Of a DNA stretch of 33,060 nt, positions 1 to 33,060 are shown in pieces. Position 1 is the stretch's first letter; each line of letters starts with the position of its first letter. The translations under genes were made by a program, and so were the position numbers. The stretch covers positions 1 to 33,060 of the IMG/VR virus record IMGVR_UViG_3300044723_000231; one strand, 5' to 3'. The notes under the pieces are model-generated. The model was given only the letters and a program-made list of their open reading frames with translations, was not told the DNA's origin and ran no database searches. This DNA comes from a virus (taxonomy: Duplodnaviria; Caudoviricetes).

Positions 1-49
1 GGTCATATTCTTTGCACCCTTAATCGAATCAACACTGGAGGGCTAAACA

Positions 50-226
50 ATGTCATACCAAACCAAATACAATACCGAACCGCTTTTCTTTGTTAGCTAT
101 ATCGGCACAAGCAATGGCGCATATATTCGCGCTGCTAGTCATTATGATGCCAAGCGAAACTATGCACGCGGTGAGGGATTGCATAGCATAACTTATCTGC
201 AATCAAAGCGCATAAGCAATTATTAA
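50..226 (+). CDS. Small early hypothetical protein (58 aa, MSYQTKYNTEPLFFVSY...), not in ORF track
   Basis: Translated by hand; ATG at 50 preceded by GGAGGGCTAAACA; TAA at 224-226. Confidence 0.75.
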   Translation: MSYQTKYNTEPLFFVSYIGTSNGAYIRAASHYDAKRNYARGEGLHSITYLQSKRISNY

Positions 227-241
227 TCGGAGGGCTAAACA

Positions 242-397
242 ATGGAAAACAACATTAAAAAAGATATATTGGCTGGCAAATCAACCGATTTTATTATCGC
301 TAAATATATATCAAGAAAAACAGATAGCGACGATATCTTGAGTATCATTCGCATGATTAAATGGACTCACTGGAAAAAAACAGGGGAGAGAATATAA
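242..397 (+). CDS. Small early hypothetical protein (51 aa, MENNIKKDILAGKST...), not in ORF track
   Basis: Same leader GGAGGGCTAAACAATG at 229-244; stop TAA at 395-397. Confidence 0.75.
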   Translation: MENNIKKDILAGKSTDFIIAKYISRKTDSDDILSIIRMIKWTHWKKTGERI

Positions 398-400
398 CAA

Positions 401-469
401 CGGCTGGCACGGGCAACCGTGCCGCCTCATGGCTTGACCTTGCGGGGTCATACCATGCGGCGCAAGCCG
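401..469 (+). ncRNA. Structured intergenic RNA element (two adjacent stem-loops, possible three-way junction)
   Basis: GGCACGG-GCAA-CCGTGCC (406-423); nested GCC/GGC, CATGG/CCATG, TGACC/GGTCA (424-461); CGGCT(401-405)/AGCCG(465-469). Confidence 0.6.
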
Positions 470-498
470 ACAACGCAACAACCTTGGAGGGTTAAACA

Positions 499-834
499 AT
501 GCAAAAGATAGACACACAAGAACAGCTATTTCAGCAATGCAAAGACATTGCAGAACAGATTGATTCCGGCGAATACGAAACGCATGATTCAGAGGAATCT
601 TGCAACGCCTACGATTATTTATCGGATGCGTTGGATATTGAATACACCGTGAATAGCCAAGGCGAATACCTAGGCGCAAGGGTGCTAGTCGCCTATGGCG
701 GCCCTAATATCTGGATTAACACACGCACCAAAACTATAGAGGGCTATTGGTGGGGCGATAAAGCCGAGGCCTATTATTATGGTGACGCATTAGGCCTAGA
801 TGACGCATTAGCCGAATTATGGTCATGCAAATAG
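499..834 (+). CDS. Acidic early hypothetical protein (111 aa)
   Basis: Strong SD leader; about 22 D/E versus about 7 K/R; YGGPNIW motif. Confidence 0.85.
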   Translation: MQKIDTQEQLFQQCKDIAEQIDSGEYETHDSEESCNAYDYLSDALDIEYTVNSQGEYLGARVLVAYGGPNIWINTRTKTIEGYWWGDKAEAYYYGDALGLDDALAELWSCK

Positions 835-845
835 GGAGGCAGACA

Positions 846-1037
846 ATGACACGCAATGAAGCAATTAAAGCAATAGTACACTTGGAGACATTGGCTGAGT
901 ATTACTGCGCGGAGGGCAGTAAGAGGCAACGCGATTTATTGAGTGATGCCTATCAGCTAAGAACGCAACAAGTACCAGAAGAAACACGCAAACTGCATGA
1001 ATTGAAATCTATTCTGCGTGTAAGAGGGATTTTGTAG
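846..1037 (+). CDS. Early hypothetical protein (start revised to ATG 846)
   Basis: GGGAGGCAGACA precedes ATG at 846; the track start at 819 lies inside the upstream gene. Confidence 0.75.
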   Translation: MTRNEAIKAIVHLETLAEYYCAEGSKRQRDLLSDAYQLRTQQVPEETRKLHELKSILRVRGIL

Positions 1038-1048
1038 GAGGGCAACCA

Positions 1049-1243
1049 ATGAGAAAGCACAACATAAACGCCGATAGATTCCTGTCAATCAATGCTTGGT
1101 TAGCGGCACGTTATGCCAGAACAGACAAACACGGCAGACGCTGGCTTGACCAGTACATAGGCGGCAGACCAAGCAAATATAAGCGGCTAGAGAAAGCATT
1201 TTTTGACCGCTATGTCATGCAACCGCAAAACTGGAGGGATTAA
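1049..1243 (+). CDS. Basic early hypothetical protein (64 aa)
   Basis: SD GGAGGG at 1037-1042; tightly packed with neighbours. Confidence 0.75.
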   Translation: MRKHNINADRFLSINAWLAARYARTDKHGRRWLDQYIGGRPSKYKRLEKAFFDRYVMQPQNWRD

Positions 1244-1245
1244 CC

Positions 1246-1395
1246 ATGGCAAAGCTGTTTATATTCATTGGCTGTTTAGCCGTTATCGTTGGCGCATCTA
1301 TGGTGCCGGATACGACAAGCGCATTTGCCGCACAAGTGGCACTGCTTTATGGCGGCCTCATAGCCGCTGTATGGGCTGGCATAGCTAGCCGATAG
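1246..1395 (+). CDS. Small two-TM membrane protein (49 aa, MAKLFIFIGCLAVIVGASM...), not in ORF track
   Basis: Leader GGAGGGATTAACCATG; two hydrophobic segments; TAG at 1393-1395. Confidence 0.75.
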   Translation: MAKLFIFIGCLAVIVGASMVPDTTSAFAAQVALLYGGLIAAVWAGIASR

Positions 1396-1405
1396 CATAA
1401 ACCTA

Positions 1406-1439
1406 CCCATTGACGGGCAAAGGCCTGTCAGTGGGCTTT
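1406..1439 (+). terminator. 13-bp hairpin with short U tail (weak terminator or processing site)
   Basis: CCCATTGACGGGC-AAAG-GCCTGTCAGTGGG with two G-U pairs, followed by CTTT. Confidence 0.5.
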
Positions 1440-1472
1440 AAATCGCCATTAAACGCATAGGAGGGTTAAACA

Positions 1473-1724
1473 ATGGCTAAGTTAGGGAGACCAAAACACT
1501 ATGAAAACATGACACCATATGAACAAGCGCAACATGATAGGCGCATGGCTATGGGTTACATGACAGAAAGCCAGCTAGAAGCAGTAGAGAAAGCACGGGC
1601 GGCGTTGTTAGAGTTTGAACAGCAATGGTCAGAAAGCTATGACCTGTACGACCCAGACACGCCGCGCAACCTGCAACGCGCTTTCTGGGCAATTCACAAC
1701 GCATTTCCAAAAGAGGAGGCATAG
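1473..1724 (+). CDS. Early hypothetical protein (83 aa, N-terminal GRPK motif)
   Basis: Conserved leader at 1460-1475. Confidence 0.8.
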   Translation: MAKLGRPKHYENMTPYEQAQHDRRMAMGYMTESQLEAVEKARAALLEFEQQWSESYDLYDPDTPRNLQRAFWAIHNAFPKEEA

Positions 1725-1726
1725 AC

Positions 1727-2020
1727 ATGTCTGACAACTATGATAGCGGATTTGACTTGGTTCTATCTAGCAGAGAAAGGGCAGGTCTGTTGGACTACTA
1801 CAACGACACCTGCCTAGACGACTGGAAACACAACTACGAATCAAACGGTGAGGATGACTTGTGGTATGGCATACAGATAGGAGAAAGGATGTTTGACCTA
1901 AACGTATGGCTAGACGACATCACGGGCAAGGTATCTTGCACGGTATATGAATGTGAACGTATCAAAGACAACTGGCAGACCAACTGCCGCCATTCATGGT
2001 CATTAACAGAGGAGGCTTAG
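1727..2020 (+). CDS. Acidic, aromatic-rich early hypothetical protein (97 aa)
   Basis: SD GAGGAGG upstream; packed operon. Confidence 0.8.
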   Translation: MSDNYDSGFDLVLSSRERAGLLDYYNDTCLDDWKHNYESNGEDDLWYGIQIGERMFDLNVWLDDITGKVSCTVYECERIKDNWQTNCRHSWSLTEEA

Positions 2021-2022
2021 AA

Positions 2023-2247
2023 ATGTACCTAGTATTCGCAACAGTAGCCTATCGCAGAGATGCGGTAGGCCCAGCAACCGAAGTTCAATCTTGGGAAGTG
2101 TTCGACTCAGTAGAGAAAGCACAAAACCACATGCGGCATCTGATACACCAGCATGACATGGACTTGCTGGATGTGGGTGTGGCTACAATCACGGAAAGCA
2201 TACGAGAAGAACTATTGCGCAAACAGCCTATGGGCTTGGAGGACTAG
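2023..2247 (+). CDS. Early hypothetical protein (start revised to ATG 2023)
   Basis: SD GAGGAGG before ATG at 2023. Confidence 0.7.
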   Translation: MYLVFATVAYRRDAVGPATEVQSWEVFDSVEKAQNHMRHLIHQHDMDLLDVGVATITESIREELLRKQPMGLED

Positions 2248-2254
2248 CAGAGAA

Positions 2255-2428
2255 ATGACACCATCAGATTTCAAAACGAGGCGGCAATTTCTAGGCTACA
2301 CCCAAACCGAGTTTGCACAAAGGCTGGGGTTATCGCTTAGAACTGTCCAGTATTATGAATCAGGCGAGGTGCCAATAAACAGGACTGTCGAACTGTTATT
2401 GGATGCTATCGAACTGGACGAAAAATAG
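2255..2428 (+). CDS. XRE-family helix-turn-helix regulator (57 aa)
   Basis: R-x2-LGYTQTEFAQRLGLSLRTVQYYESGEVPI is a canonical XRE/Cro HTH; GGAGG SD upstream of ATG 2255. Confidence 0.9.
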   Translation: MTPSDFKTRRQFLGYTQTEFAQRLGLSLRTVQYYESGEVPINRTVELLLDAIELDEK

Positions 2429-2441
2429 AGAAAGGAAAACG

Positions 2442-2549
2442 TGCTATGCATAGCAAGTTATATAAAACTTGCAGTGCATAGCAAGTTATACATCCAGATT
2501 TTTTATATCAACAATCAGGTTTTATTTAACAAGTTTAGCATAGCAAGTT
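2442..2549. repeat. Iteron-like repeats and palindromes in an AT-rich gap (putative replication origin)
   Basis: TGCATAGCAAGTTATA at 2447-2462 and 2475-2490; GCATAGCAAGTT at 2538-2549; perfect palindrome TGCTATGCATAGCA 2442-2455; inverted GCAAGTT/AACTTGC; T-rich tract between the copies. Confidence 0.7.
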
Positions 2550-2571
2550 TTATTAAACACCGCTAATGCGG

Positions 2572-2599
2572 ATTATACAAACAGCGAAAAAGCTGTCAA
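2572..2599 (-). promoter_or_regulatory. Consensus sigma70 promoter pointing left into the repeat region
   Basis: Minus strand reads TTGACA-16 nt-TATAAT. Confidence 0.7.
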
Positions 2600-2607
2600 C
2601 CCCCTTT

Positions 2608-3027
2608 TCATAAATCACTGTCGCATAACGATTCTGCCGCCAGCATACACCAAGTAGAGAAAGGGATTATCACCGTATCCTGCTTGCCAGCATAGTCGGC
2701 GTTGATGCTAGAGAGAAAGACAACACAGCAGATAGGTTGCCTGTCATACTTGTAAATCAGAACGGGTTGTGTGCCATCCCGCAGTGAGGCGGTGACAACC
2801 TGTTCCCACCATTCACGCTTGTAATAGATAGAACCATGGCTGTTGTATCGCTTGCACTCAATCGTCCACCCTGGTAGCCCGATGATGTCCCCGTGGTCAG
2901 ACGCACGGTATTGTTCTAGGTCTCGCTTCACTTCGATGTCATACCCCGTGTATTCTTGGAACCATTCATTTATCTTGTTGCTTATCTCTCGTTCAAACGA
3001 GGCACCTTTCTGCCTAGAATTAGTCAT
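2608..3027 (-). CDS. Holliday-junction resolvase-like PD-(D/E)XK endonuclease
   Basis: N-terminal SRQKGASFERE and D...IECK motifs; ATG 3027 overlaps the MTase stop (ATGA). Confidence 0.8.
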   Translation of the reverse strand: MTNSRQKGASFEREISNKINEWFQEYTGYDIEVKRDLEQYRASDHGDIIGLPGWTIECKRYNSHGSIYYKREWWEQVVTASLRDGTQPVLIYKYDRQPICCVVFLSSINADYAGKQDTVIIPFSTWCMLAAESLCDSDL

Positions 3028-3665
3028 ATCCACCCTACCTTTGTATCTGTTGCCTTGCCATCCCAAACAAACCAAGCGTAAGCAGTCGTGCCGCTACCGC
3101 TAGGCTTTTCATCACCGCGCCAGATAGTTAGACGTTGAGAGAAAACCCACACCCTAGCTGGCCTATGCGAATCGAACAGAGAAACGCGCCTTTGCTTGCC
3201 TTCTAAGAACGACAGGCGCAATAACCAGCAATGCTTTCTAGCTTGTAAACTGATAGCTTTTTGTATGAAGGCTTCAGCATGTTTGTATGGTGGGTTCGTA
3301 ACTATGTTAGGCGCAAGCAACCGCGACTCCATAAGAAAGTCCACGCCAGATTTACCATAGCCATAGTCGTTTAGGTCAGTGCTAGTCACTGAATAGTAGT
3401 GCGAGAAAGGTTCAGAGATAGCACCATCACCACAAGCTGGTTCCCATATACCACCCTCAAAACTTTCAACATCCATCAGTGCTTCAACAGCTACCAATGG
3501 CGTTGGATAAAAGTCGTCCTTCTGCCTGTCCCTCACTTGCTTACTCCATATCACACGGCCTTCAGCACCGTGCCATCCCTGTATTGGGTTACATTCCCAG
3601 CCTTGCGGCACAGGTTCATCAGCCAATGCGTATCTGCAAATCCATTTAGTGATAGTAATTACCAC
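3024..3665 (-). CDS. Phage DNA N6-adenine methyltransferase
   Basis: DFYPTP, SAM-binding WEPACGDG and catalytic NPPY motifs. Confidence 0.85.
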   Translation of the reverse strand: MVITITKWICRYALADEPVPQGWECNPIQGWHGAEGRVIWSKQVRDRQKDDFYPTPLVAVEALMDVESFEGGIWEPACGDGAISEPFSHYYSVTSTDLNDYGYGKSGVDFLMESRLLAPNIVTNPPYKHAEAFIQKAISLQARKHCWLLRLSFLEGKQRRVSLFDSHRPARVWVFSQRLTIWRGDEKPSGSGTTAYAWFVWDGKATDTKVGWI

Positions 3666-3882
3666 CTTCTAAGTCTATCTGGATAAGCATACTGTCTGCA
3701 TCCTCCGGCGGTACACGACCAAAGCCATCACACAATGCACAAGGTTCTATGCTTGCCGCTAAGTACCCGCCATTCATATGGTCAACTACAGCATACTCAA
3801 CTTCATACTCGCCCTCGCCGCCACATACAGGACACTCTACCCATTCATCTTCATTGTCCGTGGTATTGTTTGAAGAAGTCAT
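3646..3882 (-). CDS. DnaJ-type CxxCxGxG zinc-finger protein
   Basis: CPVCGGEG and CALCDGFG repeats. Confidence 0.75.
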   Translation of the reverse strand: MTSSNNTTDNEDEWVECPVCGGEGEYEVEYAVVDHMNGGYLAASIEPCALCDGFGRVPPEDADSMLIQIDLEGGNYYH

Positions 3883-4051
3883 CAGCTTTCACCTTTCCAT
3901 CAGTTGCCAAGAAGATACGCCGCATAGTTTCCGGCTGGGGAAACCGCTTGTTACGAACAATGAGAGACACAGCAGAGACAGACAAGCCAGCTTTACTAGC
4001 AAACCGCCTCATGCTAAGTCTTTGTTCTTTAATGTAATCTTTTAAATACAT
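3851..4051 (-). CDS. Cro/XRE-like HTH regulator (66 aa), probably leaderless
   Basis: MYLKDYIKEQRLSMRRFASKAGLSVSAVSLIVRNKRFP is an HTH; ATG lies 6 nt after a -10 box and has no SD. Confidence 0.85.
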   Translation of the reverse strand: MYLKDYIKEQRLSMRRFASKAGLSVSAVSLIVRNKRFPQPETMRRIFLATDGKVKADDFFKQYHGQ

Positions 4052-4057
4052 ACCTGC

Positions 4058-4100
4058 ATGATAATACAGTGTTGACAGATTGTCTACAGGGTGGTAACAC
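4058..4100. promoter_or_regulatory. Overlapping divergent promoters with a shared inverted-repeat operator
   Basis: Minus: TAGACA(4086-4081)-17-TATCAT(4063-4058). Plus: TTGACA(4072-4077)-17-TAACAC with extended TG. Operator TGTTGACA-GAT-TGTCTACA at 4070-4088. Confidence 0.75.
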
Positions 4101-4106
4101 AATCTA

Positions 4107-4170
4107 GAGAGACGGTAGCAACTCCATTGATGGTTCTTTTGGGATAAGCATGTCACAGCTACTGTCTCTC
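4107..4170 (+). promoter_or_regulatory. 5'-leader stem-loop of the recombination operon
   Basis: GAGAGACGGTAGC (4107-4119) pairs with GCTACTGTCTCTC (4158-4170); 38-nt loop. Confidence 0.6.
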
Positions 4171-4187
4171 ACTTTCTGGAGGGTCAA

Positions 4188-5084
4188 ATGGAATACACTA
4201 TACCGGACTACCGCAAGGAGTTTGGCTGTTATCACAACAGCGCATCCGGCGGCACACAAAACACCTATGAAAATATCTTCAAGCTGTATCTCCGCAAGGA
4301 ATACAAGATGAACTTTCCTATGTCTGCCCGTCCCCGTGCTGGGCAGGTAGTACAGGAAGGATGTGACCATTACTTTGGGTTGCATGATTATTCGCCTGTC
4401 AGAGGCCAGCAAGAGGGCTTGTCTATTGATGAGTCTATCAGACATGCCATGACAGAGTACATCAACTACACGCCTATTAAATGGGATGGCGGCAAGGATG
4501 CTGATGTATATGAGGCATGTAAAGATGTCATCCCGCAGATGATACGGTATGCCATCGAAGGGCTTGAAGAATACTTTGGTAAGAATGTGGAACTGGTAGG
4601 CGAATACCAGCGCACATTCAAAGATGACCGCATCGACATACCTACTATTATGTTCTTGGACTTTGCGGATGACACCAGACAGATTGATTTGAAGTGCAGT
4701 CTGCCACTAGCCAACCCGCCAAAGAAAGATGGCACAAGGACATGGCGCGTACCAAAGCCTAAGACAGAACCGACTATGCAACAGGTAATGCAACAGGCCG
4801 TGTACTGGAAAGGCACAGGACTGACACCAGCCCTGCTGTTTGTTACAGGCGAGGGTTATCACCTAGCCACACATGAAAACTGTGACATGTTGAGACCAGC
4901 CGTGCTTGAGGAAATGTATGAATCAATCGTACAGCGTTGGCTTGTGTTACAGAATCTTATGAAGGCTGCGAATGGTAACTGGAAGAAACTGTTTGGTATG
5001 GTAACGCCTGACTATGCTGAGATAGCCCAGCGTCACGGCCCTGAGATATTAGACATAGCCAAGCAAGCATGGAGGGCAGAATGA
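4188..5084 (+). CDS. PD-(D/E)XK exonuclease-like protein (RecE/Cas4-like superfamily)
   Basis: E...LDF...IDLK and Q-x2-VY motifs; SD GGAGGG; upstream of annealase and SSB. Confidence 0.7.
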   Translation: MEYTIPDYRKEFGCYHNSASGGTQNTYENIFKLYLRKEYKMNFPMSARPRAGQVVQEGCDHYFGLHDYSPVRGQQEGLSIDESIRHAMTEYINYTPIKWDGGKDADVYEACKDVIPQMIRYAIEGLEEYFGKNVELVGEYQRTFKDDRIDIPTIMFLDFADDTRQIDLKCSLPLANPPKKDGTRTWRVPKPKTEPTMQQVMQQAVYWKGTGLTPALLFVTGEGYHLATHENCDMLRPAVLEEMYESIVQRWLVLQNLMKAANGNWKKLFGMVTPDYAEIAQRHGPEILDIAKQAWRAE

Positions 5085-5317
5085 ACGTACCAACTTACGC
5101 AGAAATACGAGAGGCACTACGCATACCAGAGATATATCAGCTTAATATACCGATTATGACTAGGATAGAGGCTAGGACAAAGGGTTTAAGCAGATACTTT
5201 ACTGGCAATATGTGCAAGCACGGTCATGTTGCTGAACGCGACACGCGAAATGGCGGGTGCATAGAATGTATTAGGACTAACTATGAACTACGGAGGGGTA
5301 ACAATGAGGCAGAATAA
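5081..5317 (+). CDS. Small Zn-binding protein (EARxKGLxRYFTGxxCKHGHVAER...CIEC)
   Basis: Motif usually seen at the N-terminus of phage HNH proteins; no HNH nuclease motif follows; SD before ATG 5081. Confidence 0.65.
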   Translation: MNVPTYAEIREALRIPEIYQLNIPIMTRIEARTKGLSRYFTGNMCKHGHVAERDTRNGGCIECIRTNYELRRGNNEAE

Positions 5318-5672
5318 AAGGATAACTGATACAGACTTGATGGTAATAACTAAAAACGCCTTGCGTCAGAATAACATGGTCACGCTAGAAGACCTTGCCG
5401 AAATGACTAGAATGGAACTGTCCAGGATACCTAATCTTGGAAAGAAAAGTATCAGTCATATTGAACAAGTCCTGTTTGACCATGGCTACAGATTAAGATG
5501 CCGCAATGCTGCATATAATACTAAGTACAGATTCGATGAGGACAAGTTAGCAGTAATTGTACCGCGACTACATGGTCAGCTAAAGATGATGTTAAATGCA
5601 CAAAGTGCTATCAAAGAATCCATGGAAGATTTGGAACAAGCAATGAGATTGGCGAGGGTAAACCATGACTGA
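5304..5672 (+). CDS. Stand-alone RNA polymerase alpha-subunit C-terminal-domain homologue with coiled-coil tail
   Basis: Gapless by-eye match to RpoA CTD: L-x-V-x3-N-x-L ... DL...T-x2-EL-x3-PNLGKKS-x3-I-x2-VL. Confidence 0.85.
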   Translation: MRQNKRITDTDLMVITKNALRQNNMVTLEDLAEMTRMELSRIPNLGKKSISHIEQVLFDHGYRLRCRNAAYNTKYRFDEDKLAVIVPRLHGQLKMMLNAQSAIKESMEDLEQAMRLARVNHD

Positions 5673-5838
5673 GATAGAAGCACAACACGCACAAGCTATC
5701 GACTTTACATCTGAAAGGCTTAACCGTTTAGAGAAAGACATGGCGCATATGCAGAAAAGTATTGATGAACTGCACACAATGCTTGCGTCTTTTATGAAAG
5801 CTATTACTGACTATCAAGAGGCAAACGACAATGAGTAA
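5665..5838 (+). CDS. Small coiled-coil protein (57 aa, MTEIEAQHAQAIDFTSERL...), not in ORF track
   Basis: GAGGG SD; heptad pattern; fills the gap between flanking genes. Confidence 0.7.
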   Translation: MTEIEAQHAQAIDFTSERLNRLEKDMAHMQKSIDELHTMLASFMKAITDYQEANDNE

Positions 5839-6547
5839 TATTCAAGAGGCAATGGGGCTGGTCAATGAACTACACAAAGACCACGCCATCAAACAAAAGG
5901 GCGGCAAGATGTACCTACAGGTGGTGCATCGTGTTGAGGCATTTCGCCGCACAGTAGGCGCAGACTTTGGTATCGACACAAAGATACTGGTAGATGATGG
6001 GCATCGTGTGGTGGTTAAAGCTATCGTAACAAACGCAGACGGTATCACCGTTGGTTCTGGTATGGCTGAAGAAATACGAGGCCAAGGCCATGTGAATACT
6101 ACATCTGCTTTGGAAAACGCTGAGACATCAGCTATAGGCCGCGCACTAGCCAGCCTTGGTTTGTCCGGCGGTGAGTACGCATCAGCTAATGAAATGGAAG
6201 CTGTACCTCGCAAGCAAAAACATCTTGACGATGCAAAAGAAGCTGGTACAACACCCGTTCAGGCGGCGGCTGTCGAGGAAGACCCTCCAAGTCAAACATC
6301 TCCGGCCCCGTCTGACCGACTCTCCGATGATGATATGGAAGCGCAGAATGAAAGGTATGACAAAGCCTTTTACATGGACATGTCGTCCAGGTTGACACAG
6401 GCGCGGCACATTTCTAAAGTTCATGGGCTATTTGAGGAGATGAAACCAAAGATACAAGAGATTAAGAAGCGCAATCCAGAACGTGCCAAGCACATACTGG
6501 AATTGTTTATGAAGCATGAGGACAGACTAAGTAAAGGAGACAGTTAA
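5831..6547 (+). CDS. Single-strand annealing protein (Sak/Rad52-like)
   Basis: KGGKMYLQVVHRV ... ALENAETSAIGRALASLG motif; located between exonuclease and SSB. Confidence 0.7.
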   Translation: MSNIQEAMGLVNELHKDHAIKQKGGKMYLQVVHRVEAFRRTVGADFGIDTKILVDDGHRVVVKAIVTNADGITVGSGMAEEIRGQGHVNTTSALENAETSAIGRALASLGLSGGEYASANEMEAVPRKQKHLDDAKEAGTTPVQAAAVEEDPPSQTSPAPSDRLSDDDMEAQNERYDKAFYMDMSSRLTQARHISKVHGLFEEMKPKIQEIKKRNPERAKHILELFMKHEDRLSKGDS

Positions 6548-6870
6548 TGGCCCTCAATAAACTTACAACCATCCGTGTATTCCCTAATGACCCAGACAAG
6601 AAAGCCACACACGGCAACAGCAACTGGAAGCCATACAAAGGCAAGGAACCTGTTGACCTAGTGTTGTCTAAGGACACACGGCACAGCATCTCTGTATTCC
6701 AGAATGATGACGGGTCTATGGATATCGTAATCAATGAACGCACTCTGGACAGAGACTACAATGCGGCTGATAGCGTATCGGCTAACGTACAGCAGGGTGG
6801 GTTTAAGAAGATAGCTGAGACCGTGGAAAAGCCACGGATTATGCTGGATGACGATTCCATCCCATTCTAA
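6547..6870 (+). CDS. Putative ssDNA-binding protein
   Basis: Acidic SSB-type C-terminus DDDSIPF; follows the annealase. Confidence 0.7.
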   Translation: MALNKLTTIRVFPNDPDKKATHGNSNWKPYKGKEPVDLVLSKDTRHSISVFQNDDGSMDIVINERTLDRDYNAADSVSANVQQGGFKKIAETVEKPRIMLDDDSIPF

Positions 6871-7030
6871 AGCACAAGTGTTGGTAGCGGTCTATCCAAA
6901 TGGACTGCTACTAACCATCAATGGAGAGTCATACTTCAAGCATATGAATGTTGAACAGAAGCTGAATATGGCGCAGGAATTAATACATCGTAGTGTGCAT
7001 GAGATAAGACATGGCAAAGAGGAAGGCTAA
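6848..7030 (+). CDS. Hypothetical protein (60 aa)
   Basis: Overlap-coupled within the operon. Confidence 0.6.
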   Translation: MTIPSHSKAQVLVAVYPNGLLLTINGESYFKHMNVEQKLNMAQELIHRSVHEIRHGKEEG

Positions 7031-7217
7031 CACAAACAGGATACTGTGTAGCTTTTGCGATGCGTCACACTATGTCAAAGAGGGCGGCTGGGTAGTAGCT
7101 GGTAACGGTAAGATATACTGCCATTCACTACAGAAAAGCTGCCTCATAGAGAAACATAATCAGGAGGGTAATTATGGGAAACATAATTCAATTTTTCAAA
7201 TGTGGGAAGACACTTAG
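7011..7217 (+). CDS. Small Cys-rich Zn-finger protein (CSFC...AG...C), reminiscent of the ClpX zinc-binding domain
   Basis: ILCSFCD...VVAGNGKIYC-x6-C. Confidence 0.6.
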   Translation: MAKRKANTNRILCSFCDASHYVKEGGWVVAGNGKIYCHSLQKSCLIEKHNQEGNYGKHNSIFQMWEDT

Positions 7218-7575
7218 CGAAAAAACAACGCAGGAGATGACCACTCCTAATCATTGGAAACGATATTGCCGCGAACTAGACGCGCTTCATATTGAGGAGA
7301 TAGTTACTAAACTAACTGGGTACACCCTACGCGAAATACGCAGAGATGGACGCAAAAGAGATATGGCAGAAGTGCGGCAACTGTTCGTGCTATTAGCTAG
7401 AGAACACACAACATGCAGCTATCCCAAATTAGGTATGGTTCTAAACCGTGACCATTCAACAATCATGCAGTTAGACAAGCGCAAGAGGTCAGAAGAAGTT
7501 GAAATGCTACTAAAAGCTGGCAATATACTTGCTGATGAAATTAAGGAACGGGTGTTCGGGCCACCTGTATTCTAG
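7174..7575 (+). CDS. DnaA C-terminal (domain IV) DNA-binding protein
   Basis: R-x7-RQ...LAREHT...SYPKLG...NRDHSTI matches the DnaA domain IV signature; no AAA+ domain. Confidence 0.85.
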   Translation: MGNIIQFFKCGKTLSEKTTQEMTTPNHWKRYCRELDALHIEEIVTKLTGYTLREIRRDGRKRDMAEVRQLFVLLAREHTTCSYPKLGMVLNRDHSTIMQLDKRKRSEEVEMLLKAGNILADEIKERVFGPPVF

Positions 7576-7848
7576 CTACCACTTGACCTTGTTGGCCCAA
7601 TAAGCTGCCGACATTTTACCCTTGGCAATATTCTTGGCATGACGCGCTTTGAAAGACTTGCGCCTTGCCTTTTGCTTTGCAGTCTTAGGTGACTTGCCAG
7701 CACCAGATACGCCCTGTTGACCAAAGCGGATAATCTTTTCCTTGCCACCAGAACACGCCTTAACCACATGTGATTTAGTCTTGTGGCCTGGAGTGCGGCG
7801 AGGCTTGTTACACTTCAGCGTCTTCTTTGAGATAGGTTTCCTAGCCAT
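7576..7848 (-). CDS. Highly basic conserved phage protein (90 aa)
   Basis: K/R-rich; IIRFGQQG...RRKSFKARH...SAAYWANKVKW. Confidence 0.8.
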   Translation of the reverse strand: MARKPISKKTLKCNKPRRTPGHKTKSHVVKACSGGKEKIIRFGQQGVSGAGKSPKTAKQKARRKSFKARHAKNIAKGKMSAAYWANKVKW

Positions 7849-8296
7849 CTTTCTTCAGCCCGTGAACGTATCCGTTCTGCTTGTTGTAGGTCAGTGATTC
7901 ATTGCGTGGTTCATCACTGTAACTGCAATGTATCCAGCCTGAGTTTCCGCCTGTATAGCACTCAAGTATTAGCTGGTCATAGTCGAGATTGTCTTCTATC
8001 CATTTGGCTAGGTCGTAGTTGTCTATGCCTGGAACCTCAAAGTCTGCCGCCTCACCCTTGGCATGTTGGCTGTCTAAGCTACTGCCAATAGCAATGCACA
8101 ACTCTGGGCTGCGGTATCCTGATGACACCATAAACGGCCCAAACTCATCACGAATCGGTTGTAATATGTTTTCACACAACGCCTCCATTGCTTCAATATG
8201 ATGCAGTTCTGGCGTATTCGGTATGCCCTTACGTTCAGCAGTCTGGCTTTTAACCATCTCCTCTAACGTAAAGTTAGGCGACAGATAGTAACTCAT
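7841..8296 (-). CDS. Endolysin, peptidase M15A-type Zn peptidase
   Basis: LSPNFTLEE, SGYRS, SQH-x4-AAD and WIHCS motifs. Confidence 0.9.
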   Translation of the reverse strand: MSYYLSPNFTLEEMVKSQTAERKGIPNTPELHHIEAMEALCENILQPIRDEFGPFMVSSGYRSPELCIAIGSSLDSQHAKGEAADFEVPGIDNYDLAKWIEDNLDYDQLILECYTGGNSGWIHCSYSDEPRNESLTYNKQNGYVHGLKKDG

Positions 8297-8415
8297 TTCT
8301 TTTTCTTCTTAGCTTTCTTAACTGCTTTTAAGTCTGCACCAGTAATCTTTTTACGCGGTGCTGCCACCGCCGCTAAACGCTTTTGCTTCGGGCTGTACTT
8401 GTTGTATGGCATCAT
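8293..8415 (-). CDS. Lys-rich peptide (40 aa, MMPYNKYSPKQKRLAAVAAPRKKITGADLKAVKKAKKKKK), not in ORF track
   Basis: Hand translation; ATGA overlaps at both ends. Confidence 0.75.
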   Translation of the reverse strand: MMPYNKYSPKQKRLAAVAAPRKKITGADLKAVKKAKKKKK

Positions 8416-8567
8416 TTCTTCCGCTTCTTTGCTGTCTTTGCCGACTGCTTGAACGCCTTTGTTGTTGGTGCGCCTTTGCTTCCAGGCTTGCGCATCTTCT
8501 CTCCTGAACCAGCTTTGATACGTTTCCGCTTGGCATGTATGTTCGCATATAGACCTTTCCCTGGCAT
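8412..8567 (-). CDS. Lys-rich peptide (51 aa, MPGKGLYANIHAKRKRIKAGSGEKMRKPGSKGAP...), not in ORF track
   Basis: Hand translation; start/stop coupled to both neighbours; AGGAG SD. Confidence 0.8.
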   Translation of the reverse strand: MPGKGLYANIHAKRKRIKAGSGEKMRKPGSKGAPTTKAFKQSAKTAKKRKK

Positions 8568-8911
8568 CACTTTCTCCTAAACTTATCCATACCTTTGAGT
8601 CCTAGTCCTGCAAGGATAGTAACATACAATATATTCTGATACCAATCCGGCAGTTCATTTAGCCGTTGGAAGCCAGCTTTGACAAGTTCTTCCATACCAG
8701 GAACGAATGAAAGTACGCACGGAATCAGTACAACAATCGTTATAATCTCATCTTTCCAGCTAGACTGGGTTGACTCTGCCATGATGAGTTCCCATTTGGA
8801 ATCATGCTGGGCAGCAGTCTTCATTATCTCTGACTTGGCTTTCTGCTTCTCTACCTTGCCTTCCAAGAATGTCTGGGCAAGGCTACCAACTACACCTAGT
8901 AACTGTATCAT
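8567..8911 (-). CDS. Holin-like membrane protein (3-TM type)
   Basis: SWKDE motif, hydrophobic helices, LPDWY, basic C-terminus; upstream of the endolysin. Confidence 0.7.
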   Translation of the reverse strand: MIQLLGVVGSLAQTFLEGKVEKQKAKSEIMKTAAQHDSKWELIMAESTQSSWKDEIITIVVLIPCVLSFVPGMEELVKAGFQRLNELPDWYQNILYVTILAGLGLKGMDKFRRK

Positions 8912-9105
8912 TTTGCTTCACTCCCGCACCATACTGCAAACGCACCTGTAGCCGCGCCGACAATGGTACTAACAAAGGCTGTCTGCTGGGTAGTCGCATC
9001 TGAGCCTAGTGCCATGAACCATTCACATACATTCCAAGCCATTAGCGTAAACGCCAGCATCATCAGCCGTGGTATAATCTTGTATTCTAGTAATGCTTTA
9101 GCCAT
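8908..9105 (-). CDS. Small two-TM membrane protein (lysis region)
   Basis: IIPRLMMLAFTLMAW and FVSTIVGAATGAFAVW helices. Confidence 0.7.
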   Translation of the reverse strand: MAKALLEYKIIPRLMMLAFTLMAWNVCEWFMALGSDATTQQTAFVSTIVGAATGAFAVWCGSEAK

Positions 9106-9514
9106 TCTTGTTAGCCCTTACTGTCGCCAACGCTTTATTAAACGAGTGCAGTTCTGCTTTAGGCGCATCAAAAAGCTGGGGCGACAAACGCTTAGACTTT
9201 TGTTGCACTTGGTGAACTGGCAAGAACAACGCTTTACGGTGGTCATAGCCCACACAGCATAATATGTCATAGTCTCTCTCATTCGGTACAGTTTTAGTCT
9301 TACATCCACTCCCAATTTGAAAATGGTAACTCGGAGTTCTGCGGCCTTTCTCCAAAGACATCTTCGCAGCCTTAACTTGTATCCTGATATATTCATCATC
9401 TTTCCATGCCACTAAATCAACTTTATCTTGCTGGGCCAAAGACACCCGCCAGCCTAATGATAACACGACTGCGGCTGCTATGTATTCGCCAATAAGTCCC
9501 GTTGTGGTACTCAA
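9098..9514 (-). CDS. PD-(D/E)XK endonuclease
   Basis: GLIGE...VDLVAW...IRIQVK motif. Confidence 0.75.
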   Translation of the reverse strand: MSTTTGLIGEYIAAAVVLSLGWRVSLAQQDKVDLVAWKDDEYIRIQVKAAKMSLEKGRRTPSYHFQIGSGCKTKTVPNERDYDILCCVGYDHRKALFLPVHQVQQKSKRLSPQLFDAPKAELHSFNKALATVRANKNG

Positions 9515-9518
9515 TACA

Positions 9519-9992
9519 TTAACTGAAAGCCATCCACAATATGAATAGCAATGCTGTCCCCGTTAGTAATCCTAGTATCACTATAGCAATCACTTCCACT
9601 ATCCGTTGTCTGAGTTCTTGTTGTTTATATATTGCGTCCTGTCTCTGCTTTCTTATCTTGCCTTCTAGCTGTATCAAATCAGCCCAGGCTTGTGGCCCAT
9701 ATGACATGTTCAGAAACGTCTTCAGTTCCTGTCTCTGGGCTTCTAGTTTCTTCTTAGCTGCATAGGCTGCGAGTGCTTCTTCCTCAACGGAACCAGCGGC
9801 AAACAGCTTCTTGAATATCGGTGGGTTCTTGGATTGCTTGGTAGCCTGGTCAACGTCAGATGCCATCTTCATCCAACGCGATACGTCAGTGATGCAGGAC
9901 TCCATGTCACGCCCCGCTGCTATCATCTGCTTTATGCTATTGAAGGCCGCTGTTGCACCTGATACGGCTGCGGCTATAGTGATGGGTTCCAT
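9519..9992 (-). CDS. Coiled-coil protein with C-terminal TM anchor
   Basis: MEPITIAAAVSGATAAF N-terminus, helical core, hydrophobic C-terminus. Confidence 0.8.
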   Translation of the reverse strand: MEPITIAAAVSGATAAFNSIKQMIAAGRDMESCITDVSRWMKMASDVDQATKQSKNPPIFKKLFAAGSVEEEALAAYAAKKKLEAQRQELKTFLNMSYGPQAWADLIQLEGKIRKQRQDAIYKQQELRQRIVEVIAIVILGLLTGTALLFILWMAFS

Positions 9993-10195
9993 GTGGATAA
10001 GACGCCTTTCGGTAGTGGTTTACAACGCCATGCTTTCGCCATGACATCATTAAACTTCTCGCCAATATCCCTCGCCATTTCAAATGCCCGTTCTTCACAT
10101 TCCTCTTGCGTCATATACGGGCCACGCACATCGTGAAATTCTACACAGTCTGTTGGATTAGCTATTGCACAGGCTAGTACAATTGCCTTAAACAT
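9974..10195 (-). CDS. Small Cys-containing, possibly exported protein (73 aa)
   Basis: MFKAIVLAC hydrophobic start; four Cys; GPY-T-EEC motif. Confidence 0.7.
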   Translation of the reverse strand: MFKAIVLACAIANPTDCVEFHDVRGPYMTQEECEERAFEMARDIGEKFNDVMAKAWRCKPLPKGVLSTWNPSL

Positions 10196-10355
10196 CTTTC
10201 TTGATTAGCTTTTGAACCGTATCGGTTTCCCATATACGAATCAAAACCCACAAGCCAGTGAACACAGCCACCACATCTGGTGCCATCTCAAGCCAAGCCG
10301 CTACTGTTCCTGTGCCAGCCGCTACATCAACAATGACTTTATGTTCCTCGTTCAT
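10188..10355 (-). CDS. Small holin-like protein (55 aa, ...VFTGLWVLIRIWETDTVQKLIKKDV), not in ORF track
   Basis: Hand translation; TM helix plus charged tail; sits after the tail fibres like T7 gp17.5. Confidence 0.7.
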   Translation of the reverse strand: MNEEHKVIVDVAAGTGTVAAWLEMAPDVVAVFTGLWVLIRIWETDTVQKLIKKDV

Positions 10356-10374
10356 CAGTCAGCATCCGCTATGG

Positions 10375-10716
10375 TTATTGCTGTATATCCCACGTTTGTG
10401 TTTCTTCATTCCACTCATACGCAACTTCATTGCTATCAGATGGCAGTGCTGTTGGCGGTTCCCACAAGAAAGTAGTCGTGTTTAATGTCCAACTTTCATA
10501 TGGCTGTGATTGATAAAACGTATCTAATTCCGAATCATAAACCATACCCTTGCCAGCAAAGTTTCCTCTAAGCGGTGTGCCACCAAGCAAATGTTGACCA
10601 CCTAATGTGTTATATGATGTTTGTATCCAAGTGCCATCTAATGTTGCCACAATATCTGCATCAGCAACAATCACTTGGTCAACAACACCATCAATTATTT
10701 TCGCATAGTGTGCCAT
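10375..10716 (-). CDS. Tail-fibre-associated protein/chaperone
   Basis: MAHYAKI...WIQTSYN...LRGNFAG...WEPP; directly follows the glycine-rich fibre. Confidence 0.7.
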   Translation of the reverse strand: MAHYAKIIDGVVDQVIVADADIVATLDGTWIQTSYNTLGGQHLLGGTPLRGNFAGKGMVYDSELDTFYQSQPYESWTLNTTTFLWEPPTALPSDSNEVAYEWNEETQTWDIQQ

Positions 10717-11897
10717 TACGCTGTATAACTCCCTGATGCTGTGTATTTAATAACAGTAAAGTCACCATCTGTTGTCACCGTTGGTGAACCTGTGGTCGTG
10801 CCAGAATACTGTGATGTAAGTATGCGAAGAATAACCACACCAGAACCGCCAGCACCACCATTGGTATTTCCAGCACCACCACCACCGCCTGTGTTAGCTG
10901 TTCCAGCAGTACCAGTTGTTGAGTGAATGGCGGCACCACCACCACCAAGACCGCCAGCACCGTTCAAACCGCCGCCATAGCGTGTGTCTACGCCACCGCC
11001 ACCGCCACCACCGTAATAGGTGGATGTGCCAGTAATTAGAGAACGATAACCATCTCCACCTGTGCCACCTGCTGTATTATTTCTGTCAGCACCAGCTTCA
11101 TTAGCACCGCCGCCACCAGAACCGCCTTGAAAAGTTGAGGACATATTAGCATAACCGCCAACTGTCCCATATGCGCTTGAGTTACCACCTCTGCTGTTAG
11201 ATGCGCTATTGGTGCAACTTCCACCGCCACAACCGCCATTACCACCTAAATTATTGAGGCCACCACCATAACCGCCGCCATAAGCTATTACAGCACCAAA
11301 TACGCTGTCGCTTCCTGATGAGCCACTAGCTGAACTTCCACCAGCACCACCAGCACCCACGGTTACAGTATATGATGTTCCAGAATTAAGCGGTATAGTG
11401 CCAGTTATTACTGAACCAGCACCGCCACCGCCGCCGCCATTAAGACCGCCTGTGCCACCAGCACCACCGCCACCGCCTGCAACTAAATATTCTCCTAAAA
11501 TAGCACCAGCAGAAATGCCTGTTAGCGATGAACCATCACCGCTAAATGATGTGGCGGTCATCGTGCCATTGACAGTAACATTGCCACTAAACGTACCGCC
11601 ATTTGCGGCAGACACCGTGTCAGCTACAGTAAAGATGTCATAGACAACAACCTCAACAATGTCGCTTGCAGATAGGGCAGACAGGCCACCGATAGTGTTA
11701 GCTGTGCTAGTGTTGTAATCAGTGCCAGCAACCAAGGCTATGCCGTTCAGTGACACATCTACATAGTTGCCATCACTAAATACTAGCGTCAGGCCGTTGT
11801 CATCTGTACCAGACAGTGACGTTTCACCACCAGTAGCAGTGAAGTAATAGCGTTGCCTTACGCCAGTTCCTGTTGGGGATTTACCTATGTATGCCAT
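10716..11897 (-). CDS. Glycine-rich tail fibre/adhesin
   Basis: MAYIGKSP N-terminus; VAGGGGG...NTGGGGG...GGSGVVILR glycine-rich domain. Confidence 0.85.
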   Translation of the reverse strand: MAYIGKSPTGTGVRQRYYFTATGGETSLSGTDDNGLTLVFSDGNYVDVSLNGIALVAGTDYNTSTANTIGGLSALSASDIVEVVVYDIFTVADTVSAANGGTFSGNVTVNGTMTATSFSGDGSSLTGISAGAILGEYLVAGGGGGAGGTGGLNGGGGGGAGSVITGTIPLNSGTSYTVTVGAGGAGGSSASGSSGSDSVFGAVIAYGGGYGGGLNNLGGNGGCGGGSCTNSASNSRGGNSSAYGTVGGYANMSSTFQGGSGGGGANEAGADRNNTAGGTGGDGYRSLITGTSTYYGGGGGGGVDTRYGGGLNGAGGLGGGGAAIHSTTGTAGTANTGGGGGAGNTNGGAGGSGVVILRILTSQYSGTTTGSPTVTTDGDFTVIKYTASGSYTA

Positions 11898-11907
11898 GTG
11901 TTATTCC

Positions 11908-12267
11908 TTATGCGTATTGGCTATCACCACAACATGAAGGCCAAGCTGCCTTGAGTTCTGCAATAGTTGTTGCGCTGTCGCCAGCAGTCGGTGCGTCACG
12001 CAGTGCTTGCTTATCAGCCACAATCTGTGTGGTGTCTGCGCTAGTTTCCAGTGCCTTCATGTAGCTGGTGTCCAATGCCTCAAGCAGTGGGTCACGGGCT
12101 TCACGCACCTTGTCAGCAAATAGTTCCTTTGCCTTTGCCAAGTCTTCGCTAATCACGCTGCCGGACAATGTCCAAGCACCACGAAAGTCACGGCTTGCTG
12201 GGACGGTTGCAGTTGACGCATCAATCTGATTACCGTCCTTATCCACGATATAAGTTGTAACAGCCAT
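11908..12267 (-). CDS. Tail fibre assembly chaperone-like protein
   Basis: VREARDPLL...KQALRDAP...ELKAAWP pattern. Confidence 0.65.
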   Translation of the reverse strand: MAVTTYIVDKDGNQIDASTATVPASRDFRGAWTLSGSVISEDLAKAKELFADKVREARDPLLEALDTSYMKALETSADTTQIVADKQALRDAPTAGDSATTIAELKAAWPSCCGDSQYA

Positions 12268-12276
12268 TATAATCTC

Positions 12277-12741
12277 CTATGCGGCTAATTCTAAGTCATC
12301 AGATATGCGCCACGAGTTGCGCCATTCTCTAGTTGTGGGCAGCTGCCCCTTGCGGCAGATTACCATTTTCGGCTTGTTGCCGCTATCCCAATTCTGCCAG
12401 ACGCTTTGTGGCACATCCTTTTGAATTAGATATTCGATTGCTTCTTCCTCAGTCATCGCTGGCATTGGTTCAGTGTTGTGCAGCAAATAACCCCGTGTGT
12501 GCTTCTTGAAGTCAGGCTGTGCCTCATCCTTTGCCAGTTCCCAGTACACCCACACAGGTGGTAGGATACCGCCCTGCAATGCACACGCCATCCAGTTAGG
12601 GTCAGGCACAAGTATCTTGGCGCACTCATCAATGCTGTCCTCATAGACTACACGATAGTCTGACTGCACACCATCTAGGTTTTCCTTTGCCCAGCACAGG
12701 CGGTCAAACAGGTGAGTGCCTTGAAACTCTGGTGTCTGCAT
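12277..12741 (-). CDS. Tail-fibre module hypothetical protein (154 aa)
   Basis: Coupled to the upstream fibre; LP-x2-REWRNSW motif. Confidence 0.75.
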   Translation of the reverse strand: MQTPEFQGTHLFDRLCWAKENLDGVQSDYRVVYEDSIDECAKILVPDPNWMACALQGGILPPVWVYWELAKDEAQPDFKKHTRGYLLHNTEPMPAMTEEEAIEYLIQKDVPQSVWQNWDSGNKPKMVICRKGQLPTTREWRNSWRISDDLELAA

Positions 12742-13355
12742 TATGCTAAGTCTCCGTGAACAACTGATTGATTTTGTGCAGCATCAACATAACCAGAATC
12801 ATATGTGGCAAACCCGTATCCAGTAGTAGCAATTCCCAATGTTAAACTTCCTGCGGCTATACCAATTGCTGTATCTGCTTGTCCACCAAAATTTGTAGTA
12901 CCGCCATAATTATTAGAAACACCAGTTGGTGCGTATGTTGTATTACTCATATTATTTGTGTGAAGTACATGAAACTGTCCACTCGTAACATCAGTAATAC
13001 TGCTGGTGTTATAACTATCATTTATAACTGGCGTGACCATATTAAAATTAGTCCAAGCTTTTGCCGCACTGGTGACAATGTCACCGCCACCAGTGCTAGA
13101 TGTTACAAGGGCTTTACCTTGAAACACTACATAGAAATCATCCGTAGCTACAATGCTGCCAGTCATAGTTAAGCTAGTTCCTGCAACAGTATAGGCAACC
13201 GTTGGTTCTTGACGAACATTGTTTACAAACACCTCAATCTCTGAAGCATTAGCTACAGGATGGTCTAGCGTAAAGCCAGTACCAGTACCGCCAGTCAAGT
13301 CCTGATAGTCCATTGCTGTGGTTTGTACTGCTGGTGATAATCCAAGATATGCCAT
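12741..13355 (-). CDS. Short tail fibre/spike protein
   Basis: MAYLGLSP N-terminus, VFVNNVRQEP domain, AKAWTNFN...SYNTSSITD C-domain. Confidence 0.8.
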   Translation of the reverse strand: MAYLGLSPAVQTTAMDYQDLTGGTGTGFTLDHPVANASEIEVFVNNVRQEPTVAYTVAGTSLTMTGSIVATDDFYVVFQGKALVTSSTGGGDIVTSAAKAWTNFNMVTPVINDSYNTSSITDVTSGQFHVLHTNNMSNTTYAPTGVSNNYGGTTNFGGQADTAIGIAAGSLTLGIATTGYGFATYDSGYVDAAQNQSVVHGDLA

Positions 13356-13365
13356 TGGCTAATCC

Positions 13366-13710
13366 TTATGTAATATCAAGGTGGCTAATAACTACGTCTG
13401 CTGATGACGCTGTGTCTGATGTAACCTTGATAACGTCACCCGGTTCCATCACAACTTTCTGGTCGCCACCAACAACAACCAAACTGCCGCCGACAGGAAT
13501 CGGTGCGCTTTTTACAAGGTATACGCTATCCTCTGCACCGCTTGTGCGGCTAGATGCGTCAAGCTGTACGTCTACTAAAATCTGGCTAGTAACAATGTTA
13601 GCGATACTCATGCCAATCACAGTTGTCTGTGTAGATGCGCCACAAGTCAGCACACTCGCTGCTGATGTTCCTATAGCTGTATCTGTTTCTGATAAAAATG
13701 AATTTGCCAT
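13366..13710 (-). CDS. Conserved tail-region structural protein (114 aa)
   Basis: MANSF...IPVGGSL...KVVMEPGD; beta-rich. Confidence 0.75.
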   Translation of the reverse strand: MANSFLSETDTAIGTSAASVLTCGASTQTTVIGMSIANIVTSQILVDVQLDASSRTSGAEDSVYLVKSAPIPVGGSLVVVGGDQKVVMEPGDVIKVTSDTASSADVVISHLDIT

Positions 13711-13714
13711 TGTT

Positions 13715-15460
13715 CTATCCTAACGCTATCGCAAATGCTAATGCTGTTGGGTCTTGTTCATCTGCCCATGTTAAAGTGCCTGAACCATCTGTTTGCAGTC
13801 TTTGACCGCTTGTTCCGTCTGCGTCAGGCAATGTCCATACTACGTTTGCCGCAACAGAAGCTGGTGCCTGAAATCCAACATAATTGCTTCCATTTGCGGA
13901 ATCTTCTTTAAAGCCAAGGCTTCTCTGGTCTTGGATGTAAACACTACGATGGAACTCATTGCCGCTACCATTAACAGCAAATACACGGACTGTGCCTGTG
14001 CTGTCGTATAGCTGAAAGTTCATTGTGCTTCCAGGCGATACAATGGCAGTGCGTGTTGTGCCTGAGTTATCATAGAACAACACATCGTCACTGTTTACAT
14101 GCAGTTCCTGTGCCGCAGATGTGTCAATCTTGTTTGTTGTACCATCGTGGTACAGTTGCATATCTTGGCCTGTGCCAAGTTGCAGACGGTTATCTGTAGC
14201 ACCTGTACTATCGGCAAACTGCACAAGTTGATTATTTACATCAAGTGTACCGCCAAGTTGCGGTGTTAAATCATTTACAACGTCACCACCAGCAGAGGCT
14301 TCAAGCGAAATAGTACCAGATGCGTTATCGTAAGTTAGAACATAATCGTCCTGACCAGCACCCACTGTCTGGTCTGCATCAAATGCCAGTGTGCCAAGCG
14401 TAACATTACCTGTACCGTCTGGCGTAATATTAATGTCTGCATTTGACGTAGAGACAATAGACTGCCCATTGATGTCCAAATCACCGCCAAGCTGGGGTGT
14501 TGCATCCTCAACAATGTTAGCCAGATTACCCAGTGATGACACCACGTTAATCCACGCGCTGCCATTGTAGACCCGCATGTCGCCATCTGTGGTGTTGAAG
14601 TATAAAGCACCAGTAATCAGTGAATCACCATCATTATCTAATGCTGGGTCAGACGCCTTTGCACCAAGGTATCTGTCATCAAAACTGTCATAGCTGGCAG
14701 CAGCATTCGTCTCGCTAGTTGCCGCATTTGTTTCTGATGTCGAAGCAGCAGAAGCACTAGCAGCAGCATTTGTCGCTGATGTCGCGGCAGATACAGCGTC
14801 CACCAGCAATGCCCAGTAGGTTGTGTTTGTTAGCAATGTGCCAGTAGGCGAATCCTGTAGCGCGATATATACGTTATCTAGCTGGGCGGCAGTGGTTGAT
14901 TTAACAATGTCACGCTCAACATAGTCAGCCGTGGTCGTTGTGGCGTCTGAACCTTTGAATGTGCCAATCTCTTGGAAGATAGCCAAGTCACCGTCTGCGT
15001 CAAACCCAAGTATCTTGTTAGCGCGGGCGGTGGCACCAGTGGTAAACTCAGCAGTGGCAATCTCGTTAGTCTGTGACAGCTTGAGTGAACGCCCCACCTC
15101 TTCTTGCAGTTCCTGCGTAATAAAGGTCAGCTTATCAAGCGCATCTTCGTGTGACTCTGCTGGGAATGGGTCATTCGGCGTATAGTCAGTTAGCTGCGTA
15201 AGTGGTGTAATCCGCAGTAAAACAACAGTATTGCCTGTGGGTGGGGCTGTTACAAAGGTAACAGTGCCGCCACCAGCATTGCCAACGCCAGACACAGTGT
15301 AGTTTGTGGTAATGGTCTGAGTTGTTTCAGCACCAGTAGAGTTGTTGCGCAAAACAACCGTGATGTCGTCCTCGTCAAATATCTTGAACGTGTACGAAAA
15401 CGCGGTGGTGCTGCCATCACCCGCATAACTGTTCTTAGTTGTGGTACTGCTAACTGTCAT
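13715..15460 (-). CDS. Main tail fibre with T7 gp17-like N-terminal attachment domain
   Basis: YAGDGSTTAFSYTF...LDKLT; Ala/Ser/Thr repeats; two TPQLGGxLD motifs. Confidence 0.85.
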   Translation of the reverse strand: MTVSSTTTKNSYAGDGSTTAFSYTFKIFDEDDITVVLRNNSTGAETTQTITTNYTVSGVGNAGGGTVTFVTAPPTGNTVVLLRITPLTQLTDYTPNDPFPAESHEDALDKLTFITQELQEEVGRSLKLSQTNEIATAEFTTGATARANKILGFDADGDLAIFQEIGTFKGSDATTTTADYVERDIVKSTTAAQLDNVYIALQDSPTGTLLTNTTYWALLVDAVSAATSATNAAASASAASTSETNAATSETNAAASYDSFDDRYLGAKASDPALDNDGDSLITGALYFNTTDGDMRVYNGSAWINVVSSLGNLANIVEDATPQLGGDLDINGQSIVSTSNADINITPDGTGNVTLGTLAFDADQTVGAGQDDYVLTYDNASGTISLEASAGGDVVNDLTPQLGGTLDVNNQLVQFADSTGATDNRLQLGTGQDMQLYHDGTTNKIDTSAAQELHVNSDDVLFYDNSGTTRTAIVSPGSTMNFQLYDSTGTVRVFAVNGSGNEFHRSVYIQDQRSLGFKEDSANGSNYVGFQAPASVAANVVWTLPDADGTSGQRLQTDGSGTLTWADEQDPTALAFAIALG

Positions 15461-15507
15461 ATTTAACTCCTAGCATATATATACAGCATTTTTTGCTTTG
15501 TTGCTAC

Positions 15508-18500
15508 CTACTTGGTAGTTTCCGGCCTCATCTCTACCAGCTTGTTCAATGCGTTCTTTATGCCTATAGCGTTCTGCCAAGGTAATAAAGTATTGAACGC
15601 CCGCTGCTGTCCCTGAGAAAACTGCAAATCTGGGTTTAGTGCAGACCTCGATACAGCCTGTGCTGATGCCAATCCTTTGCTAATCAACTGAACTGTTGGG
15701 ATGCCCGTAATAAGGTTTGTATCCAACCCACTTGAACGGTAAGCAAACACTGGGTCATCAGTGTAAAACATAGCACCAGTATCCACTAAAGCTGGAAATA
15801 GTGATGCCCAAGAACTTCTTTGAAATGATGCCTTTGCTATTGCTACTGGGTCTAGCATTTCATCAAGATATTTCTTTTTATCGTCCCTGAATTGCGCGTT
15901 GACCTGAGTTTGCGCAATATATGGTATGCTTGCAAAAGCTGTCGAAAAAAGAAATGTTTGCAAAGTGCGAACATCAAAAGCCTTTACATTGTGTAAGAAC
16001 TGCTTTGACCAAGACACAAGCATAAATGTACGGAACTGTGAAACAATCTGACCCATTGTCGATGTCATGTATATGTTTAAGTTGCCAACATCGTTCTGCT
16101 GAATCGCCCGTTTAGTCCATCTAGCTAACGCAAGCATAAAAGCATCTCTTGCTTCAACATCATCCCAAGCATCCGTGTTAATATCGCGTAACTTCTTGTT
16201 TCTAAAAAGTGCAGACTTCTTTGTAAGTGCGTGACTCCTGATTTGGCTAAATACTCTACCAGACATTTCCTTACTCAAACCAAGCCCAGCCAATCTTTTC
16301 TGGCTTAACTTTCTTGACTGAAAGGCAACATCAGTCAAGACCTGTGCAGCAGTTCTTATAGAAAGTCTTTCTAATGCTAGTGTGATAGGTGCCATACCAG
16401 ATATATCCGCTGTAATCCTTTTGGCTGGTGCAAGCATAAACAATGCTTTGTCAATCCAGTCACCACGGCCCTCACTGAAAACGTCTATAGTATCAGCACG
16501 GTTCATCGCCTGATTTACTCTACGGTCTGTGCCAACACCTGTTGCCGCCTCAATAGCCCGTAATGTCGGGTCATCCAACTCACCGTTCTTTGCACGTTTT
16601 AACATGCGCCGCATCTCTGGGATTTGTTGAAGAATACCTCTAAACCCGCCAATAGATATAGCATTACCTATCTCACCAAGCTGGGTAAACCCAACCTGGT
16701 TCATAAGTCTTAGAAAGTTATAATCCTGAAGCAGCCTAGCAGCCCTTGCGTATGTGCTGGTAGGGTCTGCCGCTAATGGCATACGCCTATTTAGAATTGC
16801 GTTGAATAAAGTCTGTGCTACCAGGTTTTCTTTCTCAGCACGTTGCACAGCCTTTAGTCCACCAATCTCTTGCGCCTCTTTTATGTTGTCGCGCAACATT
16901 CTGTTGAATGTAGTTTCATCTTTAATGCCGACTCTTGCCAACGCAATGCGACCAGACATTCCACCAGCATAAGAAGTAAAGACCTGTTCAGCATCACGTT
17001 CTTGCAAGTCTTTTAGACGGAATGTTTCTGTTTGACCAGTCTCTCTATTTACAGCAGATACCGTGGTCTTCATATCAAACTTTAATCTGCGTCTTGCACG
17101 GGCTGGGGTGCCGTCAGGCTTTACATCAAACAGCTTCATCAGTCTATCTGCTTCATCCACAGACATAAAGTTTTCTTCTACAAGAATATCTTTGATTACA
17201 TCTTTTTGGCTGGAATTAAACATACGCGCTGCGCCAGAATCTAAACCCATACCGCTATCGGTTATTTTTTTGTGCATAGCTGCAGCAATCATTCTTGCCG
17301 CTTCTTCGTTCATATCTTCTGTGCCATTGACAAGCGCACGGGTCAGCAAATCTTTTACAACATCTTCACTGTACCTCGCGTTAGCATTTACAAACCTAAA
17401 GCCATCCCATAAATGAGTGAAGTAAGTTAGGTCTTCTGGTATTTCCTCAAAACCTTTGACCCCAGCCGCCTGTGCCTTCCTTAACAAATCTCTCTTTATC
17501 TTTGCGTCATTGTCGGCAGCACGGCGAACAGCGGGGTGAAACGGCAACTCTGGACTTTCAACAGCATCAGCAACAAGTTCGTTAAACTGTCGGCGGGGCA
17601 AGTTCATCTTTCTTTTGAAGTAACCTGTTACGCCAGTAAAGCCCTCTGCTTTTGCCCAGTCGTTGTATGCGTCATTTTGAACGCCGTAGTATTCGTTTAA
17701 TGCAACTTTGAACTCTATGGTTTTGCGTAAATCAGCACTTTCTTCCAACGGCCTATTCGCATCTCTGCGAAATCCAACTGGGTCTTCAGGCAATATGCGT
17801 CCAAGCAAGTTTCCTGTTGGTTGCTTTGATTGCAGCAAATATCCAGCCATATCAAATGATATTGGAACCTCGCCAAATGGTGTTTTGATAGTTCTTGCCG
17901 CAGCCTCTGCTGGGTCTGATTTTGCATCAAGAAACTCATCTAGGTCTGTAGTTCTACCAGGCACCTGTTCCTGAACATCAAACGGGTTCTCTTGCGCGTC
18001 TGCTGGATAATCAAACTTATCCTCAGAACCTTCTCCCATAATCTTTCTATTAACAGCAGTAACAGCTTCGTGCTTTTGCGCACGGTCTGCCGCTTGCGCC
18101 ATCTTCATCAACGCTGGATTGATGGGGTCTGTCTTATCCACTTTGCCTAATGAAGCAATACCGCCACCAAGAACTAGGCCAGCACTTGCTGAATACAAAA
18201 TATCATACGGGTCTTTAACCGCGTTCTGGCTAACAATATATGACTCTATTGCAGCATTTGTGGTTGCAGCAGCTACACCACCCCTAAAAGCACGTTGCAG
18301 TCTTGTTAGTTTATTGCCCCATATCAAAGGCGCAGCAACGCCTTCTGTGGCTATACTGATACCGATAGCCCCTGGGTCAGCCAATGCAACACCAAACCTA
18401 ACACCCACTCCTTTCCAGCCGAGTTGTGCTAGTTTCTTGTCGTTTTCATAAGTCTGTAATGCCTGTTCCCTCAACGATTGCAAGTGTGCTGGGCTAACAG

Positions 18501-18759
18501 ATTCTTCTACAAACCCGTGATATTCCTCTGGCAATCCAGCCACAGCTTTGTCATAGTCTTCCTTTTCTAGGTAGAAGTCTGGGTCAGGCGCAAATTCCTC
18601 ACGACCGCGCAATGCCCAAGACATAACCCAGTCTTCTTCAACAGATGCTTTTATTGCTTCGCCAAGCGTAGGCTTTTCTTCTTCTGCCTTGAACTCTGCC
18701 GCACGTTGTACAAACGATGGGACTGGTCTGGCAGGGGTGAGGAAATCTTCTTCTTCCAT
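15508..18759 (-). CDS. Large internal virion (ejection) protein, 1083 aa
   Basis: Size, position (T7 gp16 slot), helical composition, hydrophobic patches. Confidence 0.7.
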   Translation of the reverse strand: MEEEDFLTPARPVPSFVQRAAEFKAEEEKPTLGEAIKASVEEDWVMSWALRGREEFAPDPDFYLEKEDYDKAVAGLPEEYHGFVEESVSPAHLQSLREQALQTYENDKKLAQLGWKGVGVRFGVALADPGAIGISIATEGVAAPLIWGNKLTRLQRAFRGGVAAATTNAAIESYIVSQNAVKDPYDILYSASAGLVLGGGIASLGKVDKTDPINPALMKMAQAADRAQKHEAVTAVNRKIMGEGSEDKFDYPADAQENPFDVQEQVPGRTTDLDEFLDAKSDPAEAAARTIKTPFGEVPISFDMAGYLLQSKQPTGNLLGRILPEDPVGFRRDANRPLEESADLRKTIEFKVALNEYYGVQNDAYNDWAKAEGFTGVTGYFKRKMNLPRRQFNELVADAVESPELPFHPAVRRAADNDAKIKRDLLRKAQAAGVKGFEEIPEDLTYFTHLWDGFRFVNANARYSEDVVKDLLTRALVNGTEDMNEEAARMIAAAMHKKITDSGMGLDSGAARMFNSSQKDVIKDILVEENFMSVDEADRLMKLFDVKPDGTPARARRRLKFDMKTTVSAVNRETGQTETFRLKDLQERDAEQVFTSYAGGMSGRIALARVGIKDETTFNRMLRDNIKEAQEIGGLKAVQRAEKENLVAQTLFNAILNRRMPLAADPTSTYARAARLLQDYNFLRLMNQVGFTQLGEIGNAISIGGFRGILQQIPEMRRMLKRAKNGELDDPTLRAIEAATGVGTDRRVNQAMNRADTIDVFSEGRGDWIDKALFMLAPAKRITADISGMAPITLALERLSIRTAAQVLTDVAFQSRKLSQKRLAGLGLSKEMSGRVFSQIRSHALTKKSALFRNKKLRDINTDAWDDVEARDAFMLALARWTKRAIQQNDVGNLNIYMTSTMGQIVSQFRTFMLVSWSKQFLHNVKAFDVRTLQTFLFSTAFASIPYIAQTQVNAQFRDDKKKYLDEMLDPVAIAKASFQRSSWASLFPALVDTGAMFYTDDPVFAYRSSGLDTNLITGIPTVQLISKGLASAQAVSRSALNPDLQFSQGQQRAFNTLLPWQNAIGIKNALNKLVEMRPETTK

Positions 18760-21362
18760 TATTGTTCGCCTACGCCAACATCGCCAGTAATACTAAACCC
18801 TGATGGCTGCATCATTCTTGACATGCTGCTTTGTGTTACGGCTTCTGGAGTTTCTTCAAACTGATTAGCCGATGTCTTCATAGCTTCTTTGATGTCACTA
18901 ATATCAATGCGGAAACTACGATGTGGCTTTAGTTTACGCAGACGTAACAGCTTCTTCTCGTACGGGGTAAGTCCTTCAAATTCGCCCTGACCCAGCCTGT
19001 AATCTGTTTCCACTTTATTAACAAAGTTAATCTCAGTGCGCTTTGCTTCTCTTATTAAGCCTTCATCAGCCTTCTGGTTAACCATAAATACATTTAGGTC
19101 ATCCATACTAAATTCTACAATTTGCCCGTCCATAAGTTGCACTGGATACCCGCCATCATAAACCAGTGTCCATCTATCATTAGTGCCTTGTATATTAGCT
19201 ATAGACAAATCGTCAGACTCATATAAATCAGACAACTCAGGATGCCGCAACATTGCGCCTTGGACTGCGCTTGTAGCCAACTCCTCAATGTTTTCCGGCA
19301 AATCTGTAGTGATTGGAACCATAAGATTCCTAACTCGTTTGTGGGTTGAACCATAATCTTTTGCAGCAAGTTCAACAGCTTTATCTGCCTCTACGCCAAG
19401 GCGAATGTACTCTTTAGTCAACCTACTTACATATGAAGTGATTGCGCTTTTATCAGCTACAGAAAACTCCTCATCTCTGCCAAGGCCAGGTATATACTCA
19501 TACCAAGAATATGTTGCTGATGCTTCGTCTGATATTGACTCAACGCTTTCTTTTACGAGTTTATAAGAAGCCTCAACATCAATGTCTTCTCGCTGCCGCT
19601 GCATAATTTTCACTGCACCAGCTAAATCGTAGTGACTTTCTAGGAGTAATGCAGCCTCAAGATTTTTCTTTGCGTCACCAGTAACGTGATTGTTCACAAC
19701 TGATGGGCCAAACAGCTTCATCTCTCTGTACAATTCTACAGCCGCAAACACCTCAGTAGCATCAGCACCTTCTGGGTCAAAGTTAGGATTGTTAAGCTGT
19801 TTTCCGTTAGCCTCTAAAATATTAGAATATCTTTCATACTTAACATTGTTGTTTGCCAATATGCTGATTTGCTTTGGTATATTGTCAGCATGTTTAGCCA
19901 TTAAACCATCAACAGCTTTTTTGGTCTGTTCTGGATTTGCTTGGTCTTTAATATATTCATAATCACCATTAGCTATAACATTCACAAGCGTTGCAAACTC
20001 TGCATCACCTTGCGCCATCTTGTTTAACTTGCCCTTGGCTGTAGCAATGCGCGATAGAGTCTTTCTGGCGTTGTCACCTTCAGCACCAACCCTTGTAGCC
20101 AGCGGTGTTCTGCCGCCAAGCTGTTCATTTAATATAGACTCAGCAGTATCCAAACGTAACATTAACTCACTGAAGTCATCACCAGATGCCTCGCCAGATG
20201 TAAGCATGTCAGACACACCAGACTCTAGTTGGTCTGCATAAACGACAGAAAGGTCATCAAGGTCTTCTGCGTCCTTACCGTGTGTAGCCATTTTTTCTGG
20301 GGAATACATCTCTGCAACACTAGATACATTCCCACTAACGCCAGCCTGGATGTCAAACCCTGTGTTTAATTCATAAACAAGGTTATCAGAAACAATATCT
20401 TCAATATCATTTGCACGTTTCGATAATTTCGTTGCTAACGCTTCTATGTTCTTATTTGTCAGCCCCGCAGTCTGAGGGTCAACAGTCACCTGTTTACCGT
20501 TGACAGTAAATGTTGCCGCCTTTCCAGCTAACAAGTTCTCTGAAGCATTTTCAAAATCTTGTCTTGTACCATCAGCTTGGTTTATTTGACCTACAATCTG
20601 GTCTTCAACAATAGTGCGCACTCTGCTTAAAGCACCCCGCGCCTCAGATAAACGCTTGGCTTTTGCTTCTCTGCTTAAATTACTGTTGTTAATATTTTCA
20701 ATAGTGGCGAGTAGACCAGATGGATTTGATGCCTGTTCGTCTCCAAGTATCTTCAAACCAAAACCACGGTTTTCTATTTCCAAAGACACATCGTTCATGT
20801 CCATATTGACATCCAAACCTTGCGCCTGGGCGTCAATCATAATTGACTCAATGTCATTCATTGTGGCTTTAATGCTTGCAGGGTTAGCCGCGCCTTCATT
20901 AATTAAATAATTGAGTGCTTCGTTTGTGTCTTTTGACCTTTGTTTTTGTTGCCTATTAAAAACATTACCCCTGCCAGCGGATATTTTGCGGTCAATAACA
21001 CCACCAAGTTTGGATTTAATCGCCTCTTTCTGGTTATTTGTAAGTTCTTTTCTTGCATCAACAGATGCTAAGACTTCTTTCCTGAACGCACCAGCCTCTA
21101 TCTCAAATCCATTAACTGTATTGCTTTTAGAATTGTTAACTAGGCTATCTGCTTGCGCACCATATGTTGCCATTGACTCTCTGTAAACTCTGTCAGCTTC
21201 AGCTTGCTTTTCAGCCATACCAAATTGATAAGCTATATCCCCTACCTGCTTTCCAAAGCTAGATAGTGCTTGACCAGGTGCCTCTAAACCAGCACCAGCA
21301 CGAGGCCCAAGTGGGCCAGCAGCCATTTCCACTTGTTGTCTATAAACAGGAATCTTAGGCAT
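18759..21362 (-). CDS. Internal virion (ejection) protein, 867 aa
   Basis: MPKIPVY N-terminus; helical; gp15 slot. Confidence 0.7.
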   Translation of the reverse strand: MPKIPVYRQQVEMAAGPLGPRAGAGLEAPGQALSSFGKQVGDIAYQFGMAEKQAEADRVYRESMATYGAQADSLVNNSKSNTVNGFEIEAGAFRKEVLASVDARKELTNNQKEAIKSKLGGVIDRKISAGRGNVFNRQQKQRSKDTNEALNYLINEGAANPASIKATMNDIESIMIDAQAQGLDVNMDMNDVSLEIENRGFGLKILGDEQASNPSGLLATIENINNSNLSREAKAKRLSEARGALSRVRTIVEDQIVGQINQADGTRQDFENASENLLAGKAATFTVNGKQVTVDPQTAGLTNKNIEALATKLSKRANDIEDIVSDNLVYELNTGFDIQAGVSGNVSSVAEMYSPEKMATHGKDAEDLDDLSVVYADQLESGVSDMLTSGEASGDDFSELMLRLDTAESILNEQLGGRTPLATRVGAEGDNARKTLSRIATAKGKLNKMAQGDAEFATLVNVIANGDYEYIKDQANPEQTKKAVDGLMAKHADNIPKQISILANNNVKYERYSNILEANGKQLNNPNFDPEGADATEVFAAVELYREMKLFGPSVVNNHVTGDAKKNLEAALLLESHYDLAGAVKIMQRQREDIDVEASYKLVKESVESISDEASATYSWYEYIPGLGRDEEFSVADKSAITSYVSRLTKEYIRLGVEADKAVELAAKDYGSTHKRVRNLMVPITTDLPENIEELATSAVQGAMLRHPELSDLYESDDLSIANIQGTNDRWTLVYDGGYPVQLMDGQIVEFSMDDLNVFMVNQKADEGLIREAKRTEINFVNKVETDYRLGQGEFEGLTPYEKKLLRLRKLKPHRSFRIDISDIKEAMKTSANQFEETPEAVTQSSMSRMMQPSGFSITGDVGVGEQ

Positions 21363-21369
21363 TACTTCC

Positions 21370-21825
21370 TCATTTAGCTATAGTTGCGGCTTGTGTACCG
21401 CCCTGCAATAAGGACTGGTATGACGCTAGTTTATATGCAGATGCTTTTGCTGCGCCTGTAGCCCTTGCAAGTGCAGCTTCTGATGCTTTTGCGGTTTGTT
21501 CTATATCTGCCGCGTATTGAATATTTAACGCGTCCATCTCAGTAGCAAAGTATGAATCAGCCATTGCTTGCAACGCACTGCCTGACATTTGTATTCCAGA
21601 TGCTGCTGTTGCTACACGTTGTGATGCCATAGTGCGTTCAGAAGATTGACGCATGGCTGCTTCTTCAGAAACTTTTTTGCGTTGCAAAAGGATAGCTTCA
21701 TTCTCTGCAACCCTTGCATTGTACTCAGCAGTAGCCCGTGCTTGCTTAGCTGCGGCCTGATTACCCTTGTAACCTAAAAAACCGCCAAGTAATGAACCAC
21801 CTTGTGCTACTTGTCCCGCGTCCAT
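21370..21825 (-). CDS. Small Ala/Gln-rich internal virion protein (gp14 slot)
   Basis: AAxQARATAEYNA...AASGIQMSGS pattern. Confidence 0.7.
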   Translation of the reverse strand: MDAGQVAQGGSLLGGFLGYKGNQAAAKQARATAEYNARVAENEAILLQRKKVSEEAAMRQSSERTMASQRVATAASGIQMSGSALQAMADSYFATEMDALNIQYAADIEQTAKASEAALARATGAAKASAYKLASYQSLLQGGTQAATIAK

Positions 21826-22247
21826 TATATCACCTTCGCCATGCGGTAGTAATCGCTACCGTCTGGCCCAAACTTATACATAACGCCTTCATCTTCAAAT
21901 CCCATCCATCTGGCAAATCTAATAGCCTCTGGGTCTTTCATGTGAATACTAGCTTGCACACGATGCAAATCTGTTGTCGCCAGTATACTACTAAACAGTG
22001 TCTTAGCATACCTAGCTAGTGACAGCTTCCACTTAGGCGCGTGTTTAGACAAGATTACCCAACCTTCGCCCACACCAGGCCACATCTCATGTATGCCGCC
22101 TACAGCCACAACGTCATCTTCACCCAGCACAGCGTAGCCAACAACTTGCTGCCCGTTGTCAAATGCAGCCCTCATGCTTTCTGGAAACTCAAAGTCAGTC
22201 TCAATGCTATTAATAAGCCCTGAATCAAATGGAACAATTCTAAGCAT
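21825..22247 (-). CDS. GNAT-like acetyltransferase-fold protein (T7 gp13 slot)
   Basis: AVGG...WPGVGEGW and AIRFARWMGFEDEG motifs. Confidence 0.7.
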   Translation of the reverse strand: MLRIVPFDSGLINSIETDFEFPESMRAAFDNGQQVVGYAVLGEDDVVAVGGIHEMWPGVGEGWVILSKHAPKWKLSLARYAKTLFSSILATTDLHRVQASIHMKDPEAIRFARWMGFEDEGVMYKFGPDGSDYYRMAKVI

Positions 22248-24858
22248 CGAAAGTATTTGACCTCCGCATAATAGCCAGCACAGTCATAGGCAATGGTTGC
22301 GACTGCCTTACTATAACCCGTGCATCATTCTCATAGCCAGATGGGAAGTATATTTCTTTGTCGCCTGTGAATAATGGCACGGCTTGGTTCATTGCCATGC
22401 TACTGTCACGGAACGGCAGTCTGTCTAGGTTGTTTGTATCCGGCCCTAGTTCTGCACCAACAGTCTTGAATAACCGTGCAGTCACGCCATGAATACGTTT
22501 AATCTTGCCTTGTGCAATCCCATCGTCTGCACCAGCCTCCATCCGCAATGTTTCCACTGTAGATGTGTAGCCATAACCGATATGCACTTTAGATGCTTCA
22601 CGGTCTAAGGTAACTTTACCGTCAGTCACCGCTTTGTCTGCGTGGGTTGCGCCATCTGCCAGGATAGATACAGTCTCGCCTTCTAGATGGTTTAGGCTAC
22701 TGATAGTAGTGGTCGCGCTGCCATCGTATGTCAGGCCGCTGTCTAAATAGAACGCATCCCCGACATCATCGCCAAATTCAATAGGCTTTAGATATTCAAT
22801 ATGGCGCACAGTAGCCCCATCAATGGTACGCTTTACCGCCACATACACCTGGTCTTCTGCGCCTGATGGAATAGCTGTAATGCTTTCAACTACCCCGCTA
22901 CCGCCAATGTCGTGGTCATGCCAGCCAATAGCTGCGTTTGCGCGGTCATAGGTAAGTCCTACTAGCCGCCCGTCACTATGCACAAACCAAACAATTAGTT
23001 CTGGTTCCTGCTGCCACACCATGTCTGTCAGACCGCCACGCGGAATATGGTCAGCCAAGATAGTCAAGTCTATACCCAGTAGCCCGTCAGTATCCAAGTC
23101 AAAGGTAATCTCTTTTACCTTCTCCTGGCCTTTCTGGATAAGGATGGTGCTGTTGCCAGCCCGTAGCGGCCTCACCTCTGAACAACCAAAGGTAGTTTCG
23201 CGCAACACATTGACGTTTGTTGGCGTAACTGGTGTTGCACCTGTGCCGCCGGAAAGTGTGAACTCTGCGCTAGTTGTCAGGATTTGCAAAAAACGTGCTG
23301 GCAATAAATGCCGAATAACATTCACCTTATCTGATGCAATCGTCAGGTTTACCGCGTCATCATCATTTGTGCCAGGTGTATGGTTCTCAAAGTCTGCACT
23401 AACTGAACCGAATACAGTCTGTGGTTGGCCTGTAGTTCCAGCAAAATACAGACGCTGTTCATAGAAACCAACAGCCTTTGGATAGCCTTGGTCGCCGCCA
23501 AATGCACCTAGTGACCATTTCTTTGTGGCATTGGCTGAACCGACAACGTGGTCAGGTAATGTTGCTATACCTATTGCATCTGCTTTTACTGTAGCTGTAA
23601 CTACGGTTGCGCTTGTATAACCTGTAATTTCAACATATCCAGTGTCATCATGCTGATATGCCCAGTCTATAGCACCATATGTTTCGGTGCCTTCTAAATG
23701 TACTGGCGGTGTATTACCTGAAGTCTGCGTACTGCCTGTTACTTGCTTATATACATGCCCGTTGTAACGCACAGTTACATTATTTGCGTAGCTTGTGCTT
23801 GCCGCCCACTCATCGTGTTCAATCTCAAGCACCTCACGGAACCTGATATACCGCCCAATGTCAGCGGCAGTAAATAATGATGCAGATGCGGTAATGGTTA
23901 CGCTACCAGTCTGTGCCGATGCGTATAAGGTTGTGGCTGTATCGTTCTCATCCAGATATGGCCCATCAACAAAGTCAATGTCAGCCAGCGTAAAGCTAGT
24001 AGCCGTTGTTCTGGTTAGCTTGGCTGGCGCATGGTCTTTGTGTGCCAAGTACAACACATCAGCAGACTGTGCGTGGTTAATCTCAAAGACATCTGTAACT
24101 GAATATGTAGTCGTGACTTCAACAATCTCAGCAGATGCGCCAGCACCAACGCTAACATCTGCGCCTGTTGTTGTGGCTATCTCGCCTGACGTGCCGCCAA
24201 TAATAGTCTCTCCGCTTTGAAATATCTCTGATACGCTGGTCAGGTTCATTGTGCTGCCATCATCAGACACATACACAGCCGTAGCACCTGATGTGCCACC
24301 CGTAATGGTTTCGCCTACGGTAAATGCACCACTTGCGCCAGTTATCCCAAGAGTTGAGTTGTAAGCATCGTAGCCCGTGCTATTTACGCCAGATAACTCA
24401 AATGTGTTTGATGTTGCATTTGCCACAGTAAATTCACGGTTATTCACTTGGGTCATGTCTGTGACACCAGTCACGAATATTCTGTCACCGTTTGTGTAAC
24501 TATGTGAAGCAATAGTCATCACAGCAGGGTTGGCTTGTGTAATCCCTGTGACATTTTGTGAATTACTTGTAAGTAACCCACCATCTTTGTAGAAGCGGAT
24601 ATAGTTTGCGCCTAACTCAAGCACATATGCTTGTTCATCGCTGTACTCAAAGTCGATAAGCCTAACCTTGCCACCGTCCTTAGAACGTCCAGCAAAATAT
24701 GTGCCTGGTCTGCGTGTCACACCGCCAGATGGAAACACAACCATATTGTTTACGGTCTGCGCGGCCTCGTTGTATTTCTGTAAATCAATACGGCCTTCTA
24801 GCTTTGGAGATATTTCACCAGTACGGAAGTTGGTGATAATGCTGGATACACGGGCCAT
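22240..24858 (-). CDS. Tail tubular protein B/nozzle with inserted accessory domains
   Basis: NFRTGEISP...GGVTRRPGT, YPKAVGFYEQRLYF, HLEGETV motifs. Confidence 0.9.
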   Translation of the reverse strand: MARVSSIITNFRTGEISPKLEGRIDLQKYNEAAQTVNNMVVFPSGGVTRRPGTYFAGRSKDGGKVRLIDFEYSDEQAYVLELGANYIRFYKDGGLLTSNSQNVTGITQANPAVMTIASHSYTNGDRIFVTGVTDMTQVNNREFTVANATSNTFELSGVNSTGYDAYNSTLGITGASGAFTVGETITGGTSGATAVYVSDDGSTMNLTSVSEIFQSGETIIGGTSGEIATTTGADVSVGAGASAEIVEVTTTYSVTDVFEINHAQSADVLYLAHKDHAPAKLTRTTATSFTLADIDFVDGPYLDENDTATTLYASAQTGSVTITASASLFTAADIGRYIRFREVLEIEHDEWAASTSYANNVTVRYNGHVYKQVTGSTQTSGNTPPVHLEGTETYGAIDWAYQHDDTGYVEITGYTSATVVTATVKADAIGIATLPDHVVGSANATKKWSLGAFGGDQGYPKAVGFYEQRLYFAGTTGQPQTVFGSVSADFENHTPGTNDDDAVNLTIASDKVNVIRHLLPARFLQILTTSAEFTLSGGTGATPVTPTNVNVLRETTFGCSEVRPLRAGNSTILIQKGQEKVKEITFDLDTDGLLGIDLTILADHIPRGGLTDMVWQQEPELIVWFVHSDGRLVGLTYDRANAAIGWHDHDIGGSGVVESITAIPSGAEDQVYVAVKRTIDGATVRHIEYLKPIEFGDDVGDAFYLDSGLTYDGSATTTISSLNHLEGETVSILADGATHADKAVTDGKVTLDREASKVHIGYGYTSTVETLRMEAGADDGIAQGKIKRIHGVTARLFKTVGAELGPDTNNLDRLPFRDSSMAMNQAVPLFTGDKEIYFPSGYENDARVIVRQSQPLPMTVLAIMRRSNTFDA

Positions 24859-24860
24859 GT

Positions 24861-25457
24861 TTAGAACCTGATGTTAGTATATGTGTCTGCTAATGGCTGT
24901 TCTGGATAGCCTTCCATAGCGTCAATAGACTTAGCCTCTCTCAGTCTTTGTTCGTACAATGCTTGCATAGTTTGCGCGACTGTCCCACTGCCAGTAATCG
25001 CATACGCAGTTTCAGCCGCCAGACGGTGCGCTATTGTTGATGACAGCAGTGAGTCAAACTGTTCTGTATCTTCTATACGCCCAATGTAGATGATGTTACA
25101 TGTGCCTTCGTTAGACAGTATCTTCCGGCCCTCAATCTTGTACATGACATTACTGTCATAGGCCGCGATGTCGTTGTCTACGTTAGAGTCCCAGAACGAC
25201 AGAACCCGTAGGCAGAATGGGTTTGTTGGCAGTGTGTACTGGTAGGTAAAGCCGAAAGCTGGGGCTGTAGCGTCTTGTGCCAGGTTTGCACGGGTAACTG
25301 CTACGTTCCAAGGATGTGCGCGGAGAACTGCGTCACGGACTAATTCATAATTACGATTGCAAAGTCTAGCTTCTTTAGAGTTCTGGGTCAGTGCTGTAAT
25401 GGTGGCGGCACCTAGTAAGTCTAGCGACTCATTACATATATCAACAACTGAGGGCAT
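24861..25457 (-). CDS. Tail tubular protein A/adaptor
   Basis: SVVDICNESLDLLG...HPWN...YQYTLP. Confidence 0.85.
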   Translation of the reverse strand: MPSVVDICNESLDLLGAATITALTQNSKEARLCNRNYELVRDAVLRAHPWNVAVTRANLAQDATAPAFGFTYQYTLPTNPFCLRVLSFWDSNVDNDIAAYDSNVMYKIEGRKILSNEGTCNIIYIGRIEDTEQFDSLLSSTIAHRLAAETAYAITGSGTVAQTMQALYEQRLREAKSIDAMEGYPEQPLADTYTNIRF

Positions 25458-25809
25458 GATTCACTAACCTTTCAACTCTAATCAGTACGCCGAGACTCAA
25501 GTTCTTCTCTCCGCCCTTGAACGGGCCACGCTTCCTATATGCTTCCCTTGCTATCGTTTTTAACTTCTCTGTAGGTAATAATACCACAGTTTCATCATCT
25601 AGTACGAACGCCCAATGTGTTGCCATTGTTGTGGCTATGCCACTTGGTTTGTTCCTACAAGAAAACTCCACAAACACATTTCCAGTTCGTGAAGCTACAA
25701 AATCCCTTTTCACCTCTATGGTGTTGCCACTTAATATGTCGCCTAGCCATCTCTCAGCTATTTGACCTACTTCTAAATCCCAGCGAAAATCGCCGCATGG
25801 TTTCATCAT
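25441..25809 (-). CDS. PD-(D/E)XK-like nuclease (start revised to 25809 or 25806)
   Basis: DLEVGQIAE...IEVKRD...TGNVFVE...SGI motif; GGAGGG SD at 25814-25819. Confidence 0.7.
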   Translation of the reverse strand: MMKPCGDFRWDLEVGQIAERWLGDILSGNTIEVKRDFVASRTGNVFVEFSCRNKPSGIATTMATHWAFVLDDETVVLLPTEKLKTIAREAYRKRGPFKGGEKNLSLGVLIRVERLVNHALSC

Positions 25810-25833
25810 ATCGCCCTCCAGCATGATGAGTTG

Positions 25834-25859
25834 TATGGGGGCGGTTTCCCGCCCCCACA
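25834..25859 (-). terminator. GC-rich GNRA hairpin after the capsid/decoration genes (terminator-like, no U-tract)
   Basis: TGTGGGGGCGG-GAAA-CCGCCCCCATA on the - strand, 4 nt after the stop codon. Confidence 0.55.
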
Positions 25860-25863
25860 TTAC

Positions 25864-26328
25864 TTAGTCAACGACATACTTGATTGTCAGTTCAATGGTG
25901 CCTGTGCCAGAAGCACCGCCCATTGTTACTGTTACAGGTAAGCCGTTTTCGTCAGCGTCAACCTCTGTGCCTGAACCCAGTGCCAAAGTAGCCAAAACGT
26001 CTACTTTTTGCGCTGATGTTGAAGCGGCTGCTGCTTTGTATGCGTCAGCATCTAAAGCAACGGTAGAACCGCTGCTGTCGGTGTGTGCCGCATAGCCTAC
26101 AGACAGAGTTGTTGATGCACCAAGTGCGTCATGTGCCAACGAACCTTCCAGCAAACGTGCGCCGCTAGGGATGTTAAACATCTCAATAACGTCACCTGAT
26201 GCCAGTGAAGATGCATCGTATACACCGTGTGCTACACGGATACGACCACCTTGTTCGTTAGTCTTGACCATTTCAGAAGGAACATTCTGATTCCACTTGG
26301 TCTTTTGTACAGAATATACAGTAGCCAT
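25864..26328 (-). CDS. Capsid-associated (decoration/cement) protein
   Basis: Directly after the MCP; AAGGAGG SD; beta-rich. Confidence 0.7.
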   Translation of the reverse strand: MATVYSVQKTKWNQNVPSEMVKTNEQGGRIRVAHGVYDASSLASGDVIEMFNIPSGARLLEGSLAHDALGASTTLSVGYAAHTDSSGSTVALDADAYKAAAASTSAQKVDVLATLALGSGTEVDADENGLPVTVTMGGASGTGTIELTIKYVVD

Positions 26329-26341
26329 GTGTCAGTCCTCC

Positions 26342-27205
26342 TTAAGCCGATTCGTCACAGTCAATCTGGACAACTTTTTCTTCTTCCATGCGAGTGGAAC
26401 CGATTGACATGCAATAGTACACCTGAGTCGCGTAGCCTTTGTCGCTACGTTCGTCAATTCGTGCCATTACGTCACGGCCCACTGCCAATGCAAGACCATC
26501 CTCTGCCCATGCAAAGCATGAACGGATGTTGCCAGTTTTTGACAGACGGTTAGAAACGATGAAGTTAAAGCCCATGAACTGATTTACTTCACCCTGAACA
26601 AGTGCCTTCACAGTGTTGAAGTCGCTTGAAGTGACGTTTGTGTCAGCCAAGAGTGCTTCAATCTGGTCAGGGCCACATGCGATGTAGCGTGGGATAGATG
26701 GGTCAACATCTGCCAAGTCGAGAATCTTCTTGGCTTCACGCAACTTTGCAAGTGACATGTCAGCACCGCCGTTAGCAATCTGCTGTCCAGCAGGAAGCGT
26801 AGTAGCGGTTGAACCAGTCTCACCAGTGTATGCTGTGCCGAGTGCTGAAGCGATGATTTCATCGTCCATTGCACGGCCCATAGCTGCGGCAGCAGCTTGT
26901 GCATATGCTGATGTTGGGTCGATAAGCATGCGTACTTTGTCCTGGTCATCAATCAGGTCTGCATACTCATAGTCAACGAGTGATACACGGCGGCGTGCGT
27001 GTGGTGTATCAATCTGTGGTGTGTCGGCATGGCGAGTTGTACGCTTCTGCGCAGTTGCCTTACCAACCTGGTCAAAGAAAGCATTTTTGCCAGTCATATT
27101 CTCTACGCGCACCGCATCACGCAGACGGGAACCCATCTGCTGCGATAGCATCTGCACGTTCGCAGAATACTGCTGGACAAATGCCGTGGTTACTTCTGTG
27201 GACAT
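26342..27205 (-). CDS. Major capsid protein
   Basis: AFVQQYSANVQMLSQQMGSRL...AMGRAMD...GEVNQFMGFNFI; AAGGAGG SD; follows the scaffold. Confidence 0.9.
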   Translation of the reverse strand: MSTEVTTAFVQQYSANVQMLSQQMGSRLRDAVRVENMTGKNAFFDQVGKATAQKRTTRHADTPQIDTPHARRRVSLVDYEYADLIDDQDKVRMLIDPTSAYAQAAAAAMGRAMDDEIIASALGTAYTGETGSTATTLPAGQQIANGGADMSLAKLREAKKILDLADVDPSIPRYIACGPDQIEALLADTNVTSSDFNTVKALVQGEVNQFMGFNFIVSNRLSKTGNIRSCFAWAEDGLALAVGRDVMARIDERSDKGYATQVYYCMSIGSTRMEEEKVVQIDCDESA

Positions 27206-27217
27206 AGCGTCCTCCTT

Positions 27218-27463
27218 TTACACGGTTACATTTGAACTTTTCGGTGCGCTACCCTTTCGGACACTCCTGGTCTTTTCAGCCGACTTATGGCCCCCATCTT
27301 TCTGGTCGTCAGCAGGACGAGTTGCCTCGCTACCCCGCATTACCCACTCATAGTATTGGTCTGCGAGTAGGTGTGGATTGAGTACGTCACGCTGGCTACC
27401 GAACTCGACAGCTAATCGTAGGCACTCAAGCCGAATATCTGTGACGGAAAGTTCATTATCCAT
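27218..27463 (-). CDS. Small protein between scaffold and capsid (IRLECLRLAVE motif)
   Basis: 8-nt overlap with the scaffold stop; its 3' half carries RNA hairpins. Confidence 0.6.
   Translation of the reverse strand: MDNELSVTDIRLECLRLAVEFGSQRDVLNPHLLADQYYEWVMRGSEATRPADDQKDGGHKSAEKTRSVRKGSAPKSSNVTV
27243..27338 (-). promoter_or_regulatory. Twin GUA-bulged GNRA hairpins upstream of the capsid RBS
   Basis: GCGGG-GUA-GCGAG-GCAA-CUCGU-CCUGC (27338-27312) and GUGUCC-GAAA-GG-GUA-GCGC (within 27267-27243). Confidence 0.55.
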
Positions 27464-28301
27464 GTAACTGTTCCATCAAATGTTGCATCCGTTCTACAGC
27501 CTTATGTCTCGCAATCGGGTTTTTTCTATCCCAATAAGCATGAGACTTATCATTCATAATGGCATCAATCTCAGCTTGTGCTGTGGCTGGTGTCATTACA
27601 CTTGACTGTGACATTTCTGCAACAGTGTCTTCACTGGTGACAGATTGCCTGAAATCAGCAATTTTTGCAAATGCTTTAATAAACTCAGCGTTATCGCCCA
27701 GCTTTGAACCATCTGCTAAAGTGATGTTAAACATCTCAGGGTCTGCAAATTCTTGCGCTACCTTTGCAGCCGCCTCAACCTTTTGGTCAAACGCACGGCC
27801 CCACTCACCACGCAATGATTCTACAGTCTGTTCCTTTGCAGCTTCTGCCAATTCAAGAGACTGTGCGCCAGACTGTTCAATGCTACTCTTGTAGTAATCA
27901 AGAATACCCTTGGCTTGGTCTGGTGAAAGGCGCAGTTTATGTGCAATATCTGCGTAATCTGTGGCAACTTCCTCAGTAATCACGTTGCCATCGACTTCAA
28001 TGCCGTACCCCTTTGGGTCTTCTGGTCTGCCTAGACGGTCATAGATACGGTCTAGGTCTTCGTCTGTTGGGTTGACTGGCACTGCAATCTTGTCTGCGCC
28101 AATCAATCTTTGCGCGTTCACATAAGAACGGGCTAGGTTTTCCACATCCTTAATAGGTGAAATGCTAGGATGTTCGCGTAGTTCCTCTGGTATCATGTTT
28201 AGAAACTCGTTACCAGACCCGCCTGATGCTACCTCAGATGGTGTCTCCATCATTGGTGTTGCCTCTGGCTGGGCTACCTGTTCGATTGCTTCTTCTGACA
28301 T
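27456..28301 (-). CDS. Capsid scaffolding protein
   Basis: Acidic, helical; LARSYVNAQRLIG...YDRLGRPE...EWG; between portal and MCP. Confidence 0.85.
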   Translation of the reverse strand: MSEEAIEQVAQPEATPMMETPSEVASGGSGNEFLNMIPEELREHPSISPIKDVENLARSYVNAQRLIGADKIAVPVNPTDEDLDRIYDRLGRPEDPKGYGIEVDGNVITEEVATDYADIAHKLRLSPDQAKGILDYYKSSIEQSGAQSLELAEAAKEQTVESLRGEWGRAFDQKVEAAAKVAQEFADPEMFNITLADGSKLGDNAEFIKAFAKIADFRQSVTSEDTVAEMSQSSVMTPATAQAEIDAIMNDKSHAYWDRKNPIARHKAVERMQHLMEQLHG

Positions 28302-28505
28302 TTATTCCTCTTTCATCATGTTGTGGATATGAAGGATAACAGCACGTTTCCCTTCCTCAAATGCTGTGGCGTTTGCATCGCCAGCAACATAGCTTGTGGC
28401 ACGATAGTTACAACGTGCCTCTAGGTCAGCTAATACTTTAGCTGAACTATCTGTGTTAAATGTTTGTCTGTAAAGGTCTTTTAGCTTCTCAATCTCAGGT
28501 GTCAC
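28302..28505 (-). CDS. Conserved small protein downstream of the portal (Bbp19-like)
   Basis: YRQTF...VLADL...TAFEEGKRAVIL. Confidence 0.8.
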   Translation of the reverse strand: MTPEIEKLKDLYRQTFNTDSSAKVLADLEARCNYRATSYVAGDANATAFEEGKRAVILHIHNMMKEE

Positions 28506-30091
28506 TTACTAACCATCCTAGACGCTTGCGCTATCTGGGCTACATTCTGGACATCTTGCTGGTCTTGCATCATCTCCATCTGTGCCTGTTGTTGCGCTGC
28601 ACGTTCCTCTCTAACCTGTTGAACCTCACGTTCCGACTTCAGTGCTGTCTTTGGAACGCCTAGTGCATCGGTTACATGCTTCACTAACCCGTCTGCATCA
28701 ATGTGGTCGCCTACTGGAATTGCCTGTGACAGTGGCATCAATATCTCAAGTGCCTTCATCGTACTGTTCAGGCTGCTTGATTTCTGCGCACGGGCCAAAG
28801 GTGATACATATTCAATATCCACATCACGCCCCTGTAGGATTTCTGGTGGTTGTGCCAGCATATCGCTACGCAGCATCAATGCAAACACACGGTCAATCAG
28901 AGGCCGTAGCATTTCATTCATCAATCTACCCAGCACGGGGCCGATGACTCTCATACGTTCTTCCTGCCTTTGCACAACCTCAGTAGCTGTCATATTTGGT
29001 GACTGCCCACTAAGAAGCTGGTCAACATAGAACGCTGAACGGATAGCTGCACGGCGTTGTTCTTCCATATTCAGGCCAATAGGAATGTTTGCGCCTGTGT
29101 TCAAAGGCGTAATCATGTCCCTTGTACCGCTTCTAAAGAAGTTCAATCCCCCAGGCTGCGTACGGATGGGCAAGAGGAAACCATCGTCAGGAACAAGTAA
29201 GGGAGGGTCTATTTGTTTCTGCGCAGCTTGAATGATTGTTTTAGACATAAGATTCAACATCTTAACGTCAGGCAACGCAACCATTGCTGGGGAACGCCCC
29301 ATTGTCTCACCAGTCGCCTTCAAAAATCGTGGGACAATGTACGGGAACTCTTGGAACCCACTTTCAGAAAGCAGTCCCTTGGTTTGCATATCAACATAGA
29401 ACGATGCGTATGGCATGTTCTTGTTGTCTCGCTTGTTAGGGTCACGGTTAATACGCGGAACCACAGCGTGTAGGATTTCTATTTCTTCATCCGGCTTGTT
29501 CTTAAATATCTTCTGAATGTAGTCAGTGACATTGTCAATGCCGAACCGCTGGATTGCTTGACGCGCTGGAATCTTATAAGTGCGGAAGACTGTATCAACG
29601 ATACCAAACTGGTTCTCTTGAACATAGAACTCAGAGATGTGGCGTGTGCTGAACCGCAGATTACCGTCATCAATCTCAGCAAACATACAGCCCGTGCCAA
29701 ACACAACCAGGTCTACATACATCTCGTGGACTTCAGTCTCAAAGTTTGACTGACCAAAGGCCCTCATCATGCGCTGGCTACTATCTTGCAACCACTCACG
29801 TACATCATCATCGCGGCCTACATTCTCATCTTTCATGTCCAGCATGAACCAAGGTGTAGCACCGCTGGTCAACATGCCATGCAAACTAGCCGCTAACAAA
29901 TCAACAGCTTGTAATGCAGTACCATCAAAGATAAGTTCCATGCGCTTTTCGCCACGGCTGCGCTTACGAACAATATCCGCTTTGCGGGGTAGCATATAAT
30001 CAGCTAGTTCCTGATAATGCGTATCCCAGTTATCTCTACGGCCTTTAAGGTATTCGTACCGCTTCACTAAGCCTTTGACGAAATCGTGCAT
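28502..30091 (-). CDS. Portal (head-to-tail connector) protein
   Basis: 529 aa; GRSPAM, MTATEV-x2-R-x-EE, IEYVSPLARAQ motifs. Confidence 0.95.
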   Translation of the reverse strand: MHDFVKGLVKRYEYLKGRRDNWDTHYQELADYMLPRKADIVRKRSRGEKRMELIFDGTALQAVDLLAASLHGMLTSGATPWFMLDMKDENVGRDDDVREWLQDSSQRMMRAFGQSNFETEVHEMYVDLVVFGTGCMFAEIDDGNLRFSTRHISEFYVQENQFGIVDTVFRTYKIPARQAIQRFGIDNVTDYIQKIFKNKPDEEIEILHAVVPRINRDPNKRDNKNMPYASFYVDMQTKGLLSESGFQEFPYIVPRFLKATGETMGRSPAMVALPDVKMLNLMSKTIIQAAQKQIDPPLLVPDDGFLLPIRTQPGGLNFFRSGTRDMITPLNTGANIPIGLNMEEQRRAAIRSAFYVDQLLSGQSPNMTATEVVQRQEERMRVIGPVLGRLMNEMLRPLIDRVFALMLRSDMLAQPPEILQGRDVDIEYVSPLARAQKSSSLNSTMKALEILMPLSQAIPVGDHIDADGLVKHVTDALGVPKTALKSEREVQQVREERAAQQQAQMEMMQDQQDVQNVAQIAQASRMVSK

Positions 30092-30094
30092 GTG

Positions 30095-30316
30095 TTACCC
30101 CAATAATGTAGGTGTGCCGCCAGGTGATGTTGCGCTAGTGTCTTGTAGCGCACCAGCAACAATAGTCGCACCCGCACCCTTTTTCTTTCTAGCCTTCATT
30201 GTAGCTTCTTCAGCCAATGCAACCGCACGTTGTGTATCTTCTTCACCCGCCTGTGCTGGTGGTGGTGGAGGTGGTGGGGCTGGTGGAGTATATACTTTTG
30301 GCTTTAAGAAAGACAT
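30095..30316 (-). CDS. Small polyproline/Lys-rich virion protein upstream of the portal
   Basis: MSFLKPKV-PPAPPPPPPP...RKKKGAGATI...TLLG; T7 gp6.7/7.3-like slot. Confidence 0.8.
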   Translation of the reverse strand: MSFLKPKVYTPPAPPPPPPPAQAGEEDTQRAVALAEEATMKARKKKGAGATIVAGALQDTSATSPGGTPTLLG

Positions 30317-30654
30317 TATGCGCCACCCCCTGTTGGTGATTTTGCGCTAGGCGTTGCGTAAGTGACACCGTAGCCCTCCATCAATGTGCCAGCCGCGCCA
30401 GCACGTTTGCCTTTAGTGCGTCGTGTGCCACGACCCAACATGGTATCATCAGGCACAACTTCTGGCGTTACTTCTGGAGTAACCTCTGGCGTTTCCTCCG
30501 GCATGTCTGGTTTGCTAGGAACAAGGCCTACAGCTTTACCAGTTTCCTTTAAAACCTTCTGTGTTGGCTTTTCGATAACTTCTTCAAAAGCCTCACCCAC
30601 AGCCTTGGTTGCGCCTCTAACTATTTTTTTAGCGGGTCTATAAACAGCAGCCAT
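30316..30654 (-). CDS. Small low-complexity protein with (TPEV)n repeat
   Basis: 12-bp tandem repeats at about 30458-30505; coupled to the downstream gene. Confidence 0.75.
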   Translation of the reverse strand: MAAVYRPAKKIVRGATKAVGEAFEEVIEKPTQKVLKETGKAVGLVPSKPDMPEETPEVTPEVTPEVVPDDTMLGRGTRRTKGKRAGAAGTLMEGYGVTYATPSAKSPTGGGA

Positions 30655-30657
30655 TAA

Positions 30658-31065
30658 CTAACTCCAATCGTGAAATCCCAGCTTCTGAGTCTCAGTCCGA
30701 AGCCAGTACGCATTTGTATAACCCATATTAGATAACATACTTTTCAAGTTTCTGAAACCTATTGCTATGTTTCGCTTGCCGCCTATAGCAATGAAATCAA
30801 TTATCCAAGGCACAGTGCCACCACCATCATAACCTTCTGGCATAAACTCAAGATTGTCTGTGTACTCTACAACATGTTCATAATCAGGGAACGCCCAGGT
30901 TGCAAAGCATATTGGCATATTGCTGGCGTCCCGCAACACCATGTACTGCCCAAGCATCATTGGTGGGCGGATGTATTTCTCCACCTCCTCAACGCCCCAC
31001 CAGCCGTGGTAATCACTCCAATCAAGCAAATACTTGATAGCTTCTACATCAATAGACTTAGACAT
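30658..31065 (-). CDS. RTX toxin-activating lysine acyltransferase homologue (HlyC/CyaC/RtxC family)
   Basis: SDYHGWW matches HlyC SPLHRNW; P-x4-QY; PICFATWA matches PVAYCSWA; WIIDFIA matches WFIDWIA; downstream conserved Arg (WLR). Confidence 0.85.
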   Translation of the reverse strand: MSKSIDVEAIKYLLDWSDYHGWWGVEEVEKYIRPPMMLGQYMVLRDASNMPICFATWAFPDYEHVVEYTDNLEFMPEGYDGGGTVPWIIDFIAIGGKRNIAIGFRNLKSMLSNMGYTNAYWLRTETQKLGFHDWS

Positions 31066-31334
31066 TAAAAGCTAAGTTTGTAACCTGCGCCACCGCCCAG
31101 TGGGAATATCTCAATTACTCCGCTTTGGCCTTCTCGCAAATCAGCGGTATAACCGTTTTTTCTTAGAACGTCTTTGGCTGCTTTTGAAGACAGCTTGCCT
31201 TGCGCTAGTCCATACATAGCATCTGACATCGCCATTTCAGCAGTAAGGCTTGGCCCACTGGTTTTCTTTTTAATGCTGTCCTTAGACTTGTTTTTTGCCT
31301 TTTCTCCGGCCCTTGCCATAATTGTTTTGGACAT
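31065..31334 (-). CDS. Small Lys-rich protein (89 aa)
   Basis: AAGGAG SD; stop overlaps the acyltransferase start (TAATG). Confidence 0.75.
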   Translation of the reverse strand: MSKTIMARAGEKAKNKSKDSIKKKTSGPSLTAEMAMSDAMYGLAQGKLSSKAAKDVLRKNGYTADLREGQSGVIEIFPLGGGAGYKLSF

Positions 31335-31344
31335 TTTTATCTCC

Positions 31345-32637
31345 TTATAAGGTGAACGGGTTGTATTCCATTTGGGCTACATTTTGTGGTGGCTTAGTAT
31401 AGTTTGTTCTATTCTCTAGCCCAACAGCTAAATATCTAAATGCGTCAGCCGCGTGGCTGGTAAAGTCGTGCAGTGGATGGTCACGGAATACCTTGCGCCG
31501 TTCATCAAACTCCTGCCTGTACTGCCGCAGATACTCCAACCCCTCATGGCACTTATCCTTATCAAAGTAGCATTTAGGTATCAGCATCCGTGCCGCGTTT
31601 ATTCCGTCAGCAACTTTCATCTTAGGAACTACGCGGAACTTAATGCCAAGAGTGTAAGCAGTCTCTAACCTAGACCTACCGCTACCCAGTTCCCGTACCT
31701 CAATGTCATGCGGTGCCAGGTGGTCGCCATAAGTATAATCTTTCTGGTTAAGTACGTCAGCGTAATGGTCTAAGCCAACCCCGCTACTTTCATAATAATC
31801 AATTACATTAACAGCACCGCCACGGAATATCTGGGCAAACCAAATAGCCGTTGAATCATTAATACCCAAGTCCCAAGCTGTATGCACTGGGTACATAGGG
31901 TCGTAAGGTATCCGCGTTACCCTGCCATCTTCATCAGCAGCGGCTAACAGTTTAGCGTAATAAGCACCAATAATAGCAGCCGTAAAGGAACATTCGTATT
32001 CCTGTTCATACTGTTCTGGTGTCATCTGCGCTTGGGCAGCTTTCAGTTCCTCTGGCTTTACCAAGCCACTCTCACTAGCCTTGACCGTCTTGTGATACCA
32101 TTGGTCAGAACCATTCTCTACCTCTGACTTGGCAGTCTCTAGCAAATCATAAAAGTGATTATGCCCAGCGGGTGTACCCAAAAAGATAGCGGCCCCCTCT
32201 CTGTCGGATAGGGCGGGTCTAACAACCTCCCCCCATACCCTTGGGTTCTGCATACCAAACTCATCGAAAGCACACATATCCAAATAAATGCCACGAAGGG
32301 AGTCAGGGTTCTCTGCCGACAGCAACATCAACCTACCGCCGTTGGGAAAGTCCACCCGTAATTCTGTCTCATTGAAAGAAACACCAGGTATTACTCCGGC
32401 ATAATACTTCACATAGTCCCACGCAATACGTTTTGCCTGGGTAAAAGTAGGTGCCACGAAAGCAACTCGCGGTCTTGGTAACTCACACGTTAAGGCTTTC
32501 TTGATTAATTCATTTACCGCCCAGACAGTTTTGCCAAAGCGTCTGTGCATGACCAACACATTCCAACGCTTCAAGCTATTGTGCATCTCAGCCTGTAAGG
32601 GTCTAGGCTTGTAAGGTATCTTAACTGGTTGTGCCAC
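31345..32637 (-). CDS. terL: Terminase large subunit
   Basis: Walker A HRRFGKT, Walker B CAFDE, GTP motif III, nuclease WDLG and HAADAFRY. Confidence 0.95.
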   Translation of the reverse strand: MAQPVKIPYKPRPLQAEMHNSLKRWNVLVMHRRFGKTVWAVNELIKKALTCELPRPRVAFVAPTFTQAKRIAWDYVKYYAGVIPGVSFNETELRVDFPNGGRLMLLSAENPDSLRGIYLDMCAFDEFGMQNPRVWGEVVRPALSDREGAAIFLGTPAGHNHFYDLLETAKSEVENGSDQWYHKTVKASESGLVKPEELKAAQAQMTPEQYEQEYECSFTAAIIGAYYAKLLAAADEDGRVTRIPYDPMYPVHTAWDLGINDSTAIWFAQIFRGGAVNVIDYYESSGVGLDHYADVLNQKDYTYGDHLAPHDIEVRELGSGRSRLETAYTLGIKFRVVPKMKVADGINAARMLIPKCYFDKDKCHEGLEYLRQYRQEFDERRKVFRDHPLHDFTSHAADAFRYLAVGLENRTNYTKPPQNVAQMEYNPFTL

Positions 32638-33016
32638 CGTCAGTCTCCCACAATATTCTCACAGTACCGTCACTCACCTCTACGCCTGTACGGTTCTTGC
32701 CCTCGCCAAACTTCTCAGGCAGTACCTTGCCTACCTTCCAACGCACATGATGGGCATAATCCCTCAACACATGCGGGTTGTAATCCTTAACTCCGTGTAG
32801 CGCATCGCTATACAACGTGTCTAGTTCTTCTAACGCTTTTTCTGCGCTGTACTGCTGTGCCTCTTTCACAGCCGCTGCAAACTCCTCATCGCGCTTGCAA
32901 CGCTGGTAGAACGCAGTCCTGGATACGCCAGTGGCCTCGCAAACGTCCACAATGCTATGCCCGTCAGCTATGCTAGATAAGATAATGTCAGTGCGTTGCT
33001 TTGTTAGTTTGGTCAT
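32621..33016 (-). CDS. terS: Terminase small subunit
   Basis: N-terminal HTH (IADGHSIVDVC...VSRTAFY), RWKVGKVLPEKFG motif; directly upstream of TerL. Confidence 0.85.
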   Translation of the reverse strand: MTKLTKQRTDIILSSIADGHSIVDVCEATGVSRTAFYQRCKRDEEFAAAVKEAQQYSAEKALEELDTLYSDALHGVKDYNPHVLRDYAHHVRWKVGKVLPEKFGEGKNRTGVEVSDGTVRILWETDGGTTS

Positions 33017-33060
33017 GTAGTTCCGCCTGTGTGTTGTGAAGGACTATTTAACATATATAA

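What the first reader, a model, noticed from the sequence alone, without database searches (positions are those of the whole stretch)
5304..5672. Free-standing RNA polymerase alpha-CTD mimic with the key DNA-contact Arg replaced
The N-terminal ~55 aa align without gaps to E. coli RpoA 256-307 as I recall it (PNLGKKS, N268, L270, D280-L281, E288-L289 kept), but the R265 position is Ile. R265 is essential for UP-element binding and is the residue ADP-ribosylated by T4 Alt/ModA. A predicted coiled coil follows. Inference: an oligomeric decoy that titrates host activators or NusA, or redirects host RNAP, in a phage with no RNAP of its own.
Basis: partly seen in the sequence, partly recalled or inferred. 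Interest (0 to 1): 0.7.

Follow-up and report, generated by a model that had tools for sequence, protein, structure and literature searches.

The report
Arginine-less alpha-CTD cassette in marine phage
A marine podovirus with no detectable RNA polymerase gene carries an optional, conserved gene for a detached copy of the promoter-touching tail domain of bacterial RNA polymerase that has lost its key arginine and gained a long helix; it likely forms a dimer that grips DNA without sequence preference and so would disturb host transcription, but this is untested and similar stand-alone phage domains are already annotated.

Summary
ORF 5304-5672 (+, 122 aa) begins with a true RNA polymerase alpha-CTD: Pfam PF03118 E 2.5e-11, a gapless match to RpoA 254-317, and a model within 0.8-1.4 A of the best-fitting solved alpha-CTDs. 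The R265 position is Ile, and it is I, P or M in all 37 family sequences covering it. The gene is under purifying selection (dN/dS 0.17 or less), so it is not a decaying copy. It is an exchangeable cassette in an early operon of an HTVC010P-like podovirus, present in 4 of 76 related loci that span the slot. A faithful activator or NusA decoy is poorly supported: identity to RpoA is only 27-38%, V287 and D258 vary, and E286R and L290S are fixed. What is kept is the helix-hairpin-helix GKK, N268, a newly basic face, a family-specific linker and a heptad helix. Best reading (0.35): a coiled-coil dimer that binds DNA backbone non-specifically and interferes with host transcription. Rivals are a repurposed protein-binding module (0.3) and a decoy (0.25). 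Stand-alone phage alpha-CTDs are already annotated in isolates (Goe8, Mazun, Finch, Mithril), and this scan noted the kind on other DNA before. New variant; function untested.

The parts
5304..5672 (+). 122-aa ORF (P0001): alpha-CTD domain + conserved linker + heptad helix; accessory cassette
5313..5504 (+). alpha-CTD (PF03118) fold, residues 4-67 = RpoA 254-317
5346..5348 (+). Ile15 codon at the R265 position (I/P/M across the family)
5430..5450 (+). helix-hairpin-helix hairpin PNLGKKS (RpoA 293-299); G-K-K invariant in 38 of 38 rows, N294 N or G, S299 G in 28 of 38
5481..5570 (+). residues 60-89: end of the alpha-CTD plus a family-specific linker and helix start; the most constrained part of the gene
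   Evidence: (dN/dS 0.09 or less)
5547..5645 (+). heptad-repeat part (residues 82-114) of the long C-terminal helix; predicted coiled coil
5292..5298 (+). ribosome-binding-site-like GGAGGGG inside the end of the upstream gene
5069..5317 (+). upstream 82-aa gene (phrog_1081, unknown function); left flank of the slot
5665..5838 (+). downstream 57-aa helical gene; right flank of the slot, overlapping the cassette stop
4188..5084 (+). 298-aa first gene of the operon; exonuclease-like by my reading, no library hit
5831..6547 (+). 238-aa conserved gene (phrog_11717, unknown function) used as anchor for the presence/absence survey

Best explanation
The gene is an optional early-operon cassette encoding an RNA polymerase alpha-CTD fold joined to a long heptad helix; the protein likely dimerises through that helix, its two heads likely grip the DNA backbone without the AT-tract preference that R265 gives, and it would thereby compete with host alpha-CTD and activators on upstream promoter DNA rather than imitate alpha faithfully. 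Shown: domain identity, family-wide loss of R265, purifying selection, cassette behaviour, heptad pattern. Inferred: dimer, DNA binding, expression, and any effect on host transcription.
For: Residues on the DNA face other than R265 and S299 are kept: N268 in 35 of 37 rows, and G296, K297 and K298 in 38 of 38. In other alpha-CTD-like domains that lost R265, N268 is kept in 45%, G296 in 57% and K/R298 in 36% of 171. N294 is G in 21 of 38 rows, which gives the G-hydrophobic-G hairpin of generic HhH DNA binders (motif recalled). The domain is more basic than RpoA (+2 to +5 in 14 family sequences against -1, 0, +1 in three RpoA), and ten positions of the 287-side face sum to +2 to +4 against +1, -1, -2. 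PMC3326320 (passage) states that alpha-CTD binds through an HhH motif without direct sequence-specific contacts and that the A/T-tract preference comes from R265 insertion. Heptad a/d pattern p=0.0035 with an invariant Gln at an a position; helix confidently predicted. The phage lacks a multisubunit RNAP, as HTVC010P-type phages do (PMC8477408 passage).
Against: R265 is central to DNA binding in E. coli alpha (PMC5101437 and PMC1874639 passages), and S299 is also lost in 28 of 38 rows, so binding may be gone altogether. Positions 264-265 are non-polar in nearly all members, which looks more like a protein-contact patch. 19 of 56 columns in residues 4-59 are invariant among 14 representatives, so invariance of K47/K48 alone is weak evidence. 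A charge of +3 or more occurs in 23% of 420 other domains. The most constrained stretch is residues 60-89, not the DNA face. No paper that I found tests any phage stand-alone alpha-CTD.
Confidence: 0.35

Rival explanations
1. Repurposed protein-binding module: the alpha-CTD fold no longer acts on DNA or on alpha's partners. Together with the invariant linker it binds a host protein (for example a defence component) or a phage protein, and it is kept only where that partner matters.
For: Non-polar I/P/M at 265 beside V/I at 264 (only 27 of 520 other domains have a hydrophobic or Pro residue at 265). Fixed family-specific surface changes E286R, L290S, K304E, S313R. Strongest selection in residues 60-89. 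Patchy presence, 4 of 76 spanning loci, at least 3 gains or losses, and an unrelated gene in the same slot, as is typical of host-interaction genes (general knowledge).
Against: No partner is indicated by context: both flanking genes occur without it in most relatives. The HhH lysines and N268 are retained.
Confidence: 0.3
2. One reading: an oligomeric alpha-CTD decoy that cannot bind DNA but titrates host activators, NusA or sigma region 4, redirecting host RNA polymerase.
For: Closest folds are alpha-CTDs. Alphaproteobacterial RpoA CTDs rank 15th and 20th of 555 domains by similarity to the family. The acidic 261-side residues are partly kept: D259 in 14 of 14, E261 as D/E in 13 of 14. T285, E288, L289 and R317 of the 287 patch are kept or nearly so. 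The phage depends on host RNAP.
Against: 27-38% identity to RpoA against 69% between distant hosts; V287 and D258 variable; E286R and L290S fixed although E286 and L290 are shared by Salmonella and Sinorhizobium. NusA-AR2 uses the UP-element site (reference title). Most activator-alpha-CTD contacts are weak off DNA (recalled).
Confidence: 0.25
3. A neutral or decaying remnant of a captured rpoA fragment.
For: Rare and dispensable in the lineage; key residues lost.
Against: dN/dS 0.09-0.17 in all divergent pairs and 0-0.09 in close pairs among 7 distinct coding sequences. All loci that were translated have an intact frame. Family members reach down to 60% identity with constant length.
Confidence: 0.05

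Closest known systems
C-terminal domain of bacterial RNA polymerase alpha (RpoA 250-329; Pfam PF03118; PDB 9zum, 1lb2, 1z3e)
   Same: Sequence (gapless, E 2.5e-11) and predicted fold (rmsd 1.2 A over 63 columns to Caulobacter 9zum, 1.1 A over 61 to 1lb2); N268, G296, K298, T285 and core residues kept.
   Different: No alpha-NTD or linker, so not tethered to RNAP; R265 replaced in all members, S299 mostly G, E286R, L290S, K304E; followed by a family-specific linker and a 40-residue heptad helix.
Annotated non-RNAP alpha-CTD proteins of phages: Bacillus phage Goe8 c00050 (210 aa), Microbacterium phage Mazun gp26 (141 aa), Ruegeria phage vB_RpoS-V16 gene 23 (288 aa), Rhodococcus phage Finch A0A2P1JY10, Mycobacterium phage Mithril A0A5Q2WLP1, uncultured Caudovirales entries
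   Same: Phage-encoded PF03118 domain without alpha-NTD.
   Different: Goe8, Mazun and V16 all keep R265 and have unrelated partner domains; the BFVD entries could not be checked at that column. None shares the C-terminal half by sequence. None is functionally characterised in the papers I found.
Multi-alpha-CTD proteins of bacteria and metagenomes (up to 12 tandem copies; e.g. P0018, P0023)
   Same: Detached alpha-CTD modules; a third lack R265. P0023 has I at 265 in its best copy and is 38% identical over 82 residues.
   Different: They multiply the domain in one chain; this family has one domain plus a heptad helix.
Phage factors that disable host alpha-CTD function: T4 Alt/ModA, phiKMV-like Rac, Staphylococcus phage G1 gp67
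   Same: Proposed target process: alpha-CTD-dependent host transcription (PMC7552054 passages).
   Different: Those are enzymes or a sigma-binding protein; none is an alpha-CTD homologue.
HTVC010P-type pelagiphages (genome context)
   Same: Major capsid protein 65-75% identical; DnaA_C-domain gene; early and late regions on opposite strands; no RNAP.
   Different: G+C 46% against about 31% in the isolate rows seen; no isolate in the phage collection gave a hit to this gene; host unknown.

Membership tests
PF03118 alpha-CTD domain family | HMM score above the curated cut-off | tested here: met
   43.6 bits against 23.8; 44.7 bits
PF03118 alpha-CTD domain family | Compact four-helix (HhH)2 fold | tested here: met
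   Model m56f5e1545436, pLDDT 91-92 over residues 11-60, rmsd 0.8-1.4 A to the best-fitting alpha-CTDs. Caveat: its alignment held 24 other alpha-CTD domains; the family-only model was open, rmsd about 7 A.
RpoA (true RNAP alpha subunit) | N-terminal assembly domain and full-length equivalog score | tested here: not met
   TIGR02027 43 bits against cut-off 227.8; only profile positions 235-296 of 298
UP-element-binding alpha-CTD | R265 on helix 1 | tested here: not met
   I16, P12, M9 of 37 rows
UP-element-binding alpha-CTD | N268, N294, G296, K298, S299 | tested here: inconclusive
   N268 35/37, G296 38/38, K298 38/38 kept; N294 17/38 and S299 10/38; the window's own copy keeps all five
UP-element-binding alpha-CTD | Binding to A/T-tract DNA | not testable with these tools
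   needs EMSA or footprinting
Activator-docking alpha-CTD mimic (287 determinant) | Host-like surface around V287 | tested here: not met
   V287 is M/L/D/E/Q; E286R and L290S fixed; G315 is K/R/E; T285, E288, L289 and R317 kept. The patch membership beyond V287 is recalled; PMC1874639 names V287 and neighbours.
Sigma4/activator-docking alpha-CTD mimic (261 determinant) | Acidic patch D258, D259, E261 | tested here: inconclusive
   D259 14/14, E261 D/E 13/14, D258 variable
Coiled-coil oligomer | Heptad a/d hydrophobic repeat | tested here: met
   0.82 of a/d positions, shuffle p=0.0035; conserved across 38 rows
Coiled-coil oligomer | Self-association | not tested
HTVC010P-type phages | Related capsid protein, DnaA_C gene, no RNAP | tested here: met
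HTVC010P-type phages | Placement in the seven-core-gene tree; SAR11 host | not tested
   no phylogenomic tree built; G+C 46% argues against SAR11; nearest genome-contig relatives only 37-67% identical

The most novel reading that the evidence does not exclude
Phages have repeatedly captured the host alpha-CTD, and this lineage turned it into a two-headed trans-acting factor: a DNA-blind alpha-CTD dimer that docks on host RNA polymerase or a global alphaproteobacterial regulator through a remodelled surface and shuts off UP-element- and activator-dependent host promoters. That would be a mode of phage transcription takeover by subunit mimicry for which I found no experimental description.
Probability: 0.2. 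Interest if true: 0.75.

Novelty: new variant of a known kind. Interest (0 to 1): 0.38.

Why it matters
Phage-encoded stand-alone alpha-CTDs are annotated in many genomes, but my ten literature searches found no experimental test of one. This family offers a clean case: a small soluble protein under purifying selection, present or absent between otherwise nearly identical flanking genes, which has dropped the one residue that reads UP elements. Testing it would show whether such domains act on DNA, on host transcription factors, or on something unrelated. The interest is moderate because the class is widespread and already labelled, the gene is rare and dispensable in its lineage, the host is unknown, and nothing here shows a function.

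Tried and rejected
PHROGs: no family for the protein. Phage isolates by tblastn with the protein: only rpoA on host-derived records. Longer or fused forms: 35 candidates, none at E<=1 (weak evidence). C-terminal half alone in the ESM Atlas: no usable hit. Whole protein in the Atlas: only PF03118 clusters at 0.80-0.84, a lead only. Prokaryote genomes: no relative among 194 pattern matches; the capsid scan gave no close prophage, so no host. The first AlphaFold model (12 sequences) was open and gave no Foldseek match at E<=0.001; I treat that as shallow-alignment error, and its weak RecR and RAD51 N-domain rows were not pursued. Complex prediction of two copies was not available, so there is no verdict on the dimer; the VIA-align search was not run. 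Expression: one true RNA run held a small share of the operon and no contig covered the gene, which is no evidence either way. L014 (43% over residues 18-64) is an unrelated stand-alone alpha-CTD in a different context and was dropped from the family. P0012 and P0016 are partial and were left out of charge and entropy counts. The labels exonuclease, recombinase and SSB for neighbouring genes are my recall and got no library support. A recombination role for the HhH domain was considered from that context and not adopted, because the domain is far closer to alpha-CTD than to HHH_5 and is absent from most relatives. Schweimer 2011 (PMC3134791) was not held. Papers read without relevant content: PMC7824862, PMC13374769 (no occurrence of 'phage'), 10.64898/2025.12.12.693979 (RpoA only as two-hybrid fusion).

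Full report
Setting. The window is one virus record of 33,060 bases, classed linear and estimated 100% complete. Its major capsid protein is 65-75% identical to those of HTVC010P-type pelagiphages. It has a DnaA_C-domain gene and early and structural genes on opposite strands. No RNAP beta domain was found (PF00562, controls 14 of 14); the T7-type search was empty but had no positive control. PMC8477408 (passages) reports that no HTVC010P-type genome has an RNA or DNA polymerase. G+C is 46%, against about 31% in the isolate rows I saw, so the host is probably not SAR11. The capsid scan of prokaryote genomes gave 30 loci at 37-67% identity, several in long alphaproteobacterial contigs. A marine alphaproteobacterial host is an inference.

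Observation. ORF 5304-5672 encodes 122 aa. Pfam PF03118 matches residues 3-57 at E 2.5e-11. All 39 PDB sequence hits are RNAP alpha, with residues 7-67 on E. coli alpha 257-317. A model built on 15 family sequences plus 24 other alpha-CTD domains has pLDDT 91-92 over residues 11-60. It matches solved alpha-CTDs with rmsd 0.8-1.4 A for the best-fitting ones and up to 5.6 A for others (47 matches at E<=0.001). That alignment favours the fold. The family-only model (12 sequences) was open, with rmsd about 7 A, although alpha-CTDs were still its top rows.

Family. Word-indexed searches found 11 and then 15 proteins, and cluster look-up added close members. The alignment of 38 distinct rows spans 60-99% identity. 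The profile search of 1.84 billion representatives gave 1,617 hits at E<=0.001; among the best 150 only a family representative covers the whole length, the rest match the alpha-CTD part, and nearly all are multi-copy proteins. At the R265 column the 37 rows that cover it have I (16), P (12) or M (9). N268 is kept in 35 of 37, and G296, K297 and K298 in 38 of 38; N294 is G in 21 and S299 is G in 28 of 38. For comparison, 354 of 532 scored domains among 546 in 148 representative proteins keep R265, so loss of the arginine is common outside RpoA, although a hydrophobic or Pro residue there is uncommon (27 of 520). The three isolate-phage proteins that I fetched all keep it.

Selection. Ten loci gave 7 distinct coding sequences. 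Whole-gene dN/dS is 0.09-0.17 for divergent pairs (synonymous sites near saturation, pS 0.63-0.72) and 0-0.09 for close pairs. Residues 60-89 are the most constrained (0.09 or less); residues 4-59 give 0.02-0.28 where computable and not zero, and residues 90-120 up to 0.40. The gene is maintained, not decaying.

Cassette behaviour. The neighbouring 238-aa gene retrieved 139 viral loci, of which the best 80 were kept. Of 78 given to, 74 span the slot and 2 carry the gene; the other two (L015, L016) carry it, giving 4 of 76. L015 has a protein identical to the window's, and L003 and L005 look like near-copies, so independent carriers are fewer. On a tree of the neighbour (32 rows, 7 carriers including loci found through the gene itself) at least 3 gains or losses are needed, and none of 200 bootstrap trees allows one. 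L010 against L019, and L003 against L041, have near-identical flanks with the gene present or absent exactly at the start codon of the 57-aa gene. A contig from a public run also joins 5284 to 5665. L044 and L030 carry an unrelated gene of about 110 aa in the same slot, and the L030 gene ends in the same junction residues as the L003 alpha-CTD gene. This points to exchange of slot genes by recombination at shared gene junctions (inference). The stop and start overlaps suggest translational coupling in an operon starting near 4188; expression was not shown.

Which surfaces are kept. PMC1874639 (passages) defines the 265 (DNA), 261 (sigma4) and 287 (CRP and other activators) determinants. Among 14 representative sequences the signature positions vary: V264 V/I/E, R265 I/P/M, D258 T/L/N/E, V287 M/L/D/E/Q. 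E286R, L290S and K304E are fixed, at positions where Salmonella and Sinorhizobium RpoA agree. Identity to these RpoA CTDs is 27-38%, while they are 69% identical to each other. In favour of partial mimicry, D259 is invariant, E261 stays acidic in 13 of 14, and T285, E288, L289 and R317 are kept or nearly so. Ten positions on the 287 side sum to +2 to +4, against +1, -1 and -2 in three RpoA (my choice of positions rests on recall). The NusA decoy idea is weakened by the reference title stating that NusA binds alpha via the UP-element site. PMC7171158 also says the AR domains occur only in E. coli and some gammaproteobacteria (passages); my recollection is that they are more widespread in proteobacteria, and I did not test it. 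That T4 Alt/ModA modify R265 specifically is recalled; PMC7552054 (passages) confirms only ADP-ribosylation of alpha.

C-terminal half. After a low-confidence stretch (residues 70-73) comes one helix, 79-121. Positions 82, 86, 89, 93, 96, 103, 107, 110 and 114 are hydrophobic in all 38 rows, with invariant Gln100 at an a position; the best-register a/d fraction is 0.82, reached by 35 of 10,000 shuffles. No relative of this half was found outside the family.

Mechanism. I commit to a coiled-coil dimer whose heads bind DNA backbone without A/T-tract preference and interfere with host transcription (0.35). The basis is the retained hairpin lysines and N268, the more basic domain, and the statement in PMC3326320 (passage) that R265 supplies the A/T-tract preference of an otherwise non-sequence-specific HhH contact. 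Against it, R265 and often S299 are lost, the 264-265 patch is non-polar, a third of the domain's columns are invariant anyway, and the strongest selection lies elsewhere.

Comparison with what is known. Non-RNAP alpha-CTD proteins exist in phage isolates: Bacillus Goe8 c00050, Microbacterium Mazun gp26 and Ruegeria V16 gene 23. The viral structure library gave 9 matches at E<=0.001, among them Rhodococcus phage Finch and five uncultured Caudovirales entries named for this domain, with Mycobacterium phage Mithril further down. A plasmid example was also seen. Earlier notes of this scan list 15 findings holding the search words; of the 8 shown, four are in phages, and one describes a marine phage copy that lost DNA-contact residues (unchecked). 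No note matched this sequence or genome. Ten literature searches showed no paper testing a phage-encoded alpha-CTD. I saw search listings and the passages cited, no whole texts and no supplements, and most subscription papers are outside the library, so absence from print is not established. Genome-paper supplements could annotate this gene family.

Verdict. A real, selected, accessory alpha-CTD derivative with a family-wide R265 replacement and a new C-terminal half. It is a new variant of a widespread, annotated but uncharacterised kind. Interest 0.38.

Noticed in passing
window 2426-2599: AT-rich intergenic region with three copies of a repeat with core GCATAGCAAGTT and nested inverted repeats. 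A perfect TTGACA-16-TATAAT site on the minus strand (2599-2572) points into it. Candidate replication origin with transcriptional activation.
   Followed up: partly
window 4058-4100: Overlapping divergent promoter-like sites around an imperfect palindrome between an HTH_3 gene (minus strand) and the operon starting at 4188; looks like a repressor-operator switch.
   Followed up: no
L002 4363-5781; L007 976-2394; L010 439-1857: A three-gene insert (Vut_1 transporter-like 161 aa, 86 aa, and about 228 aa starting with an HYHGTP motif) between the 298-aa gene and the 82-aa gene; resembles a 7-deazaguanine DNA-modification cassette (recalled; only Vut_1 had a Pfam hit).
   Followed up: partly
L044 393-725; L030 about 3492-3833: An unrelated gene of about 110 aa without Pfam hit occupies the same slot as the alpha-CTD gene; L032, L033, L037 and L065 have the same slot length as L030.
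   Followed up: partly
L046-L071 (lower G+C members), gene before the 238-aa gene: A 136-149 aa protein with an HTH-like start and a helical tail stands where the 57-aa gene stands in the window's clade; possibly a fused counterpart. No Pfam hit for the two tested.
   Followed up: partly
L098 1432-2298 (Ruegeria phage vB_RpoS-V16 gene 23): An alpha-CTD (PF03118, E 1.2e-10) at the N-terminus of a protein annotated as HTH protein or pyrophosphatase; the alpha-CTD is unannotated.
   Followed up: partly
proteins P0018-P0024: Metagenomic proteins with up to 11-12 tandem alpha-CTD repeats, and one with sigma70 region 4 plus three alpha-CTDs (P0027).
   Followed up: no
L014 4932-5168: A 78-aa degenerate stand-alone alpha-CTD in a mobile-element-like region near a primase-like gene, a UvrD-like helicase and a DNA methyltransferase (labels from my reading).
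   Followed up: no
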